The translations under genes and the position numbers were made by a program. A DNA stretch of 64,000 bases, taken from the NCBI GenBank assembly GCA_050250895.1, contig JBFWNU010000007.1, positions 64,001-128,000 of the forward strand. Direction: 5' to 3'. Positions within the stretch are counted from its first letter, which is position 1. Each line of letters starts with the position of its first letter. Of this stretch, positions 1 through 64,000 are shown piece after piece. This stretch comes from Vulcanimicrobiota bacterium (lineage in GTDB: Bacteria > Vulcanimicrobiota > Xenobia > Xenobiales > JADMJV01). The notes under the pieces were generated by a model. The model did no database searches, was not told the DNA's origin, and saw only the letters and a program-made list of their open reading frames with translations.

Positions 1-121
1 CCACCCGGCCGAAAACGCGAAAACTCGGGGTCAAGCCCTGCGATAGATAAAGGTCCGAGGCTTCGCGCTCGACCATTTCTTCTAGCAAACGACCCAGGTG
101 GGGGCGGGGAGTGACGGTCAT
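1..121 (-). CDS. 5' end of a second PilT/PilU-family ATPase, running off the left edge
   Basis: Not in the ORF track. Its ATG overlaps the TGA of the 118..1197 gene (ATGA). Translation MTVTPRPHLGRLLEEMVEREASDLYLSQGLTPSFRVFGRV matches the PilT N-terminal 'ASDLHL..G..P..RV.G' pattern. Confidence 0.75.
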   Translation of the reverse strand, partial: MTVTPRPHLGRLLEEMVEREASDLYLSQGLTPSFRVFGRV

Positions 122-1197
122 AGGGCCCATTCCATGAAAGATTCGAAACGAGCCTTCGAGTTGGCCCGCAAGAGCGCATCCCGGGGAGTGATGGCGCCCT
201 CTTGAAGGAGAGCCTCGAGCGAATGGTCCATGAGCACCATCCCCTGGCTCGAGCCGGTTTCGATAATCGAGTTGAGCTGATGGGTGCGGCTTTCGCGAAT
301 CAGGTTCGAGACGGCTGGCGTGTTGTACAGCACCTCGTTGGCCACCGCCCGCCCCGGGCCGTTGGCCCTGGCGAAGAGGTGCTGACAGATGATCCCGCGG
401 AGGCTCTCGCTGAGCATCACACGCATCAGTTGCTGCTGGCCGGAGGGGAAGGCCGACACGATACGCTCGATGGTGCTCGAGGCGCTGGAGGTGTTCATGG
501 TGGCCAGGATCAGGTGACCGGTTTCGGCCGCCGTCATGGCCATCGAGATGGTTTCGGTATCGACCAGTTCTCCGACCAGGATGACGTCGGGGGCCTGGCG
601 CAGGGCCGAGCGCAGGCCGGTGAGGTAGGTGCGGGTATCCCGTCCGACATAGCGCTGGCTGATGTGGCACTTGATGGGCCGGTGCAAGAATTCGATGGGT
701 TTTTCCAGGGTGACCACATGGCGCTGCTTGGTTTTGTTGAGGTGGTGGATCATGGCTGCCAGGGTGGTCGACTTGCCGCAACCCGAAGGGCCGGTGACCA
801 GCACCAGGCCGTGGCGGTGTTCGGCCAGTCTGTCGAGACCCTCGACCAGACCCAGGGTCTCGAGTTCGGGGGGCTTGTTGGGAATCAGGCGAAGCACGCC
901 GTCGATGCCTTTGCGTTGCACGAAAAAATTGCAGCGAAAGCGGTTGCGGTGGCCGTCGGCGCTCTGCAGGGTGAGGATGGTGTCCAGCGAGTTATGGTTA
1001 CTCAAGTGGCTGATCTGCTCTTCGGTCAGATGAGGAGAGATCATGTCCACTGTGTCGGCGGGGGACAGGCGGCGATAGTTCTGTAAACGACGGAGTTTGC
1101 CGGCCACCCGGATAATGGGGACGCTCTCGGAAGATACGTGAAGGTCGGAACCGCCCAGTTCCACCATTTCGCTAGCGAGCTTAGCTAGATCGGCCAT
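118..1197 (-). CDS. pilT: Type IV pilus twitching-motility ATPase, PilT/PilU family
   Basis: Walker A GPSGCGKST, 'TLEKPIEF', 'ALRQAPDVILVGE', 'AAETGHL', 'NLIRE' and C-terminal 'GM..MD.SL'. Confidence 0.9.
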   Translation of the reverse strand: MADLAKLASEMVELGGSDLHVSSESVPIIRVAGKLRRLQNYRRLSPADTVDMISPHLTEEQISHLSNHNSLDTILTLQSADGHRNRFRCNFFVQRKGIDGVLRLIPNKPPELETLGLVEGLDRLAEHRHGLVLVTGPSGCGKSTTLAAMIHHLNKTKQRHVVTLEKPIEFLHRPIKCHISQRYVGRDTRTYLTGLRSALRQAPDVILVGELVDTETISMAMTAAETGHLILATMNTSSASSTIERIVSAFPSGQQQLMRVMLSESLRGIICQHLFARANGPGRAVANEVLYNTPAVSNLIRESRTHQLNSIIETGSSQGMVLMDHSLEALLQEGAITPRDALLRANSKARFESFMEWAL

Positions 1198-1224
1198 CCT
1201 GGCGATTTTTCGAGGGTTGGTACC

Positions 1225-2628
1225 TTATTCCTTTGCAGCCGAAGACGGGTCGGGAACCCGATACTCCGGGGTCAAAGGGACATCCACCGGATACTCGCCA
1301 CTGGTGGCTTTCCACCAGCGCCAGCGGGCCACCTGATAGTTGGCTCGGGCCTGGGCCATGGCAAAGCGGGCCTGGGAGAGGGCCGCCTGGGCGTCGAGCA
1401 GCTCGACGTTGGTCGAAACGCCGTTCTTGTAGCGCAGTTGGGCTACTCGTAAGGCTTCCTCGGATTCCTCCACCTGCTGCTCGGAGACTTTGATGGCCTC
1501 GTAGGCGGTCTGCACAGACCGGTAGGAGTCCTCTACGTCGAGCAACACCACTCGCTGGGTCTGTTCGAAATTCTGCCGCAATTGGGTGACGGCTTCTTCG
1601 GCCTGGCGCGCCCGAGTGCGGGTCAGTCCGCCATCGAACAAGGGGATGCTCAGGACCAGGCTGGTGGTGTTCTGGGTGCCAGGAGAAAAGCCGGTGACGT
1701 TACGGTTGACGGTGCTGTTTTGGATGTCGAGGCGGGGATTGTTCTGGGCCCATGTGGCTTGGACCTGAGCCTCGGCGGCTTGAATGGCCCAGTCTAGAGC
1801 CGCCAGCTCGGGGCGCTCTTCCAGGGCCCTGGCTCGCGATTGCTCTAGACTAAATGGGGGCGGTTCGGAGGCGACGGAGGGAGCCAGCACCACCTCCTGA
1901 TCCAGACTCAGTCCCAGGGCCGAAAGGAGACGGGCTTTGGCCAGCTTGGCGTCGTTGCGGGCCTGGAGCACGGCCTGACGGGCCTGGCTGACAGCCGAGC
2001 GGTTGCGAAGCACATCGAAGCGGGCGGCCACGCCCTGTTCGAAGAGCAGTTCCGATTGTTTGAGGTTGGCTTCCTGGGAGGCCAGGGTGTCTTCGGTAAT
2101 GGCCACCTGGTCGGCCGCCAGTTCGGCCTGGATGTAGCGGACCGCCACATCCTGAATCAGTTTGTCGATTTCGTTGCGGTAGTTTTCGCGCGCGCTAAGT
2201 TCGGACAACTCGTTGGTCAGGGTCGTCCAGTGGAGACGGCCAAAGGTGAAGATGGCCTGTTTCAGGGTGAGATTGAACTGATAGTTGTCGGTAGGACTGA
2301 TCACCACCCCGCCCGGCAAGGAGACGGGGGGCTCGACATGACTGTAGGTGGCGGAAAAATCGGCGGTGGGGTAGGCCGGCGTGTAGGCTTCTTCCACCTT
2401 GTATTTGGCCTGGCGAACCCTGGAGCGATACTCCTCGAGGGTCGGGCTGTTGGCCAGGGCTCGTTCGAGAGCTTCTTGCAGGTCGAGCTGGAGCGGCGCC
2501 TCTTTGGGTGCGGTCTCGGGGCTGGGCGCGGCTTGTTCCACCACGGGAGGTTCCGGGGGCACTTCGGTCTGAGCCCAAACCGGCATCACCATCAGAATTA
2601 GTAATAACCAGGGTAAGATTCTTTTCAT
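1225..2628 (-). CDS. TolC-family outer membrane efflux protein
   Basis: Signal peptide, two OEP-like repeats ('LSIPLFDGG', 'LRYKNGVSTNVELLDAQ'); 4-bp overlap with the TetR gene. Confidence 0.9.
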   Translation of the reverse strand: MKRILPWLLLILMVMPVWAQTEVPPEPPVVEQAAPSPETAPKEAPLQLDLQEALERALANSPTLEEYRSRVRQAKYKVEEAYTPAYPTADFSATYSHVEPPVSLPGGVVISPTDNYQFNLTLKQAIFTFGRLHWTTLTNELSELSARENYRNEIDKLIQDVAVRYIQAELAADQVAITEDTLASQEANLKQSELLFEQGVAARFDVLRNRSAVSQARQAVLQARNDAKLAKARLLSALGLSLDQEVVLAPSVASEPPPFSLEQSRARALEERPELAALDWAIQAAEAQVQATWAQNNPRLDIQNSTVNRNVTGFSPGTQNTTSLVLSIPLFDGGLTRTRARQAEEAVTQLRQNFEQTQRVVLLDVEDSYRSVQTAYEAIKVSEQQVEESEEALRVAQLRYKNGVSTNVELLDAQAALSQARFAMAQARANYQVARWRWWKATSGEYPVDVPLTPEYRVPDPSSAAKE

Positions 2629-3194
2629 GCGAGTATTCCGTGCAACAGGCTGTTTACGAACTCTTCCAGGAACCCTTCATCGGGAAGTCCCGTCAGGTGG
2701 ATCATGAAGAGGACGGCCAAAAAACTGCGCGCCGTGACCTGGGTCTGGTGGGGGCGCAATTCTCCGACTTCGATTCTGCTCTGGAGATAGGCTGCCAGTT
2801 TGTCCATACACTCCTGGCGGCGTCGCTCCATTTGGGCAGCTACCGTCTCGTTGGTGCGAATCTCGCGAAAGAAGATCCAGACGACTTCCCGTCGGGCCGA
2901 GAACTCTTGCACGAGGCGCTCGGCCAGGGCCGGTAGGACCGCCGTCACCGATTGGTCCGCGGCCTCCTCGAGTTCAAGGTGAAGGGAGAGGGCGTGACGG
3001 TCCATCACCTGGGCCAGCAAGTCGTCTTTGCTGGTAAAGTAGTGATAGATCAACCCCTGAGAGACCCCGGCAGCCTGGGCCAGGGCCTTGATCGTGGTTC
3101 GCTCAACCCCCACTTCGCCAAACAGCTTGAGCGCCACATCGAGCAGTTGTTCACGCCGGCTTTCGGCTTGTTCTTCTCGCTTGGACGCACTCAT
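2625..3194 (-). CDS. TetR/AcrR-family transcriptional regulator
   Basis: N-terminal HTH 'LFGEVGVERTTIKALAQAAGVSQGLIYHYFTSKDDL'. Confidence 0.95.
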   Translation of the reverse strand: MSASKREEQAESRREQLLDVALKLFGEVGVERTTIKALAQAAGVSQGLIYHYFTSKDDLLAQVMDRHALSLHLELEEAADQSVTAVLPALAERLVQEFSARREVVWIFFREIRTNETVAAQMERRRQECMDKLAAYLQSRIEVGELRPHQTQVTARSFLAVLFMIHLTGLPDEGFLEEFVNSLLHGILA

Positions 3195-3196
3195 CT

Positions 3197-3220
3197 TGAT
3201 TGAGCGTTCACTCAGTGAAC
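3197..3220. promoter_or_regulatory. Putative TetR operator (overlapping inverted repeats)
   Basis: TGATTGAGC/GTTCACTCA imperfect palindrome at 3197-3214 and perfect GTTCACT-C-AGTGAAC at 3206-3220, lying between the promoter and the tetR start. Confidence 0.6.
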
Positions 3221-3229
3221 TTGTTTTGT

Positions 3230-3258
3230 AGTTTACTCCCCGAGATTCGGCCTGTCAA
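3230..3258 (-). promoter_or_regulatory. sigma70-type promoter of the tetR-tolC operon
   Basis: Minus strand TTGACA (3258-3253), 17 bp spacer, TAAACT (3235-3230). Confidence 0.7.
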
Positions 3259-3339
3259 CCTTTCGAGAAGGAGACCGGCCGCGCAATTGGAAACAACGAG
3301 AATGGCCGGGAAAGTCCGGCATTTTTTGGAGGTCAGGCA

Positions 3340-4650
3340 ATGGAAAACACCGCCACGGTCCCAAGGGTGCGCATCGAGGATGTCGGCAAGCACGACGGCC
3401 AGATCGTCGAGATTCCTGGCTGGGTCAACCGCCTTCGCTCCTCGGGCAAGCTGATGTTCATGCAGTTGCGCGACGGGACCGGCGTGATCCAGGGCATCAT
3501 CAATAAAAAAGAGGTGGACCCCGAGGTTTTCAGCTCGTGCAAGACGCTGGGGCAGGAAAGCGCCGTGGTCGTGAGCGGGCGGGTCAATGCCGACAGTCGG
3601 GCTCCCGGGGGATACGAGCTGCACGTCACCGACGTCAAGGTGGTCCAGGGGGTCGACGGCTACCCGATCACTCCCAAAGAGCACGGCACCGATTTTTTGA
3701 TGGACCATCGTCATCTCTGGCTGCGCTCCTCGCGGCAACACGCCATCCTCAGGATCCGGGCCCAGATCATGCGCTCGATTTGTGATTGGCTCGACGACCA
3801 CGGCTTTTTGCGGGTGGATACACCGATTCTGACCCCCGCTGCCTGCGAGGGTACGACCACCTTGTTCGAGACCGACTATTTCGAGTCGAAGGCCTATTTG
3901 GCCCAGAGCGGTCAACTCTACAACGAAGCCACGGCGGCCGCCTTCGGCAAGGTCTATTGTTTCGGTCCCACCTTCCGGGCCGAAAAATCCAAGACCCGCC
4001 GCCACCTCATGGAGTTCTGGATGTGTGAGCCCGAGATGGCTTACTGTGATTATCTCGAAAACATGGAAGTGCAAGAGCAGATGGTCAGCTATGTGGCTGA
4101 CCAGCTGTTGGCCAAACGACAGGCCGAGTTGGCCGTGCTCGAGCGCGACCTGAGCAAGCTCGAATCCATCAAGCCTCCCTTCCCCCGCATCCGCTACGAC
4201 GAAGCCGTCGAGCTATTGCGCAAGAAGGGGGCCGACTTCGAATGGGGCGGTGACTTCGGTGGCACCGACGAGACGCTGATCTCCGAGGAGTTCGGCCGCC
4301 CCGTGTTCGTGACCCATTTTCCCACCGCCATCAAAGCTTTCTACATGAAGCCCGATCCCGAGAATCCCAAGGTGGTGTTGGGCTCCGATCTGCTGGCTCC
4401 TGAGGGCTATGGCGAGATCATCGGTGGAGGAGAGCGGATCAGCGATCTGGCCCTGCTCGAGGCTCGGGTGAAAGAACACAATTTGCCTGAGGAAGCCTAC
4501 GCCTGGTATATGGACCTTCGTCGCTACGGCTCGGTGCCTCATTCAGGGTTCGGCATTGGCCTGGAACGAACCGTCAGCTGGATGTGCGGGCTCGAGCACG
4601 TGCGAGAGACGATTCCTTTCCCTCGCATGCTCTCGAGGCTCTACCCTTAG
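3340..4650 (+). CDS. asnS: Asparagine--tRNA ligase
   Basis: OB-fold N-terminus, 'YLAQSGQLY', motif 2 '[21 protein letters not shown]', motif 3 '[11 protein letters not shown]'; GGAGG upstream. Confidence 0.95.
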
Positions 4651-6819
4651 GTGAACCGATTGACCAATTTTTCTGTGACGGAATTGCCTCGAGGCGGCCA
4701 ACTGGTTAGCTGGGGCGATTGGGTTGCTCAGATCGGGATCTACCCCGAGACCATCAAGGACACCATGCAGAGCCCCGAGGGGGTTCCGGCCATCTACGTC
4801 ATTCCGGCCCACATGTTTGATCTCGAGCGCGGGGTGTCGGCCGCCGAGTTGGAGTTCCCGGTCTACTGGAATTTCTACCTCAAGAACCGCAAGACGGTCT
4901 TCGTATGCCGGCCTCACCAGTTTCGCCCCATCTGGCGGGTGTTGCGCGAGGCCGTGTTCGGGCCGAGTTCGCTCTTTCTCGAGCGCGATTACCTCCACGG
5001 TGACGAGGCCGACGGCTTCCCCGACATGGCTCGCGAGATGGCCTGGTTCAAAGCCGACCCCAAGCGGCCGCGCCAGCGCTTGCAGTTGCGGGATCTGGTC
5101 GAGCCGGTGCTGTTCGACCAGGGCGGTTGCGCCCGGCTGGGCGCACACCGCATCCGGGTCACCGGTCCCGACGTTTTTCGATTCGAGCACGAGCAAGAGA
5201 GCCATGAGGTCGTCTTTCGACAAAGCGGCCTGAGCTCGCCCCCCAGCGAGAGCATCCACCGATTTCGTCCGCCGGTCTTCGGTATCACCGTGCTAGGGAG
5301 TGGTCACGGTTTTGACTCGGCTTCCAACACTTCGGGTTTTATTATCTGGTTCAACGGTCGCGGGGTGATGGTCGACCCGCCGGTCAACGCCACCGAATGG
5401 CTCAAGGAGAACGGTATCGACACGCGCATGGTGGAAGATGTCGTGCTGACCCACTGCCACGCCGACCATGACAGCGGTACCTTGCAGAAATGCCTGGAAG
5501 AGGGGCGTATTCGGCTCTTCACCACCTACACCGTGCATGAGAGCTTTTTACGCAAATACAAGGCTTTGCTCGGGATTAACTCAGCCGAGTTCGAGAATCT
5601 GTTCGACTTTGACCCCGTCACCATCGGCGAGCCCATCAACATTGCTGGCGGCGAGTTCTTCTTCCATTACAACTTCCATCCCATTCCTACGCTGGGCTTC
5701 GAAGTCGAATTCTTGGGCAAGCGCTTCGCCTATTCTTGCGACACGCTCTATCACCCCATGACCATCAACCAGCTTCATCAAGAGGGCGTGCTGAGCAAGT
5801 CGAGGGCTCGTCGCCTCAACGAGTTTCCTGCGAATTGCGATCTGATCTTTCACGAGGCCGGCATTCCTCCGATTCATACCCCGGTCGAGGTGCTGGGCGA
5901 GCTGCCCACCGAGGTGCGCGAAAAGCTCTACCTGACCCACATCACCCAAGCGTCCGTGCCCGAGGGGCTCAAGCTGGCGCCGCCCGGGGTCGAGCAGACC
6001 TTGACCTTCGACAACCTGATGCCGCCCGAGTTGGGGTTGGCCCAGCGCATGCTCGACGTACTCAACCACATGGACCTTTTCAATGACATCGAGATCGGCC
6101 GCGCCGGCGAGTTTCTGAGGATTGCCCAACACCGATCCTTCAAGGCGGGTGATGCCGTCATTCGCACCGGCGATCCGGGCGATGCCTTCTTCGTGATACT
6201 TTCGGGCGAAGCCGAAATCGTGCGCAACGCCGAGCGGATCAACGTTATCGGCCGCTACGACTATTTCGGCGAGATGGCCATCGTGCTCAACCAGACCCGC
6301 ACCGCCGATGTGATCGCTCATACCGATCTCGAAGTGTTGGCGGTGATGAAGCGCGACTTTTTGCGGTTCATCCGCGGCACTCGTCTGCTCAACACGCTAC
6401 GCCGGGTGGCCAAGAATCGCAACCACGGCAGCTGGCCGCTGCTGGCCGAGAACGCCTTTCTCAATCGCCTGACCACTTATCAGAAGACCCAGTTGGTGGC
6501 GCTAATGGAGAATCGCACCTTCGACGCCGACAAAGTGGTCCTGGGGGAAGACAAACCGGGGGTGGTCTATCTGCTCGACGAGGGTCGACTGCGTGTAACC
6601 GAGCCCGACGGTCGTCAAACGGTGGCCCGTCGCGGCGCTCTCATCGGTCGTATGGGCAAGTCGGGCAAGGTTTTTCCCTGCAAGGCGGTGACCGAATGCC
6701 AGAGTTGCGCCTATCTGTTGCCTCCCGACAGGTTCCTCAGCTTCTTCATGGCCAACCCGGGAACGTATGTTCGCTACCTGGCCCAGGTCCGCGCCCGCGG
6801 GTTGTCGGTTTTGACCTGA
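4651..6819 (+). CDS. Cyclic-nucleotide phosphodiesterase: metallo-beta-lactamase fold plus two cNMP-binding domains
   Basis: 'LGSGHGFD...TSGFIIW.NGRGVMVDPP' and 'LTHCHADHDSG'; C-terminal CNB domain 'YFGEMAI.....RTADV'. GTG start directly follows the asnS stop. Confidence 0.8.
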   Translation: MNRLTNFSVTELPRGGQLVSWGDWVAQIGIYPETIKDTMQSPEGVPAIYVIPAHMFDLERGVSAAELEFPVYWNFYLKNRKTVFVCRPHQFRPIWRVLREAVFGPSSLFLERDYLHGDEADGFPDMAREMAWFKADPKRPRQRLQLRDLVEPVLFDQGGCARLGAHRIRVTGPDVFRFEHEQESHEVVFRQSGLSSPPSESIHRFRPPVFGITVLGSGHGFDSASNTSGFIIWFNGRGVMVDPPVNATEWLKENGIDTRMVEDVVLTHCHADHDSGTLQKCLEEGRIRLFTTYTVHESFLRKYKALLGINSAEFENLFDFDPVTIGEPINIAGGEFFFHYNFHPIPTLGFEVEFLGKRFAYSCDTLYHPMTINQLHQEGVLSKSRARRLNEFPANCDLIFHEAGIPPIHTPVEVLGELPTEVREKLYLTHITQASVPEGLKLAPPGVEQTLTFDNLMPPELGLAQRMLDVLNHMDLFNDIEIGRAGEFLRIAQHRSFKAGDAVIRTGDPGDAFFVILSGEAEIVRNAERINVIGRYDYFGEMAIVLNQTRTADVIAHTDLEVLAVMKRDFLRFIRGTRLLNTLRRVAKNRNHGSWPLLAENAFLNRLTTYQKTQLVALMENRTFDADKVVLGEDKPGVVYLLDEGRLRVTEPDGRQTVARRGALIGRMGKSGKVFPCKAVTECQSCAYLLPPDRFLSFFMANPGTYVRYLAQVRARGLSVLT

Positions 6820-6893
6820 GCCGCTTTCTCTCCGGAGGATCCTGGCCACCCTCAGCCAAAGAGCATGGCCAGACAAGTTGAGAGGAAAAGAAC

Positions 6894-7643
6894 TTGGCCG
6901 GTCACTCTAAGTGGAACAACATTCGCATCCGCAAAGGCAAGGTGGATGAGAAGCGAGGCAAGCTGTTTACCAAGCTGGCTCGCGAAATCCTGATGGCTGG
7001 CAAAGACGGACCCGACCCCGAGAGCAACTTTCGCCTGTCGGTGGCCATCGCCCGCGCCAAAGAGAGCAACATGCCCAAGCACAACATCGAGCGCCTACTC
7101 GAGAAGCTGGCCGGGGCGGGCGGGGGCGACTTTGAAGAGATCACTTACGAAGGTTATGGCCCCGGCGGTGTAGCCATCATGGTCGAGGCCGCCACCGACA
7201 ATCGCAACCGCACTGCTGCCGAGGTTCGTCACCTGTTCTCGAAGAACGGTGGCAACCTGGGGGAAGGCGGTTGCGTGGCCTGGATTTTCGAAAAACGTGG
7301 CCAGATCACTGTTGCCCTGGAGAAGTCTCAGGAAGAGAGCTTGCTCATGGCGGCGCTCGAGGCCGGCGCTCTCGACATGGAGCCGGCCGACGAAGGGCTC
7401 TACACGATTTTCACCGAGCCCACCGAACTGCATCAAGTCAAGACGGCTCTCGAAGATGGGGGCGTCAAGATCAGGTCCTCAGAATTCACCATGTTGCCCA
7501 AGAACACCGTCGAAGTCGATGACGAGAACGCCCCGGCGGTGCTCAAGTTGACCGAGGCTCTCGATGATCACGACGACGTTCAGAACGTCTATGCCAACTT
7601 CGACATTTCCGACGAAGTGCTGGAAAAACTGGGGGTCGACTGA
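6894..7643 (+). CDS. yebC: YebC/PmpR-family protein
   Basis: 'MAGHSKWNNI', 'YEGYGPGG', 'TDNRNRT', 'DDVQNVYAN'; TTG start with GAGG upstream. Confidence 0.95.
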   Translation: MAGHSKWNNIRIRKGKVDEKRGKLFTKLAREILMAGKDGPDPESNFRLSVAIARAKESNMPKHNIERLLEKLAGAGGGDFEEITYEGYGPGGVAIMVEAATDNRNRTAAEVRHLFSKNGGNLGEGGCVAWIFEKRGQITVALEKSQEESLLMAALEAGALDMEPADEGLYTIFTEPTELHQVKTALEDGGVKIRSSEFTMLPKNTVEVDDENAPAVLKLTEALDDHDDVQNVYANFDISDEVLEKLGVD

Positions 7644-7657
7644 GCCTTCGCAAGGTC

Positions 7658-8131
7658 GTGCTGGGGATTGACCCGGGCACGGCCCGCACCGGCATCGGCC
7701 TCGTCGCGACCTATGACGATTGCGTCGAATATCTCGAGCACGATTGCTTCACCACCTCGCCCAAAGATAGTCGAGAAATGCGCCTGCGCCGCCTGCACGA
7801 GCAACTCGACGCTTTGCTGCAGCGGGTCCAGGTGGACCAGGTAGTGGTCGAGCAGTTATTCTTCAATCGCAATGTCAATACGGCCATGGCGGTGGGGGAG
7901 GCCCGCGGGGTGATCTTGCTGGCGGCCGCTCAGCACAATCTGCCGGTAGCCGAGTTCAACCCCGTTCAGGTCAAGGAAGCTCTGACGGGCTACGGCCACG
8001 CCAAGAAGACGGAGGTGCGGGCCATGGTCATGCTGCAGCTGGCTCTCGAGAAGCCGCCCCAACCAGACGACGCTTCCGATGCTCTGGCCATCGCGCTCAC
8101 CCATATCTATTATCAGGACTTAGGCTTGTGA
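7658..8131 (+). CDS. ruvC: Holliday junction resolvase RuvC
   Basis: 'LGIDPG', 'VEQLFF', 'ARGV', 'GYGHAKK', 'PDDASDALAIA'. Confidence 0.95.
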   Translation: MLGIDPGTARTGIGLVATYDDCVEYLEHDCFTTSPKDSREMRLRRLHEQLDALLQRVQVDQVVVEQLFFNRNVNTAMAVGEARGVILLAAAQHNLPVAEFNPVQVKEALTGYGHAKKTEVRAMVMLQLALEKPPQPDDASDALAIALTHIYYQDLGL

Positions 8132-8712
8132 TTTCTCATCTGCGCGGAGTAGCTCACCGGGTGTTGCCCGGACAACTGGTCATCGATGTAGGTGGAGTGG
8201 GCTTTTCGGTGCTCGTGCCGGACACGCTCTCGGCCCGCCTGCACGAAGGAGAAGAACTCCAGGTGGCCACCCGGCTGGTGGTGCGGCCCGAGCAGATGGT
8301 GTTGTTTGGCTTTGGCTCCAATCAAGATCGCGAGTTGTTTACCATGCTGACTTCGATCTCGGGGCTGGGGCCCAAGAGCGCGTTGGCCATCCTTTCGGGC
8401 CTGTCGGCTTGCGAGCTGGCCGCGGCCGTCCTCGAAGAAGACATCAAGACCCTGTGTGCCGTGAAGGGTATTGGCAAAAAGACGGCCCGTCGCATCATCG
8501 TCGAGCTGCAAGAGAAGATTGCGGGGCTGGCGCCTGAAGAGTTACCAGACGGCGGCGATCGCGAACTCGAGGCCGTTTCGATCCTGCAGTCGCTGGGGTG
8601 TACCGAGCAAGAGGCCCGCGACGCCGTCGCCACCGCCGTCGACTCGCTCCCTCCCGAGGCCCCCGCCGACAGGCTGGTCATGGAGGCCATGCGGGTGCTC
8701 GGCTCGGGTTAG
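8128..8712 (+). CDS. ruvA: Holliday junction branch migration protein RuvA
   Basis: 'IDVGGVGF', 'LFGF', HhH motifs 'SGLGPKSAL' and 'KGIGKKTARRIIVEL'. Confidence 0.95.
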   Translation: MISHLRGVAHRVLPGQLVIDVGGVGFSVLVPDTLSARLHEGEELQVATRLVVRPEQMVLFGFGSNQDRELFTMLTSISGLGPKSALAILSGLSACELAAAVLEEDIKTLCAVKGIGKKTARRIIVELQEKIAGLAPEELPDGGDRELEAVSILQSLGCTEQEARDAVATAVDSLPPEAPADRLVMEAMRVLGSG

Positions 8713-8759
8713 GCCTGAGCACGCAGGTTCGAGCGACGCAAGCGAGAAACCCACTCGCA

Positions 8760-10076
8760 ATGAAGGTCCGGTTCATCAACCATGCGTCGATCCTGGTCCA
8801 AGCCAACCAGATTCGCCTGCTCACCGACCCCTGGCTCTACGGTCCGGCCTTCAACAACGGTTGGGATTTGCTCTGCGAGTCGGCGATCGAGCCCGCCCAG
8901 TTCGGCTCGCTGACTCACATTTGGGTTTCGCACGAGCATCCCGATCACTTCGCACCCCGTGTCTTTCACGATGTCCCCGAAGAGATACGACCTTCGCTCA
9001 CGGTGCTCTTCCAAAAGACCGAAGACCGCAAAGTGGTTGATTTTTGTCAGAAGCTGGGCTTTCAGGTGGTTGAACTCGAGCCCCGGGTGGAGGTCGACCT
9101 GGGCGCTGGCGTAAGCGTTCGCTGTGGCACTATCGGTGACGATAGCTGGCTTTATCTCAACGATGGAAGCTCAGCACTGCTCAATCTCAACGATTGTGTC
9201 CTGGATACCGAGGCCAAGTGCCGCCAGCTCTTGCCTTTCTGCCCCCGGGTCGATATCCTGGCCACGCAGTTTAGCTATGCCAGCTGGACGGGCAACGCCG
9301 ACGACTATCTGCGCAAGCGCCGAGCCGCTCTCGAGGTCATGGCGCGCGTGGCCACCCAGGCTCGCGTCTTCAAGCCCCGTTGGGTGCTGCCGTTCGCCAG
9401 CTACGTCTGGTTTTCGCACGAGGAGAACTTTCATCTCAACGAGGGCATGACGTTTCTTGAAGAGGCCGTGCGAGTGATCGAGTGTGTGGGCTGCCAGCCG
9501 CTAATTCTCTACCCGGGCGACGAGTGGCAGGCGGGTGAGCCCCACGATCCCTGGCCAGCCGTGGCGCGCTATGGGCTTGAACTTGCCTCGCTAGCGCAAC
9601 GCCAGAAACGCGCGAGCGGCCCCTCGGTGAGCCACGAAAAGTTGGCGGAGGCGGCCGACCAGCTGGTTGGGCGGGTGCGCGATCGCAACCATCTGCCTGC
9701 CTTGCGTTTGGCCTACCGGCTCAATTTCTTCAAGCCGGTCCAACTCTATCTCACGGACCATCGCCGCGCCTATCGGCTGGATCTGCTCACCGGTCTGCAC
9801 CCGACCCCGATGGCCGCTGAGGAGTGTGACCTCTGGATGCATTCCGAGTCACTCGAATTTGCTTTGCGCTTCGAATGGGGAGCCGAGACGCTTCACGTCA
9901 ACGGTCGCTTTCGCTCGTTGGGACGGGATCGGCATTGGAACTTCTTTTCGCTCTTCCTGGTGCCTGTCCAGAACAATCACGGCCGCAGCTTTCCCTGGGG
10001 CATTCTGGCTCACTACTGGCGAGAAGGCAAGATCATCCGACAGCTGCGCCGATTGCTGCGCCTGAGGCTGCCATGA
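8760..10076 (+). CDS. MBL-fold metallo-hydrolase (UlaG / CMP-Neu5Ac-hydroxylase-like, no Rieske domain)
   Basis: Start taken at MKVRFINHAS (8760); motifs 'TDPWL.GPAF..GW', 'SHEHPDH', 'LNLNDC', 'PFAS'. Confidence 0.75.
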   Translation: MKVRFINHASILVQANQIRLLTDPWLYGPAFNNGWDLLCESAIEPAQFGSLTHIWVSHEHPDHFAPRVFHDVPEEIRPSLTVLFQKTEDRKVVDFCQKLGFQVVELEPRVEVDLGAGVSVRCGTIGDDSWLYLNDGSSALLNLNDCVLDTEAKCRQLLPFCPRVDILATQFSYASWTGNADDYLRKRRAALEVMARVATQARVFKPRWVLPFASYVWFSHEENFHLNEGMTFLEEAVRVIECVGCQPLILYPGDEWQAGEPHDPWPAVARYGLELASLAQRQKRASGPSVSHEKLAEAADQLVGRVRDRNHLPALRLAYRLNFFKPVQLYLTDHRRAYRLDLLTGLHPTPMAAEECDLWMHSESLEFALRFEWGAETLHVNGRFRSLGRDRHWNFFSLFLVPVQNNHGRSFPWGILAHYWREGKIIRQLRRLLRLRLP

Positions 10077-10768
10077 GCGGCCGTCGCAAACCGTGGCAAG
10101 GTCTGGCCGGACAGCTCTTGTCGTCGCTCGGGCGCTGGTTGCCGCGTCGCTTTTTCTTTGCCAGCGAACTGGTGTTGAACTATCTGGCCGTGGGTCATTG
10201 GATGCGGCGCCGGGGGTTTGCTCCGGTGGCTCAAAAGCGGGATCGGGTCGACCACTTTCGGGCCGTGGCCGCCGGGATGGCCGACCAACCTGTAGCCTAT
10301 CTCGAGTTTGGTGTCCGCGAGGGAGAGTCGCTACGGTTGTGGGCCGAGCTTCTAGCCCACTCCGAGAGTGAACTGCACGGTTTCGATAGTTTCGAGGGCT
10401 TGCCCGAAGATTGGGGGCTCCACCAACCCAAAGGGGCCTTTGACCAGGGCGGGCGGGCCCCTGTCTTCGAGGACCCAAGAGTGGTCTTACACCAGGGCTG
10501 GTTCGAGCAAACCTTGCCCGAGTTCAAAGTGCCGACGGACAAACGGCTGGTCGTCCACTGCGATGCGGATCTCTACAGCTCTACCAAGATCGTGCTGGAT
10601 TCTCTGGGGAAACACTTCCGCGCTGGGACGATCCTGATGTTTGACGAGTTTCCGGTGCGCGAGCATGAACTCAAGGCCTTCGACGAGTATTTGCTGGCGC
10701 ATCCCGCGGAGCTTCGCATCCTGAGTGCGACTCGCGGGTTTGCACAGGTAGCCTTCGAGTTTCTCTAG
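10073..10768 (+). CDS. TylF/MycF-family (macrocin-type) O-methyltransferase
   Basis: 'YLEFGV..G', 'GFDSFEGLPEDW', 'GWFEQTLP', 'HCDADLYSST', 'FDEF'; ATGA overlap with the previous gene. Confidence 0.8.
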   Translation: MSGRRKPWQGLAGQLLSSLGRWLPRRFFFASELVLNYLAVGHWMRRRGFAPVAQKRDRVDHFRAVAAGMADQPVAYLEFGVREGESLRLWAELLAHSESELHGFDSFEGLPEDWGLHQPKGAFDQGGRAPVFEDPRVVLHQGWFEQTLPEFKVPTDKRLVVHCDADLYSSTKIVLDSLGKHFRAGTILMFDEFPVREHELKAFDEYLLAHPAELRILSATRGFAQVAFEFL

Positions 10769-10773
10769 AGGGA

Positions 10774-13314
10774 TCACCGGAGCTCAATTTTGGAGAGGGC
10801 TTGCTCGTCCACATCTTTTTCGCGGCTGCCGGTGATGATGGTGGAGCGCACCAATAAATCACCTCCGCGAGGGAAGATGGGCTTCTTGCGGTAGGCGCTC
10901 AGGGCGACCCCACAGCCCTCGAGGCGAGAGTCGCTCACCTCGGTCAACGAGGCGTCTTTACACTGTATGCCGACCTGGCAAGCGCGGAACTCGCAGTTGG
11001 CGACTTCTACTTTGGAGGCTTCGCCCACACTGATCCCCTTGTCGCCGCAGCCTTGGAAATAGCAGTTTTCCACCTTCAGTTCGTTGGTGGACAGATCCAG
11101 GCCGTCGTTGCCAGTATCGATAAAGCGGCAGCCGCGCACCAGGCCCCGGCACAGGTCGAGATCGAGCCCGTCCGAAAAACAGTCCTCAAACTCGCAATTG
11201 TCCAACGTCACCTGGCTGTAGGCAAAATTGACGGCGTCATCGCTTTCTTGATTGGCACCGAAACGGCTATCACGCAGCTGGATTTTACCGACCTGATAGG
11301 CGTTGAACATGCCTTTGAAGCGGTAGCCCTGGTAGTCGTCGAGGCTTCCGCCTTCAAGGTCGAGGCCTGTCAAGGACACCTCGGCCTGCCCCACCAGGGC
11401 CAGGCAGCCCCAGGGCCGGGTCGTGGCCGGGCGGAAGCGGATCGGCTTGGAAATGCTGCCCCCGGCCTGGATTTTCCCGAACACGAAGATGGATACGCCG
11501 GGGTCGAGGGTTAGCTCGGTGCCAGCCGCCAGGCTCAGCTCATCCTGGGGCCGAACGACCAGATCCTCGTCGAGATGGACCTGGCCGGGACCCAGGTTGA
11601 TCCGTTTGCCTTTCGAGGGGAACAGAAAGAACGGGTGGACCGTATTGGGGGCGTCTGGCAAAGCCTGATCCGAGGGCGACAAGGTTTCGCCGGTGTAGGG
11701 ATTGGAGAACTCCAGGTCCTGGGGCGGGTTGCCCAGTTGATAGACGAAGGGGGCGGGTCGCGCGATGGCCACAGGATGGCGGCGAACCAGTTCCATATCG
11801 CCGTAGCGCCGGCCCGGGTCGAGTATCCAGCTCTCCGAGAACGAATGGGTCTGGCCCGGAATGAGGATACGCCCCGAACGGCTGTGCACTTTGACCGCCA
11901 CCGTTCCGTAAACGGTGAGCCGGGTGCCACCCGACTGGGGCTCGAGCGAGAAGCGCGCTCCCTCAAAGTACGCTTTCAGGCGCTGGCAACGCCGGGCATA
12001 GAACTGCTTGAACTCTGCGGTCAGGCTGGGCAACTGGCTGGGAGTGGTGTAGCGGAATACCTGGAAATTCATGGCCCGCTCGGGCACATCCTCAGGCGCG
12101 TCAGGCCAGAAGCGAACCACTCCTCCATTGGCTGGATCGGCGCGCAGGTCGGGCTCGACCCGCGCCAGATAGTCGTCGATCACCTCGTTGATCTGGTCGG
12201 GTCGGGCGGTTTGCTCGATCAGTTCCCAGAGGATCTCGTCGCGGCGGCGCAGGAAGGTGGGGTCGGCATAGGCCAGGGCTTGCCACAGATTGAGAATCAG
12301 ATCGGGGTCGGTTTCGGCCTCCATCGATAGCCCAAAGCCGTTGACATCCCAGACCACCGGCTCGAGGTGGCCCCGGTCGGTGTCGTAGAAGAAGGTCTGA
12401 TTGTGCTGGTCGTCGATGTGCAGGCTGGCGCACAGCACCAGCAAAGCACACCAGCGCGCCATTCGCTCGCGGTCGAAGTGGGCGCCGAAAGCCTCGAGCG
12501 AGTCAGGGGTGAAGCTCGAGGCTGCCACCAGCTTCAAGGCCTGGTTGAAGAATTCGTTCTGGGCCTGGTCGGCGTCGCTGCGGTTCCAGATTTCGGGTTG
12601 GACCCAAAGGGGAGTGGAGCCGCCCACATCGTCGCCTTTGAAGAAGGCTCCCGGCAGGCGGCTGTTGGCCAGGGCCAGAGGCTCGCCGATGCGATAGCCA
12701 TCTAGATAGACGCCGGAGTATTTCTGGTTGATCGACAAGCGCACCGGTCGACTGCGCGGAGTCATCAGGTCGAGCTGTTGAGCCAGATACTCCGGCAACC
12801 AGTTGGCCAACACCAGGGGATCTTCCGGGCGCTGGAGCTCGAGGTAACGGCGTCCTCCTTGATCGGACCCGGAGATCTTGAGCCGCAAGGACGGCTTGGC
12901 GACCGTGTGGTGCCAGTCGTTAGCCCCCCGCAGTCCGACCTTGCATTTGTGCATCCGGCCGTCGGGGTTGACTACGTAGGCGGGAAACCAGGGGCGGTCT
13001 CCACCCTCCTCGCGCCCTAGCTTGGCGTCGCCGTAACGAAGAGCTTCGAGCATCTCGCGGAGGGTGTTGTCGGCCACGAAGAGGTCGTAACCGGGCAACT
13101 GGCTAGTGGCGGGCGGGGCAGGGGCGGTGGCCAGAGTGACCAGACGCGCCCACAGGTTGCCGGCCGCGAATCGAACCGATTGCGTTCGATACCGGGTGCC
13201 CAGCACATCGACCAGAAACTTGGACTGCGCCAGCTGCACTCCCAGGCTGGCCGTCAGGATCAGCAGCAGCAACCCGAGCAGAGCCAGCATGCGGGCGATG
13301 GGAACTCGGCGCAC
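10774..13314 (-). CDS. CotH kinase-family protein with C-terminal right-handed beta-helix, membrane anchored
   Basis: N-terminal TM segment; 'KVGLRG...HH...KPSLRLK', 'INQKYSGVY', 'HNQTFFYD....LEPVVWD'; C-terminal repeats 'DGLDLD', 'GDKGISVGE'. Start uncertain (13377/13314/13290). Confidence 0.75.
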   Translation of the reverse strand: MRRVPIARMLALLGLLLLILTASLGVQLAQSKFLVDVLGTRYRTQSVRFAAGNLWARLVTLATAPAPPATSQLPGYDLFVADNTLREMLEALRYGDAKLGREEGGDRPWFPAYVVNPDGRMHKCKVGLRGANDWHHTVAKPSLRLKISGSDQGGRRYLELQRPEDPLVLANWLPEYLAQQLDLMTPRSRPVRLSINQKYSGVYLDGYRIGEPLALANSRLPGAFFKGDDVGGSTPLWVQPEIWNRSDADQAQNEFFNQALKLVAASSFTPDSLEAFGAHFDRERMARWCALLVLCASLHIDDQHNQTFFYDTDRGHLEPVVWDVNGFGLSMEAETDPDLILNLWQALAYADPTFLRRRDEILWELIEQTARPDQINEVIDDYLARVEPDLRADPANGGVVRFWPDAPEDVPERAMNFQVFRYTTPSQLPSLTAEFKQFYARRCQRLKAYFEGARFSLEPQSGGTRLTVYGTVAVKVHSRSGRILIPGQTHSFSESWILDPGRRYGDMELVRRHPVAIARPAPFVYQLGNPPQDLEFSNPYTGETLSPSDQALPDAPNTVHPFFLFPSKGKRINLGPGQVHLDEDLVVRPQDELSLAAGTELTLDPGVSIFVFGKIQAGGSISKPIRFRPATTRPWGCLALVGQAEVSLTGLDLEGGSLDDYQGYRFKGMFNAYQVGKIQLRDSRFGANQESDDAVNFAYSQVTLDNCEFEDCFSDGLDLDLCRGLVRGCRFIDTGNDGLDLSTNELKVENCYFQGCGDKGISVGEASKVEVANCEFRACQVGIQCKDASLTEVSDSRLEGCGVALSAYRKKPIFPRGGDLLVRSTIITGSREKDVDEQALSKIELR

Positions 13315-13449
13315 GCGGCCCTCGCGCGAGCGTTGCCATAGACCCCCGGCGCGATAGAAGAAGCGGCCCACGCACACCGTTTCGACATGGCGGCACCCCC
13401 GCTCCTCGCTGAAGGAATATCCCGGTCACGGGCCTAAACACACCGCGCA

Positions 13450-14148
13450 ATGAACGAGGTTCTAAGGTTTCTCCGACTGGAAGGGGTGCAAACCGACGCC
13501 CTGCCGGTTTGGGAAGCCCTCTTCGCCATCTGCGTGGCCGCCCTCTGTTCGTGCCTGATCAGCCTGGTCTATCGCTGGACCCACCAGGAACTGGCCTATT
13601 CTCCCTCTTACGTGCGCACGCTGGTGCTGGTCTCGATGGTGACCGCGTTGATCATGGTGGTCATCGGCTCGAATATCGCCCGCGCCTTTTCGCTGGTGGG
13701 CGCGCTCTCGATCATCCGTTTTCGTAATGCGGTCAAAGAAACCCGCGATGTCGGCTTCATCTTCTTTTCCATGGCCGTGGCCATGGCCAGCGGCACTCGT
13801 TTCTATCTGTTGGCGCTGGCCGGCACCGCCTTGATTTCGGTGATCATGCTGGTGGTCCATCACTTTGACTTTGGTGGGCGCACCCTCGAACCGGAGCGGT
13901 TGCTCCGGTTACGTCTGCCAGCCGGAACCGACCCCATGGTCGTGCTCGACGCTCCGTTCGCCGAACTCTTCGTGGCCTGGAGCCTGATTTTGCTAGAGAC
14001 CGTTCAACAGGGCTTGGCGGTGGACGCGGTCTTTTCGGTCCGCCGTAAAGACGGGGTGAGCGCGGCTAAAGTGATCGAGCGCCTTCAGGCTCTCGATGAA
14101 AACCCCAAGGTCACCTATCACCTCGGCTTTGATGTCGATGAAATCTAG
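13450..14148 (+). CDS. DUF4956-family membrane protein
   Basis: 'VIGSNIARAFSLVGALSIIRFRNAVKETRD..FIF' signature, multiple TM helices. Confidence 0.85.
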   Translation: MNEVLRFLRLEGVQTDALPVWEALFAICVAALCSCLISLVYRWTHQELAYSPSYVRTLVLVSMVTALIMVVIGSNIARAFSLVGALSIIRFRNAVKETRDVGFIFFSMAVAMASGTRFYLLALAGTALISVIMLVVHHFDFGGRTLEPERLLRLRLPAGTDPMVVLDAPFAELFVAWSLILLETVQQGLAVDAVFSVRRKDGVSAAKVIERLQALDENPKVTYHLGFDVDEI

Positions 14149-14887
14149 CGGGCGCTACGAACTCAAGTTCTTTATCGATGGTGAGGACAAGCGCGAGGTG
14201 CTCGAGCGACTCGAGCCGGGTCTGGTGCCTGACAAACATGGTGAGGCGGGCGTCTATCGCATCACCAGCCTGTACTACGACACGCCGGCTTTGACGGCGT
14301 TTCACGAGAAGCTCGACGGGGTCAACCCCCGCCACAAGTTCCGTCTGCGCTATTACGGCGACCAGCTCCCTGACTCGGGGTATTTCGAGGTCAAGTCGCG
14401 CCACTATCAACTCATCCGTAAACTGCGCGTGCCCGTCGACAAGGCCACGTTCTGGCAGCTGGTGAGTTGCCCAGCGCGCCTGCGCGCTCTTGAGGGGGCG
14501 AAGGGCCCCGTGCCGGGTCTGGAGTTTGTCCATCTGCAGGCGAGCCGAGCTCCGCTGGCCCCTACGGCCGTCACTTCCTATCGTCGCGAGGCCTACCTGA
14601 GTCGGTTTGACCCGACCCTGCGGGTGACTTTCGACCATCTTTGCCAGGCCTTTTCTCCCCACCAGTTCCCCCCCGGGCCTGACGACGAGGGCCCGCCGCT
14701 CTGCCTGGCCACCCACATCCTGATGGAGGTCAAGTTCAATCATCGGTTGCCAGGCTGGGTCCGCGACGCGGTCGTGGGCCGTCGCCTGCGACCGGTTCGG
14801 TTCTCGAAATACTGCGAAGCCATCTTCGCGCTGGGCGACCATCCGGTCCGGCGGCGGCTGGCCGCCGTCAATTCGCGCAAAGACTAG
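14138..14887 (+). CDS. VTC (polyphosphate polymerase) domain protein
   Basis: 'RYELKF', 'Y.ITSLYYDT', 'KFRLRYY', 'YRREAY', 'LRVTFD', 'ILMEVKF', 'FSKYC'; start taken at MKSSGRYELK. Confidence 0.85.
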   Translation: MKSSGRYELKFFIDGEDKREVLERLEPGLVPDKHGEAGVYRITSLYYDTPALTAFHEKLDGVNPRHKFRLRYYGDQLPDSGYFEVKSRHYQLIRKLRVPVDKATFWQLVSCPARLRALEGAKGPVPGLEFVHLQASRAPLAPTAVTSYRREAYLSRFDPTLRVTFDHLCQAFSPHQFPPGPDDEGPPLCLATHILMEVKFNHRLPGWVRDAVVGRRLRPVRFSKYCEAIFALGDHPVRRRLAAVNSRKD

Positions 14888-15525
14888 ACCTCGGGTAGCC
14901 CCGAGACCAGGGGCACGAAGCGCACCCGCGAAAGGTTTTCCTGGCGAAATTGCTCGGGCCCGAGCCGAGTGAGGCGCAGCAGGTGCTGGTCTTCGGGCTG
15001 GCCCACCGGAATGACGAGGCGTCCACCGATGCGCAGTTGCGCTCGCAAGGCGGGGGGTACTTCGAGGCCGCCGGCCGCCACCGAAATGGCATCAAACGGT
15101 GCTGCCTCGGCTAACCCCTGGGTCCCATCCCCGTGGCGAACCTCGACGTTTCTGTAGCCCAGCCGGGCCAGTCGTCGGCTGGCTGTCTGAGCCAGTTCGA
15201 GGTGCCGCTCGACGGTGAACACCCGTCGACAGAGCCTGGCCAGCACGGCGGCGGCGTAGCCCGAGCCGGTGCCCACTTCCAGCACGACATCGGTGGGCCG
15301 AAGTTGCAAGGCCTGGGCCATCAAAGCCACGATGTAAGGCTGGGAGATGGTCTGTCCCTGACCGATGGAGAGGGGATGGTCGGAATAGGCGCAGTTGCGA
15401 ATGTTCTCTTCCACGAACTCTTCCCTGGGCACCGAGCCCATCGCTTCGAGAACGGCGGCAGAATGAATGCCTCGCGGCTTGAGGTCGGCGTCGAGCATAC
15501 GCTCACGGTGGCGGGCGGGATCCAT
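14884..15525 (-). CDS. pcm: Protein-L-isoaspartate O-methyltransferase
   Basis: 'VPREEF', 'GQTISQPYIVA', 'VLEVGTGSGY', 'GGRLVIPVG', 'VRFVPL'. Confidence 0.95.
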   Translation of the reverse strand: MDPARHRERMLDADLKPRGIHSAAVLEAMGSVPREEFVEENIRNCAYSDHPLSIGQGQTISQPYIVALMAQALQLRPTDVVLEVGTGSGYAAAVLARLCRRVFTVERHLELAQTASRRLARLGYRNVEVRHGDGTQGLAEAAPFDAISVAAGGLEVPPALRAQLRIGGRLVIPVGQPEDQHLLRLTRLGPEQFRQENLSRVRFVPLVSGLPEV

Positions 15526-15570
15526 CTATCCTAGATATTACCCAGGCAACCGGTGGCTGAACCCGGGGCT

Positions 15571-15598
15571 TTGTCGCCAGAGCCATTTGCGCTATAAT
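15571..15598 (+). promoter_or_regulatory. sigma70-type promoter, probably for a leaderless mRNA
   Basis: TTGTCG, 16 bp spacer, TATAAT (15593-15598), followed 6 nt later by the ATG at 15605. Confidence 0.5.
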
Positions 15599-15604
15599 CG
15601 GACC

Positions 15605-16030
15605 ATGCGTTCTTCCTCCCGTCATCTCTGGTATGCCTTACTACTGACCCTGCTGGCGGCTGCCCTCGGGGCTCGTTTTTTGACCACCACCCCCGGGGCC
15701 TCGACTCCGACCGGGGTCTGGGTCCAGACCCTGGGAGACGATGGACACTTTCTGGCCGAGTTGCGCCTCGAGCCCACGGGGGACCACTACACTGCCACCC
15801 CGCTCGCAATGTCCGAAGATGCCTATCCTCGCCGTCCCTACCGCTCTTTCAATCACCACTTCTCGGCGGCGAGTTGGACCTTTCAAGAAGACTGGGGCGA
15901 CGAAGTCGGTCGCTTCGAGCTAAAATGCGTGGCTCCGGGCCGCTACGAAGGGTTGCTCTTCTACTCGGGCGCTCCTGAGGGCACGCCTACGGCCTTCGAA
16001 CGTCGATCAGCGGCAGCCGACGGTCGATAG
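15605..16030 (+). CDS. Hypothetical membrane-anchored or secreted protein
   Basis: MRSSSRHLWYALLLTLLAAALG hydrophobic N-terminus; fills the gap between pcm and sfsA; 44-bp convergent overlap with sfsA. Confidence 0.6.
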   Translation: MRSSSRHLWYALLLTLLAAALGARFLTTTPGASTPTGVWVQTLGDDGHFLAELRLEPTGDHYTATPLAMSEDAYPRRPYRSFNHHFSAASWTFQEDWGDEVGRFELKCVAPGRYEGLLFYSGAPEGTPTAFERRSAAADGR

Positions 16031-16697
16031 CCAGCCGCTCGGGGCTGACCGCCAGGCGATAGCACAGCATCTCGACCCCGGCTTGTTGGGCCTGACGAAA
16101 GGCCTGGGCATAGGCGGGGTCGATCTCATCAGCCGGTCGATAGCCCTGGACATCGGCTCGGGCGACCAAATAGAGCATCACGCAGCGATGGCCATTCAGG
16201 CGCAGTTGGGTTAGCTCGCGCAGGTGGCGTGTGCCCCGAGCCGTGACCGCGTCCGGAAAGGCGGCCAGCTGGTCGCATTTGAAGGTCACTTGCTTTACCT
16301 CGAGATAGGTCGGAGGATGCGTCTCCAGGCAAAAGTCGAACCGGCTGGCGCCCACCTTGACTTCGCTGCGGAAGTCGGAATAGTCGCCCAGCTCGGGCGG
16401 GTGGCTGGCCAGGAGCCGGGCCGCCACGCGATTGGCGTTGAGGGTATTGACCACCACCCACTGGCCCTCTACTTCGGATAGTTCCCAGGTGTAGCGAAGC
16501 TTGCGCTTGCCGCCGGTTCCGTGGTCGGTGAGCAAGATTCGGCCGTGGCTGGGCAGGCAGCTAGTCATACGGCCCGGGTTGGGGCAGTGGACTACCACTT
16601 CCTGGCCGTCGGCCAACCGGGCGTCACAGAGAAATCGCTTGTAGCGTCGTAAAAAGCGCGCCTCGAGCAGAGGTGGCAAAGCCAGTGCGGGGCTCAT
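15987..16697 (-). CDS. sfsA: DNA/RNA nuclease SfsA
   Basis: 'RRYKRFL', 'HCPNPGRM', 'SRFDF', 'YLEVK.VT', 'FPDAVTARG.RHL.EL'. Confidence 0.92.
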   Translation of the reverse strand: MSPALALPPLLEARFLRRYKRFLCDARLADGQEVVVHCPNPGRMTSCLPSHGRILLTDHGTGGKRKLRYTWELSEVEGQWVVVNTLNANRVAARLLASHPPELGDYSDFRSEVKVGASRFDFCLETHPPTYLEVKQVTFKCDQLAAFPDAVTARGTRHLRELTQLRLNGHRCVMLYLVARADVQGYRPADEIDPAYAQAFRQAQQAGVEMLCYRLAVSPERLAIDRRLPLIDVRRP

Positions 16698-17413
16698 GTC
16701 TCGAGTTCTAGCTCGCTTTTGAGCAAGGCCTCGACTCGTTCCACCTCGCCGGCCTCGCGCGATTCGAGCACGAGCTCGACCTTCCAGACGCCCTCGAGGT
16801 GCTTGGGATAGGAGCCGATGCGCACCTTGGGGTTGTCGTTGGCGATTTTGTGCAACATGGCTGCGATGTCGGTTTCGTGGGCCGCGAAGAGCAAGCGCGT
16901 CTCGAAGCTGGGCGGGCCCTGGAAGAGGTAGGCGATCTGTTCGAATTTTTTGCGCAATAGCTCGGGGATACCGGGAAAAATGTAGACGTTAGCGATCACG
17001 ACCTGAGGATAATTGGCTCCCTCGGGATAGATCAGCTCGGCTCCCTCGGGGATCGAGGCCAGCCGGTTCTGGGCCAGGCTCAACTCGTCGACTTTGTAGT
17101 AGAGCTTGAGCAACCGCTCGAGGCCGGGGCTGGTCACCACCTGGCGTCCGAAGGCGTGAGCCACCGCATCGATAGTCAGGTCGTCGTGGGTGGGGCCGAT
17201 GCCCCCCGAGGTCAGCACGTAGGTGTGCTCGGCACTGGCTTTGGTCACGGCCGCCGCGATGATCTCGAGTTCATCAGGCAGGATGCGCACCTCACGCACG
17301 TCGACCCCGAGTTCGGTGAGTCGGCGCGTCAGAAAGGGGGTGTTCTCGTCCACCACCCGACCGGTGAGGATCTCGTTGCCGATGATGATCAGGCAGGCCG
17401 TGGCCGGTTGCAT
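16694..17413 (-). CDS. Molybdopterin-binding / CinA-like domain protein
   Basis: 'IIGNEILTG.V.DEN', 'SGGIGPTHDDLT', 'FPGIP', 'IGSYP'. Confidence 0.85.
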   Translation of the reverse strand: MQPATACLIIIGNEILTGRVVDENTPFLTRRLTELGVDVREVRILPDELEIIAAAVTKASAEHTYVLTSGGIGPTHDDLTIDAVAHAFGRQVVTSPGLERLLKLYYKVDELSLAQNRLASIPEGAELIYPEGANYPQVVIANVYIFPGIPELLRKKFEQIAYLFQGPPSFETRLLFAAHETDIAAMLHKIANDNPKVRIGSYPKHLEGVWKVELVLESREAGEVERVEALLKSELELET

Positions 17414-19113
17414 CAGTAGCCCTCCGCGTAGGCTGGCCGGCGCGGGTCGGCGCCGGCCTCGAGCACCCCGTCGGGTCGAACCCGAATCAGCATCACTTGA
17501 CCGATGGCGTTGATGGGAGCCAGTTGGTGCCCCATGGCGCGTAGCCGGTCGCGGGTGTCAGGAGAGAGCCCGAACTCGAAGGAGATCTGGTCCGGATACC
17601 ATTGATGGTGAATGCGGGGGAGCGAAACCGAGGTCTGGGCGTTGAAGCCGTAGACCAGGTTGTTGAGCAGCACCTGGAAAACGGCCGTGATAATGCGTGA
17701 GCCGCCGGGAGCGCCCAACGCGGCCACCAACCTGCCATCCTGTTGGACGAGGGTGGGGGTCATCGAGGAGAGGGGTCGTTTGCGGGGCTCGATCGAGTTG
17801 GCTTCGCCGCCCAGCAGGCCATAGGCGTTGGGCTTGCCCGGAGCCGCCGAAAAGTCGTCCATCTCGTTGTTGAGTAGCATTCCGGTGCCGTCGGCTACCA
17901 GGCAACTGCCGTAGCTGAAATTGAGCGTGTAAGTGAGGGAAACCGCCCAGCCTTTGTCGTCGACGACGCTAAGATGGGTCGTGTCGGGCGACTCGTAGCC
18001 GGGAGCTTGGCCAGGCCGGACCTCGGAACTCTTGCGGGCCTGGTCGTTGGGGATCGCGGCTCGCAGTTTGGCGGCGTAGGCCTTGGACGTCAGCCATTCG
18101 ACCGGTACTTTGGTGAAGTCGGGGTCGCCCAGCCAGCGGGAGCGGTCGGCATAGGCGCTGCGCATGGCTTCGGCCTGAAGGTGCAGCTCGGCCGCCCCCG
18201 CGTGTCCCTCGACGCTGAACTGCTCGCCCTCGAGGATGTTGAGCATCTGGATCAGGTGGACGCCTCCCGAAGAGGGAGGAGGCATCGAATAGACGGTATA
18301 GCCGCGAAAGGTGGCCGAGACCGGTTCGCGCCAGACGGCCTTGTATTCTTTGAGGTCCTGGGCAGTGAGCAAGCCGCCGTGGCTTTGCACGGCCCCGACC
18401 AGCTGCTGGGCCAGGTCGCCTTCGTAGAAGTCTCTGGGGCCGGCCCGGCCGAGCCGGTGCAGGGTTTCGGCGAGATCTTTCTGGACGAAGCGGGTGCCGA
18501 CCTCGGGCGGAGCCCCGCCGGGCAAGAAAATCGTCCGGCTCGATTCGAAACGGCTGAGCTTGGCCTGGGCCTGAGTCAATCCTCGGTGCATCCACGGAGT
18601 GACGATGATGCCGTCGCGAGCCAGGCTCTCGGCGGGGGCCGCAGCGTGCTCGAAGGTGATGGTGCCGAAACGGTCGAGAGCAGCTTCCAACCCGGCCACG
18701 GTGCCTGGCACTCCCATTGCCAGAGCACCTACGGTGGCGCGTTCGCGGTCCACACTGCCGTCAGCCTTGAGATACATATCCGAGGTCGCAGCCCGCGGGG
18801 CGACCTCGCGAAAATCCAGGGCGTAGACCTGGCCCTGGGGGTCGCGAATCAGCATGAAACCACCGCCGGCTAGATTGCCAGCGCGGGGCAGGGTCACCGA
18901 GAGAGCCAGAGCGGTAGCCACGGCCGCGTCCACGGCGTTGCCCCCATGCTCGAGCACCTGCAGGCCGGCCTCGCAAGCCTTGCGCTCTCCGGCCAACACC
19001 ATGCCGTGGCGAGCCTCGGTCGCATAGAACCGGTCCTTTTCTTCGATGATGTCCTGGGCCCGGACCGGCAGGCAGACCCACAGCAGCAACAGCCAGGCAA
19101 GCGCGCGTCTCAT
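17413..19113 (-). CDS. ggt: Gamma-glutamyltransferase
   Basis: Signal peptide from MRRALAW (19113); 'GGNAVDAA', 'PPPSSGG', catalytic 'DTTHLSVVD', 'LLNNEMDDF', 'KRPLSSMTP', 'GAPGGSRI'. Confidence 0.95.
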   Translation of the reverse strand: MRRALAWLLLLWVCLPVRAQDIIEEKDRFYATEARHGMVLAGERKACEAGLQVLEHGGNAVDAAVATALALSVTLPRAGNLAGGGFMLIRDPQGQVYALDFREVAPRAATSDMYLKADGSVDRERATVGALAMGVPGTVAGLEAALDRFGTITFEHAAAPAESLARDGIIVTPWMHRGLTQAQAKLSRFESSRTIFLPGGAPPEVGTRFVQKDLAETLHRLGRAGPRDFYEGDLAQQLVGAVQSHGGLLTAQDLKEYKAVWREPVSATFRGYTVYSMPPPSSGGVHLIQMLNILEGEQFSVEGHAGAAELHLQAEAMRSAYADRSRWLGDPDFTKVPVEWLTSKAYAAKLRAAIPNDQARKSSEVRPGQAPGYESPDTTHLSVVDDKGWAVSLTYTLNFSYGSCLVADGTGMLLNNEMDDFSAAPGKPNAYGLLGGEANSIEPRKRPLSSMTPTLVQQDGRLVAALGAPGGSRIITAVFQVLLNNLVYGFNAQTSVSLPRIHHQWYPDQISFEFGLSPDTRDRLRAMGHQLAPINAIGQVMLIRVRPDGVLEAGADPRRPAYAEGY

Positions 19114-20006
19114 GGGGCGGCCATTCCCGGCCCGCCAGGCTTCCTCCTGGCCATTCTGGTGTAGCTTCGGCACACTTCAAAGCCGGCCCGACCATAGAAG
19201 TCGACCAGAGTGGTCCAGTCGACCACTACCCGCCCGACTCGCCGGTGGGACAGGTAGTTGAGACTCTCCGCAAGCATCCGTTGGCCCAGGCCCCGTCCCC
19301 GCGCGGCAGCCGCCATGCCGACTGGGCCGATGCCTCCCCAGGCCAACGGCTGGTGGCGGACCCAATAGGTACTCGGGCCGAGCCAGCGGTTGCCCGAGTG
19401 CCAGGTATGGCAAAAGCCCAGCACCTCGTCGCCCTCGCGCACGATGACCACATCCTCCAGGTTGCCCTCGAGTTCGAGCCGGTGGCGGGTGTCGCGGCTC
19501 CAGCGCCCAGGAAACTCGCGTTCGAGCATGGCCAGCAGGGCGGGGACCTGGCCCGGACCGCAGCTTTCGAAGGGGCCGTGGCGGGGGGTCAGGTCTTGAG
19601 CTAGATCGACGCTGCATTCCACGGTCTGGAAGTCGCGCTTGCGAAAGAACCCGGTAGATTTCTCGAATTCGGCGGGAATTCCCGGCAGAAAGTGACTCAG
19701 GCTACCCCCTACGAAGACCGTCTCGAGGCCGGCCAAGCCAGCCTCGAGCAGAGCGGTGGCGCGTCCCTGGCGGCGATATTCGGGCAAAACCCCCAGAGCG
19801 TCGATGCAGGGGGCACTAGAACCGGGGGTGACCATGAGCAGGCCCACGGCCTGGTCGCCGTGGCGGTCGACCAGGATCTGCCGACCCTCTTGCTGCCAAT
19901 GGGCGACGGTATTCTGTTCGAACAGGCGCCAGTCGAGCGGGTAGGGGGGGAAGAGACGGTTCCAGAGGGAGAGAATCTCTGGGGTCGGCAAGCTGGTTTC
20001 AATCAT
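19110..20006 (-). CDS. Tandem GNAT-domain acetyltransferase
   Basis: Two acetyl-CoA motifs, 'V.PEYRRQGRA' and 'GPVG..AAARGRGLG', plus 'DWT..VDFYGRAGF'. Confidence 0.8.
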   Translation of the reverse strand: MIETSLPTPEILSLWNRLFPPYPLDWRLFEQNTVAHWQQEGRQILVDRHGDQAVGLLMVTPGSSAPCIDALGVLPEYRRQGRATALLEAGLAGLETVFVGGSLSHFLPGIPAEFEKSTGFFRKRDFQTVECSVDLAQDLTPRHGPFESCGPGQVPALLAMLEREFPGRWSRDTRHRLELEGNLEDVVIVREGDEVLGFCHTWHSGNRWLGPSTYWVRHQPLAWGGIGPVGMAAAARGRGLGQRMLAESLNYLSHRRVGRVVVDWTTLVDFYGRAGFEVCRSYTRMARRKPGGPGMAAP

Positions 20007-20053
20007 GGAAGGGCCTCTTTTCGGGGTGGCGAAGCGCGCCGCTGGAGGTGTCA

Positions 20054-21454
20054 ATGTCGGTTAGAACAGAACGTGATTCGATGGGGACGATGGAGGTCCC
20101 CGCCGAGGCTTATTACGGTGCATCCACCGCTCGGGCGGTCTTGAATTTCCCTATCAGTGGTCGCGGTTTCGGACGACGCTTCCTGCGGGCCCTGGGGATG
20201 ATCAAGAAGGCCTGCGCTCAGGCGAACCTGGACCTGGGCTTGCTCGAGGGCAAGAAGGCCGAGGCCATCGTGAGCGCGGCCGACGAAGTCATCGCCGGCC
20301 AGCTCGATCAACATTTTGTGGTCGACATCTTTCAGACCGGCTCAGGCACTTCGACCAACATGAACGCCAACGAAGTCATCGCCAATCGGGCCAGCGAACT
20401 GATGGGCGGCGATCGAGGCTCGAAGCTGGTCCATCCCAATGACGACGTCAACCGGGGCCAGTCCTCAAACGACGTCATCCCCACAGCCATGCAGTTTTCG
20501 GCCGCGCTGGGCGTGCATCAGGACCTGCTGCCGGCGCTCGAGGGGCTCGAGCAAAGTCTGCGCAAGCTCTCCAAATCTAGCTGGGACGTGGTCAAGACCG
20601 GACGCACTCACCTGCAAGACGCGACTCCCATTCGCATGGGTCAGGTTTTTCTCGGCTTTGCAGGCCAGGTCGAACGGTCGCGCCGTCGCCTCGAGCACGC
20701 CGTCGATGAGTTGTGCGAACTGCCTTTGGGCGGCACCGCGGTGGGCACCGGCATCAACACCCACCCGGCTTTCGCTGGCAAGGTGATGGGCCTGCTCGAG
20801 AAGGCGACCGGTCTCAAAGTGCGCGAAAGCGACAACCATTTCCAGGCCCAGAATAACATCGATATCATGATTTCGGCCTCGGGAGCCCTGCGGGCTACGG
20901 CTCTGAGTCTCTACAAGATTGCCAACGACATCCGCTTCATGGGCTCGGGTCCCCGGGCCGGTCTGGGCGAGTTGCGCCTACCGGAGGTGCAACCCGGCTC
21001 ATCGATCATGCCGGGTAAAGTCAATCCGGTGATCCCCGAGGCCCTGCTGCAGGTCGTGGCCCATGTGCTCGGCAACGATAATGCCATCGTACATGGGGCT
21101 TATGGTAGCTACTTCGAACTCAACATGATGTTCCCGATGGCCGCCCAGAATTTCGATCAAGCCGTTGATTTGCTGGCGGCGGCCGTGGCCAACTTCACCA
21201 CCACTTGTGTAGACGGCCTCGAGGTCACCTCGGCCGGCCCCGACGGGGTCGAGCGGGGTCTGATGCTGGGCACGGCCCTGGCCCCGGTGGTGGGCTACGA
21301 TAAGGCGGCCGAGGTGGCCAAGACGGCGGCCAAGCAGAACAAGACCATCCGCGAGGTGGCCCTGGAGGTCACCGATCTTACCGCTGACGATCTCGAAAAG
21401 TTGCTGGATCCCCTTCCCATGACCGAGCCGACGGCGGAGCCGACCACGGCTTGA
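20054..21454 (+). CDS. fumC: Class II fumarate hydratase
   Basis: 'QTGSGTSTNMN', 'GQSSND', 'GRTHLQDATP', signature 'GSSIMPGKVNP'; GGAGG before the ATG. Confidence 0.92.
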   Translation: MSVRTERDSMGTMEVPAEAYYGASTARAVLNFPISGRGFGRRFLRALGMIKKACAQANLDLGLLEGKKAEAIVSAADEVIAGQLDQHFVVDIFQTGSGTSTNMNANEVIANRASELMGGDRGSKLVHPNDDVNRGQSSNDVIPTAMQFSAALGVHQDLLPALEGLEQSLRKLSKSSWDVVKTGRTHLQDATPIRMGQVFLGFAGQVERSRRRLEHAVDELCELPLGGTAVGTGINTHPAFAGKVMGLLEKATGLKVRESDNHFQAQNNIDIMISASGALRATALSLYKIANDIRFMGSGPRAGLGELRLPEVQPGSSIMPGKVNPVIPEALLQVVAHVLGNDNAIVHGAYGSYFELNMMFPMAAQNFDQAVDLLAAAVANFTTTCVDGLEVTSAGPDGVERGLMLGTALAPVVGYDKAAEVAKTAAKQNKTIREVALEVTDLTADDLEKLLDPLPMTEPTAEPTTA

Positions 21455-21472
21455 GGAATTTTCAAGACAGGC

Positions 21473-21504
21473 CCGAAGAACCCCCTAATGCTGGGGTTCT
21501 TCGG
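21473..21504 (+). terminator. Hairpin after fumC, probable terminator
   Basis: CCGAAGAACCCC, 8-nt loop, GGGGTTCTTCGG: a perfect 12-bp stem with no clear U tract. Confidence 0.55.
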
Positions 21505-21518
21505 CCCTGGCCACAGGG

Positions 21519-21547
21519 TTGACAAACCCATGCCCTTTGGGTATACT
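21519..21547 (+). promoter_or_regulatory. sigma70 promoter for tRNA-Gly/tRNA-Thr
   Basis: TTGACA, 17 bp spacer, TATACT. Confidence 0.85.
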
Positions 21548-21586
21548 CCATTTGCACTTGGCGAGAGTCCGGTGCTGCTTTATTAT

Positions 21587-21662
21587 GCGGGGATAGCTCA
21601 GTTGGTAGAGCACTAGCCTTCCAAGCTGGATGTCGCGAGTTCGAGTCTCGTTCCCCGCTCCA
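21587..21662 (+). tRNA. tRNA-Gly(TCC)
   Basis: 76-nt cloverleaf, anticodon arm CTAGC-CT-TCC-AA-GCTGG, GTTCGAG T-loop, encoded CCA. Confidence 0.97.
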
Positions 21663-21668
21663 GGACAC

Positions 21669-21744
21669 GCTGGGGTAGCTCAGTCGGCAGAGCACGTCCT
21701 TGGTAAGGACGAGGTCGGCGGTTCAAGTCCGCTCCCCAGCTCCA
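21669..21744 (+). tRNA. tRNA-Thr(GGT)
   Basis: 76-nt cloverleaf, anticodon arm CGTCC-TT-GGT-AA-GGACG, encoded CCA. Confidence 0.97.
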
Positions 21745-21745
21745 T

Positions 21746-21814
21746 GCCGCTTGCGGTCCGCTTTCGAAGCGGGCCGCGGGTCGTATCATAAAAGTGCAGC
21801 GGCTCTTTTTTTTT
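21746..21814 (+). terminator. Structured trailer / terminator after the tRNAs
   Basis: GCGGTCCGCT-TTCGA-AGCGGGCCGC hairpin inside a GCCGC...GCGGC closure, followed by a long T run. Confidence 0.45.
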
Positions 21815-21922
21815 GTCGCCGGCCACGTTTTTTGAACTGCTCGTGTGGGTATGACAAGGGCGCGGCTCGACCAATTCCAAGGGCCGTTTACCGGTAAACA
21901 GGTCGCATACCGAAGGAGACCC

Positions 21923-22231
21923 ATGATGGCAGCCCAGGAAGCCAAGACAAGAAAAAACGCAAAGGCAAGGCGACAGAAGAAGACGGACGCACCCGCCTCG
22001 GAAGAGCGGGGGCGCAGCGAAGGCGGGCAGAATACCGTGGCTGAAGGCGGCGGTCTGGTCGCACGTGTGCGTAAGTATCTTGTCGGGGTGCTGGCCGAGA
22101 GCAAACGCGTGACGTGGCCGTCCAAGGCCGAACTGATGGCCGGAACGCTGGTCACGTTTTTCACGCTGGTGATGTTTGCCGGCTATCTCGGGGTTCTCGA
22201 TAAAATCTTCGAAAGAGTCCTTCAGTTTTAG
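21923..22231 (+). CDS. secE: Preprotein translocase subunit SecE
   Basis: 'ESKRVTWPSKAEL' plus a single C-terminal TM; AAGGAG upstream; precedes nusG. Confidence 0.9.
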   Translation: MMAAQEAKTRKNAKARRQKKTDAPASEERGRSEGGQNTVAEGGGLVARVRKYLVGVLAESKRVTWPSKAELMAGTLVTFFTLVMFAGYLGVLDKIFERVLQF

Positions 22232-22249
22232 TATGCGAGAGAGGAGACG

Positions 22250-22939
22250 GTGGCCAGCCGCCGTCGCAGCGTTTTGAGTATGGCAGCCGAGAATGAAACT
22301 ACTCCCGTAGAGGAGACTGTTGTTGAAGCTCCCCAGGCAACCGCCGAGTCCGACGAGGGCGTCGAGAGCATCGAATCCGTAGCCAGCGAGCCGGAAGCTC
22401 CGCGGGATCCCCGCACCAACTGGTACGTGATTCACACCTATTCCGGCTACGAGAACAAGGTTCGCGATAATCTGATTCGTCGCATCGAGTCGATGAACAT
22501 GCGCGACAAGATTTTTCAGGTGCTGGTGCCCACCGAAGAAGAGCTCGAGTTCAAGGACGGCAAGAAAAAGACCGTTCAGCGCAAAGTCTATCCCGGCTAT
22601 GTTTTCGTCGAGATGATTATGACCGAAGACTCGTGGTACGTGGTGCGCAATACCTCGGGCGTGACGGGCTTCGTCAGCCCGGGTGCCAAGCCGGTCCCTC
22701 TGCCCGACGACGAAGTTCGTCGCATCAAGCAGATCATGGGTATGGAGGCGCCGGTTCGGGTCAAGATCAACCTCACCGTGGGTCAGAACGTGCGGGTCAT
22801 TCACGGACCCTTCCAGGACTTCCACGGCGTGGTCGACGAGGTCAGCCCCGACCGCGAAAAGGTGCGCGTCCTGATTTCGATTTTCGGCCGCGAGACTCCC
22901 GTAGAGCTCGATTTTGGCCAGGTAGAGAAGTTGTCATAG
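22250..22939 (+). CDS. nusG: Transcription termination/antitermination factor NusG
   Basis: 'WYVIHTYSGYENKV', 'YPGYVFVEM', 'VRNTSGVTGFV', KOW 'GPFQDF.G', 'IFGRETPVEL'. Start may be 22280. Confidence 0.97.
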   Translation: MASRRRSVLSMAAENETTPVEETVVEAPQATAESDEGVESIESVASEPEAPRDPRTNWYVIHTYSGYENKVRDNLIRRIESMNMRDKIFQVLVPTEEELEFKDGKKKTVQRKVYPGYVFVEMIMTEDSWYVVRNTSGVTGFVSPGAKPVPLPDDEVRRIKQIMGMEAPVRVKINLTVGQNVRVIHGPFQDFHGVVDEVSPDREKVRVLISIFGRETPVELDFGQVEKLS

Positions 22940-22977
22940 TAGGTCGTCCCCCGACCGACTCTTGAAAGGGAAAAGCC

Positions 22978-23403
22978 ATGGCAAAGAAACTAAAAGCAAT
23001 TATTAAACTCCAGGTGCCGGCCGGCAAGGCCAATCCGGCCCCTCCGGTCGGCCCCGCCCTCGGTCAGCACGGCGTCAACATCATGGACTTCGTGAAGCAG
23101 TACAACGAGCGGACCGCGAAGCAGATCGGCATGATCGTTCCGGTCGAGATCAGCGTCTATGAAGATCGTTCCTTCACGTTCGTCACCAAGACGCCCCCGG
23201 CCAAAACGCTGCTGCTCAAGAAGGCCGGCCTCGAGAAGGGTTCCGGCGAGCCCAACACTCGCAAGGTGGGCAAAGTGACCAAAGCCCAGGTGCGCGAAAT
23301 CGCCGAGTTGAAGATGCCCGACCTCAACGCTAACGACCTCGATATGGCGATGCGCATCATCGAAGGCACCGCTCGCAGCATGGGCATTGAAGTCAAAGGC
23401 TAA
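22978..23403 (+). CDS. rplK: 50S ribosomal protein L11
   Basis: '[18 protein letters not shown]', 'KTPP', 'GTARSMG'. Confidence 0.98.
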
Positions 23404-23413
23404 GAGTTAAATA

Positions 23414-23452
23414 GTGGGAGGCCGCTTCTAGAGGAGCGGCCGTCCGAACCAC
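23414..23452 (+). promoter_or_regulatory. L1 autogenous translational operator between rplK and rplA
   Basis: GTGG-GAG-GCCGCT...AGCGGCC...CCAC: two stems with an internal GAG bulge, immediately before the rplA AGGAGG. This matches the usual position and shape of the L1-binding RNA. Confidence 0.7.
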
Positions 23453-23462
23453 AGGAGGTAGA

Positions 23463-24170
23463 ATGGGTAAGAGAGACAAGAAATACAAAGAGGCGCTCAC
23501 CAAGTTTGATCGCAATCAGGGTTACGAACTCAGCGACGCGCTGGATGTGGTCAAAAACATCGCCTTCGCCAAGTTTGACGAGACCATCGAGATTCACGTC
23601 AAGCTAGGCATCGACCCGCGTAAGAGCGACCAGACAGTGCGTGGAACGACCGTGCTGCCCAACGGCACCGGTAAGACCCCCAAGGTCATCGTCTTCACCA
23701 AGGGTGATAAGATCGCGGCCTGCGAAGCCGCCGGTGCCGACGAAGTGGGCGGCGACGAACTGATCCAGAAGGTCAAGGACGGCTTCTCTGACTTCGACAT
23801 CGCAGTGGCCTCACCCGACATGATGGGCGCCGTCGGTAAGAGTCTCGGTCGCGTGCTCGGCCCCAAAATGCCGAACCCCCGTGCCGGCACCGTCTCCCCT
23901 GACCCGGCCAAGGCCGTTCAAGAGCTAAAGTCTGGTAAGATTCAGTATCGCGCCGACAAGTCCGGCATCGTGCATTGCCCGGTCGGCAAAGTCAGTTTCC
24001 CTACCGAGCACCTCGTAGAGAATCTTCGGGTGCTCCTCGAGGCCATCGTGAAGGCCCGTCCCTCGGCCGCCAAAGGAGCCTATCTGCGCTCGGTCTGTCT
24101 GAGTTCGACCATGGGACCGGCTGTCAAGGTGGACTCCCAGAAGGCAGCCGCTTTCGCTGGCGTTCGCTAG
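23463..24170 (+). CDS. rplA: 50S ribosomal protein L1
   Basis: 'AKFDETIE', 'DQTVRG...LPNGTGK', 'LGP.MPNP..GTV', 'SSTMGP'. Confidence 0.98.
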   Translation: MGKRDKKYKEALTKFDRNQGYELSDALDVVKNIAFAKFDETIEIHVKLGIDPRKSDQTVRGTTVLPNGTGKTPKVIVFTKGDKIAACEAAGADEVGGDELIQKVKDGFSDFDIAVASPDMMGAVGKSLGRVLGPKMPNPRAGTVSPDPAKAVQELKSGKIQYRADKSGIVHCPVGKVSFPTEHLVENLRVLLEAIVKARPSAAKGAYLRSVCLSSTMGPAVKVDSQKAAAFAGVR

Positions 24171-24179
24171 TCGAGGACA

Positions 24180-25694
24180 GTGCTGTCCCCTGAGACGAAG
24201 GGCCCGAGCCTGAGAATTCCTTTCTGGCTCGGGCTTATTTTCTTTGTACTCGTCCTGCTGGCGCCACTCCCCGAGGGGATGACCCCGGCCGGCAAAAAGG
24301 TGTTGGCCGCCGCTTTTTTGATGGCCACCTGGTGGATCGGCGAGGCTTTGCCCATTCCTTGCACGGCCCTGGTGCCGCTGGCCCTCTTTCCTTTGATGGG
24401 AGTGATGAAGGCCGGCGATGTTGCGCCGAACTACGGCAACGAGAATATCTTTCTTTTCATGGGCGGGCTTTTCATGGCCATGGCCATGCAAAAGTGGAAT
24501 CTGCATCGTCGCATGGCCCTCGCCATCGTGGGCCTAAGCGGGCAGAAGCCCGGCTATCTGATCATGGGTTTCATGCTGGCCACGGGACTGATCTCGATGT
24601 GGATCTCGGATACGGCCACGGTGATGATGATGATGCCCATTGGTGTGGCCGTCATCATGCATTTCGAGGAGCACCAGAAGCTGCCCGAGCAGAAGCAGAA
24701 GGATTTTGCCGCCGCCATGATGCTCGGAATCGCCTATGCGGGGGTGATCGGGGGCATCGGCACGCTGATCGGCACCCCACCCAACCTGGTCTTCGCTGGC
24801 ACCGTGGCCAAACTGGTGCCGGACGCGCCCGAGATCGGGTTCGCCAAATGGATGATGGTGGGTGGAACGGTGACCATCACTTTCCTGCCTCTGGTGTGGG
24901 TCTATCTCACTCGCATCGCTTTCCAGATTCCCCTGGGTGACGTGGATGAGGGCACCGACCGACAAGATATGGTCAAGTCTCAACTGGCTCAACTGGGGCC
25001 GATGAAGAAGGGTGAGAAGATCACCCTGGCCGTGTTCTTGAGCGCCGCCCTGTTGTGGTTGACCAGGGGCGAATATCGCGGTGACGAGGTTCTGGCCCCT
25101 GGCTGGGCCCTGCTCTTTCCCAATCCCGACATGATTCACGATTCGACGGTGGCGATGTTGGCTGCCCTGGCCCTGTTCGTGATGACCGTCGACGGGGACC
25201 GGCGCGAGTATGTGCTCGATTGGGAATGGGCTCGCCGTATCCCCTGGCGCGTGTTGTTGCTCTTTGGGGGTGGGTTCGCCCTGGCTCACGCCTTCCAGGT
25301 GACCGAACTGGCCGATTGGATTGGCCGGCGGATCGCTTTTCTCGAGGGTCTCCCTGCCCCTTTGATGGTGGCGGTGGTTTGTTTCTTGATGACTTTTCTG
25401 ACCGAGGTTACCTCGAACACGGCCACCACCACGGTCATGATGCCCGTGCTGGCCACCGCCGGCCACACCATGGGGATCGATCCTCTACTGCTGATGATGC
25501 CGGCCGCCATGTCGGCTTCGTGCGCCTTCATGCTACCGGTGGCCACACCCGGTAACGCCATCGTCTTCGGCAGCGGGTATCTGACCATTCCCCAGATGGC
25601 CAAGGCAGGCTTCTGGCTCAATCTGGTGGGAGTAATCCTGATTACCCTCGTCACCATTCTGGTGGGCGTCCCGGTTTTTGGTTTGCGCTACTGA
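24180..25694 (+). CDS. SLC13/DASS-family sodium:dicarboxylate (or sulfate) symporter
   Basis: Many TM helices; 'WNLHRR.AL', 'SMWISDTAT', 'GTPPN', 'TEVTSNTAT', 'AFMLPVATP.NAIV'. Confidence 0.92.
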   Translation: MLSPETKGPSLRIPFWLGLIFFVLVLLAPLPEGMTPAGKKVLAAAFLMATWWIGEALPIPCTALVPLALFPLMGVMKAGDVAPNYGNENIFLFMGGLFMAMAMQKWNLHRRMALAIVGLSGQKPGYLIMGFMLATGLISMWISDTATVMMMMPIGVAVIMHFEEHQKLPEQKQKDFAAAMMLGIAYAGVIGGIGTLIGTPPNLVFAGTVAKLVPDAPEIGFAKWMMVGGTVTITFLPLVWVYLTRIAFQIPLGDVDEGTDRQDMVKSQLAQLGPMKKGEKITLAVFLSAALLWLTRGEYRGDEVLAPGWALLFPNPDMIHDSTVAMLAALALFVMTVDGDRREYVLDWEWARRIPWRVLLLFGGGFALAHAFQVTELADWIGRRIAFLEGLPAPLMVAVVCFLMTFLTEVTSNTATTTVMMPVLATAGHTMGIDPLLLMMPAAMSASCAFMLPVATPGNAIVFGSGYLTIPQMAKAGFWLNLVGVILITLVTILVGVPVFGLRY

Positions 25695-25708
25695 GGCTGG
25701 CGGTGGGT

Positions 25709-26389
25709 GCGGACGGGGGTGTAAACTGGAGTTTTCACGCGGACGTGGGCGTGAACTGGATTTTAACGCGGAGATCAAGGAGAGGACGCAGAGATCGCGG
25801 AGGGGTTGCAGGTTTGGGGGAGTAGGCTCTCTAGCGATTTTTATGGTTGAGGCCGGTGCGGCTGGAAGGTCGTTCCCTGATAGTTCCAGGCGCGGCCGGT
25901 GCCGAAGGACTCTGCGTTCTCCGCGATCTCAGCGGTTTATAAACGGGCGGGCGTGTTAACGCGGACGTGGGCGCGAACTGGATTTTGACGCGGAGATCAA
26001 GAGAGGACGCAGAGATCGTGGAGGGGTTGCAGGTTTGGGGGAGTAGGCTCTCTAGTGATTTTTATGGTTGAGGCCGGTGCGGCTGGGAGTTAGCGGTGCC
26101 TGACCCGCGTCGGTTACCGACCGGGACCGAGGCGCGGCTTGGCCCAGCCAGAGGCGGGCCACTTCCAGCTGGAAGTCGCGGCGGGTGTGCGGCGCACAAC
26201 CGGTCCCACGGTCGCCGCTGGCCCGAACCGAGGCCTCGGCCGGGGATTCGGCAGCACCCACGTACCACGCCGCCAAATCGGCCTCGGCGGGGCGGGGAGG
26301 TCGTTCCACCGTTGTTCAAGGCTTCAATGCGCGGCCGGCGCGCGCCGAAGGACTCCGCGTCTCTGAGCGGTTTTATAACGAGCGAGCGC
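25709..26389. repeat. Tandem copies of a ~220-bp non-coding repeat with internal inverted repeats
   Basis: Partial head at 25709-25740; copy 1 at 25737-25958; copy 2 at 25959-26389 with a ~205-bp insert after 26086. Shared core GCAGGTTTGGGGGAGTAGGCTCTCTAGYGATTTTTATGGT. Inverted repeat GAGATCGCGGAG (25791) / CTCCGCGATCTC (25919). Confidence 0.85.
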
Positions 26390-26405
26390 TCACCCTCCAG
26401 ACCAC

Positions 26406-26434
26406 TTGACATCCCCGGCCGTGTCCACTATTAT
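26406..26434 (+). promoter_or_regulatory. sigma70 promoter for tRNA-Ala
   Basis: TTGACA, 17 bp spacer, TATTAT, ending 10 nt before the tRNA. Confidence 0.8.
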
Positions 26435-26444
26435 TGCTGGGCGC

Positions 26445-26520
<76 letters not shown>

Positions 26521-26530
26521 AAATCAAACG

Positions 26531-26562
26531 AAGACAGGAGCAAACAGCTCCTGTTTTCATTT
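26531..26562 (+). terminator. Rho-independent terminator after tRNA-Ala
   Basis: ACAGGAGC-AAACA-GCTCCTGT followed by TTTCATTT. Confidence 0.7.
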
Positions 26563-26750
26563 CGTTCGATGTTTTTCCGGGCGCGTGGAGGAACTCTAGT
26601 ATTCTGGAAGAATACTCAAGCGTTATTTCCGAGGGTTTCCCTTGGAGTCGGAGTGGTGCTCCGGCAATGCGGCCCTCGCTGCAGAACTCGTTCGGGTGTG
26701 ATGTGGGCGCGACTAGAAAAGAATTATAAAGACTACGGGTAGGTGACTTT

Positions 26751-27044
26751 ATGGCATACCGGCCGTGCAGGTTTCGGAGTTCGGTGCTAGGCGTTTTTCA
26801 GTGCGAGAAGCACATGTTTCAGCATTCCTATCCGGAAATCTACAACGAACTCTACGAGTTTTGTCTTGAGAACGTTCCCGATCGATTTTGCGGATATGTC
26901 GATTTCGGTTTCAGTCTCGAAGGCGAGATGCCTAGAATTTTTATCAATTGTACGCATCCCTACCAGTCCCGTCCGCTGCGCAGTTTTCGGGACTGCATCG
27001 AGGAGTGCGATTACCACGATAAAGAGGGCGAGTCCCTCGGTTAG
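26751..27044 (+). CDS. Small Cys-rich protein (97 aa, 7 Cys), putative partner or substrate of the radical SAM enzyme
   Basis: AGGTGA RBS, protein-like composition, Cys at 6/18/38/47/67/82/86, 58 bp upstream of the rSAM gene. Confidence 0.7.
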   Translation: MAYRPCRFRSSVLGVFQCEKHMFQHSYPEIYNELYEFCLENVPDRFCGYVDFGFSLEGEMPRIFINCTHPYQSRPLRSFRDCIEECDYHDKEGESLG

Positions 27045-27102
27045 GCGCCTCACACACAGCGCCGCTACGGTCGGCGGTACTCAGACCCCTGGAGGAATCT
27101 GA

Positions 27103-28392
27103 ATGGCGGACGCGGCCAAGGCCCCTTTTGTGGGCCGTCGGGAATATTTCGGCTGTTTGATCTATGATCGGTCGAATAGCGATTATATTCCCTTCGATCA
27201 AGAGGCCACTGAAATCTTCGAGTTGAGCGTGGACCGCTCGCTCGATGAGGTCTATCGAGAACTGTCTGACTCGGTCACGCGCCAGTCTTTCGACACGTTC
27301 GTTCAGCTCTGCTCGAGCATCGGGCTGTTCGAGAACGGCACCTTCAAAGGCGTTTTTCTAGAAGACAAGACCCCGGCCGGCTTTTACCATCTCTCGGCAC
27401 CGACGCTGGTTTATCTTCAATTGACCCGCTACTGCAACCTGGCCTGTAAGCACTGCTGGGCCGAGGCTGGGGCGGCCCGCCCGCGCGAATTGACGATTCT
27501 CGAAGTTCGCAAACTGCTCGACCAGATGTCCGAGATGGGTGTCTATAAATTGCGTCTCGGTGGGGGAGAGCCCCTGGGCCGCGGCGACTGGTATGATATC
27601 GTCAAATACGCCAACGACCGTGGCATTCGAGCCAGCCTCTCCACCAACGCCACTATGGCTACCCGGGCTGTGGCCTCCAAAATTGGCGAGCTCGACATCG
27701 ACGAGATCAAGGTCAGTCTCGAGGCGGCCAGCGAGAAGAGCTACGACTATATCCGGGGCGAGCGATCCTATCGCAAGGCCATCCGCGGCATCAAGAACCT
27801 CAAAGAGCTGGCCAACGCTCCGGTCTATTTCCATACCGTTTTGCAGCGCGACAACCTGACCGAGATCCCGGCTCTGGTCAAGCAGGCCGAGAAGCATCAG
27901 GTCGATCGCATCGTTTTCGATGTCATCGTCGGGTCGGGGCGCGCCCGCGAAAACCAACGATTGCTGTTGACTCCAGAAGAGGCCAACAATGCCCTGGATC
28001 TGGCTCGCCGGATCGGTCAGACCAGCCGGGTCAAAGTCGAGGTGGCCAATCGGGTCCCGCCGCCCTATCAGAAGAAGCGAGTTTTCGAAGGCTTCGGCTC
28101 CGAAGGTGGACGACTGCATCTGCACGTCAACTCGGAAGGTGTGGTATCGGCCAGCGGTTTCGTGAGCGAGCTGCTGCCGGCGGGCAACATTCGTGACAAG
28201 TCTCTGCGCGAGATCTGGGAAGAAGGCCCCGGCTTCAAGAGCTTGCGAAGCAGCCCCGGCAACCAGGTCTGCAACAACTGCGATTACTTCCGCTCTTGCC
28301 GCGGTGGGTCGCGCTCGCGGACTTATGCTACTCTCGGGTCGCTAACCGAGCCCGATCCGATGTGCCTGGTGGCCAAAGAGGCTGTTCGTTGA
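27103..28392 (+). CDS. Radical SAM/SPASM-domain protein with N-terminal RRE(PqqD/MftB)-like domain
   Basis: C111xxxC115xxC118, 'GGEP', 'STN'; C-terminal CxxCx5C...DPMC; N-terminal 'RREYFGCLIYD...' followed by helices; GGAGG RBS. Confidence 0.9.
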   Translation: MADAAKAPFVGRREYFGCLIYDRSNSDYIPFDQEATEIFELSVDRSLDEVYRELSDSVTRQSFDTFVQLCSSIGLFENGTFKGVFLEDKTPAGFYHLSAPTLVYLQLTRYCNLACKHCWAEAGAARPRELTILEVRKLLDQMSEMGVYKLRLGGGEPLGRGDWYDIVKYANDRGIRASLSTNATMATRAVASKIGELDIDEIKVSLEAASEKSYDYIRGERSYRKAIRGIKNLKELANAPVYFHTVLQRDNLTEIPALVKQAEKHQVDRIVFDVIVGSGRARENQRLLLTPEEANNALDLARRIGQTSRVKVEVANRVPPPYQKKRVFEGFGSEGGRLHLHVNSEGVVSASGFVSELLPAGNIRDKSLREIWEEGPGFKSLRSSPGNQVCNNCDYFRSCRGGSRSRTYATLGSLTEPDPMCLVAKEAVR

Positions 28393-28586
28393 GCGAGTCG
28401 TCATTTTCTCTGACGCCGCGCGAAGAGGCCAGGCTTACGCTGCCGAACTGCCCCGGTTGCGATACGCCTCTCGAGGTGGCGGGGTTGGGTCTCAACGAAG
28501 AGACCACCTGTCCCCACTGCGGAGTCGTGATTTTGTTGGTTCGCATCGATGGGGTGCGAATGTTTCTGCGCGACGGCTGGACTTGA
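28389..28586 (+). CDS. Small zinc-ribbon protein (LysW-like CPxC...CPHC)
   Basis: TTG start overlaps the rSAM TGA (TTGA); 65 aa with 'CPGCDTPLEV...EETTCPHCG'. Confidence 0.65.
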   Translation: MSESSFSLTPREEARLTLPNCPGCDTPLEVAGLGLNEETTCPHCGVVILLVRIDGVRMFLRDGWT

Positions 28587-28688
28587 GCGGGCCGCCGATT
28601 CGAGGGTAAGCTCCCGGGCGTGTCGAAAATCTTTGATGGGGGCGCCGTTTGGCTTTGCCAGCGGCTTTGATGGAGTGAACCTGGCTGG

Positions 28689-30650
28689 ATGTTGGCAGCG
28701 CGCTGGTTGATCTACCTGGGAGGAGGGGTTATCGCCCTCCTCTACAGCTATTTCTCCGGCGGCACGGTGATCACCACCTCCATCTATCGACTGTTGTTCG
28801 TGTTGGCCTCGACCCTTGCCTATCTGAGCTATGTCTCTTACTTCGGCCAGGGCCGGCTACCTTTGCCCATGCGATTGGGTTTGATTTTTTGCGAGGTGGC
28901 TCTGGTGAGCCTGCTGGTGGCGCTTACCGGCGGCCTGGCCAGCCCGTTTGTCTCGCTGTTGTGGTTGCTGGTGATTCTCAATTCCGTCGATCATGGCGAG
29001 CAGCTCGGAGTGGCGGCCGCTTTGTTATGCTGTCTGGGACTGGGGGCCATGGCCCGCGGGATGGGAGTCTACTCTCCCTCGCAACTGGGCGGATTATGGT
29101 TGGGACTGGTCGCCATGGGAGCCCTGGGCTTTGTGCTCGGCGGTCGGCAAAGCGGCGGCGAAGCCAGCTACGGCGGTGATGCCAGTCGCGAGATCGACCG
29201 GGCCCACCGCATCGCTCGCCAGCAGTCACGCGAGCGTAAGGTTCGCGAAGAGCAGCTGTACTACGAGCGACGACGATTCGAGGGCCTGGTCGAGGTGGCT
29301 AATAGCCTGGCCAGTCTGCGCACCCGCGACGAGTTGCTCAGCCAGATTGTCGAGCGCGCGCTCGAGCAGATGGAAGTCGAGGCTTCGGCGGTGTTGCTGC
29401 TCGACGAAGAGAACCACCTGGTCGTCAGCGAGGCGCGGGGGGTCAGTATTCCCACCCGCCAGCGCCTGGAGGGCCCCGTGGGGGAATGTTTCCTCGGGCG
29501 AGTGCTTCAGACCGGAGACATCCTGACGTTCGACGAGAGCCAGACTCACGAGGTGCTGCATCACTATGGTGAACTGGGCGCCTTCTCCGAGGTGGTGCGT
29601 GGCTCGCACCAGGCCCTCAATCAGGGTTTCACCAATCGGGGCGAGACTTTTCGCAACTTCATCGTGGTGCCGCTCTTTACGTCTCAGGACCGCTTTTCGT
29701 TTGGTTTGCTCTTTGTGGCCAATCTGCGCTCGCGTGACTGTTACTCTTCCAATGATGTCGGCTACCTCCGGATTTTGGCCACCAACGCCGCCATCGCGCT
29801 GCGCAATCTCGAGGCCAAATCGCGCATTGAGCAGACGCACTTTGAGATGATCCAGGCCCTGGCCCAGGCCATCGAAGCCAAGGACCTTTACACCAGCAAC
29901 CACGTCGGACGCGTGCGTGATCTTTCGGTTCGCATCGCCGAGGTGATGGGATTGGCCCGGGAAGAGGTGCGCGAGATCGGGATCGCGGCCACCCTCCATG
30001 ATGTTGGCAAGATCTCGACCCCCGATCGCATTCTCTCTAAACCTGGGGCGCTCGATGCCGAGGAATACGAGACGATGAAGGCTCACGCCGAGAACGGAGC
30101 CAACATTCTCAAGAACATCAAGAGCCTGCCCCCGTCCGTCCATCGTATGGTGCTGCACCACCACGAGCGTTGGGACGGCAAAGGTTATCCTCGCGGCCTG
30201 GTCGGCGACCAGATCCCCCTGGGAGCCCAGATCATCTCGGTGGCTGACTGCTACGACGCCATGACCTGGGACCGTCCGTATCGCCGAGGCTTCTCCAAGG
30301 AGGAGGCTCTCAAGCGCATGGAACATGGCTGCGGCACCCAGTTCAACTCGAAGATCCTGTGTGCTTTCTTTGCGATGTGTGGCTATCAGCCACGTCACTC
30401 TCCCGAGGCGGTTGCTTCCTTCGCCCAGACGAGCCAATCGTTGCAATTGGAGCGGCCGCCCACGTTCAGTTTTGCCACAATGTCCGAGGTTCCCGAAATC
30501 GGGGTTTATCCTGGATTTCAGGAAGGTGGCACGCCGGCCGCCTCGGCCGGGCGCGCAAATGCGGGCTCGACGAAGGAAAAGCGCCGGGTTCTTCAAATCG
30601 AAACCAAAAAGCCCTCGGTCCTACATATCGAACCCGACAAGGAGTCTTGA
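28689..30650 (+). CDS. Membrane-bound GAF + HD-GYP domain phosphodiesterase
   Basis: About 5 N-terminal TMs, GAF domain, 'KD.YT..H..RV', 'LHDVGK', 'HHERWDGKGYP', 'VADCYDAMT..RPYR'. Confidence 0.92.
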   Translation: MLAARWLIYLGGGVIALLYSYFSGGTVITTSIYRLLFVLASTLAYLSYVSYFGQGRLPLPMRLGLIFCEVALVSLLVALTGGLASPFVSLLWLLVILNSVDHGEQLGVAAALLCCLGLGAMARGMGVYSPSQLGGLWLGLVAMGALGFVLGGRQSGGEASYGGDASREIDRAHRIARQQSRERKVREEQLYYERRRFEGLVEVANSLASLRTRDELLSQIVERALEQMEVEASAVLLLDEENHLVVSEARGVSIPTRQRLEGPVGECFLGRVLQTGDILTFDESQTHEVLHHYGELGAFSEVVRGSHQALNQGFTNRGETFRNFIVVPLFTSQDRFSFGLLFVANLRSRDCYSSNDVGYLRILATNAAIALRNLEAKSRIEQTHFEMIQALAQAIEAKDLYTSNHVGRVRDLSVRIAEVMGLAREEVREIGIAATLHDVGKISTPDRILSKPGALDAEEYETMKAHAENGANILKNIKSLPPSVHRMVLHHHERWDGKGYPRGLVGDQIPLGAQIISVADCYDAMTWDRPYRRGFSKEEALKRMEHGCGTQFNSKILCAFFAMCGYQPRHSPEAVASFAQTSQSLQLERPPTFSFATMSEVPEIGVYPGFQEGGTPAASAGRANAGSTKEKRRVLQIETKKPSVLHIEPDKES

Positions 30651-30652
30651 AC

Positions 30653-31630
30653 GTGAGTTTCGAGCAGAACATACCAGACCAGCTTCTCCAGGCCCTTCGC
30701 GCTAGTCGAAGGGTATTGCTGGCTGCCCACATTGGTCTCGACGGTGACCATCTCGGCTCGATGCTCGCCCTTCGTAAGGCGCTCGAGATCCTGGGGAAAG
30801 AAGTGGTGGCCTATCTGCCCGAAACGGTCCCGCCCAACTATCATTTCTTGCTCGACCTCGACAAGCTTTCGCCAGAATTGCCCGGCCACGACTTCGATAC
30901 CATCATTACCCTCGAGTGCCCTAACGTAGCCCGACTGCCGGCCGGGGTCGAGGTCAAGTCGACCCCCGCCACCGTGATCAATCTCGATCATCATCCCGAC
31001 AACGAGATGTATGGTCAGCACATCTGGGTCGAGCCCCAGGCGGCTGCTCTAGGCGAGATGATTTGCGACCTCATCGAAAGACTCGACGTGCCGCTGGATC
31101 GGGCGATGGCTATGGGCCTCTATGTGGCCATTCTGACCGATACAGGCTCGTTTCAATACTCGCGAGTGCGCCCGGCCACCCATCGCCGGCTGGCTCGTTT
31201 GCTCGAGTTCAATTTGCCAACCGATCTGATCGCTCGTTCGATCTACCGTCAAAGCCGGCCCGAAGTGCTCAAGTTGCTCGGGCATGTGCTCACCGACGTA
31301 AGCGTTACCGACAACGGCCAGGTTGCCTGGGCCGAGATCCCTTTCGAGCGGATGCAATCGTATGGGGTCCGGCCCGAAGATACACAGTTTTTCATCGATG
31401 ATGTGGATCGGGTGGCCGGTCCCGAGGTGGTCACGCTCTTTCGCGAACTCGGCGACGGGCGCATCAAGGTCAGTCTTCGTTCCAAGGACGCGCCGATCAA
31501 CGCCGTGGCGGCCAAGTTCGGCGGGGGAGGGCACGCCAAAGCCGCCGGTTGCGTGGTCAAAGGCGACTTGAGCGAAGTGCGGGCCATGGTGGTGGAGGCG
31601 GTCACCGAAAGTCTGCGGGTAAATGCCTGA
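30653..31630 (+). CDS. nrnA: DHH-family phosphoesterase (NrnA-like nanoRNase/PAP phosphatase)
   Basis: 'H...DGD..GS', 'NLDHH', 'TDTGSF', DHHA1 'GGGGHAKAAG'; AAGGAG 8 nt before GTG 30653. Confidence 0.88.
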   Translation: MSFEQNIPDQLLQALRASRRVLLAAHIGLDGDHLGSMLALRKALEILGKEVVAYLPETVPPNYHFLLDLDKLSPELPGHDFDTIITLECPNVARLPAGVEVKSTPATVINLDHHPDNEMYGQHIWVEPQAAALGEMICDLIERLDVPLDRAMAMGLYVAILTDTGSFQYSRVRPATHRRLARLLEFNLPTDLIARSIYRQSRPEVLKLLGHVLTDVSVTDNGQVAWAEIPFERMQSYGVRPEDTQFFIDDVDRVAGPEVVTLFRELGDGRIKVSLRSKDAPINAVAAKFGGGGHAKAAGCVVKGDLSEVRAMVVEAVTESLRVNA

Positions 31631-32906
31631 GAACCCTACGTTCGCCATTCATACCCTCGGTTGCCGCGCCAATCAGGCCGAGTCCGAGCGAATGCGCGAT
31701 ATCCTCGTCTCGGCCGGCTTTGCCGAGGTAGCCTTCGGGCAACCTGCCGACTGCCAGGTGGTCAATACCTGCACCGTTACCCGCGAAGCCGACCGCAAGT
31801 CGCGCCAGATGATCCGTCGGGCTCTGCGGTTAAGCCCGACCGTAGTGGCCACTGGTTGTGCCGTGGCCGACCGGGGCGGAGTCAAGAATCTGCCGGGCAC
31901 GGCCCTGCGCTTGCCCCCGGAGCGGACCGAAGAGTTGTTGAGCTTGCTCGGTGCCGAGCGTTGTCCGGCCACCGAACTCGTCGAGAGAGAGACGCTGGCG
32001 ACACGCACCAGGGCGCTGTTGAAGGTGCAGGATGGCTGCGACCAGTTTTGCAGTTTCTGTATCGTGCCGTACGTGCGGGGCCGCAGTCGCAGCCGGCCGG
32101 TGGCCGAAGTGGTGGAAGAGGCTCGGCGTCTCGAGCAGCAGGGTTATCAAGAGATCGTGCTGACCGGCATTCATCTCTCCATCTGGGGCCACGACCTGGA
32201 GGGCGCGCCGGACCTGGCCGACCTGGTCGAGGCCATTTTGACCGCCACCGAGAGGCCTCGCATTCGCTTGAGCTCGGTCGAGCCCGATCGCTTCCCGGCT
32301 CGGATATTCGAGTTGATGACCCAGGCCTCGGGCCGCCTTTGCCCCCATCTGCATCTGGTGCTTCAGCACGCCAGTGACGTCGTGCTCGAGCGCATGCGAA
32401 GAGGCTACACGCTGGCCCACTACCGGGGCCTGGTAGACGAGTTTTTCCAGCGCGTGCCCGACGCCTGCCTGACCACCGACCTGATGGTGGGCTTTCCCGG
32501 CGAGACCGACCAGGACTTCGCCTGCCTGATGGATTACGTGCGCCAAACACCCTTTTATCGCGTGCACGTATTCCCTTACAGCCTGAGACCGGGGACGACC
32601 GCCTCGAAGTTTTCCGACCAGGTGGAACCGGCCGTCAAGAACCATCGGCGCGATCGCTTGCTGCGTCTGGTCGAGAAAAAACGCGTCGAATTCTTGCGCG
32701 CTAACTATGGACGCACGGCTCGAGTGCTGGTGGAAACGGTCGAGCGGCCAGGTTGGGTGAAGGGTGTGAGCCACAACTATCTCAACGTGGCTTTTCGGGG
32801 CGGGCCGCGGCTGCTGGGTCGGACTCTCGACGTTCGCCTGGAACGGCGCCGTAAAGACCTTCTGGTGGGCAGCCTGGTGGGGGAGGACTTCCCGCGCCCC
32901 CATTGA
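31623..32906 (+). CDS. mtaB: tRNA t6A37 methylthiotransferase MtaB
   Basis: 'TLGCRANQAE', 'NTCTVT..AD.KSR', 'KVQDGCDQFCSFC', 'LTGIHL', 'HVFPYS.RPGT', C-terminal TRAM domain. Confidence 0.9.
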   Translation: MPENPTFAIHTLGCRANQAESERMRDILVSAGFAEVAFGQPADCQVVNTCTVTREADRKSRQMIRRALRLSPTVVATGCAVADRGGVKNLPGTALRLPPERTEELLSLLGAERCPATELVERETLATRTRALLKVQDGCDQFCSFCIVPYVRGRSRSRPVAEVVEEARRLEQQGYQEIVLTGIHLSIWGHDLEGAPDLADLVEAILTATERPRIRLSSVEPDRFPARIFELMTQASGRLCPHLHLVLQHASDVVLERMRRGYTLAHYRGLVDEFFQRVPDACLTTDLMVGFPGETDQDFACLMDYVRQTPFYRVHVFPYSLRPGTTASKFSDQVEPAVKNHRRDRLLRLVEKKRVEFLRANYGRTARVLVETVERPGWVKGVSHNYLNVAFRGGPRLLGRTLDVRLERRRKDLLVGSLVGEDFPRPH

Positions 32907-32931
32907 AGGCACGGCTCTTACGGAGTGAGCT

Positions 32932-33807
32932 ATGGCGGGTCTGTTCGACAAATTGCGGTCCCATCGTCCGCGGGTTGAGCCTCCTCAGGAGGGCCCTCAA
33001 CGGACGGGCGCGGCACCGACCGATCTCTGGATGAAATGCCGCGAGTGTTCGGCCGTTCTTTACCGAAAGAACTTCGTCGAGAATCTCAAGGTCTGTGAGC
33101 AATGCGGTCATCATGAAAAGATGACCGCTCGCGAGCGTTTGGCTTCGTTGGCCGATCCAGACAGTTTTCAAGAGTGGGACAAAGGCCTGCTAGCCGAAGA
33201 TCCGCTCGAGTTTGGCGAAGAATACCGCGCCAAGCTGGTCGCTGACCGCGAGAAGACGGGTCTCGACGACGCCATCCTGACCGGCAAGATCACCCTCGAC
33301 GGCATGCCCATCGCCCTGGGAATCATGGATTTCCACTTCCGGGGCGGTTCGATGGGCTCGGTGGTGGGCGAGAAGATCTGCCGTCTGCTCGAGCGAGCCG
33401 CTCAAGAGCAGATGCCGGCAGTGGTCGTGACCTGTTCGGGCGGGGCGCGCATGCAAGAGGGCATGCTGAGCCTGATGCAGATGGCCCGCACCTCGGCCGC
33501 CGTGCGTCGCCTGGCGGCGGCCAACCAGCCCTACTTCGTCATCTTGACCGACCCCACCACCGCCGGAGTGGCGGCTTCGTTTGCGTCCCTGGGCGACGTC
33601 ATCATGGCCGAACCCAAGGCCATTATCGGCTTCTCCGGGGCCCGGGTGATCGAGCAGACCATCCGCCAGAAGCTTCCCCCGGGTTTCCAGACCTCCGAGT
33701 TCTATCAAAAGCACGGCTTTATCGACTCGGTCGTGCCGCGACCCGAGCTTCGTCAGGCCCTGATTCGATTGGTAGCCTACTTTGTTCGACCGGTGGTGAA
33801 GGCATGA
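32932..33807 (+). CDS. accD: Acetyl-CoA carboxylase carboxyltransferase beta subunit
   Basis: Zinc finger 'W.KC..C...VC..C', 'GGSMGSVVGEK', 'SGGARMQEG'. Confidence 0.97.
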   Translation: MAGLFDKLRSHRPRVEPPQEGPQRTGAAPTDLWMKCRECSAVLYRKNFVENLKVCEQCGHHEKMTARERLASLADPDSFQEWDKGLLAEDPLEFGEEYRAKLVADREKTGLDDAILTGKITLDGMPIALGIMDFHFRGGSMGSVVGEKICRLLERAAQEQMPAVVVTCSGGARMQEGMLSLMQMARTSAAVRRLAAANQPYFVILTDPTTAGVAASFASLGDVIMAEPKAIIGFSGARVIEQTIRQKLPPGFQTSEFYQKHGFIDSVVPRPELRQALIRLVAYFVRPVVKA

Positions 33808-34784
33808 GCATCATTCTTGAAGTCGAAAAGCCTCTGCTCGAACTCGAGAAGAAGATCAAAGAACTCAAAGAGGTCAACTTGACCGGTCAAGTCGACCTCT
33901 CGAGCGAGATACGGCTGCTCGAGCGCAAGGCCGAGCAACTCAAGAAGAGCATCTACGAGAACCTCACCGGATGGGACCGGGTTCAGATTGCCCGTCACGC
34001 GGCCCGGCCCACCACCCAAGAATATATCCAGACCCTGTTCACCGAGTTCACCGAGTTGCACGGAGACCGCTTGCTGGGTGACGACCCGGCCATCGTGGCC
34101 GGGTTGGCCCGCTTCGAGGGGCGAGCATGCGTGGTCATGGGTCACCAGAAGGGCAAAGAGACCAAAGAGAACCTGGCCCGCAATTTTGGTATGCCCAACC
34201 CCGAAGGCTTCCGCAAAGCGGCCCGTCTGATGCGGATGGCGGCCCGTTTTGGCTTTCCGATTTTCACCTTCGTGGATACTCCCGGCGCCTACCCCGGCAT
34301 CGTAGCCGAGGAGCGAGGTCAGTTCGAAGCCATCGCCTCGAGCATCGCGTTGATGACGGAACTGCCGGTGCCGATTTTGACCGTGGTCATCGGCGAGGGC
34401 GGCAGCGGAGGGGCGCTGGGGATCGCCGTCGGCGATCGGGTCTTGATCCTCGAGAACAGCGTCTATTCGGTGATTTCTCCGGAAGGGTGCGCCACGATTT
34501 TGTGGCGCGATGCGGCTAAAGCCAAGGACGCAGCCTGCAAACTGGGACTGACCAGCGATATTCTCAAGCGGTTCGGGTTGGTCGACGAGATCTTGTCCGA
34601 GCCTCTGGGCGGCGCTCACCGCGATCCAGAAGGGGTCATGCGCGGGGTGGGCCAGGCGCTCTCGAAGCATCTGGAAAGCCTGCTCAAGCTCTCTGGGGAA
34701 GAGCTGGTCGAGGGTCGTTACCACAAGTATCGGCAAATGGGGCGGCTGCGCGACGAGAGCCTGGCCGAGGCCCCTTCCAACTGA
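33804..34784 (+). CDS. accA: Acetyl-CoA carboxylase carboxyltransferase alpha subunit
   Basis: 'ELHGDR', 'NFGMPNPEGFRKA', 'DTPGAYPG', 'GEGGSGGA', 'YSVISPEG'. Confidence 0.97.
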   Translation: MSIILEVEKPLLELEKKIKELKEVNLTGQVDLSSEIRLLERKAEQLKKSIYENLTGWDRVQIARHAARPTTQEYIQTLFTEFTELHGDRLLGDDPAIVAGLARFEGRACVVMGHQKGKETKENLARNFGMPNPEGFRKAARLMRMAARFGFPIFTFVDTPGAYPGIVAEERGQFEAIASSIALMTELPVPILTVVIGEGGSGGALGIAVGDRVLILENSVYSVISPEGCATILWRDAAKAKDAACKLGLTSDILKRFGLVDEILSEPLGGAHRDPEGVMRGVGQALSKHLESLLKLSGEELVEGRYHKYRQMGRLRDESLAEAPSN

Positions 34785-36181
34785 TGCTTCGCAAAACCAG
34801 AATCGTCGCTACCATCGGTCCGGCCAGCAGCTCCGAGGAGATGATCGAAAAGCTTCTCGAGGCCGGCATGAATGTTGCCCGCCTCAATTTTTCCCACGGC
34901 ACTCACCACCAGCATGCCGAGGTTTTTGCCCGCCTGCGAAGCATCAGCGAGCGGCTGGGTAAACCGCTGGGCATTTTGCAGGACCTGTGTGGCCCCAAGA
35001 TCCGGCTGGGCGAGATGAAGCCCGACACGCACTTTGGCAACGGGGAACTGGTTCGATTCGTCAGCCACGAAATGGTGGGCGATGCTCATCAGGCCGAGAT
35101 CAGCTACGACGGGCTTTTTCGCGAGGTCAGAGTCGGTGACCGAATCCTTATCGACGACGGCCTGCTCGAGCTGGTGGTCGAAGAGATCGAGGGCGAGGCC
35201 GTGCTGGCCCGGGTCAGGGTCGGCGGACCGGCCCGCTCGCGCAAAGGGGTGAATCTTCCGGGCGTGGCCCTCTCGGTGCCGGCTCTGACCGACAAGGACC
35301 GCGAAGATCTTCGCTTTGGTCTCGAGCTGGGCGTTGACCTGGTGGCTCTGTCTTTCGTGCGCCGGCCCGGCGACCTCGAAGCCGCCCGCGAGGCGATGCG
35401 AGAGGCCGGCCGTCGAGTGCCTTTGATCGTCAAGATCGAAAAGCCCGAGGCCCTGTTGAATCTCGAAGAGATCGTAACCAGAGCCGACGGGGTGATGGTG
35501 GCTCGTGGCGACCTCGGTGTCGAGATGCCCCTGGAAGAGGTGCCGCTCATCCAGAAAAAGCTGATTAACCTCTGTGTGGAAAAGGCTCGACCGGTGATTA
35601 CCGCCACCCAGATGCTCGAGTCCATGGTGGTCTCGGCGCGTCCGACCCGGGCCGAGGTGAACGATGTCGCCAACGCGATTCTCGACGGCACCGATGCGGT
35701 CATGCTCAGCGCCGAGACGGCCACCGGCGCTTATCCCGACCGGGCCGTCGAGGTGATGTCCCGGATCGCCGCCCGCACCGAAGAAAGCCTGGATTGGCTG
35801 TCCATCCACAAGAAGACTCCTCCCAAAGGGCACGCTGTCGAAGCGGTAGCCCTGGCCGCCTGCGAGGTCGCCGAAGAGATTTCAGCTGGCGCCATCCTGG
35901 CTTGCAGCAGTAGCGGTCGCACGGTCCGAGCGATCTCGCGCTACCGGCCTCGAGCTCGCATCCTGGGGATCACCACCGACCCGCAGATCGCCCGTCGTTT
36001 CTCGGTCAGCTGGGGAGTTACTCCGATTGTAGTGTCCGACCACCAGACTACCGATGAACTGATCGAACTGGCCATGGAAGCCGCCCGCCAACACGGGGTG
36101 CCCACCGGCCAACCGGTAGTCATCGCCGCCGGTGTCCCGGTCGGTTCTCCTACCAACATGGTCACCGTCCGCACCCTCTAG
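34784..36181 (+). CDS. pyk: Pyruvate kinase
   Basis: 'TIGPAS', 'ARLNFSHG', 'KIEK', 'MVARGDLGVE', 'ATQMLESM', 'DAVMLS.ETA.G'. Confidence 0.98.
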   Translation: MLRKTRIVATIGPASSSEEMIEKLLEAGMNVARLNFSHGTHHQHAEVFARLRSISERLGKPLGILQDLCGPKIRLGEMKPDTHFGNGELVRFVSHEMVGDAHQAEISYDGLFREVRVGDRILIDDGLLELVVEEIEGEAVLARVRVGGPARSRKGVNLPGVALSVPALTDKDREDLRFGLELGVDLVALSFVRRPGDLEAAREAMREAGRRVPLIVKIEKPEALLNLEEIVTRADGVMVARGDLGVEMPLEEVPLIQKKLINLCVEKARPVITATQMLESMVVSARPTRAEVNDVANAILDGTDAVMLSAETATGAYPDRAVEVMSRIAARTEESLDWLSIHKKTPPKGHAVEAVALAACEVAEEISAGAILACSSSGRTVRAISRYRPRARILGITTDPQIARRFSVSWGVTPIVVSDHQTTDELIELAMEAARQHGVPTGQPVVIAAGVPVGSPTNMVTVRTL

Positions 36182-36410
36182 CCAGCTGGAAGTGCGACCA
36201 AGCCGAGTACGGCGCCACGAAGTGCCGTCCTCGCGGCGCCTGGCTGGTGGCTCCCGGCCCTCGTGGACCCGGCCAGCAGGCGGACCCTCCGACCCGGCTC
36301 ACCGGTCTTCCGCACGGAAGTAGCCGGCCGGTCTTCCCGCTCTAAACGGCCTGGTCTAAGCGGGCGGTCACGGTAGGGCACGATGGCGGTGGGCGTAAGC
36401 GGGAGTCTTG

Positions 36411-36678
36411 ACGCGGGGGTGGGCGCAAACTGGTGCTTTAACGCGGAGTTCAGCGGAGGACGCAAAGGTCGCGGAGGGGGTGCAGGTTTGGGGGAGTAGG
36501 CTCTCTAGCGATTTTTTATGGTGGAGGTCGCTGGGGCTGGAAGGTCGCTACCGGGTAGTGCTAGGCGCGGCCGGTGCCGAAGGACTCCGCGTTCTCCGCG
36601 ATCTCAGCGGTTTTGTAAACGAGGGGGCGTAAACTGGCGTTTTAACGCGGAGTTCAGCGGAGGGCGCAAAGGTCGCGG
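36411..36678. repeat. Third copy plus a partial fourth copy of the ~220-bp repeat
   Basis: Same core (GCAGGTTTGGGGGAGTAGGCTCTCTAGCGATTTTTTATGGT) and right arm (GCCGAAGGACTCCGCGTTCTCCGCGATCTCAGCGGTTT) as 25737-25958; a new unit head starts at about 36626. Confidence 0.85.
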
Positions 36679-36936
36679 TAGAGGCGCCGCCGGCCAGTTG
36701 GTGCGCCCGTGGTTAGCGCCGTGCTCGGGCGAGTTTGCTCTTCCGTGCTTGAGAGCTTGAGAGTGGTCTCCATATTGATCGGGATCGGGCACCCACCGTG
36801 CCATCGCCGCTTTGTGCCCCGTTCGCGGGTTGCGCGCCGTACACTTCTGATCTCCGCGGTTTATTTCTCAGGCGCCCCACTGGCGAGGTCACCCAGTCGG
36901 CCGATTCGACCTGGTGCGCCCCTGGCCAACCCCACC

Positions 36937-36978
36937 AAAGAAAAGTGGGGCGGCCAGAATCGCTCCAGCCACCCCACT
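36937..36978 (-). terminator. Rho-independent terminator of katG
   Basis: Minus strand AGTGGGGTGGCTGGA-GCGAT-TCTGGCCGCCCCACT followed by TTTCTTT. Confidence 0.75.
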
Positions 36979-37005
36979 ACCGTCTAACGACTACCGTCTG
37001 ACTGA

Positions 37006-40144
<3,139 letters not shown>

Positions 40145-40145
40145 A

Positions 40146-40170
40146 CGAAAAAGCCCCCCTGCGAGGGCTT
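40146..40170 (-). terminator. Terminator after tRNA-Leu (possibly bidirectional)
   Basis: Minus strand AAGCCC-TCGCAGGG-GGGCTT followed by TTT. Confidence 0.6.
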
Positions 40171-40174
40171 GAAG

Positions 40175-40261
<87 letters not shown>

Positions 40262-40268
40262 GAGTGGT

Positions 40269-40682
40269 CTAGGGGCGGCCTTTCCCGCCGCCGCGCCCTC
40301 CGCGCTTGGCTTCCGTGTTGCGCTTGACGTCGAGCAGTCGCTCTTCGCTCTCGCGCTTCCACTTGCTCAGCATGTCCTCGAAGCCGGCCGGTTCTTTTTC
40401 TACAGGGCCCTTGCGTGGCCTGGGCGGGCGGGGGGGCGGCGGGGTCCCGCCAGCCACCTGTTTGATGGAAAGATCATACTTCCCTTTGTCGTTAAGGCTT
40501 AACACCCGCACCTGGACGGCCTGATTCTCGGCCACGAAGTTGCGGATGTCGGTGACATACTCGTCGGCGATTTCGGAGATGTGGACCAGTCCGGTCTGCC
40601 CGTCTGGAAGTTTGACAAAAGCCCCAAATTTGGTGACTCCGGTCACGGTACCTTCCACCACGGACCCTACCTCGACGGCCAT
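40269..40682 (-). CDS. S1 RNA-binding domain protein (YabR-like)
   Basis: 'EGTVTGVTKFGAFV.L...GLVHISE', 'DLSIK', C-terminal 'FEDMLSK...SEERL'; AGGAGG RBS. Confidence 0.92.
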   Translation of the reverse strand: MAVEVGSVVEGTVTGVTKFGAFVKLPDGQTGLVHISEIADEYVTDIRNFVAENQAVQVRVLSLNDKGKYDLSIKQVAGGTPPPPRPPRPRKGPVEKEPAGFEDMLSKWKRESEERLLDVKRNTEAKRGGRGGGKGRP

Positions 40683-40715
40683 CGACGCAATCCTCCTACA
40701 AGTTCACGCCGTCAA

Positions 40716-40745
40716 ATTATACTCTCGGCTTCAGAGGAGTGTCAA
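40716..40745 (-). promoter_or_regulatory. sigma70 promoter for the S1 gene and tRNA-Leu
   Basis: Minus strand TTGACA (40745-40740), 18 bp spacer, TATAAT (40721-40716). Confidence 0.8.
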
Positions 40746-41185
40746 TTGGAGGGCTTGGTTGCGGGCGTCGGTGCATCGAACATGCGGTCGAGCACCTGCT
40801 GCACCAGACCGGGGGCGTCCTCTTCGATGGGCTCGGGAATGACCGTCTCGTAGACGGTGCGCACCGGGGCCGAGGGAACCACCACGTAAGCCAGTTCGCC
40901 GGGCTTGATGAGACCGAGCTTGTCGCGGGCGATCTCTTCGACCCCTTCGTTGGTCTTGAGGTGGCGAACCAGGGCTCGCAACTGGCGGTTTTGCTCGGCC
41001 AGTTGGCGATTGTTTTCGCGGGACTGATGAAGCTCGGCCAGTTTTTCTTTGTACTCGACCTGGCGACCGCGGCAAAGCTGATAGAGCTGATAGCCGCTGG
41101 CTGCGATCACCAGCAAGAGGGCCAGGCTCATCAAAGAGCCGGCGATAAGGTTAGAGCGAGTTTCGTTCTCATCCGGTCTAGTCAT
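40742..41185 (-). CDS. ftsB: Septum formation initiator (FtsB/DivIC family)
   Basis: TM, coiled coil and 'VEEIARDKLGLIKPGE'; divIC-yabR gene order. Confidence 0.85.
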   Translation of the reverse strand: MTRPDENETRSNLIAGSLMSLALLLVIAASGYQLYQLCRGRQVEYKEKLAELHQSRENNRQLAEQNRQLRALVRHLKTNEGVEEIARDKLGLIKPGELAYVVVPSAPVRTVYETVIPEPIEEDAPGLVQQVLDRMFDAPTPATKPSN

Positions 41186-41367
41186 TGTTGAGATTTTTTC
41201 TAGCTCGAACGGATGCTCCCTGCCTGCTAGTGCAAGGGTTTCAGTCTGGTTTCAGTCCGGTCGAGTAGAGTGGAGACGGTGGCGAAGTTTGTTAAAAGAT
41301 TGTTAACCGTGTCCGAGAGTGCGACGGCTGGGATTAACGGTCCTGGTAGCCACTTCGAGGGGAGGAT

Positions 41368-41700
41368 GTGACGTTGCAAGCTGGTTTGATGAACGGCACC
41401 GACGATCACGAGAAGGCTCGCTGGGTTCGCTACGGTTGTGAGCACGCCATCGTGTGCGACGACCAGGCCGTGACGGGGCTCGACGTAAGCGTGGGCGGAA
41501 TGCGATTGCGGGCCAATTCAGCGTTCGAGGTCGACCAGCGCCTCACCCTGACGCGTCCCGACGCTGAAGAGCCGGTCGAAGTCGAGTGCCGGGTGGTCTG
41601 GACTGGCCCGAGCAACGGCGAGGTCACCGAAGTGGGGGTCGCCTATGTGGACACTCCCAGTCGGGTCAAGAAGTGGGTCTACTCACTCATTTTCGCTTAG
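41368..41700 (+). CDS. PilZ domain protein
   Basis: 'DVSVGGMRL' (DxSxxG), 'CRVVW', 'VGV.Y'; RxxxR motif degenerate. Start may be 41389. Confidence 0.7.
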   Translation: MTLQAGLMNGTDDHEKARWVRYGCEHAIVCDDQAVTGLDVSVGGMRLRANSAFEVDQRLTLTRPDAEEPVEVECRVVWTGPSNGEVTEVGVAYVDTPSRVKKWVYSLIFA

Positions 41701-41704
41701 GGCG

Positions 41705-42184
41705 TTAGTTCCAGTCCTCGAGGCGTAGATACCAGTGTCCTCCCAGGGCCTTGTGTATGATTTCATGGCCTACGTCTTCAGGCATTTCCAGGCTATATAG
41801 GTAGCTCTCGCGGCTAGCCGCCCGGTCGAGGGCGAACTCAGCCAGGCATATCTTGCCGTCCTGGTAGTCGAGGTTGAGCCACAACACTCGCGGTCGGTCG
41901 CCACCTAGAGCTGTCGTAATCTGGTCGAAGTCGGTCTGGGCCTGAGGGTCGAAGGGACCGACGGGGCCGGTGAAAAGGTTGCAGGTGGAAGGATGGGTGC
42001 TCTGGGAAAAATTGCCACGGTGGTAAGCCAGATTGCGACACCAATCCTGATTGCGATAAGCTCTGACCTCGAGTGACGCCAAGGTGGGAAAAAGGCCTTC
42101 GAGGTGCTGGATGCGTTCGGCATGGCTGGCCCCGGGGGCACAACCGACCAGACCGAGCAGCAAGGTGATTAACAGCCAGCGCAT
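41705..42184 (-). CDS. Hypothetical lipoprotein
   Basis: MRWLLITLLLGLVG-C lipobox. Confidence 0.7.
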   Translation of the reverse strand: MRWLLITLLLGLVGCAPGASHAERIQHLEGLFPTLASLEVRAYRNQDWCRNLAYHRGNFSQSTHPSTCNLFTGPVGPFDPQAQTDFDQITTALGGDRPRVLWLNLDYQDGKICLAEFALDRAASRESYLYSLEMPEDVGHEIIHKALGGHWYLRLEDWN

Positions 42185-42247
42185 CTTCGCTAGAAGTTCG
42201 CTCGGGAGTCGGAAGGGGCCTTTGACCGCCCCGAGGAACCACAGCCG

Positions 42248-42733
42248 ATGTTACGATGGCTTGCCGCTTTACTTGTATTGTGTTGTCTTCCGGCCGTGGC
42301 TGAACCCAAGAATTACGAGCAGTTGGGCTTCGAGATCGAACTCGCTCCGGGGTGGGTCGAGCGCGAGGTCAGCCTGGAAGAGGGTCTGGTTCTGGCCGCT
42401 GGCGACGGGGGGGCGGCGCTGGTCGTTCTCCCGGTCGAGGGTGAACTCGATCCGGCGGTCTTTGACGACGAGGCCGAGGTCGAGAAGCTGGCTGCCGAGT
42501 TTGCCGGGGGTCACGAAATCACCGAGAAGAAGAAGCTCGAACTGGCCGGTCGCAGAGCGCTGTCAGTCTCGTTTATCGACGCTCCCGAGGGCGAGCCGGC
42601 CGGGCGCGGCCTGGTGATCATCGTGGCCGGTCCCAGCATCTGGGTGATGTCTTCGTTTATGGAAGAGGGTCGCTACCAGGCTGTCCTGCCCGAAGTCGAA
42701 AAGATGCTGACCACCTTCAAGCCCACCCGTTAG
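42248..42733 (+). CDS. Secreted hypothetical protein (PsbP/DcrB-like fold suspected)
   Basis: Signal peptide; 'GFEIELAPGW', 'LAGRRA', C-terminal 'EKMLTTFK'. Confidence 0.65.
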   Translation: MLRWLAALLVLCCLPAVAEPKNYEQLGFEIELAPGWVEREVSLEEGLVLAAGDGGAALVVLPVEGELDPAVFDDEAEVEKLAAEFAGGHEITEKKKLELAGRRALSVSFIDAPEGEPAGRGLVIIVAGPSIWVMSSFMEEGRYQAVLPEVEKMLTTFKPTR

Positions 42734-42790
42734 TGGAGAAGTTTACAACTCGTCTGCCTGGCCCGGTCGGGGCCGAGATACCATCGGTCC

Positions 42791-44002
42791 GTGCACATCC
42801 AAGCGCGGCAACCCTTCTGGCAAGCTTGTCAGGCCCGTCCGAGCCTTCGCTCGACCTCATCGCGAGATAGCTTCCGGCCATCCGAGGCGGGCTCTGGCCC
42901 CATCTACACGCCGAATCTGTTCCCGGTGGATCGCGACTACCGGGCCAAATTGCCGTTGCTCGAGCGCCTGACCTCTTTGGACAACATCGACCCGATCGCT
43001 CGCGAGACCATCTGCCGGGACCTGTCGGTCTTGCCGCGGTCTGTGTTAGCACTGCTGGCCGACGATGGCCTCAAGGTGGTGGCCGTGGCCCCGGGGCAAG
43101 AACTGGCCGACAGTGGCTACTTTACCGCACCCACACCCCAGGCTTATGGCCAGATGCTCGATCGGGGCCGCGGCTTGTTCGAGCAAGAAGTGGCCGCCGT
43201 CAAGGCCGAGCGAGCTCCCTCGGCTGATGACTCGGACTCTTTCGCCGTAGCCATGGCCGCCTACTGGTCGGTGCAAGAGCTAAGCGAGCGTCTGGGCAAG
43301 AGGTTTGCCGAAGAGAAGCTAGATTTCACCACGGTCCTCTGCCGTGAAGGTCGGTCGTTTCAAGAGTTGGCGGGTTCGAAAGCGGTCGAGTCTCCGCTCG
43401 AGCGCCAGGCTTTTCGCCAGGCCCTCGAGCGCCTCAACGGAGCCAACCTGACCATGGATGGCGACCGCTTGACCGCCGCCGAGGGGATTCTGGCGGTGCC
43501 GTATGTCTATCATAAGGGCCGCCCCATCCCGGAGTCCCTCCAGAAGCTCTCGCGCGTCAAGAACGCCAACTACGTCGAGGCGGCCCTGGGCATCCACAAC
43601 AGCGAGGAACGGGTCATCATTCTGCATTCGACCTATGTGGTCGACCCGGCCGAGGAGGTCGGGCATTATCGGGTGGCCATCCATGAGCTCGGCCACGCCA
43701 TCGACCATGCCCTCGAGCGGGCCCTGGGGCCTGAGCATCGCCAAGCCATCGATGGTTTCTTTGCCGAGGACAAGTTGGCCGGTCGCTTTCTCACCGAGCG
43801 GGCCTCGGATAATGTGCGCGAGTACTTTGCCGAGGCCATCGAGGCTTTCTTTACGCTGCCCCAGCCCGACGGTTTCGATGGTTACAAGACAGCCAACAAT
43901 CGGCTCGAACTCAAGCGCCAGCGACCCGAGTTATTCGCCTATCTCGAGCAGGCTTTCGCCAGGCTCTCAGACGGGCCAACGTCGCGTGAGGCAGTCGGAT
44001 AG
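42791..44002 (+). CDS. Anthrax lethal factor (ATLF)-like zinc metallopeptidase
   Basis: 'IHELGHAID' (HExxH), downstream 'REYFAEAIEAF' and 'ELKRQRPELFAYL'; no signal peptide. Confidence 0.75.
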   Translation: MHIQARQPFWQACQARPSLRSTSSRDSFRPSEAGSGPIYTPNLFPVDRDYRAKLPLLERLTSLDNIDPIARETICRDLSVLPRSVLALLADDGLKVVAVAPGQELADSGYFTAPTPQAYGQMLDRGRGLFEQEVAAVKAERAPSADDSDSFAVAMAAYWSVQELSERLGKRFAEEKLDFTTVLCREGRSFQELAGSKAVESPLERQAFRQALERLNGANLTMDGDRLTAAEGILAVPYVYHKGRPIPESLQKLSRVKNANYVEAALGIHNSEERVIILHSTYVVDPAEEVGHYRVAIHELGHAIDHALERALGPEHRQAIDGFFAEDKLAGRFLTERASDNVREYFAEAIEAFFTLPQPDGFDGYKTANNRLELKRQRPELFAYLEQAFARLSDGPTSREAVG

Positions 44003-45787
44003 AGCGTCGGCCGTCAAAGCCGCCGAGAAGAAATGACCCTGCGCGTATTCACAGCCCATCCCGGCCAGGGTGCGCGACTGCTGCAGGGTTTCGATTCCCT
44101 CGGCCAGGCAGGCGGTGCCCATGCTGGCGGCCAGCGCCATGACGGCCTGGGTGATGCCCAGAGCCTTGGACTCGTCGGGCACCCGTTCCACCACCGAACG
44201 GTCGATCTTTAGAAACTTGAGCGGCATCTCGGCTAACTGCTTGAGGGACGAGGCGCCTCGTCCGAAATCATCGAGAGCCAACAGCACCCCTCTGCCGTTG
44301 AGCCGATGCAGCGTCTCGAGCAGAGGGCCATCCTGAGCTGTTCCGAGGCCTTCGGGCACTTCCACCACCATCTGGCGAGGGGGAATGCCGGCTCGCTCGA
44401 TTTCGGCCATAAAGTGATCGACAAAACCGGAATGAAGCAGTTGTCTGGGGGACAGGTTAACCGACACGAATCCGCTCTGGAGCTGGGCTGCCATCTTGCA
44501 GGCCTGGCTGATGATCCAGTGGCCCAGGGGCACGATGAGGTTGGTCTCTTCGGCCAGCTCAAGAAAGCTCGCCGGTGAGAGCAGACCTCGCATGGGGTGG
44601 TTCCAGCGTAGCAGGGCTTCGGCCCCGGCCAGCCGGCCGTTGCGAAGCTGGATGATCGGCTGATAGTGCAGTTCGAACTCTGCGTCTTCGACGGCGTGTC
44701 GCAATTGCGCCGTCAGCGCCCGTCGATTTTCGAGCTGGTCGCGCAGGTCATGGGTGAAGAACCGGAAGGTGCCACCCCCCTCGCGCTTGGCTTCGAAGAG
44801 CGCGGCCGAAGCCTGGTGCAGCATGTCGTCGACATCGGTGGTGCCAGGAAAGAGGCTGATGCCGATGCTGGCGCTGATGTGTAGCGGTTGGCCATAGACC
44901 GGCAGCGAGGCGTTGAGGGCGTTGAGCGCCCGGCGGCAGAAGTCCTCGGCTCGTTCGCGCACCATGTCCAGGCTGGGTCGGGCTCCCAGGGCCGAAGCGC
45001 TCAACACCACCAGGAAGGAATCGCCAGTCTGGTGAGCCAGGGTGTCCTGGTCGCCGATCTCGTTCTTGAGGCGTTGGGCCACCTGACGGATCAACTCGTC
45101 GCCCGAGTCTTTGCCCAGCACATCGTTGATCACGCGGAAGCGATCGATGTCCAGCAATATTAAGGCTACCGAGCCTTTGGTATCACAGGCCTGTTTGAGC
45201 GAAACTCCTAGATAGTGGCGCAAGATGACCAGGTTGGGCAGCCCGGTCAGGGCATCCTCATAGGCGAGCTGACGGGTCTGCTCGTCAATGGTGTGATGGA
45301 CCGTCTCTTGATAGAGCTGCTCGAAGTGGCGGGCCCGAGCTTCATACTCGGCCAGGCGCTCGTAAGCTTGTCGATTCTTCTCGGCCAGACGCAGTTCGCG
45401 TTGGCGCAGTCTCTCGACTTCGCCCTCGGCAATGCGAGTGCGCACTTCAGCCTCTTGCAGCCGCCGCTCGAGCAGATCGGGATCGCGCTCGAACCAGAAG
45501 ATTCGTGCCGGTTGGTCGTTCCAGCTGCCTTCGTGAGTGTGGACCATCAGGCTGCGGCGGCGACCGTTGTTGGCGTCGAGCACCAGTTCACGCTGGTCGG
45601 GGTCCAGTTTGATCGGGCGCCCGATCATCTCGGCGAGCGGTCGCCCGAAGAGTTCGCTAGCGGCTGAGTTTGCGCTTAGGACGGTGTTGTGGAGGTCGAC
45701 CACCAATCCCGCGCATGGTGAACTCTCGAGCATCTCATCGAACACGGGATCTCTTTCGGCGCGTGCCGTCGTCTTCCCCCGATGCAT
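43967..45787 (-). CDS. PAS + degenerate GGDEF + EAL c-di-GMP phosphodiesterase
   Basis: Start MHRGKTT (45787) lies 2 nt after the upstream stop; 'DALTGLPN', GGDEF replaced by TGDSF, 'AEALLRW', 'DDFGRG', 'KIDRS', 'EGIET', 'QG'. Confidence 0.9.
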   Translation of the reverse strand: MHRGKTTARAERDPVFDEMLESSPCAGLVVDLHNTVLSANSAASELFGRPLAEMIGRPIKLDPDQRELVLDANNGRRRSLMVHTHEGSWNDQPARIFWFERDPDLLERRLQEAEVRTRIAEGEVERLRQRELRLAEKNRQAYERLAEYEARARHFEQLYQETVHHTIDEQTRQLAYEDALTGLPNLVILRHYLGVSLKQACDTKGSVALILLDIDRFRVINDVLGKDSGDELIRQVAQRLKNEIGDQDTLAHQTGDSFLVVLSASALGARPSLDMVRERAEDFCRRALNALNASLPVYGQPLHISASIGISLFPGTTDVDDMLHQASAALFEAKREGGGTFRFFTHDLRDQLENRRALTAQLRHAVEDAEFELHYQPIIQLRNGRLAGAEALLRWNHPMRGLLSPASFLELAEETNLIVPLGHWIISQACKMAAQLQSGFVSVNLSPRQLLHSGFVDHFMAEIERAGIPPRQMVVEVPEGLGTAQDGPLLETLHRLNGRGVLLALDDFGRGASSLKQLAEMPLKFLKIDRSVVERVPDESKALGITQAVMALAASMGTACLAEGIETLQQSRTLAGMGCEYAQGHFFSAALTADALSDCLTRRWPV

Positions 45788-45789
45788 CC

Positions 45790-47052
45790 TCAGCCGAAAA
45801 GGCTCAACTGGTGGGATCTGAATTCGCGACCGACCAGCAGCCGAACCTCCGGCCCGTCGACCCGCACAAATCCCAGCGTTTTTTCCAACCAGCCAAACCA
45901 GCGAAGGAGGGTCTGACAGCGTCGCCTGGCGGTGGACAAAGACAGCTGGGCAACCCGCTGAACCAGGCTCACCATCTCGTCGCGATGCAGGCTTTTGCTG
46001 GGCGAGAGCAGCATCTCGACCACCAGTTGGCGCATGATGTCGAGCTCGAGCAGGCTGCGACAGAGCAGTTCGTGGCGAGCCTCCACCGGCAGGGTGACGA
46101 ACAGCCGGCCCCGGTCGCTGAGCTCGAAGGCCCGCTCGAATAGACCCAGCATCTCGGCCGCGTCGCGATAGTAGGCGCTCTGGCGCGGTGAAAAGTCGAG
46201 GGCCGCCGCCAGCGCCTCGTGACAGGCGTGGCCTTGCGCCACCAGAAAGGGCAGCACGGCCACTTTCTCGAGATCGTCGGCTTGAGGAATGCGGCCGGGT
46301 GTGGTGGTCGGCAGGTCCATCAGGCGACCGGGCCGGGCCACCAACCGATAGGCGGCGGCCCGCACCAGTATCGGACTTCGGTAGACCTCGGGGGGCTCGA
46401 AGCGATACTCGCGCAGTCGATAGACGGCCTGCTCGGGGCAATAGGTGAAGAAAACGCATCGCACCGGCTTGTCGGTCAGCTGGCTCCAGAATCGAAAGGG
46501 ATAGTAGAGCTGGCGGATGTGGAAGTCGTCAGGCTCGCCCAGTTTGGCTTCGAACACAGCCACCATCTGAGGGCCTTCATAGCCGGCATCGACTTCGACC
46601 TGGACGCCCTCGACCGTGAGTTGCACCCCCGTCACCGTCACCTCGAAACGCGGTGACCGCTTGCGCCCTCGGATGGTGGGATAGAGGGTGGGCTGGTCGA
46701 GAAAATGCGAGAGGATACCTGAGTTGTAGGCAAGATCCAGATACTGCATCTCGGATTGGCCTCGCTCGCTGGTCTTCAAAGCGAACTCGGCACGCGAGGC
46801 AAAGTCGATGGGTGGCGGGCACGGCTCGAGGCGATGATAGCCCTGGCCCGACAGCACGACATAGTGCCCGTTTCGGACCGGTAACAGAAATAGGCCCTGG
46901 CGGGCCAACGCTTCGGGAAGCTGGCTGGAGTGGTCGAACTTGGCCATGAGTCGCGGCTCGAGACCTGTGCGAGTTTTGATTTCGGCCGCACTTAGGAAGA
47001 GCGGTGGCGGACCGGCCAGCAATTCTTGCCAGGCCTCGGCAATGGCGCTCAC
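45790..47052 (-). CDS. Putative type II restriction endonuclease-like protein (PD-(D/E)xK)
   Basis: 'EPRLMAKFDH', 'QVEVDAGYEG...FEAK', 'IRQLYYP', 'PQADD' and a C-terminal HTH-like region; GTGA-coupled to the methyltransferase. Confidence 0.7.
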   Translation of the reverse strand: MSAIAEAWQELLAGPPPLFLSAAEIKTRTGLEPRLMAKFDHSSQLPEALARQGLFLLPVRNGHYVVLSGQGYHRLEPCPPPIDFASRAEFALKTSERGQSEMQYLDLAYNSGILSHFLDQPTLYPTIRGRKRSPRFEVTVTGVQLTVEGVQVEVDAGYEGPQMVAVFEAKLGEPDDFHIRQLYYPFRFWSQLTDKPVRCVFFTYCPEQAVYRLREYRFEPPEVYRSPILVRAAAYRLVARPGRLMDLPTTTPGRIPQADDLEKVAVLPFLVAQGHACHEALAAALDFSPRQSAYYRDAAEMLGLFERAFELSDRGRLFVTLPVEARHELLCRSLLELDIMRQLVVEMLLSPSKSLHRDEMVSLVQRVAQLSLSTARRRCQTLLRWFGWLEKTLGFVRVDGPEVRLLVGREFRSHQLSLFG

Positions 47053-47891
47053 GGCGCCACGATGAGCAACTCTTTGATCTTGTTGCGGCGACTGGCCTTG
47101 CTGTTGATGAAGCGGTGGGCCTGCACCTCGATCTGGCGAAAGTCGCGATACAGTTCGCGAATCAGCGGAGCGCTCGAGTTGGACAGCATCACCGACACGC
47201 CCCGCTGGGCAAGTTTGGCGAAGACCTCAGCCAGGCGTCGCTGCTCGGCCTCGCCGAAATTGTCTTTGGTGTAACTGGTGAAGTTGGAGGTGGCCGAGAG
47301 GGGCTGGTAGGGCGGGTCGAAATAGACGAGATCCCCCGGGCGAGCCCGTCGCATGACTCGGTCGAACGGTTCAACCTCGAGTTTGACCCCCTGCAGGGCA
47401 AGACTGGCCGCCTCGAGGCGGCCGGGATCGAAAATGGCCGGCTTTTTGTAGCGGCCCATCGGCACATTGAAAAGACCTCGGGAGTTGACCCGGTACAGCC
47501 CGTTGTAACATGTCTTGTTGAGATAGAACAACCGGGCCGCTCGCGCGGTCGGGGTGAGGCTTTCGGGATCGAGGGCGCGGGTGGCGTAGTAATAGTCGTG
47601 GCCGTGCCGGGCGCGATGCTCGGCCAGATGCTCGAGCAACCCCTCGAGATCGGACTGCAGGGCTCGATAGAAGTTGATCAGCTCGAAGTTGACATCGCTG
47701 AGAACCGCTCGGCCTGTGGCCTGCCGTCGCAGATGGAAAAAGACGGCCGCACTGCCCACGAAGGGCTCGTAGTAGTGCTTGAATTCGGCGGGAAAATACG
47801 GCTCGTACTGAGCCAGGAGACGGCCTTTGCCGCCGGCCCACTTGAGCACCGGTCCGTATACTTGATGATCTTGAATCGTGGAAGCGCCCAT
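47049..47891 (-). CDS. dam: Dam-family (D12 class) N6-adenine DNA methyltransferase
   Basis: 'LKWAGGK', 'EPFVGSAAV', 'YLNKTCYNGLYRVN..G.FNVP.G', 'YFDPPY'. Confidence 0.9.
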   Translation of the reverse strand: MGASTIQDHQVYGPVLKWAGGKGRLLAQYEPYFPAEFKHYYEPFVGSAAVFFHLRRQATGRAVLSDVNFELINFYRALQSDLEGLLEHLAEHRARHGHDYYYATRALDPESLTPTARAARLFYLNKTCYNGLYRVNSRGLFNVPMGRYKKPAIFDPGRLEAASLALQGVKLEVEPFDRVMRRARPGDLVYFDPPYQPLSATSNFTSYTKDNFGEAEQRRLAEVFAKLAQRGVSVMLSNSSAPLIRELYRDFRQIEVQAHRFINSKASRRNKIKELLIVAP

Positions 47892-47950
47892 GGTGAAGAT
47901 TTTTCATTATTCCGAACCGGCGGGCGCGGTTCCTTTCGATAGTATGTTCG

Positions 47951-49015
47951 CTATTCCAATCTTACCTTCACCGACGCCCTGGCTCCTTTGCGAAGATATT
48001 CGACCGTGACCACCTCGCCCACTTTTGAAGCGTCGAGCGCCCGAAAAAGATCGTTGCTGGTCTGGATACGCTGGCCGTTGAGACCGACGATGATGTCTCC
48101 GAGATAGAGGCGGCCCAACTGGTCGCGGGCGCTGCCGCGCAGGCCGGCTTGAGCCGCCGGTCCGCCCTTTTTGACCTGGAGGATCAACACGCCGGGAAGG
48201 CGCAGGCGACGGGCCATCCCATCCGCGGCCGTCTCGATTCCGAGACCGGCCTTTTGCACCTTGCCATTGACCAGGATTTCGGGAACCAGCCGCTTGACGG
48301 TGTCCACGGGGACGGCAAACCCGATACCGGCATAGGCTCCTGAAGGCGAATAGATCGAGGTGTTGATGCCGATCAGCCGGCCCCGAGAGTCGAGCAGGGG
48401 CCCCCCCGAGTTGCCGGGATTGATCGCGGCGTCAGTTTGAATCACGCCGGTAATGGGGCGGCGTGTCACCGACTCGATCTCGCGGTCGACGCCGCTGATA
48501 ATGCCGGTGGTCAGGGTATGGTCGAAGCCGAACGGATTACCGATGGCCAGCACCTTCTGGCCCACCCGCAGGTTGTCCGAGACGCCCACCTGGATGGGAC
48601 TGAGTTTGTCGGGCGGGGCATCGATGTGCAGCACGGCCAGGTCTTTATCCGGCTCGAATCCGATCGGTCGGGCCTTCCACACCGACCGGTCGGCCAGCGT
48701 CACCTCGACGGCTTGAGCCCCGCGCACCACGTGGAAGTTGGTCACGATCGTGCCTTTGTTGTCCCACACAAACCCAGAACCCGTCCCCTGGGGAATCTTG
48801 GTGACATCCAGGCTAAACGGAGTGCGGCCGACGGCGAGGTTGGTCACGTAGACGACGGACGAAGAGCATCGTTCGAACACCTCGATCGAGTTGTTTTCGT
48901 CACTGGTGAAACTGGGGCTGTTGGCATCGGCTCGGGCTGGCTGGGGCGGAGTTGGCTGGGAGCAACCCATCAGCCAGATCAGGCTCAGAGCCAGAACGGT
49001 GTGCAAGGCTTTCAT
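47951..49015 (-). CDS. HtrA/DegP-family trypsin-like serine protease with PDZ domain (lipoprotein)
   Basis: LMG-C lipobox; catalytic 'TNFHV', 'DLAVL', 'GNSGGP'; one PDZ domain. Confidence 0.93.
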   Translation of the reverse strand: MKALHTVLALSLIWLMGCSQPTPPQPARADANSPSFTSDENNSIEVFERCSSSVVYVTNLAVGRTPFSLDVTKIPQGTGSGFVWDNKGTIVTNFHVVRGAQAVEVTLADRSVWKARPIGFEPDKDLAVLHIDAPPDKLSPIQVGVSDNLRVGQKVLAIGNPFGFDHTLTTGIISGVDREIESVTRRPITGVIQTDAAINPGNSGGPLLDSRGRLIGINTSIYSPSGAYAGIGFAVPVDTVKRLVPEILVNGKVQKAGLGIETAADGMARRLRLPGVLILQVKKGGPAAQAGLRGSARDQLGRLYLGDIIVGLNGQRIQTSNDLFRALDASKVGEVVTVEYLRKGARASVKVRLE

Positions 49016-49095
49016 AGCGCCCTCCCTTTTACCCGGGCCGGCTCTTACCCTGGCCCGGGGAGGAGTTTTGCAGTTGGCTTACAGAATCAGGCGCG

Positions 49096-49656
49096 ATGCC
49101 ACTTCTGCTGCTGTTGCTGCTGCTGGCCGGACCGGCTCTGGGCGCCCCGGTGGTCAACCCCCAGGATCTGGTCCAGGGTGGCTATGTGCTCTATTTCCGC
49201 CATGGCCACGCCGAGCGCGGCCAGGATTGCAAGGATCCCAATCAATCCTATTGGTGGCGCAGTCACGACCCCAGCCTGACCCGACAGCTCGACGACCAGG
49301 GCCGAAACCAGGCCGCCGTGATCGGCACCGGCCTGAGGGCAGCTGGCATCCAGGTCGACCAGGTGAGGGCCAGCGAGTTTCGTCGGGCGGTGGAAACGGC
49401 CGAAAGCATGAGTCTCGGACCCGTAATCGTTGAACGCGACCTGACGCCGCTGTCTAGTTATGGGGCGCTCGAGCCCCGTCTCAACGAGTGTCTCAACCGC
49501 CGGCCCGCCCCCGGCACCGTCAACGTGCTGGTGGCCCACGGCCACGTCACCGAGTTATTCTCTCACCTCAACGAAGGCGACGCCGCCGTCTTTCGGCCGG
49601 GCCCCAACGGCCCGACCTTCGTCGGCTTTCTCCGCTACCAGGCCTGGCAGCACTAG
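49096..49656 (+). CDS. Secreted histidine phosphatase-family protein
   Basis: Signal peptide; 'YFRHG', 'R.L...G..QA', 'SEFRRA.ETA', 'LVAHG'. Confidence 0.8.
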   Translation: MPLLLLLLLLAGPALGAPVVNPQDLVQGGYVLYFRHGHAERGQDCKDPNQSYWWRSHDPSLTRQLDDQGRNQAAVIGTGLRAAGIQVDQVRASEFRRAVETAESMSLGPVIVERDLTPLSSYGALEPRLNECLNRRPAPGTVNVLVAHGHVTELFSHLNEGDAAVFRPGPNGPTFVGFLRYQAWQH

Positions 49657-50744
49657 CTGGCGTGATGGACTTCGAAAGAAGCGTCGGGGGCGATGCTCTC
49701 GAGCACCAGACGCGAGATACCTTCCTGACTGGCCTGGTTGCGCTCGAGTTGCTCGCGCTCGACCAGGACCACGCGCTGGATGTCGGAGTATTGGACGCCG
49801 TCAGCCACCAACTCTACCAGGGTGCTCTGGAGCGGTGACAGACTGGGGTTGAAAGCCGCGTTCTCGGCATAACCGTTGGCATAGACTTTGCCGTTGGCCT
49901 CGATGGCGATACCCGACGGGCACTTCGAATAGGGGGCGTAGGACTTCTTGGCGGCATCCAGGGCGGCCAGCACGGTCGGGTCCTGGGTGTCGTTGGCCAA
50001 CTTGAGGTCGAAGTCGGGCGAGGCCAACAGGGCTCCCTCGATACCGAGGTCTTTGGGTCCGAAATTGCGCGGCAAGAGGGTCTTGAGTTCGACCGGTTCT
50101 TGACCGGGGATGAGGATGCCCAGGTCACCACCGTCTTGCAACTCGTTGAGGAACTGGCGGCAGTGGCCGCAGGGTTCGGCCGATACGGCCAGCCGGGACA
50201 AGCCTTTCTCACCGTGGGCCAGGGCGTTGGCAGTCACGAACTGTTCGCCGTGGACGCTCTGGTTGAGGGCCTGGTTGGGCATCTCCAGATTGACGCCCAG
50301 ATAAAGGTCGCCACTGGCTCCACGCCCGACCGCGCCCACCAGGTAGTTGGAGATGGGCGGGCGCGCGTTGGCTTTGGCCACCGGGATCAGTTCGACCATC
50401 AACTGGTCGGACGACAGGTTCAGGTCTTTGCTCAGTTCGGCGGCCTGCTCTTTGCTGATGTGGAAGGGCCGAGGGCCGAGTTTCTCTTGAAGCTTGGCAG
50501 TGATCTCCGGTCGGGGAGCCTGAATGACCGCGGCGCCGGGCAGGTTGCTGGCTGCCAGGGCGGCCGCCTGGGCGGTCTGGTGACCGTGGTCGCAAAGGCC
50601 GGTAGGGCACGATTCGGCCGAGGGGCCGCCGGCCAGGTGGACATGATCGGCGGGGGCCGCCTCGGCGGTGTGGTCGCAGTGGCTACAGGCCGCTTGCGGG
50701 CGGGCGATGGTGACGCGGTTGGCTAGATTGGCGGAAATCATCAT
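49653..50744 (-). CDS. cdd: Cytidine deaminase (homodimeric, E. coli-type) with N-terminal extension
   Basis: 'ARPPISNYLVGA', 'G.NLE', 'VHGEQ', 'PCGHCRQFLNE'; second domain 'SYAPYS', 'ENAAFNPSLSPLQ'. Confidence 0.9.
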   Translation of the reverse strand: MMISANLANRVTIARPQAACSHCDHTAEAAPADHVHLAGGPSAESCPTGLCDHGHQTAQAAALAASNLPGAAVIQAPRPEITAKLQEKLGPRPFHISKEQAAELSKDLNLSSDQLMVELIPVAKANARPPISNYLVGAVGRGASGDLYLGVNLEMPNQALNQSVHGEQFVTANALAHGEKGLSRLAVSAEPCGHCRQFLNELQDGGDLGILIPGQEPVELKTLLPRNFGPKDLGIEGALLASPDFDLKLANDTQDPTVLAALDAAKKSYAPYSKCPSGIAIEANGKVYANGYAENAAFNPSLSPLQSTLVELVADGVQYSDIQRVVLVEREQLERNQASQEGISRLVLESIAPDASFEVHHAS

Positions 50745-50769
50745 GGCTTCAGGTCTCTTTTCGGCTGAT

Positions 50770-52287
50770 TTAGGCGGCGTTGCTGGCGTAGTTGGGGGCG
50801 GCCCGCAGGGTGTCGAGTTCACGCTGGGCGGTGGCCTTGGTCTTCTCGTCGGCGTCGGAAGAGAGAACCTCGCTCAGGCGAGCTTCTTCTTTGCGGGCGA
50901 AGGCAGCCAGTTCGTCGATGGGGGTCTTGAAGGCGTTGTAGCTGGGGCTGATGCCGAATTCTTTCATGGCGGCCCCGTGGGCCTCCATCTGCTCGCGGGT
51001 GAGGCCGATGTCGTTGGGGAACTCGAGCACCAGAGCCACATCGCGGGCCGGGTCGAGGCCCAGGATGCCGGGGCGGATGAACTCCTTCTCGCCACGCCAG
51101 GTGGTCAGGTCCCAGATGCCCATTGACTCCTCGACGCTGCGGCCGCCGCGCTTTTCATAGTCGCGAACGATGCGACGCAGCAGACGGTCCTCCGAGCTGG
51201 GGCTGTCGAGATAGACGTTGCGATAGGCCAGGCCCTTGTCTTCGAAGTATTTCACGATTTCAGGATGGGTGGCGTGAATCGAGTCGAGCACGATGATGCT
51301 GTCGTCGGCCACGGTGACATGGTGGGGAGTGTCTTCGCGGAAGCCGGTGACGGTAGTGGGAATGCGCCAATCGGGCGCCCATTTGCGCTTGTCCCCAGGG
51401 GGGGTGTCCATGAAGTTGTAGACGGGGATGTTGGATTCGCCGCTCTCGAGCAGTTTGGTCAAGTCTTTCTTGAGCTGGTCGATGTCCATGAAGTCAGGGT
51501 GATCCCAGTAGTGGGTGCCCTCGGTGGTGGTGGGGTAACCGGCTTGATCGACATCCTTGAAATACATGTCGCCTTCGATGACCGATAGGGGACGCTCGCC
51601 GGCGTATTCGGCCAACTTGGCGATGAGGGTCGATTTTCCGGCCGCCGAAGGGCCACCGACCAGCAACACTACCCGCTCTCCCTGGGGCAGGTTGGCCACC
51701 AGGTCTTGCAGATGCTCGTACTGATTGATCGTGCGGCCTTCGATGAGAGCCTTCTCGACCGCCTTGGTATCGAGGTCGCCGGGAAGGACCAGTTGCTTGG
51801 CTTTGCCGGCCTCGTCGAAGGGGGCGATGGCGTGATAGCTGCTGGGATACTGGTGGGCTTGAGCTTTGATGAAGTCGCTCGAGGCCAGGCGTTGGACCAC
51901 CTCGTAGGTGCCTTCGAGCACCGGCTGTTCGACCGCGTTGGGACGCTCCGAGACAATGATCGAGGTTTGACTGCCCTCGCCTTCGACCACGGTTACCACG
52001 GCTTTGGTGTTGGGCCAGGCCTGCATATAGCTGGCCATCTGATCGGCCAGGGCCTGACGCTCGCCAGCCGTGTCCACCTCGCTGGCCTTGACCGAGCCGG
52101 TCGAAATATGAGACAATCCGTCGACCTGGTGGAACTTTCCAGCTGCGGGCCGGAAGGGATAGCAGATCTGCGGTTCAGGCCTGCCGCCGAGGGCGACGCT
52201 GTCGGACTGTTCGCTCTTGCTGCTCGCGGTGCGCGGGCTAGCGATGGCTCGGGTGGCTACGTTGGTGACGGTTGGGGTAACGTTCAT
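50770..52287 (-). CDS. Uridine kinase-like P-loop nucleoside kinase with N-terminal extension
   Basis: Start MNVTPTV after AGGAG; 'GGPSAAGKST', 'DMYFKD', 'WDHP', 'PVYNF', 'RLLRRIVRD...RG'. Confidence 0.8.
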   Translation of the reverse strand: MNVTPTVTNVATRAIASPRTASSKSEQSDSVALGGRPEPQICYPFRPAAGKFHQVDGLSHISTGSVKASEVDTAGERQALADQMASYMQAWPNTKAVVTVVEGEGSQTSIIVSERPNAVEQPVLEGTYEVVQRLASSDFIKAQAHQYPSSYHAIAPFDEAGKAKQLVLPGDLDTKAVEKALIEGRTINQYEHLQDLVANLPQGERVVLLVGGPSAAGKSTLIAKLAEYAGERPLSVIEGDMYFKDVDQAGYPTTTEGTHYWDHPDFMDIDQLKKDLTKLLESGESNIPVYNFMDTPPGDKRKWAPDWRIPTTVTGFREDTPHHVTVADDSIIVLDSIHATHPEIVKYFEDKGLAYRNVYLDSPSSEDRLLRRIVRDYEKRGGRSVEESMGIWDLTTWRGEKEFIRPGILGLDPARDVALVLEFPNDIGLTREQMEAHGAAMKEFGISPSYNAFKTPIDELAAFARKEEARLSEVLSSDADEKTKATAQRELDTLRAAPNYASNAA

Positions 52288-52357
52288 CAGTGCTCCTGCG
52301 GATATAGAGTTCCTGCTTGTATAATGCCAGACCGGATCCGTCAATTGCTTGAATAGC

Positions 52358-53239
52358 ATGTTAACACCCGGCCAAGACCCCGAGACCCAACTCGAGGCCC
52401 TCGTGGGGGCCTTCGAGAAGTGCACTTTGCCGTATGCAGATTGGAACCACCGGGCTCATCTTTCGGTAGCCTTCCACTACCTCGCTCGCTTCTCTGAAGG
52501 TGAGGCCACCGCGCGGATTCGAAGTGGGATTCAGGCCTACAACGCTAGTCAGGGCATAGAGCAGACCGAGACCGGGGGGTATCACGACAGTCTGACGATC
52601 TTTTTCGCCCAGCTCATCCGTGAGTTTCTGGCCACCGCTCCACCCGTCGCGACTGTCGGCGACTTGCTCGAGGAGCTTTGCTCGAGCTGCAGCGACAGGG
52701 CTCTGCCGCTTCGCTTTTACAGCCGCCAGAGGTTGATGAGCCGCGAAGCCCGTTTCGGCTGGTTGGAGCCCGATCTGGCCCCCATCCGGGGCAGCTGGAA
52801 CGAACACGTCTTCATCGTGAGCGGTTGCGACCCCCAATTGCTGGCCCAGGCCGAAGCCCAGATGAAGTCGCTTTACACCACTGTCGAGCCGTTTGCGATG
52901 GAGCAGGCGGTAGTGGGTCTAACGGCCTGGTGGCACAACCAGCCCGTGGGTTGCGGCGCTCTTTGTGCTTTTGAGACCGACAGTCTGGAGTTGCGCCGGT
53001 TGTACGTGGCCAGACCGGCCCGGGGCAGGGGAGTAGCCCGCAAACTGCTGGGGTGCCTCGAGCAGCGGGCGGCCGAGGCCGGCTGCCAGAAATTGGTGCT
53101 CGAGACCGGGCCGGGCCAGCGCGAAGCGCTAGCCCTGTATTCTTCGGCCGGGTATCGGCCCCGGCCACCGTACGGACCTTATCTCTCCAACCCCGAAAGC
53201 CGTTGCTTCGAAAAGGCCCTCAAAGTTCGAGGCAGGTAA
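52358..53239 (+). CDS. Fusion of an uncharacterised N-terminal domain and a GNAT acetyltransferase
   Basis: N-half 'WNHRAHL...GYHDSLT.F...FYS..RL.S..AR..W.EPDL'; C-half 'VGCGAL', 'ELRRLYV..PARGRG', 'LETG..Q.EA..LY'. Confidence 0.8.
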   Translation: MLTPGQDPETQLEALVGAFEKCTLPYADWNHRAHLSVAFHYLARFSEGEATARIRSGIQAYNASQGIEQTETGGYHDSLTIFFAQLIREFLATAPPVATVGDLLEELCSSCSDRALPLRFYSRQRLMSREARFGWLEPDLAPIRGSWNEHVFIVSGCDPQLLAQAEAQMKSLYTTVEPFAMEQAVVGLTAWWHNQPVGCGALCAFETDSLELRRLYVARPARGRGVARKLLGCLEQRAAEAGCQKLVLETGPGQREALALYSSAGYRPRPPYGPYLSNPESRCFEKALKVRGR

Positions 53240-54743
53240 GGACCGCTTCACCGGGCTCGAGTTCGTCATAAGCGAGCACGGTCAGATGGGGGAGGCGACT
53301 GTGTAAAGCCTGCCACAGGTCGGCGCGCAAGACAGAGTTGACCAGCAGCACATCGAGCTGTTCTTGCTCGAGCTGGTCGGCGAGCTGCTCGCAACTATCG
53401 CGCAGGCCGCGTCGCGACTTGAGGGTCAGCAGATGATCTTCGGTCTCGACGCTCAACTCGGCTACCTCGAGACGTCCTTCGCCATCGAGCAGGTGGGCAT
53501 AGAGGCTGCGACCCAGCAGCTGCCTCACCCGAGCCACGAGCTCGGCCAGTGAACCGGAGCCGGGAAAGCCCTCGAGGATCGCCTCGAGGATGCCGGTGAG
53601 GTCTGCGATCGAGCATCTTTCCCGCAGCAGTTCGCGCAATACCCCGCGCACCGCCGAAACGGGAACGTTTTCGCGTTCGAGTTCGAAGGTCACCGACGCG
53701 TCCTCGCGATCCAGGTGGTCGAGCAGCAGATTGACCATCTTGATGCTCAGTAACCGCCAGGCTTCTTCTTGCAGGGTCACGCCGAGGTGCATCTTGACCA
53801 CCTGGGCGGCGGGCAAGACCTGCAGGCCGGTGGTGTCGATGCTCCCCAGCGCGGCGTCGTCGACCCAGCGGTACCCCCCTAATTCGGGGTCCCAATCCTT
53901 GCCTTCGGGAATCGTCTCTTCACCCGGTGCCAGGATGAGAAAGTCTTCGGGCACCCGCCCGTGCGTGAGCATCAGTTCGCGATAGCGCAGATAGAAGTCG
54001 CGCGGCCCCAGCTGGCTGTCGATATGGATCGAGATGTCTGGCAAGCTAAAGCCGAGTTGCTCGTAGACGTGTTCGCGCAGCTCGTGCAGTTGGCCCAACA
54101 AAGGTGGGTCCTGGGGGGGCGTGAGCAACCCCGACAGGCCGCTACCCAGCGAGAGATAGAGGGCGTTGGGATTGACCCGCTCCTGGGTCTCGCCGCCGGC
54201 GGCCGAGTCGGGCTCGACCCCCTCGAAACGGTTGAGATACCATTCGGCCATCCAGCGGCCCAGCGCCCAGCCGAAGCCATAGCGTAACTCGGCCGTCACC
54301 TGGTCGCCGTTGAGACTCTTGTCGAGGCCCTCGACGATGCGGGTGATTTCGTTTTCGAGCACCTTGTCCAGGCGATTGATCCAGTTGGCCGGTTCGGCTG
54401 GTTTATCCGGGTTGTGGCGAAATCGCTGGCCGAGCTGGGTCAGAACCTTTTTGACCTCGAGCTCGCCATCGCCTTCGTCGTGGTCGTCGACCCGAAGGTG
54501 CACCAGCACCCAGTCATGGCTGTCATCAGAAATCGTGAGTCGCTCAGAAAGATACTCTTTGAGGCGACCTGGGGCCGGCGCCGACCTCAGGTTGAGGCTG
54601 CAGACCGAGTATTCGCCCGAATCGAGGGCTCGTTTGGCGGCCTGGCTGAGGGTGTCGGGATCTTCAATTAGATAGGCGTTGCGAATGGTCCGGTTTTCGT
54701 TGAGTTCGAGGATGGCGCGCAGCCCAGGGCTATCCTTCTTCAA
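53220..54743 (-). CDS. FHIPEP-family (FlhA/SctV cytoplasmic domain) protein without TM domain, with an extra N-terminal domain
   Basis: TTG start after GGAGG; 'LYLSLGSGL...LRE....LGFSLP.I.I', 'VLRELLRERCSIADL.GILEAI', 'RVRQLLGR', 'VLAYDEL'. Confidence 0.8.
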   Translation of the reverse strand: MKKDSPGLRAILELNENRTIRNAYLIEDPDTLSQAAKRALDSGEYSVCSLNLRSAPAPGRLKEYLSERLTISDDSHDWVLVHLRVDDHDEGDGELEVKKVLTQLGQRFRHNPDKPAEPANWINRLDKVLENEITRIVEGLDKSLNGDQVTAELRYGFGWALGRWMAEWYLNRFEGVEPDSAAGGETQERVNPNALYLSLGSGLSGLLTPPQDPPLLGQLHELREHVYEQLGFSLPDISIHIDSQLGPRDFYLRYRELMLTHGRVPEDFLILAPGEETIPEGKDWDPELGGYRWVDDAALGSIDTTGLQVLPAAQVVKMHLGVTLQEEAWRLLSIKMVNLLLDHLDREDASVTFELERENVPVSAVRGVLRELLRERCSIADLTGILEAILEGFPGSGSLAELVARVRQLLGRSLYAHLLDGEGRLEVAELSVETEDHLLTLKSRRGLRDSCEQLADQLEQEQLDVLLVNSVLRADLWQALHSRLPHLTVLAYDELEPGEAVLTCLEL

Positions 54744-54776
54744 TGGAAACCTCCCGCCAACGCAGTTGGAATCATT

Positions 54777-54804
54777 ACCTTAGATTTTATCACTTTCATG
54801 TCAA
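54777..54804 (-). promoter_or_regulatory. Possible sigma70 promoter of the FHIPEP gene
   Basis: Minus strand TTGACA (54804-54799), 16 bp spacer, TAAGGT, in an AT-rich context. Confidence 0.45.
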
Positions 54805-55322
54805 TGCGAGAAGAGCCTTAGAAAGAAAAAGACCAGCACTCCGGTGACCGAGACGTAGAGCCAGATGGGAAACGTGAAGCGAGCTAGTTTGCGATGATTG
54901 GCGAACTTCCCGGTCAGGGCGAAGAAGAAGGTCGACAACACCATGGGCAAAGCCACCACCGATAGGCCGATGTGGCTAAACAAGATGGTCAGATAAACCC
55001 GGCGGATGGCCGGGTCCCCCACAAAGCGGGTGTCGCCGTGTAAGGAGTGATAGATGATGTAACTGACGAGAAAAAGGCTGGAAAAGCAAAAAGCGGCCAG
55101 CATCAGTTTGCGGTGGCGCTCGCGCTCGCCGGCCCGAATGGCCAGCCAGCCCAACAGAATCGCAAAGGCTGAAAGGCCGTTGAGACTGGCATTGAGGGCA
55201 GCCATCCAGGCATAAGCTCCCGAGTCCCCACCGCCTTCGTGGAAATAGATGAGCCACACCAAGAATATCGTGGCGGCGGCACTAACTACTCCGATGGCGA
55301 AGAGACCTTTTTTCGTGTCCAC
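54801..55322 (-). CDS. DUF420-family membrane protein
   Basis: 'LNASLN', 'HRKLML.AF..S.LFLVSY..YH', 'ILFSHI.LS', 'HRKLAR.TFPIWLYVSVTGV'. Confidence 0.9.
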   Translation of the reverse strand: MDTKKGLFAIGVVSAAATIFLVWLIYFHEGGGDSGAYAWMAALNASLNGLSAFAILLGWLAIRAGERERHRKLMLAAFCFSSLFLVSYIIYHSLHGDTRFVGDPAIRRVYLTILFSHIGLSVVALPMVLSTFFFALTGKFANHRKLARFTFPIWLYVSVTGVLVFFFLRLFSH

Positions 55323-55410
55323 GGTGGCGCAGTTCTATACGGGCCGAGAATCCCCCGCCCGCAGGGAGCAGGTCTTGCCAGGTTCTGGGCGGAACGGTGG
55401 GCCTGCCGCC

Positions 55411-55956
55411 ATGCAGGAAGACGGTTCCCACATCTGGCTGTTCGGTTACGGCTCCATCATTTGGAAGCCGGATTTTGGCTATCAAACGAGCTTCCCCGCT
55501 CGCCTGCACGGCTACAAACGGCGCTTCTGGCAAGGCTCGACCGACCACCGCGGAGTGCCGGGCGCCCCGGGTCGGGTGGTCACGCTCGTGCCCGCACCCG
55601 GCCACAGTCTTCTCGGCATGGTCTTTCGACTCGAGGGCGATGTCGAACAGGTCCTGGCCGCCCTTGACTATCGTGAAAAAGGGGGTTACGACCGGGTTTC
55701 GATCGAGGTGGAGGCGCTCGATGGACGGCGGGTGTCGGCGCTCACCTACATCGCTACCGAGGCCAATCCCGACTATTTGGGTCCGGCCGATCTCGAGGTC
55801 ATCGCGACCCAAATCGCGAGCAGTCACGGCCCCTCGGGCCCAAATCTAGAGTATCTGGCGCGCTTGCACCAGGCCCTGGAGGTTCTGGGCGAGCCCGACG
55901 ATCACGTTCTGGCTTTGATGCAACTGGTCCAGAAAAGAAAAAACGGCGGTCCCTGA
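55411..55956 (+). CDS. chaC: ChaC-family gamma-glutamylcyclotransferase
   Basis: 'WLFGYGSIIWKP', 'RRFWQGSTDHRG.P..PGRV.TL', 'LDYREKGGY', 'GPSGPN.EY'. Confidence 0.9.
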   Translation: MQEDGSHIWLFGYGSIIWKPDFGYQTSFPARLHGYKRRFWQGSTDHRGVPGAPGRVVTLVPAPGHSLLGMVFRLEGDVEQVLAALDYREKGGYDRVSIEVEALDGRRVSALTYIATEANPDYLGPADLEVIATQIASSHGPSGPNLEYLARLHQALEVLGEPDDHVLALMQLVQKRKNGGP

Positions 55957-55966
55957 GGAACCGCCG
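55933..55966 (-). terminator. Terminator between convergent chaC and PilP-like genes
   Basis: CGGCGGTCCC-TGA-GGAACCGCCG stem preceded by an A-rich tract (U tract on the minus strand). Confidence 0.6.
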
Positions 55967-55983
55967 CTCTTAGACTGCCCAGC

Positions 55984-56595
55984 TTACTTGCTGCTCAGGC
56001 CGAACTCGTCTTCCATGATGATCTTGAAGGTGTGATCCTTGATCTTGAAGGTGACGGCGCGTTCGCTGATACCGGCCACACGATACTCGCCGACTTTGTC
56101 GCCGACGCGTACGATGTGGGACTGGTCGGGCGAGGTCAGAATGGCCATGCGGCCAGTGCCTGAACTCACGATACCACTGATGGTGACGGCGGGAGGATCG
56201 ATTTCTTCCTCTTCCTCGTCGGTATAAGCGGCTTCTTCTCCGCCCTTGTTGTCACCGCTGGCGGTGGCGCCTTCGCCACCGTCCTGGGCTCTAACGGTCG
56301 GACCTGCGTTTGGGTCCCCTTTTTTAGGGGTCTTGCCCCCTGAGAAAGTCCCGGCCTCGATTGGATTGATGAACGGATCGCGGTCCGTCAGTTTCGGCTT
56401 GGGCATCTTCTTGGGCCCCTGCTGCTCGGCCGGGGCCGGCTTGTCAGGAGTCTTCGGGGTCTCGGCATCCTCCGAGATGGTGACTTTGCCCGAGGCGTCA
56501 CCCTCTTCTTGTGCCTGGGCGGCATTGTAGCCAGTCCCGGTGACCAGAGCACCGAGGATGGTTAGCGCCGCCAGGGACCTGAGAAATGACTTCAT
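55984..56595 (-). CDS. Exported PilP-like (type IV pilus / T2SS accessory) protein
   Basis: Signal peptide, disordered linker, 'RDPF', beta domain 'ISGIV....MAIL.....HIVRVGDKVG...V..I'; AGGAGG RBS. Confidence 0.6.
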   Translation of the reverse strand: MKSFLRSLAALTILGALVTGTGYNAAQAQEEGDASGKVTISEDAETPKTPDKPAPAEQQGPKKMPKPKLTDRDPFINPIEAGTFSGGKTPKKGDPNAGPTVRAQDGGEGATASGDNKGGEEAAYTDEEEEEIDPPAVTISGIVSSGTGRMAILTSPDQSHIVRVGDKVGEYRVAGISERAVTFKIKDHTFKIIMEDEFGLSSK

Positions 56596-56889
56596 ATACT
56601 AATGATCCTCCTATATCGTCTGCCGGCGGCCGGAAAGACTCGTCGGGCAGTGAGGACGGATTTGATCCGCCCTCTAATCTTTTTCACGATCGAACGCGTT
56701 CTTCCTTTCTGTTGGACACCCTGGTTTTTGTCCGATTTCTTTCTGAAAACTCTTTTAGTAAAGGTCGGTCTTGCCGCCGTTACGTAGGGATTCGGGTTGA
56801 CGGGCCGAAAGGTCATTCCTGGAGTAAAAAACTATTATTCCAAGGTTTGGGAAAGGGTTTGCAGGGATTACCTGAAGTTAGGTTCTGTT

Positions 56890-57354
56890 ATGAATTTTCC
56901 GTCCAGGCTTCGTAAAGCTAGAAAAGAAGCCCGTCTGTCTCAGCTCGAGCTGGGCCGGCGGCTGGGTGTTTCCGGACAATCGGTGAAAGAATGGGAAGCC
57001 GGCCGAAGTTCCCCCCAATTCGATAGGCTCAAGGAGATCGCCACCGTTACAGGCAAGCCTGTGGCCTGGTTCTTCCTCTCCGAGAGCGAACCGGGCGGCT
57101 TCGCCCGCACAGTCCAGGTTCTGCACGAGACCATGGTAGAACTCGAGAGAGTGTCGGCCCAGGTCGAAAGGATGAGAGCCCGCCTGACGCCAGTGGTGGG
57201 CAGTCTCAACGGCGAGACGCCTCGCCCCTGGAGTTCGCAGATGGAATGGGCCCACGAAATGCTATCAAATCTGCGGGGTGAACTCGACGAGATCGAGTAT
57301 CAACGGCTGGTCGACATGGCTGCCAAAGCTCGCTGGAGCACTCAGGTCGGCTAG
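56890..57354 (+). CDS. XRE-family HTH transcriptional regulator
   Basis: 'RLRKARKEARLSQLELGRRLGVSGQSVKEWEAGRSSP'; start taken at ATG 56890. Confidence 0.85.
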   Translation: MNFPSRLRKARKEARLSQLELGRRLGVSGQSVKEWEAGRSSPQFDRLKEIATVTGKPVAWFFLSESEPGGFARTVQVLHETMVELERVSAQVERMRARLTPVVGSLNGETPRPWSSQMEWAHEMLSNLRGELDEIEYQRLVDMAAKARWSTQVG

Positions 57355-57403
57355 CCTTCACGTGCGTTGAAGGAAATTCAAGTGCTCGGCGGAAGTTCTC
57401 TTG

Positions 57404-57832
57404 ATGGAACAAACCGCAGAGTACACCTATTTGACCGTCGAAGAATTCGCGGCCGCTGCCGGTCTTGACGAGCGAAGGGTCTTGCATCTGATTCGAATGG
57501 GCGAGATCGTGGCTTTGCGGCCGGCCCACGGCCTGGGCTACCAGATCCTCGATACGGAACTCGTTCGCTATAAGGACACTTACGGCGCCACCGTGCGCCG
57601 CAAGCCCAAGGTGCCGTTGCGGCGACACGAGGCTTTGATGGTTCGGATGGGTCGCCTGCGTGAAAGGCTCCAGGAAGAGAAGCGCACCACGCGCCAGCAG
57701 GGGCAGGAATTGTCCCGAGAGCGCGAGCTGCGCCAGCGGCTACAGCGAGAACTCGATGAGGCCAGGGCCGAACTGGCGCGTTTGCAAGACGAGTTGGCTC
57801 GGCCCTGGTGGAAGAGACTAGTTGGGGGCTAG
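57404..57832 (+). CDS. Excisionase/MerR-like HTH + coiled coil + C-terminal amphipathic helix protein
   Basis: 'YLTVEEFAAAAGL...V..LIR.GEI.A....GYQI'; coiled coil; ends RPWWKRLVGG. Confidence 0.7.
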   Translation: MEQTAEYTYLTVEEFAAAAGLDERRVLHLIRMGEIVALRPAHGLGYQILDTELVRYKDTYGATVRRKPKVPLRRHEALMVRMGRLRERLQEEKRTTRQQGQELSRERELRQRLQRELDEARAELARLQDELARPWWKRLVGG

Positions 57833-58929
57833 TCTCTTTCTATTTTGAAGCGGTTGCGAGGGATGGGCCGGGCCCGCGGGTGCAAGCGGCATCCGATTTC
57901 GAGCAACACTTCCACCGAGGCCTCGGGAGGAAGTTCGGGCCAGGCCAGAATCGGCACGTGGCCGTAGCGCAGGTCGGTCAGGGCGCGCACCAGGCTGCGC
58001 AGTTCGAAGTCCACCACCAGGGCCAGAAAAGGAGCCTGCTCGAGTAGCGGGTCAAGTTCCAGGCTCAGGCTGTGAAGGAACTCTTCTCCGTCGTCGCTGG
58101 GCAAGTGGCCCTCTTCCATCCGCTCTTTGAGCTGTTGCTCGAAGCTCTTGGTCAGGGTGGCTACGCCCAGATAGCCATCGTCTCCCAGATAGGGCCGACA
58201 GATGTGGCGACCCAGTTCGGAGCGGACCCGATCGAGCACGCTGTCATGGTTGTCTTCGTCGGGCGAAACGGCCGTCACCACGGCCTCGAAGACCGTCTTC
58301 AAGTCGCCCACGGCCACCTTCTCGCGGGCTAACTGGCGAAAGAGAGTTACCACTTCTACCCGATCCAGGCGGCGCTCGACTTCTTCGCTCAAGACCGGGT
58401 AACGCTCGGAGAGCCGGTCCAGGCGCGGGCTCAGACTGTCGAGATTGATCATTCGGTCGGGCATGCGGCCCAGCACCTCGAGCAGATGGGCCGTCATCAG
58501 GCCGGCCGGGTCGAAGACCACACAGCCCAGTTCATGGGCTCGGGTGGCCTGGGTGGCGCTAATCCATTTGGCCGGTAGGTGATAAATGGGGTCGTTGGTT
58601 TCGACCCCGAGCAGGACCTGGGTGGTGGCCGGTGAGCCGACCACCAGCACGCCCACGGCATTGGACTCGCCCCTGGCCTCGATGCGCCCGTCGACCTCGA
58701 TCTGATAGACGTTGCTCGGCAGATCGTGGCCGGGAGTAAAGGAAGTCTCGGGCACCGGGATACCCCAATCGCGGCTCCAGGCGGCCAGTCCGGTGACCAC
58801 CCGGGTATAAAACCCTCCGTCGGTGGTGGGGTCGAGTAAGGGGGCAAGCTTGGGTCCCAGTCGCAGCACCAACTCGGGCGGCTGCCTGGACTCGAGGCGC
58901 TCTTCGAGACTTTGCCAGGCTGTCTTCAT
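57829..58929 (-). CDS. FHIPEP-family (FlhA/SctV cytoplasmic domain only) protein
   Basis: 'LVLRLG..L.PLLD...GG', 'WGIPVP', 'LP.NVYQI', 'DPIYHLPAKWI', 'VFDP..LMTAHL.EV', 'L.REKV.V.DL.T.FE', 'VR..LGR.IC'. Confidence 0.85.
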   Translation of the reverse strand: MKTAWQSLEERLESRQPPELVLRLGPKLAPLLDPTTDGGFYTRVVTGLAAWSRDWGIPVPETSFTPGHDLPSNVYQIEVDGRIEARGESNAVGVLVVGSPATTQVLLGVETNDPIYHLPAKWISATQATRAHELGCVVFDPAGLMTAHLLEVLGRMPDRMINLDSLSPRLDRLSERYPVLSEEVERRLDRVEVVTLFRQLAREKVAVGDLKTVFEAVVTAVSPDEDNHDSVLDRVRSELGRHICRPYLGDDGYLGVATLTKSFEQQLKERMEEGHLPSDDGEEFLHSLSLELDPLLEQAPFLALVVDFELRSLVRALTDLRYGHVPILAWPELPPEASVEVLLEIGCRLHPRARPIPRNRFKIERD

Positions 58930-59780
58930 AGGCGCTCTTCCGTGATCCAGAAGTTGCGGCTGGCTACCAGTTCGCTCTCGAAATAGAGATCGACCTGATA
59001 GGCTCCCGGCAGATATCCGCTCTTGGGCGCGCGAAAGAGGAAGAGAGCGTCTTCGTCGGGCTGGGGGGCTTCGACAGTGGTCTCGCCCACCAGTTCGCCA
59101 CTCTGGAGTTTGTCAACGCTGCGGGCCGACCAGATGGCCCTGACCGGCGTTCCCGGTTTGAGTTGCGAAGTGTCGACGATCAAGAAGATGGTTTCGTGCT
59201 TGCTGGCATTGTAGGTCAGGCGCGTCTTGGTGGCGTTGATGTCGTCTTGCAGGCGGATGTAACGGGGCTTGGGCAGTCGGTGGGTTCCGGCTTCGGGGTC
59301 GAAGCGAAAGCTGCGTCGATACAGGATGCCGTCTTGGATGCGAACGGTCACCTGAACGCTTTTTTGCTCGGGCCAACCGCCCGCAGGCCGGTCCAGGTGA
59401 AAGCTGACCTGGCGCTCTCCGGGAGCGATCGAGACGGCCTGAGGTTCGGCCAGTGGCTCTCCGGCAAGGCTCCAGTCCACGGTGAAGTCGGTGCGGCGGC
59501 TACTGGGGTGCAGGCTGACGATCAGGTCGAGGCTGTGGGTGTCGGGCGAGAAGCGTTCGGCGTCGACGGGCTGCTCGGGATCGTCGGTCAATACCACCGA
59601 CCGCAATCGCGACATCGAGCTGCCCGGAGCCGGCGCCTCGGGCGAGGGACGCGGATCCGGGGCCATAGGGCTGGCTGCGGGGCTGGGCGAGGCCGGCTCG
59701 GGAGGCGGGGTTTGGCCGCAACCGCCCAGCCACCACAGCAGACCAGTCAGAGTGAGAACGTGAGCGAGTTGCCGCCGCAT
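58926..59780 (-). CDS. Lipoprotein with two Ig-like beta-sandwich repeats
   Basis: MRRQLAHVLTLTGLLWWLGG-C lipobox, Pro-rich linker, repeated '(F/L)..P..G(W/Y).P..(V/Y)QV' units; ATGA-coupled to the FHIPEP gene. Confidence 0.7.
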   Translation of the reverse strand: MRRQLAHVLTLTGLLWWLGGCGQTPPPEPASPSPAASPMAPDPRPSPEAPAPGSSMSRLRSVVLTDDPEQPVDAERFSPDTHSLDLIVSLHPSSRRTDFTVDWSLAGEPLAEPQAVSIAPGERQVSFHLDRPAGGWPEQKSVQVTVRIQDGILYRRSFRFDPEAGTHRLPKPRYIRLQDDINATKTRLTYNASKHETIFLIVDTSQLKPGTPVRAIWSARSVDKLQSGELVGETTVEAPQPDEDALFLFRAPKSGYLPGAYQVDLYFESELVASRNFWITEERL

Positions 59781-59857
59781 GGGTCGAGCTTCCCGCGGGC
59801 GCAATCCCAATCCTTCTGCGGCAGGAGCCTGAGTACTCAAAACCAAAGGTCAGCTCC

Positions 59858-60181
59858 GTGAGTTTCGATGCCCAGGGAATGATCGAGGTCAATTTTCCCC
59901 TCATTCTTCAGGCCTCGGAGTTGCCCGGCGAAGAGCCGCCCCTGGTGGTTTCGGTGGCAACCTGGGGCCGCGGCTGCAAACAAGAGACTCTGCAGGCCCT
60001 CGAGCCGTACCGACACGGGCTGGGTTTCAACGGTTCGGTGGTGGCTCGACCACCCCGAGCGCTGGCGGCTGAACTGTTCGAGATGCCCGAGTTGCAGACC
60101 GCGCAAGCGCCGGCCGGCAAGCGGACGCAAGTGTTGGGAGTGGCCTTCAAGTCGGTTTTCCTGGATTGGCTCGAAGGGTAG
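59858..60181 (+). CDS. Hypothetical protein
   Basis: 107-aa ORF filling the gap, with genome-like codon use and no recognised motif. Confidence 0.45.
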   Translation: MSFDAQGMIEVNFPLILQASELPGEEPPLVVSVATWGRGCKQETLQALEPYRHGLGFNGSVVARPPRALAAELFEMPELQTAQAPAGKRTQVLGVAFKSVFLDWLEG

Positions 60182-60232
60182 TCCTCTAAAGGCTTCGGCA
60201 GGGGGCGGCAAGAGCTTGGCGAAGGCCGACCC

Positions 60233-60751
60233 ATGTCCGAAGAGAAAGCTACCTCCGACAGTCGCCTGGAGGACCTCGAAGCCCAGGTTGAAGGGCTCAA
60301 GACGAAGCTGCTGGTCGGCTTCGTGCTCATTTTGGGCCTGGCCGCCGTGCTGGCCCAGCGCGTCTATCTCGACAAGCGTGGCATCACCACCAACGGCATC
60401 ATCCTGGCTGACGACAACGCTCCTCGCACGGCCCTGGTGTTGACTCCCAACGGCCACATTGCGTCGGTACCCTTCTCTTTCGCAGGTCAGTTGCCGGGTC
60501 TGGACTTCGAGGCGGTGGCCGGCCTCAAAGGCCTGGCTTTCTACGACAGCCAGGGCAAGCCTCGGATCTTGCTCGGGGTCAACGGCGAGGACCAGCCCGT
60601 GATGGCGGTGGTCGGGCCCGACGGCAGCCTGCAGTGGACCCCCGTGACCATGCCTGCGCCCGAGCAACCCGGTGGCGGCCAGCCGCCCCAGCCCGGCAGC
60701 ACCCCCACGCCCGAGGCCACCCCCGCTCCCCCAGCAGCGCCTACACCCTAG
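60233..60751 (+). CDS. Hypothetical single-pass membrane protein with Pro-rich tail
   Basis: Short coiled coil, TM, repeated 'D..G..R..L' beta hairpins, P/A/T-rich C-terminus. Confidence 0.7.
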   Translation: MSEEKATSDSRLEDLEAQVEGLKTKLLVGFVLILGLAAVLAQRVYLDKRGITTNGIILADDNAPRTALVLTPNGHIASVPFSFAGQLPGLDFEAVAGLKGLAFYDSQGKPRILLGVNGEDQPVMAVVGPDGSLQWTPVTMPAPEQPGGGQPPQPGSTPTPEATPAPPAAPTP

Positions 60752-60759
60752 TCCGCGCG

Positions 60760-62100
60760 GTGCGCCCGACCCTCACCGTCACCGAACTGTTGAGCCGCGT
60801 CAAAGCGGCCATTTCCACGCCCGAGCTCACCAGTAGCCTGGTGAAAGGCGAGTTGACGAATTTTCGCTACTCACCCTCGGACCATCTCTATTTCGTCATT
60901 CAGGATAGACGCTGTCAGATCCGGTGCGTGATGTTCGCCGCCGACGCGCGGCGCCTGCGGTTTCGTCCCCACGACGGGTTGACCGTGATCGTGTCGGGTC
61001 AACTGACTTTGTATGGGCCCAAAGGCGACTTGCAGTTTCAGGTCAAGGCCATGCGGCCGGACGGCAAAGGCCAACTGTACGAGCAGTTGGCTCGGCTCAA
61101 GCATCGGCTCCACGCCGAGGGGCTTTTCGACTCGTCGCGCCGCCGGTCTCTGCCCGTCTTTCCGCGCACGGTCGGGGTGGTCACCTCGCTGCAGGGGGCG
61201 GTGTTGCGAGACATCGCCACCACCTTGCGCCGCCGCAATCCTTCCATTCGGCTGGTCGTAGCCCCGGCCAGTGTCCAGGGCGACCTGGCCCCGCGCGAGC
61301 TGGCCCGGGCGCTGCGGCGGCTGGCCCCCCTGGTAGAGGTGGTGATTATCGCCCGGGGGGGCGGCTCGTTCGAGGACTTGCTGGCTTTTAACTCCGAGCA
61401 GGTGGTCCGAGCCGTGGCCGCCTGTCCGGTGCCCATCGTGAGTGCGGTTGGCCATGAGACCGACGTCACCATGTGCGACCTGGCTGCCGATAAGCGTGCT
61501 CCCACCCCTACGGCGGCCGCCGAGATCGTGGCCCCTCCCCGGGCCAAAATGTTGGAGGAAGTCGAGGGGCTGCGCGGCCGACTGAGTCTGGCTCTCGACA
61601 GCCGCAGCCGCAACCATCGGCAGTTTCTCGACCGCCTGCTCCAATCGCCGGCCCTGCTCTATCCCTTCCGAACCATCGAACAAGAGATGCAGCGGATAGA
61701 CGACCTCAAGACCCGTCTGCCCCTGGCCCTGGCGCGCCGGGTCAAAGACGAGCGGGGTCGGCTCGAGGCTCTGCGCCGCAGCCCGGCCTTGAGATTCCCT
61801 GAGCAACTGGTGGCCAAGGCCCGGGAGCGGTTGGCCGAGTTGACCGCGGCGCTACCGGTGGCCATGGAGCGCCGTTTGACCGGCTCGCGTCTCGAATTGG
61901 CGGGGCTTGGGGGCGAGCTGAAGGCGCTATCGCCACTGGGAGTCCTGGAACGCGGCTACGCGATCTGTCTGGACCAAGACGGCAAGCCGATTCAGGCCGT
62001 TGCAGGCAGGACCCCGCAAGAGAAAATTGAAGTTCGGCTGGCCGATGGCAGTTTGGCGGCCCGCATCGAGTCGGTCCGCCCAAAGGAGATCCCCCGTTGA
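60760..62100 (+). CDS. xseA: Exodeoxyribonuclease VII large subunit
   Basis: 'GELTNF....S.HLYF', 'GVVTS..GA..RDI', 'ARGGGSFEDL..FN', 'SAVGHETD', 'APTPTAAAE', 'LSP..VLERGY'. Confidence 0.95.
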   Translation: MRPTLTVTELLSRVKAAISTPELTSSLVKGELTNFRYSPSDHLYFVIQDRRCQIRCVMFAADARRLRFRPHDGLTVIVSGQLTLYGPKGDLQFQVKAMRPDGKGQLYEQLARLKHRLHAEGLFDSSRRRSLPVFPRTVGVVTSLQGAVLRDIATTLRRRNPSIRLVVAPASVQGDLAPRELARALRRLAPLVEVVIIARGGGSFEDLLAFNSEQVVRAVAACPVPIVSAVGHETDVTMCDLAADKRAPTPTAAAEIVAPPRAKMLEEVEGLRGRLSLALDSRSRNHRQFLDRLLQSPALLYPFRTIEQEMQRIDDLKTRLPLALARRVKDERGRLEALRRSPALRFPEQLVAKARERLAELTAALPVAMERRLTGSRLELAGLGGELKALSPLGVLERGYAICLDQDGKPIQAVAGRTPQEKIEVRLADGSLAARIESVRPKEIPR

Positions 62101-62369
62101 GCCAACCCGAACAGTGGAACTATGAGCAAGCTTTGACCCGGCTCAAGACGGTGGTCGAACAGCTCGAGCGGGGCAGTCTGGGGCTAGAAGAATCGCTGAC
62201 GCTCTTTGAAGAAGGCATGAGCCTGAGCCGCATCTGCGACGAGAAACTGACCGAGGTTGAAGCTCGGGTGCGAGTGTTGGTGGGCCTGGGAGAAAACCCG
62301 TCCACTCGCAGCGACCTGGACATGGAGTTTGTGAGTGTGGAGGGAGACGGTGAGTTTGACAACCGCTAG
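62097..62369 (+). CDS. xseB: Exodeoxyribonuclease VII small subunit
   Basis: 'YEQAL.RL..VV.QLE.G.L.LEESL.LFEEG..L...C'; AAGGAG RBS. Confidence 0.95.
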   Translation: MSQPEQWNYEQALTRLKTVVEQLERGSLGLEESLTLFEEGMSLSRICDEKLTEVEARVRVLVGLGENPSTRSDLDMEFVSVEGDGEFDNR

Positions 62370-63219
62370 CCATTTTGATCTCAAGGGGTATATGACCGAA
62401 CACGCGGCCCGGGTGGACCGGGCGCTCGAGAGTTATCTGCCCGCCGACGCGAGCTATCTTGGCCACGTGGGCGAAGCGATGCGCTATTGTCTTTTCCCGG
62501 GTGGCAAGCGGTTTAGGCCCGTGCTGGCCCTGGCCGCCGCCGAGGCGGTGGGAGCGCCCTACGAGCGCGCCATGCCCGCTGCCTGCGCCTTCGAGATGAT
62601 TCACTGTTTTAGTCTGGCTCACGATGATTTGCCCTGTATGGACGACGACGACGAACGGCGCGGCAAGCCGACCTGTCATAAGGTATACGGTGAGGACGGG
62701 GCCTTGTTGGCCGGCGACGGTCTGGCCATCTGGGCTTTCTATGTGGCCGCCGAGCGTCCTGAGGGGGTCGGGGCCGAGCCCGCCCTGCGGGTGGTGCGCG
62801 AACTGGCCGAGTGCTCGGGTCATCAGGGCATGGTCGGCGGTCAGCTCATCGATCTGGCCGGCCAGCGCGGTTCGGTCGACGGAAAGGGCCTGCAGGCTAT
62901 TCACGCGGCCAAGACCGGGGCCCTGATTCGGGGCGCGGTCCGGTGTGGCGCCATCGTGGGCGGCGCCGACGAGGCTCAGCTCGAGGCCCTGACCCAGTAT
63001 GCCGAACGGGTGGGGCTGGTGTTTCAGATCACCGATGACATTCTTGATGCCGGCGAGGATCCCGAACCCATCAGCTATCCGGCCCTGTTCGGGCTGGAAG
63101 AGTCACGCCGCCTGGCCCGGGTGGCGGTGGAAGAGGCGCTGGCTTACCTCGAGCCGTTCGGTCCGGCCGCCCGTCCGCTGCGCGAACTGGCGACCTTTTT
63201 GCTGGAGCGCGAACAGTAG
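62350..63219 (+). CDS. ispA: Polyprenyl (farnesyl/geranylgeranyl) diphosphate synthase
   Basis: 'GGKRFRP', FARM 'HDDLPCMDDDDERRGKPT', 'GGQ..D', 'KTGALI', SARM 'FQITDDILD'. Start uncertain (62335-62392). Confidence 0.93.
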   Translation: MSLTTASHFDLKGYMTEHAARVDRALESYLPADASYLGHVGEAMRYCLFPGGKRFRPVLALAAAEAVGAPYERAMPAACAFEMIHCFSLAHDDLPCMDDDDERRGKPTCHKVYGEDGALLAGDGLAIWAFYVAAERPEGVGAEPALRVVRELAECSGHQGMVGGQLIDLAGQRGSVDGKGLQAIHAAKTGALIRGAVRCGAIVGGADEAQLEALTQYAERVGLVFQITDDILDAGEDPEPISYPALFGLEESRRLARVAVEEALAYLEPFGPAARPLRELATFLLEREQ

Positions 63220-64000
63220 GTGAATCCGTCCGCGGCTTCCACCCGGTTGCCTCGGGCCGTGCAAGACCTGGGTCGGGCTCTCGACAGGGCGGGAGCTGGT
63301 CCGGTGGCCTGGCGCGGAGCGGGCGGTGAATTCTATTATCATTTGACCGGCAGCCCGTATCGGGCCCTGGAAGAGTTGTCTCTGTCGGCCACCACGACCT
63401 ACGAGATGCTGGCCAGAGCCATCGGCTGGTACACGGCCCGACGACTCGATGGTCTACGCTCGCCCCTGACGGTGGTGCTCGACCGCCCGCCGTCATCCGA
63501 GACGCAAGACTTGCTGGCCGTGGCCGTGGGCCGCAATCTCAATCTGGTCTGTGTCCTGCTCGACCTGGGTCGCAAGGCCCCCACCTCGCTCTGGAACCCG
63601 CTGCGCCGCGAGGCCCCCAGCGGTCACCCCGAAGAGTTGTGCGAAGAGACCGGCATGCGGCTGGTCGGCTGCTTCGATGCGCGCAAGCCGGATCGCCTCG
63701 AACGCGAACTTGACGAGACCCTGGCCGACGGTGGGACCCGGTTGGTGGTGGTCCAGTGCGAGGCTCCTGAGGAAGCCTCGAGCGGCTCGCTGCCGCCGGT
63801 GCGGGTCGAATCGGGCTGGGCTAGCGAGCTTTTACTCGATAACGTGCTCGAGCGGATGGCCCTGGATCTGGCCGACTCTAATAACGAATTGGTGTTCTGG
63901 GCTCGCTCCGGCTCTCCGGGACCGTTGAAGAGGCTGGGCGAACGCCTGGTCATCAGCAACTTGCGAGGCATCATCGAGCAGGCCGTGGGCGTGAGCGTGG
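63220..64000 (+). CDS. Degenerate DXS/transketolase-like protein, partial (runs off the right edge)
   Basis: Not in the ORF track. GTG directly after the ispA TAG; open for 260 codons with no stop; segments are collinear with DXS but the ThDP-binding motif is absent. Confidence 0.65.
   Translation, partial: MNPSAASTRLPRAVQDLGRALDRAGAGPVAWRGAGGEFYYHLTGSPYRALEELSLSATTTYEMLARAIGWYTARRLDGLRSPLTVVLDRPPSSETQDLLAVAVGRNLNLVCVLLDLGRKAPTSLWNPLRREAPSGHPEELCEETGMRLVGCFDARKPDRLERELDETLADGGTRLVVVQCEAPEEASSGSLPPVRVESGWASELLLDNVLERMALDLADSNNELVFWARSGSPGPLKRLGERLVISNLRGIIEQAVGVSV

Follow-up and report, generated by a model that had tools for sequence, protein, structure and literature searches.

Radical SAM (rSAM) enzymes with a SPASM domain that act on whole proteins are few: QhpD, anSME and, recently, CrpC. 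QhpD crosslinks cysteines of QhpC, a quinohemoprotein amine dehydrogenase subunit of ~80-110 amino acids, which then functions as a folded protein. In the mycofactocin and PQQ systems, a PqqD-type domain holds a ribosomal precursor with a highly conserved core. CrpC of Methanococcus voltae is reported to be an RRE-rSAM-SPASM enzyme that forms thioether crosslinks in the adjacent Cys-rich CrpA, and CrpA was shown to be the substrate of this enzyme encoded beside it (PMC13692751). The three supplementary text files of that report contain no mention of Eremiobacter, Vulcanimicrobiota, Xenobia or Armatimonad. Here we analyze a locus in a window of 64,000 nucleotides (contig JBFWNU010000007.1, positions 64,001 to 128,000), in which a gene for a Cys-rich protein, A, is followed by an rSAM/SPASM gene, B, and a zinc-ribbon gene, C. 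The comparisons suggest that A and B are an undescribed protein-maturation pair in the little-known, uncultured phylum Eremiobacterota; searches of the literature on TIGR04053 and on radical SAM proteins in Xenobia and Eremiobacterota yielded no description of the A-B pair.

The coordinates confirm the layout given in the preliminary description of this DNA: three co-oriented genes on the + strand, downstream of tRNA-Ala and its terminator-like hairpin, with 58 bp between A and B and a TTGA overlap between B and C. The features of the locus are as follows.

26406-26434: TTGACA-17-TATTAT before tRNA-Ala
26445..26520, + strand: tRNA-Ala(GGC), a context marker (ARAGORN; Rfam RF00005, 65.2 bits)
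26530..26558, + strand: terminator-like hairpin after the tRNA, a 12-pair stem and then a T-rich tail with a T run
26590..26616, + strand: conserved upstream motif GGAACT-N~14-AAGAATAC, found by eye in the upstream regions of relatives from families f1 and f2
26751..27044, + strand: gene A, ATG start, 97 aa, 7 Cys
27103..28392, + strand: gene B, ATG start, 429 aa, radical SAM/SPASM protein carrying an additional N-terminal domain
28389..28586, + strand: gene C, TTG start, 65 aa, C4 zinc ribbon
28689..30650, + strand: gene D, membrane GAF + HD-GYP (HD_5) protein, a syntenic neighbour

The predicted hairpin separates the cassette from the tRNA transcript, and in many relatives the sequence of the same tRNA is visible upstream of A. 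The conserved motif, which in the window contains the palindrome AGTATTC-N5-GAATACT, is a candidate promoter or operator of A. Exact-match metatranscriptome contigs from two runs of one study cover 26640-26850 and 26644-26880. Their starts near the motif are a weak hint of a promoter or operator role, and the contigs, which show neither level nor strand and come from RNA libraries that can contain DNA, hint that the 5' region of A is transcribed. An Rfam scan of 26300-28900 returned the tRNA alone, and the RNA structure of the A-B gap is not unusual (z-score 0.41). A permease of the Na/sulfate-symporter family lies upstream of tRNA-Ala, while the cassette is followed, in order, by gene D, a DHH/DHHA1 protein and a MiaB/MtaB-type rSAM protein. 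As had been observed before, no peptidase, exporter or mftA/pqqA-like ORF is found among the adjacent genes.

In other genomes, A is located directly upstream of B and co-oriented with it at 33 of 79 A loci. All of these belong to the order of the window, where they span three families, with B identity down to 29% and gaps of 27-264 nt between the tblastn alignments of the two genes. In 20 of the 33 loci, B is followed by C, and 27 have a homologue of D downstream (none of the family f2 loci does). Because A-B recurs at 33 of 79 loci and C at 20 of 33, the arrangement is far beyond chance; the two small ORFs are conserved beside homologues of the enzyme, as the preliminary description had led us to expect. 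At the remaining 46 A loci, the flanking DNA that was covered, up to 5 kb per side, contains no B. A is thus unlinked to B in most lineages, and linkage is weak outside the order of the window, where the B homologue and A lie on different contigs in the genomes compared. Since the pair is unlinked outside one order, screens based on adjacency alone would miss most of its members.

C lies in the frame of the ORF 28296..28586, with its TTG at 28389 overlapping the TGA of B (28390-28392). It would be translationally coupled to B, possibly as a rubredoxin-like electron or metal site. The protein carries CPGC...CPHC and a conserved tail, LLLVRIDGVxMFLRDGW, which ends in RDGWT in the window and in RDGW[T/V/L/A/S] in the aligned homologues. 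Both the start/stop overlap with B and the conservation of the tail and the two CxxC knuckles in all 20 loci with C are what one would expect if C were the target of B, modified at its C-terminal tail (…LRDGWT). However, at 13 of the 33 A-B loci a tblastn search detected no C behind B (one of these loci, L035, is cut by a contig end), and none of the 12 unlinked B loci examined has C beside B. Since B persists without C, C cannot be its general substrate, and we regard this explanation as highly improbable.

C had also been described as LysW-like. LysW has an acidic C-terminal tail ending in a carrier Glu. The two proteins are alike in being small C4 zinc ribbons with similar knuckle spacing, but C scores 12.6 bits against the LysW model TIGR01206 (cut-off 53.2), which aligns weakly over residues 20-57, its homologues end in RDGW[T/V], and it adjoins no genes for lysine or arginine biosynthesis. 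The low score and the RDGWT end lead us to reject the identification with LysW. A search of the Atlas with C returned generic zinc-ribbon clusters alone. Judged by its sequence, C is a generic C4 zinc ribbon, an accessory limited to one sub-clade that forms part of the order.

The co-occurrence of A and B was assessed in 401 genomes of the phylum, using a threshold of E<=1e-45 for B orthologues. A is found in 63 genomes and a B orthologue in 63: both are present in 61, A alone in 2, B alone in 2 and neither in 336. The families f15, f20 and f21 lack both, and the near-complete genomes G045 and G062 have A without a B orthologue. Among 27 A-positive genomes checked outside the order of the window, 26 contain a B homologue at E<=1e-30. 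In 24 of these the alignment covers nearly the full query from residues 2-9, and the N-terminal domain of B is therefore included; in G055 the homologue is split over two contig ends, and in G045 only the core of B is matched, without the N-terminal domain. In genomes of the phylum that lack A, the best matches to B begin at its residues 86-103 and are therefore without this domain.

Most of the A/B co-occurrence is a single deep split, and related genomes are not independent observations. A shared distribution of this kind could reflect common descent alone, with A being an independent housekeeping gene without a functional link to B. The distribution of the unrelated protein V, which is present in 60 of the 401 genomes and follows nearly the same clades, is in line with this explanation, as are the housekeeping neighbours of A elsewhere (FtsH, HPRT, a CdsZ-like zinc ribbon and PurA). 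Yet the tight co-oriented adjacency of A and B is kept while B falls to 29% identity. Genome G033 (96% complete) has neither A nor B, although its genus mates have both, and it still has V. Moreover, genomes of 1.4-1.6 Mb, including the 1.4-Mb ones, retain both genes. Altogether, the absence of a functional link appears very unlikely.

A is conserved to an extraordinary degree. Relatives with B identities of 29-85% share 87-100% identity in A, and a comparison with the sister genome G001 reveals 54 synonymous and 0 nonsynonymous codon changes. Between genomes in which ribosomal protein L1 is 60% identical and B 29% identical, A is 91% identical. By these comparisons, the conservation of A exceeds that of ribosomal protein L1, and A ranks among the most constrained proteins of the lineage. 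Its length is fixed across relatives, and its sequence has no internal repeats and no Trp. The residues C6, C18, C38, C47, C67, H69, C82 and C86 are invariant, and H21 and H25 nearly so. The best-conserved part comprises residues 1-25 (YRPCxFRxSxxGxFQCEKHxFxH), which are identical in A2, a second copy of A located far from B in the genome of the window. RiPP precursors do not typically surpass their maturases in conservation, and RiPP cassettes in general pair a maturase with a short precursor whose core varies, usually along with a protease or exporter. We considered and rejected A as a precursor of the RiPP kind: A is a complete protein with a fixed length of 97 aa, its conservation exceeds that of L1, its paralog lies far from B, and A itself is mostly unlinked to B (46 of 79 loci), with no protease or exporter.

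A is probably a cytoplasmic protein and, having seven invariant Cys as well as one to three His that are conserved, would bind a metal or an Fe-S cluster. It has no match in Pfam (best E 0.21), in NCBIfam or, by profile search, in the PDB (best E 0.36), and no usable match in the ESM Atlas. Among 1.84 billion representatives, A has 8 matches at E<=0.001, mostly truncated members of its own family. An odd repetitive protein of 301 aa, P0135, matches A in this set at E 1.7e-9. No fused forms of A were found among longer proteins, which is weak evidence. An AlphaFold2 model of A based on 18 sequences was unusable (pLDDT 49). With 64 sequences the mean pLDDT reached 67, with 73-84 over residues 30-95 and less than 50 over residues 1-25, a segment predicted to be unstructured. 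Foldseek found no PDB structure matching the latter model at E<=0.001, and the best Z of VIA-align over 48,161 chains was 2.8. On these models and searches, A belongs to no known family and has no fold assignment, which, as an absent structural match, does not prove a new fold. Predictions of a complex of A with B scored 0.01, 0.39 and 0.01, with the mark at 0.32, and we count them neither in favour of binding nor against it. The genes flhA/flhB/fliR/fliQ lie beside the paralog A2, and a FlgG-like rod protein and a CdsZ/HP0958-like zinc ribbon are found near A. The zinc-ribbon/NIF3 pair is common in non-flagellated bacteria too; because it is not bound to flagella and the neighbours vary by lineage, a flagellar link of A is left unproven.

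B contains APTLVYLQLTRYCNLACKHC and matches the models of the radical SAM superfamily (PF04055, 1.3e-24, 87.7 bits, cut-off 29.5) and of the SPASM domain (PF13186, 5.6e-6, 27 bits, cut-off 21.5, residues 337-394). Members of the radical SAM superfamily hold the SAM-binding [4Fe-4S] cluster by a CxxxCxxC motif in a core that forms a partial TIM barrel. Three features were located within the gene.

27103..27390, + strand: PqqD/RRE-like domain, B residues 1-96, by hhalign against PqqD domains
27433..27456, + strand: CxxxCxxC radical-SAM cluster motif (C111, C115, C118), intact in the window
28111..28284, + strand: SPASM-model match, residues 337-394, with C390 and C393 inside and C399 and C421 just beyond

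The curated families that match B best are all below their cut-offs: MftC (TIGR03962) at 167.2 bits against 265, PqqE (TIGR02109) at 123.8 against 381.35, AhbC/AhbD/NirJ/NirJ1/NirJ2 at 131-155 against 500-650, and the rSAM/SPASM family TIGR04053 at 169.4 against 395, over residues 99-313 alone. On these scores B falls in the PqqE/MftC/Ahb-NirJ neighbourhood of rSAM/SPASM proteins and stays below every curated family cut-off. The preliminary description had likened B to the MftC/PqqE group and placed the system outside the mycofactocin and PQQ classes, and both placements hold; no mftA- or mftB-like ORF is present near B.

The mixture of AhbD and NirJ with peptide maturases among these best matches raises the question of whether A might be a helper of B: an electron donor, cluster carrier or scaffold dedicated to it, with the real substrate elsewhere, such as a tetrapyrrole-like cofactor or a peptide. 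The 7 invariant Cys and the His of A would suit this role, and A also occurs without an adjacent B. In the families f14 and f19, other small proteins flank B: upstream lies U, a candidate for the peptide, and downstream the 4-Cys protein V, which elsewhere follows a cysteine desulfurase. On the other hand, one would hardly expect an electron donor to be so much better conserved than its enzyme, and the PqqD-like domain suggests that the ligand is a peptide or a protein. In addition, a search of the genome of the window did not recover U, and the neighbours of B examined include no genes of a small-molecule pathway. We consider it quite unlikely that A serves as such a helper.

The N-terminal domain holds 10 of the 33 invariant columns of B, and its motif F-V-G-R-x-E-Y-F-G-x-L-x-Y-D-x4-D-Y-I-P-F-D is kept in homologues of 28-32% overall identity. 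Its proposed kinship with RREs gains from an hhalign comparison with 16 PqqD domains (probability 67%, E 5.1e-5), in which columns 19-76 of the domain align with 11-75 of 78 of PqqD, nearly the whole profile. The Pfam PqqD model (PF05402), in contrast, gave 0 matches at E<=10 for 31 N-terminal domains of B, and its six-frame scan of genome G000 recovered 10 other PqqD domains and not that of B. The RRE fold is a winged helix built from three strands and three helices; a profile search of PDB sequences with the domain found no RRE. Since the Pfam model misses it, the RRE identity of the domain is plausible, not shown.

GGEP is invariant in B, and B of the window keeps the SPASM cysteines C390, C393, C399 and C421. 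Other cysteines conserved in the family are lost: position 333 is Ser, 335/340 are Gly/Leu and 403 is Ser. Positions 333 and 403 are just outside the SPASM-model stretch 28111..28284 and position 340 is inside it. B of the window is thus without the full cysteine set for two auxiliary clusters, and the lost cysteines are intact in f2, f3 and other classes. Throughout family f1, at least two of the three cysteines (333, 340 and 403) are missing. From the pattern of 7-8 cysteines and the cluster assignment in solved SPASM enzymes, we take these to be the cysteines of auxiliary cluster I; with this assignment, their loss means that the chemistry of B in f1 may be altered or reduced.

A further loss is seen in a subclade of apparent pseudoenzymes, comprising 7 of the 65 aligned B clusters and the locus L050, in which S/N and Q/H stand in place of the first two radical-SAM cysteines. 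The proteins are full length, keep GGEP, are 73-90% identical to each other and still adjoin an unchanged A, and C. In the genome with L050, we found no second B orthologue and no intact paralog. Because the radical-SAM cysteines are gone in this subclade and the protein is kept nonetheless, part of the role of B cannot be catalytic. Likewise, with the Cys-less B standing beside an unchanged A and no other orthologue present, A needs no radical chemistry of B in this lineage. Given these losses, together with that of the SPASM cysteines in the window, radical chemistry on A is not a given. The suggestion that B acts on one of the small flanking proteins is supported in part: A is tied to B by adjacency and by co-occurrence across the phylum, and the chemistry is left in doubt.

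The losses could also mean that B serves A chiefly in a non-catalytic way, for example as a chaperone, assembly factor or stable subunit that holds or loads A with its N-terminal domain and the retained four-Cys auxiliary site. The rSAM chemistry would then be ancestral and dispensable or vestigial in f1. The diversification of full-length Cys-less variants beside A and C, the lack of an intact paralog, the loss of the assigned auxiliary cluster I cysteines across f1 and an N-terminal domain that stays the most conserved region of B down to 28-32% overall identity all fit such a partner; NCBIfam offers a precedent in the 'pseudo-SAM/SPASM' family TIGR04347. But the window and most lineages show strict conservation of CxxxCxxC, GGEP and the remaining four SPASM cysteines, which argues for a working cluster site there. 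A mainly non-catalytic B is, in our judgement, unlikely.

The reading we favour, tentatively and with slightly less than even confidence, is that A and B are a conserved functional pair in which A is a client, probably the substrate, of B. The pair would constitute a novel variation on known rSAM protein-maturation systems, with putative chemistry. The PqqD-like domain of B would grip A, probably at its invariant N-terminal segment, and where all clusters are intact B would perform a radical-mediated modification of A. The likeliest reaction would be crosslinking within the molecule, or C-H chemistry, with an invariant Cys of A or its vicinity as the site, comparable to QhpD/QhpC and CrpC/CrpA; in family f1, part of the role of B may lie in binding or assembly. 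Gene structure, conservation, linkage, co-occurrence and the state of the cluster ligands are established by the analysis; binding, the modified site and the chemistry are inferences. Linkage, co-occurrence, retention in small genomes, the constraint on A, the invariant columns and PqqD alignment of the N-terminal domain of B, the N-terminal identity of A2 and the Crp precedent speak for A as a client. The loss of cluster ligands, the pseudoenzyme subclade, the weak linkage outside the order, the second copy of A far from B, the genomes G045 and G062, the single deep split behind most of the co-occurrence, the failure of the Pfam PqqD model and a conservation pattern unusual for RiPP systems speak against it.

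It is possible, though doubtful, that A is a near-invariant, hitherto unrecognised protein cofactor or metalloprotein, core to Xenobia-type and other deep Eremiobacterota lineages, and that it is matured or loaded by a dedicated RRE-bearing rSAM protein sliding from enzyme to pseudoenzyme. The series would lead from B with all clusters intact, through the loss of auxiliary cluster I seen in the window, to the loss of the radical-SAM cluster in the sister clade. If so, it would show which steps of a protein-directed rSAM system are dispensable. The A-B pair joins a partner that is among the most constrained proteins of its lineage to a putative maturase with graded natural loss of Fe-S sites. 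Learning what A binds and whether it is modified by B could explain a core function of these bacteria, bring to light a protein-derived cofactor or metal site that is new, and test, in a natural experiment, the contribution of the auxiliary clusters and of the RRE-like domain.

Among curated or solved proteins, those nearest to the B core in sequence are MftC (167 bits), PqqE (124 bits) and PDB 6c8v, which matches it at E 1.6e-20. B differs from MftC and PqqE in staying below the cut-offs of 265 and 381 bits and in the RRE-like domain, which is fused to B and separate in the Mft and Pqq systems. Their partner is a peptide of 20-30 aa, whereas A is a protein of 97 aa, and no downstream pathway genes are linked to the pair. 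AhbC, AhbD, NirJ and TIGR04053 have a similar rSAM/SPASM core, with 131-169 bits that are far below cut-offs of 395-650. QhpD/QhpC resembles A-B in combining an rSAM/SPASM enzyme with a small folded-protein partner. QhpC, however, is encoded in the qhp operon with the dehydrogenase subunits, none of which are near A or B, and its quinone cofactor requires Trp, which A lacks.

The Crp system differs from A-B in several respects (PMC13692751). CrpC belongs to TIGR04463, a family that is not among the best 25 of the 78 NCBIfam matches of B and must therefore score at most 55.6 bits. CrpC needs auxiliary cluster I, and B of the window lacks the corresponding cysteines. CrpA is a protein of 28.8 kDa with a leader-like N-terminus and a 17-residue Cys motif repeated ten times, whereas A, at 97 aa, contains no repeats, including those of the C-x-x-Q/D type, and is almost invariant throughout. 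With no protease or exporter in either, what the two systems share is an rSAM/SPASM enzyme with an RRE or, in B, an RRE-like domain at the N-terminus and a Cys-rich protein encoded alongside it.

The cassette is laid out as the preliminary description had it. According to the ORF listing and the sequence, a gene for a Cys/His-rich protein (A) is followed after a 58-bp gap by a radical SAM/SPASM gene (B), whose stop codon is overlapped by a C4 zinc-ribbon gene (C).

26445-26520: tRNA-Ala(GGC)
26530-26558: terminator-like hairpin
26751-27044: A, 97 aa, ATG start, 7 Cys
27103-28392: B, 429 aa, 58 bp 3' of A
28389-28586: C, 65 aa, TTG start overlapping the TGA of B, CPGC...CPHC
28689-32906: downstream neighbours, namely a membrane GAF+HD-GYP protein, a DHH/DHHA1 (NrnA-like) protein and a MiaB/MtaB-type radical SAM protein

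No protease, exporter or short precursor was found among the neighbour genes, as had been noted earlier. The GAF+HD-GYP and DHH/DHHA1 (NrnA-like) genes within 28689-32906 have the look of a c-di-GMP degradation pair. The ~750-bp non-coding stretch from a permease gene to the tRNA holds two copies of a ~140-nt direct repeat (25728-26089; 90-97% identical, start-to-start spacing 221-222 nt). A GGAACT-N~14-AAGAATA motif at 26590-26616, whose window copy includes the palindrome AGTATTC-N5-GAATACT, recurs 5' of A in relatives from the window's family (f1) and family f2; two exact-match metatranscriptome contigs begin ~25 nt 3' of it.

B matches PF04055 (1.3e-24) and the SPASM model PF13186 (27 bits, cut-off 21.5). 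It belongs to no characterised family, Ahb/NirJ included: each of its best 25 NCBIfam matches scores well under the respective cut-off.

Scores of B against family models
TIGR04053: 169 bits, cut-off 395
MftC: 167 bits, cut-off 265
AhbD: 155 bits, cut-off 500
NirJ2: 149 bits, cut-off 500
PqqE: 124 bits, cut-off 381

The closest solved relative is PqqE (6c8v, E 1.6e-20), followed by SkfB, whose alignment starts at B residue 17, within the N-terminal domain. The proposed RiPP-recognition element (RRE) at the N-terminus of B finds support in profile-profile alignment: columns 19-76 of the B profile align to columns 11-75 of 78 of a profile of 16 bona fide PqqD domains from the window's genome (G000) and relatives (probability 67%, E 5.1e-5). 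Other searches do not recover it. The Pfam PqqD model has no match at E<=10 in 31 diverse B-type N-terminal domains, a six-frame scan of G000 recovers 10 other PqqD domains without that of B, and a profile search of PDB sequences with the domain returns no RRE. An RRE here is plausible but not established.

A is conserved at the protein rather than the DNA level. Around B homologues in G000 and 27 related genomes, 28 loci were compared: 24 have a full-length A directly 5' of B, one has an A truncated at a contig end, and in three no A was found. Its identity is 87-100% where that of B is 29-85%; between G000 and G025, a further genome compared, identity is 91% for A, 60% for ribosomal protein L1 and 29% for B. 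The copy in the sister genome G001 differs by 54 synonymous and 0 nonsynonymous codon changes, and those of the remaining relatives by 39-57 and 2-13, respectively. Every full-length copy in the window's order has 97 residues, and 58 distinct homologues (from 79 loci) have 94-101. Invariant in 64 sequences are R4, P5, C6, R9, G14, F16, Q17, C18, E19, Y31, C38, P43, C47, F52, G53, C67, H69, C82 and C86, with H21 and H25 nearly so. A has no match in Pfam, NCBIfam, PDB sequences or the Atlas. An AlphaFold2 model from the 64 sequences is of moderate confidence (pLDDT 73-84 for residues 30-95) and leaves residues 1-25, the most conserved segment, unstructured; it has no Foldseek match at E<=0.001 (best VIA Z 2.8). 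In a search of representatives, a 301-aa repetitive protein, P0135, matches the A profile in three stretches (E 1.7e-9) and looks like a repeated short Cys-containing unit.

The expected conservation of a small ORF beside the enzyme holds for A. A pattern scan, one genome per species, gathered 79 A loci, in records labelled Vulcanimicrobiota/Eremiobacterota, Xenobia, 'Bruticola', 'Calescibacterium' and various evidently loose MAG labels. At 33 loci A is followed by a co-oriented B (tblastn alignment gaps 27-264 nt), with C 3' of B in 20 and an HD-GYP protein gene downstream in 27 of them. At the other 46, a few of which have <600 bp downstream, B was not found in the available flanking DNA. 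These loci carry either a second paralog, in large-genome families, or a single copy, in other classes. In G000 the second copy, A2 (G000:C1:1457297-1457590, locus L110), shares 86% identity with A and matches it at each of the first 25 residues. An uncharacterised 317-aa ORF ends 11 bp before A2 and a PAS histidine kinase follows it (L110, G000:C1:1456332-1458942), and flhA, flhB, fliR and fliQ adjoin it on the opposite strand. In other relatives with large genomes, too, A2 is preceded by a comparable ORF, of 306-365 aa. The single copies occupy housekeeping settings, for example FtsH-HPRT-(NIF3)-CdsZ-like zinc ribbon-A-(FAD protein)-PurA and Der-FlgG-like protein-A-unknown-DUF3084-RuvX. One FtsH homologue 5' of A (L107:810-3278) carries an intein-splicing domain within its AAA module (PF14890, 2.6e-13). 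A less probable reading has A serving B as a redox or cluster-carrier partner, not as its substrate.

A and B travel together though unlinked outside the window's order. Among 401 genomes of the phylum, with B orthologues defined by E<=1e-45, each occurs in 63 and both in 61. A alone is present in G045 (98% complete) and G062 (94%), and B alone in G011 and G051 (each 75% complete). Neither was found in 336, of which 332 come from families f15 (0/297), f20 (0/30) and f21 (0/5). The best radical SAM matches in 14 inspected A-lacking f15/f20 genomes have E >= 7.6e-39 and start at B residues 86-103, and therefore lack its N-terminal domain. This co-occurrence should not be over-read, because most of the signal is one deep split; V, a small protein unrelated to either, is spread over almost the same clade (60/401 genomes). 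Cases independent of that split carry more weight. G033, at 96% completeness, still contains V but neither A nor B, both of which its genus mates have. Genomes of 1.4-1.6 Mb retain A and a full-length B homologue, in which the N-terminal F-[IV]-G-R-x-E-[YH]-F-G-S-L...[DE]-Y-I-P-x-D is kept at 28-32% overall identity. The reading of the A-B linkage as synteny only is among the less probable ones.

V, like A, is a family of small Cys proteins without annotation. In G000 (G000:C1:3471723-3472046, outside the window; L153:5724-6047) it has 107 aa, 4 Cys and the motif YCENIIxC...CRYSGISPLYPDP. Of 13 genomes examined, 8 have V directly 3' of a cysteine desulfurase, where an IscA/HesB-like gene is often close by; in families f14 and f19 it directly follows B. 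V may be an Fe-S-related helper. Directly 5' of unlinked B, three f14/f19 loci carry a conserved 97-101-aa ORF, U, which starts MDSIxG... and ends ...KE[FL][FLW][YW][LM]x[IM]:

L114:4526-4819: U
L115:6426-6719, minus strand: U
L116:4458-4763: U

Neither Pfam nor NCBIfam has a match to U, and a search of G000 did not find it. In these lineages it could be a further client of B.

C, described earlier as a LysW-like zinc ribbon, is a C4 zinc ribbon but not LysW (12.6 bits against a cut-off of 53.2). Its tail is conserved as LLLV[RK][IL]DG[VI]xM[FL][LF]R[DE]GW[TV]. Outside the larger-genome part of the order, C occurs in one further lineage only; at the 12 unlinked B loci that were examined, no C next to B was found by tblastn, and an Atlas search returned generic zinc-ribbon clusters only. 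C as the target of B is likewise a minor alternative.

The iron-sulfur sites of B differ between lineages. The CxxxCxxC cysteines (111, 115, 118) and C-terminal cysteines 390, 393, 399 and 421 are nearly universal among B orthologues. Three more (333, 335 or 340, 403) are retained in f2, f3 and other classes; in f1, position 333 is Ser/Ala and 403 is Ser/Asp. The window B has S, G, L and S at 333, 335, 340 and 403, with none of these cysteines remaining. Following the canonical SPASM pattern of solved enzymes, we take the lost cysteines to be auxiliary cluster I ligands and the kept ones auxiliary cluster II. The first two radical-SAM cysteines are themselves replaced (S/N, Q/H) in 7 of 65 aligned B clusters and in locus L050, comprising at least two sequence types. 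Such variants are full length, share 73-90% mutual identity, keep GGEP and still lie between unchanged A and C, and no second B orthologue was found in the genome holding L050. B in that lineage therefore has a selected role independent of SAM cleavage. The window B keeps CxxxCxxC intact and is 85% identical to the G001 B, while synonymous sites of the adjacent A are saturated. Given the graded loss of cluster ligands, the chemistry of B in G000 may be altered or reduced. That B is now mainly a binding or assembly partner is a substantial alternative.

Of the readings considered, the one with most support makes A a protein client of B. B would hold A through its PqqD-like domain, probably gripping the invariant, unstructured N-terminal 25 residues, and where all clusters are present would modify A by radical chemistry. 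No curated family was found for A and none was passed by B, and the literature searched yielded no description of the pair. We liken B acting on A to QhpD acting on QhpC, likewise a radical modification of a protein. A further likeness is CrpC, which modifies the protein CrpA by radical chemistry (PMC13692751). The A-B pair resembles, in kind, known protein-directed radical SAM/SPASM systems, and is unusual in its ultra-conserved, fixed-length partner protein with a paralog of its own, in being unlinked through most of its distribution, and in its natural series from enzyme to pseudoenzyme.

Follow-up and report, generated by a model that had tools for sequence, protein, structure and literature searches.

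The window analyzed here, a 64,000-nucleotide stretch of DNA, contains the gene for a radical SAM protein (hereafter rSAM) that is conserved in its lineage of Xenobia-type bacteria and occurs there in single copy. Judging from its cysteine pattern, it is an AuxII-only SPASM-fold protein. The AuxI site has been dismantled, with conserved serines occupying it. The protein is probably a two-cluster [4Fe-4S] enzyme of the NirJ type, with a SAM-binding radical SAM (RS) cluster, an AuxII cluster and an RRE-like domain, and comparison with its orthologs indicates that the AuxI ligands were lost stepwise, not in a coordinated manner.

Domain architecture and cluster ligands

The source genome contains one rSAM ortholog, the next best match being 31% identical. 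The encoded protein matched the Pfam Radical_SAM family (PF04055) with 87.7 bits (cut-off 29.5), presents the radical SAM superfamily's CX3CX2C motif and, in the alignment, conserves the GGGEP motif. It also matched the Pfam SPASM family (PF13186) with 27.0 bits (cut-off 21.5), and its AF2 model (pLDDT 90.8) displays a full SPASM fold, including the hairpin and the C-terminal helices. Foldseek searches with this model returned SuiB, SkfB, CteB, PqqE and anSME as best matches, placing the protein among SPASM proteins in both sequence and fold. The model further revealed a beta3-alpha3 N-terminal domain, with strands at residues 9-14, 17-22 and 27-32 and helices at 33-42, 47-54 and 60-72. The PqqD-like RRE family of Pfam (PF05402) did not match rSAM at E <= 0.01, and phmmer aligned residues 24-291 of SkfB to rSAM residues 17-284; the domain lies opposite N-terminal portions of SkfB in this alignment and of SuiB in the Foldseek match.

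The cysteine pattern and spacing put forward in the initial annotation were borne out by the DNA codons. Serines are encoded by TCC at 28099-28101 (S333), AGC at 28153-28155 (S351) and TCG at 28309-28311 (S403), at SPASM positions C1, C2 and C6, and TGC codons at 28270, 28279, 28297 and 28363 encode C390, C393, C399 and C421. The resulting motif reads S-x12-G346-x4-S ... C-x2-C-x5-C-x3-S ... C. In a phmmer alignment with PqqE (6c8v; E 1.6e-20), S351 and S403 lie opposite PqqE cysteines, and the columns of S333 and S403 hold cysteine in orthologs 73-74% identical to the window protein; the register of the motif is therefore right. The annotation had relied on motif cysteines 1, 2 and 6 being the AuxI ligands and cysteines 3, 4, 5 and 7 those of AuxII, in agreement with a study on AhbD (PMC10452713).

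Members of the family also carry hairpin cysteines at positions 335 and 340. The window protein has G335 and L340, which leaves its AuxI region entirely without cysteine; apart from C18 and C70, every cysteine that it has is a ligand position of RS or AuxII. From the seven- or eight-cysteine, two-auxiliary-cluster set of SPASM domains it hence retains only the four cysteines of AuxII. Nor is it a Twitch domain, but the opposite case, with CX2CX5C...C complete and the AuxI ligands gone.

Table 1. Features of the rSAM locus, in window positions.
Feature	Positions	Strand	Evidence
up97, 97-aa ultraconserved protein, candidate partner, 58 nt upstream of rSAM	26751..27044	+	
rSAM gene, 429 aa: RRE-like, radical SAM and SPASM-fold domains	27103..28392	+	ORF, Pfam, AF2, Foldseek
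RRE-like N-terminal domain, ~95 aa, 3 strands then 3 helices, with C18 and C70	27103..27387	+	AF2, phmmer, Foldseek
Radical SAM cluster motif C111-x3-C115-x2-C118, intact	27433..27456	+	DNA reading, alignment
SPASM beta-hairpin, former AuxI positions S333 (TCC), G335, L340, G346, S351 (AGC)	28099..28155	+	
C390-x2-C393-x5-C399-x3-S403: three putative AuxII ligands, then Ser (TCG) at AuxI position C6	28270..28311	+	
C421, putative fourth AuxII ligand (motif cysteine 7)	28363..28365	+	DNA reading, alignment
zn65, 65-aa CxxC...CxxC zinc-ribbon protein, candidate partner or substrate	28389..28586	+	ORF, homologs

Distribution and order of the ligand losses

The ortholog set comprised 86 full-length sequences, 25 of which present serine at all three positions (S-S-S) and represent 25 independent 90%-identity clusters. 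These sequences form a single clade (17 rows in the tree, SH-aLRT 100), and the S-S-S pattern is therefore neither an error nor the product of recent decay. The initial annotation had ruled out selenocysteines and a single sequencing error and had proposed an alignment of homologs to establish whether the serines are jointly conserved, which within this clade they are. An artefact of sequencing or assembly, or a dying pseudogene, has nothing in its favor and can be considered refuted: the three serine codons are separate, and one would need two changes to become a cysteine codon, the 429-codon frame is intact, and a DNA contig from another run covers the rSAM gene at >= 95% identity. Furthermore, divergence is dominated by third codon positions. 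The nucleotide differences by codon position between the window gene and that of locus L001 are [62, 31, 243], which indicates purifying selection on rSAM.

The AuxII quartet is complete (CCCC) in 25/25 S-S-S orthologs and the RS motif (CCC) in 18/25, and both sets of cysteines are invariant in the nearest relatives of the window protein. On the tree, the S-S-S clade is nested within rows with S-S-C or S-S-D patterns, and these in turn within C-x-C rows. The loss of C351 appears to have been accompanied by the recruitment of another hairpin cysteine: C335 is found in all 35 orthologs that lack C351 but conserve C333 and C403, and in none of the 12 canonical rows (35/35 vs 0/12), a distribution that reads as a ligand swap. 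S351 is old. The losses of C333 and C403 came after it and passed through S-S-C and S-S-D intermediates, and C335 likewise disappeared at a later stage. A relic C340 persists in 21 of the 25 S-S-S proteins and is absent from the window protein. The coordinated loss of the three ligands initially proposed is not supported by this history, in which S351 predates the rest and C335 apparently compensated for it.

A further loss was identified inside the S-S-S clade. In 7/25 S-S-S orthologs, C111 and C115 have also disappeared, the motif now reading SQC, NQC or SHC, and in the tree these RS-less orthologs make up one nested subclade of 8 rows. The codon-position differences in comparisons involving RS-less genes are [65, 33, 239] for L020 vs L012 and [66, 33, 251] for L012 vs L014, and purifying selection on the RS-less gene of L020 equals that of RS-intact pairs. 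Such equal constraint implies that selection maintains at least some role that is independent of SAM cleavage, which in turn weakens the inference of an active enzyme for the window protein. The L020 locus keeps the up97-rSAM-zn65 cassette, and its genome (G092) yielded a single rSAM match at E <= 1e-60, located on the contig that also carries its up97. In addition, the glycine preceding the GGE motif is replaced by Asp or Glu in 6/7 RS-less rows. The existence of this nested subclade suggests that the requirement for clusters has loosened, more than that a new chemistry has arisen.

These observations could also be accommodated by a pseudoenzyme trajectory, in which a three-cluster maturase is on its way to becoming a protein without radical chemistry that binds one or more small partners or serves as their scaffold. 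The RS cysteines of the window protein would then be a relic, and the loss of AuxI would mark the end of catalysis. The nesting of the losses on the tree, with the AuxI ligands disappearing first and C111 and C115 afterwards, fits this account, as do the cassette and the undiminished constraint of the L020 gene, the single rSAM match in G092 and the substitutions at the pre-GGE glycine. However, the loss of the RS motif is limited to one subclade, and 18/25 S-S-S orthologs, down to 57% identity with the window protein, conserve the three RS cysteines together with GGGEP, which suggests that SAM chemistry is still being selected for in the branch of the window protein. We regard this trajectory as unlikely for the window protein, and as less likely than the two-cluster enzyme.

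Taken as a series, the family amounts to a natural experiment on the roles of the two SPASM clusters. In one orthologous family with a conserved gene context, some members keep a canonical AuxI, some have one of its ligands moved (C351 to C335), some lack AuxI, and some lack both AuxI and RS; together they provide ready natural variants for spectroscopy. AuxII is never lost in the family, suggesting that it is indispensable, in a structural or a redox capacity, and that AuxI is dispensable.

Gene neighborhood and candidate partners

The neighbors of rSAM are up97, zn65, an HD-GYP protein and a DHH protein. The wider flanks present NusG, L1, tRNA-Ala, a DHH phosphoesterase, a MiaB-like enzyme and AccD in conserved order; since these are housekeeping genes, adjacency constitutes weak evidence and does not prove an operon. 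Titles and abstracts recovered in searches combining Xenobia or Eremiobacterota with radical SAM contain nothing on this rSAM gene. The analysis also draws attention to two unstudied small Xenobia proteins, up97 and a LysW-like zinc ribbon.

The zinc-ribbon protein zn65 is translationally coupled to rSAM, its TTG start codon overlapping the rSAM stop codon. It is present at 22/46 related loci and was not found beside gut-clade rSAM orthologs. Its four cysteines and a C-terminal RDGWT are invariant among 28 homologs, 8 of which match the Pfam family Zn_ribbon_LysW, and its structural matches in the Atlas are LysW-like.

The upstream protein up97 contains seven invariant cysteines and three invariant histidines, ends in a C-terminal SLG, and presents identities of 88-100% where rSAM identity is only 39-85%. 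Searches with up97 against Pfam and NCBIfam returned no match, and an Atlas feature search returned no usable one. The AF2 model of up97 is poor (pLDDT 49), and complex prediction for rSAM and up97 scored 0.00 against a mark of 0.32, the fold of up97 being itself uncertain, so that the score speaks neither for nor against a complex. Contigs from RNA libraries (three runs, two studies) cover positions 26640-26955 and 27017-27285 at low depth, although contigs cannot show transcription or its level, and uncovered stretches carry no information. The idea that up97 might be an RNA gene was rejected, because Rfam identified only a tRNA over 25600-28700 and up97 substitutions fall almost exclusively on third codon positions (e.g. 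[0, 0, 54]).

The idea of up97 as an obligate substrate of rSAM was examined by co-occurrence. Among 301 genomes, up97 was detected in 63 and rSAM in 61, and the families of the phylum that have one gene also have the other, genomes of related organisms not being independent observations. Neither gene occurs in families f15 (0/207) and f20 (0/22). In G006, G017, G026 and G030, four genomes with a completeness of 94% or more, up97 is present without an rSAM match at E <= 1e-60, and at 18 up97 loci from other lineages or representing second copies no rSAM ortholog was found within 5 kb (0/18).

The initial annotation had suggested different chemistry, or a cluster or ligands supplied in trans. 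In the latter case AuxI, or another metal center, might still be assembled at the old site with ligands provided by up97 or zn65, by C18 or C70, or by non-cysteine residues. In favor of this idea, a single clade combines adjacency to up97, possession of C18 and lack of C351, which on the tree is one event; up97 has its invariant cysteines and histidines, and zn65, with four cysteines, is translationally coupled to rSAM. All these points are coincidences of distribution only. They are countered by the fact that up97 and C18 also occur where AuxI has four cysteines (C-S-C rows, with C335 and C340), and that up97 is found in other lineages without a neighboring rSAM. Moreover, the number of cysteines at the site falls gradually to one and then to zero, as in an abandoned site, and for the AhbD of A. 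pernix the model has the equivalent Glu, Ser and Ser joined in a hydrogen-bond network and not in a metal site (PMC10452713). A metal center rebuilt in this manner is very improbable.

Proposed mechanism and relation to known systems

As a two-cluster enzyme, the window protein would still cleave SAM and abstract a hydrogen atom from its substrate, a peptide or protein that the RRE-like domain may hold; zn65 would be the best candidate for this substrate and up97 the second. With no cluster beside the active site, the substrate radical would not be oxidized or ligated by AuxI, unlike in anSME and the sactisynthases. It would instead have to be resolved by the return of a hydrogen, by the proton-coupled return of an electron, or by transfer over a long range to AuxII, a cluster that, going by the distances in anSME and not by the rSAM model, would lie too far from the active site. 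AuxII may have been kept chiefly as a staple of the C-terminal SPASM helices, and could relay electrons at the surface. A broader and rather improbable proposal is that the family records the stepwise conversion of a three-cluster RRE-type maturase (swapped AuxI, no AuxI, no RS) whose constant function is an undescribed partnership with zn65 and/or up97, and not peptide cross-linking. That function might consist in building or handling a cofactor at the C-terminus of zn65, here a carrier protein, in the way that MftC acts on MftA, and AuxII would be the only metal site that cannot be spared.

The window protein shares its overall three-domain architecture and fold with the RRE-bearing peptide maturases SuiB, CteB and SkfB and with the cofactor maturases MftC and PqqE. 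The Foldseek match to SuiB is full-length (TM 0.71-0.74), followed by SkfB, CteB and PqqE, and alignments to the models of MftC and PqqE span rSAM residues 96-426. SuiB, CteB, MftC and PqqE contain both auxiliary clusters, and SkfB, a Twitch protein, keeps the one on the AuxI side, whereas the window protein retains AuxII ligands only. It scores 167.2 bits against the MftC model (TIGR03962; cut-off 265) and 124 against that of PqqE (cut-off 381), falling outside both families, and its neighbors are up97, zn65, the HD-GYP and the DHH protein instead of mftA and mftB. In the YydG epimerase an enzyme cysteine serves as hydrogen donor, but rSAM has no spare cysteine beyond C18 and C70. The 'pseudo-SAM/SPASM' family TIGR04347 provides, going by its name, a precedent for the loss of the RS motif, and in this it resembles the RS-less subclade. 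The window protein matches this model at E 2e-42, but its 146 bits fall short of the cut-off of 525, and it differs in keeping CX3CX2C.

The best NCBIfam match of the window protein is TIGR04053, at 169.4 bits and below the cut-off of 395. Proteins bearing this name (P0091, P0093 and P0094) present non-cysteine residues at C1, C2 and C6 and keep the four AuxII cysteines, and a C-GGSRSR motif is common to TIGR04053-named proteins and rSAM. They differ in their low identity, 27% in an alignment covering 75% of the query, and in lacking the N-terminal RRE-like domain. AuxI loss in TIGR04053 is independent, given that the window protein's own family still includes cysteine-bearing members. TIGR04053 is not mentioned in the literature searched.

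Loss of this kind is already known from haem-modifying enzymes. NirJ, an enzyme of haem d1 biosynthesis, is described as having one auxiliary [4Fe-4S] cluster on CX2CX5CX20-21C (PMC12505453), and in the AhbD study the AhbDs of non-methanogenic archaea have a Glu and two Ser in place of the AuxI cysteines (PMC10452713). The spacing C390-x2-C393-x5-C399-x21-C421 of the window protein fits the NirJ motif, a likeness seen here at the level of the motif, and from this identity we infer that the NirJ cluster is AuxII. Like rSAM, NirJ, AhbC and AhbD consist of a radical SAM core and, behind it, a C-terminal domain of SPASM/Twitch type, to which rSAM adds the RRE-like domain of ~95 aa at its N-terminus. 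The NCBIfam models for NirJ, NirJ1, NirJ2, AhbC and AhbD match rSAM at E 1e-38 to 1e-45, but its scores of 131-155 bits, compared with 500-650, place it outside TIGR04051, TIGR04054, TIGR04055, TIGR04545 and TIGR04546, and no tetrapyrrole genes lie near rSAM in the window. The AuxII-only, inverse-Twitch character initially attributed to the protein hence stands at the level of sequence, but not as a new kind of enzyme. AuxII-only SPASM-type enzymes are already known in NirJ, some AhbDs and the TIGR04053-named proteins, and the window protein represents no new class. The rSAM family is consistent with the reports on NirJ and some AhbDs, and extends them to a peptide- or protein-maturase type of architecture with an RRE-like domain.

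Cluster ligands and architecture of the radical SAM-SPASM protein

Direct reading of the DNA bore out the string S-x12-G-x4-S ... C-x2-C-x5-C-x3-S ... C described in the initial annotation, which is exact at the codon level. Ser codons occupy the three columns expected to ligate auxiliary cluster AuxI (S333, TCC, 28099-28101; S351, AGC, 28153-28155; S403, TCG, 28309-28311), with G346 four residues ahead of S351, and the AuxII ligands C390, C393, C399 and C421 are encoded by TGC codons at 28270, 28279, 28297 and 28363. The C111-x3-C115-x2-C118 motif of the SAM-binding cluster (RS) is whole. Since residue 335 is Gly (codon 28105-28107) and residue 340 is Leu, the AuxI site is left without any cysteine.

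Pfam searches identified Radical_SAM (87.7 bits) and SPASM (27.0 bits; cut-off 21.5) domains. No NCBIfam equivalog reached its cut-off, the best being TIGR04053 (169 vs 395) and MftC (167 vs 265), and AhbD, NirJ2, NirJ1 and a 'pseudo-SAM/SPASM' family were also among the matches below cut-off. A phmmer search of solved structures aligned residues 97-423 to PqqE (6c8v, E 1.6e-20) with S351 and S403 facing PqqE cysteines, and the columns of S333 and S403 hold Cys in orthologues 73-74% identical to the window protein, which together indicate that the SPASM register is sound.

In the AlphaFold2 model, computed from an alignment of 29 orthologues (mean pLDDT 90.8), residues 9-72 form an N-terminal domain of three strands and three helices; a partial TIM barrel, a SPASM hairpin built of strands 339-342 and 347-349, and C-terminal helices follow. 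Foldseek returned SuiB as the best match over the full length (TM 0.71-0.74), then SkfB, CteB, PqqE and anSME, and HMMER aligned residues 17-284 to SkfB starting at SkfB residue 24. Given these modelled domains, structural matches and the SkfB alignment, the predicted architecture is that of RRE-bearing peptide maturases; the Pfam search returned no PqqD match. The gene is not decaying, and it differs from its counterpart in the related locus L001 at 62, 31 and 243 first, second and third codon positions. The host genome (9.5 Mb, 99.6% complete) encodes a single orthologue, the next radical SAM match being 31% identical.

Coordinates of the features discussed (window positions unless a locus is named)
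Feature	Position	Strand	Description
Promoter-like site of tRNA-Ala	26406-26434		near-consensus, 11/12 matches
tRNA-Ala	26445-26520
Terminator of tRNA-Ala	26530-26558		12-bp stem
up97	26751..27044	+	97-aa ORF
Radical SAM-SPASM ORF	27103..28392	+	429 codons
zn65	28389..28586	+	65-aa CxxC...CxxC zinc-ribbon ORF
Membrane-anchored GAF/HD-GYP protein	28689-30650		downstream, conserved order
MiaB/RimO-like methylthiotransferase	31623-32906		UPF0004 + Radical_SAM; downstream, conserved order
RS-less orthologue	L020 5743-7020		two of three RS cysteines gone

Probable ligand exchange and stepwise loss at the AuxI site

Relatives were gathered through a word-indexed search (108 proteins) and an exhaustive HMMER search (best 150 of 41,229), and 255 proteins from both were aligned to the family profile. 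Among the matches listed, the fully canonical arrangement (RS CCC, AuxI CCC, AuxII CCCC) was the commonest (114/255). C-S-C at the AuxI columns (333/351/403) was found in 27, S-S-S in 18 with a whole RS motif and in 7 with a degenerate one (NQC 4, SQC 2, SHC 1), and the rarer triplets included V-S-S (7), S-S-D (4) and S-D-D (4). Close relatives, 89 in number, were then treated separately: P0001-P0067 had come from the indexed search, and P0109-P0130 were the first 22 proteins that the exhaustive search added; removal of three rows without a letter at key columns left 86. S-S-S is present in 25 of these 86 proteins, all 25 of which keep the AuxII quartet.

Another 35 of the 86 lack C351 while retaining C333 and C403 (C-S-C 24, C-T-C 6, C-N-C 3, C-G-C 1, C-A-C 1). 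Every one of these 35 proteins carries Cys335, which none of the 12 canonical proteins has (Gly 9, Ala 3), and this perfect covariation of residues 335 and 351 suggests a relocated AuxI ligand. Cys340 is present in 10 of the 12 canonical proteins and in 21 of the 25 S-S-S proteins, in which it is the sole cysteine remaining at the AuxI site. Across all 25 S-S-S proteins, position 335 holds Glu in 20, Gly in 3 and Asp in 2. On these counts, the family is predicted to ligate AuxI through either 333/340/351/403 or 333/335/340/403. The initial annotation had proposed a coordinated loss of three ligands; S351 instead belongs to the old 335/351 swap.

A phylogeny was inferred from 66 rows, comprising the window protein, 44 proteins from 46 related loci (two under 380 aa were left out) and 21 chosen database proteins, with three distant outgroups taken in. 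The records of these loci are labelled Xenobia, Vulcanimicrobiota or Eremiobacterota, and some are mislabelled Burkholderiales or Armatimonadetes. The tree was built in the 'quick' mode of IQ-TREE, which flagged several long branches; the nesting of the S-S-S clade is carried by short, well-supported ones. C351 is absent throughout a 48-row clade (SH-aLRT 99) in which C-S-C and C-G-C rows are basal. Within it, a 24-row group (support 92) unites S-S-C and S-S-D rows with the S-S-S clade (17 rows, support 100), which includes the window protein and a nested group of 8 rows (support 90) also devoid of C111 and C115. The 15-row sister clade mixes C-T-C and C-S-C rows with canonical C-C-C ones, implying at least two joint 335/351 changes on this tree. 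AuxI would have been re-ligated first, and then given up in the family-level clade of the window protein. The initial observation is confirmed and its interpretation partly supported: the AuxII-only pattern is conserved, but the stepwise tree argues against a coordinated loss.

Genomic setting and candidate partners

At E <= 1e-60, the radical SAM protein is present in 61 of 301 sampled genomes of the phylum and absent from two big families (0/207 in f15 and 0/22 in f20). Its gene lies downstream of NusG, ribosomal protein L1, a Na/sulfate symporter, tRNA-Ala and up97, and is followed by zn65, a membrane GAF/HD-GYP protein, a DHH/DHHA1 phosphoesterase, a MiaB-like methylthiotransferase and AccD. 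Most of this gene order recurs in the related loci, which makes adjacency by itself weak evidence. No notable terminator-like site was found between up97, the radical SAM gene and zn65, whose TTG start overlaps the radical SAM stop codon. Three metatranscriptomic wastewater runs, belonging to two studies, yielded contigs that match, at 95-100% identity and low depth, the up97 5' part with its upstream region (26640-26955) and the up97-radical SAM junction with the radical SAM 5' part (27017-27285); one contig crosses the intergenic region.

Across 28 loci the up97 product retains 88-100% identity, against only 39-85% for the radical SAM protein of those loci; in a 29th (L008), cut off by a contig end, only its last 21 residues are present. 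Its DNA changes almost wholly at third codon positions, its length is always about 97 aa, and its seven Cys and three His are invariant in 18 sequences. Neither Pfam nor NCBIfam has a family that matches it. Of the 301 genomes, 63 encode it, and they belong to the families that also have the radical SAM protein, with two copies in several large genomes, including the host genome (second copy at G000:C1:1457297-1457587; L055 4998-5288). None of the 18 up97 loci that belong to other lineages or are second copies, L055 included, has a radical SAM orthologue within 5 kb. The idea that AuxI ligands are supplied in trans draws on distributional coincidences only, and is weakened because up97 and C18, a Cys of the RRE-like N-terminal domain, are found as well with orthologues whose AuxI site still has four cysteines.

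zn65 was identified in 22 of the 46 loci, each with a radical SAM protein at least 64% identical to that of the window, and was not seen beside gut-clade orthologues. Its four Cys and C-terminal RDGWT are invariant across 28 homologues, eight of which match Pfam Zn_ribbon_LysW under the family threshold (best E 9.8e-6), and its Atlas model (pLDDT 0.58) resembles LysW-like clusters (TM 0.58-0.63). This likeness to the LysW amino-group carrier protein provides a lead, not membership. Two canonical (C-C-C) orthologues are directly followed by a different small protein (L038 7303-7584, L040 7281-7544), 87-93 aa long, which has four Cys, ends in an acidic C-terminal tail and may correspond to zn65 in those lineages.

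Functional readings and comparison with known systems

The residue pattern of the window protein is best read as that of a putative two-cluster protein (RS + AuxII), belonging to an RRE-radical SAM-SPASM family that is uncharacterised and vertically inherited. AuxII is kept in every orthologue complete at its columns and, never being lost, points to an indispensable site. In the structure of anSME, the RS cluster and AuxII are separated by roughly 25 Å or more, with AuxI between them. Such a distance makes chemistry requiring a cluster beside the substrate radical unlikely in this protein; quenching as in NirJ, or an outcome that is redox-neutral, would be more likely.

A scaffold or pseudoenzyme role is a serious alternative. 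Seven orthologues (P0031, P0033, P0037, P0039, P0040, P0042 and P0043) have SQC, NQC or SHC in place of the RS CCC. Their subclade, which looks like a natural 'pseudo-SAM', keeps AuxII and is under normal purifying selection: the RS-less gene of L020 differs from the RS-intact one of L012 at 65, 33 and 239 first, second and third codon positions, and L012 from the RS-intact L014 at 66, 33 and 251. Such unchanged constraint, with the whole cassette kept at L020, indicates that part of the family function is independent of SAM cleavage. All RS residues are nonetheless retained on the window's own branch, as in 18 of the 25 S-S-S proteins.

The AuxI/AuxII cysteine rule invoked initially agrees with the assignment in the AhbD report, where AuxI is bound by C256, C274 and C324 (plus C223) and AuxII by C312, C315, C321 and C342 (PMC10452713). 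According to that report, the full motif is missing from AhbDs of non-methanogenic archaea, and 'not all AhbDs ... contain the AuxI cluster'; its A. pernix model has a Glu and a pair of Ser, possibly hydrogen-bonded to each other, in place of the three AuxI cysteines (PMC10452713). In the NirJ study, Mössbauer data show a single auxiliary [4Fe-4S] cluster, which has four Cys and is assigned to CX2CX5CX20-21C (PMC12505453), compared with CX2CX5CX21C in the window protein, and from the motif we infer that it probably occupies the AuxII site. YydG, according to a review, has RS and one C-terminal cluster (PMC5682303). Three proteins named TIGR04053 by NCBI (P0091, P0093 and P0094) have no Cys at the three AuxI columns and share a C-GGSRSR string with the window protein. 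Literature searches on TIGR04053, or on Xenobia/Eremiobacterota with radical SAM (the latter by title/abstract), returned nothing on this family. The loss of AuxI is real, conserved and of evolutionary interest, but of a kind already documented in NirJ, some AhbDs and TIGR04053, to which this family adds a ligand swap, a stepwise series ending in RS loss and two unstudied small candidate partners.
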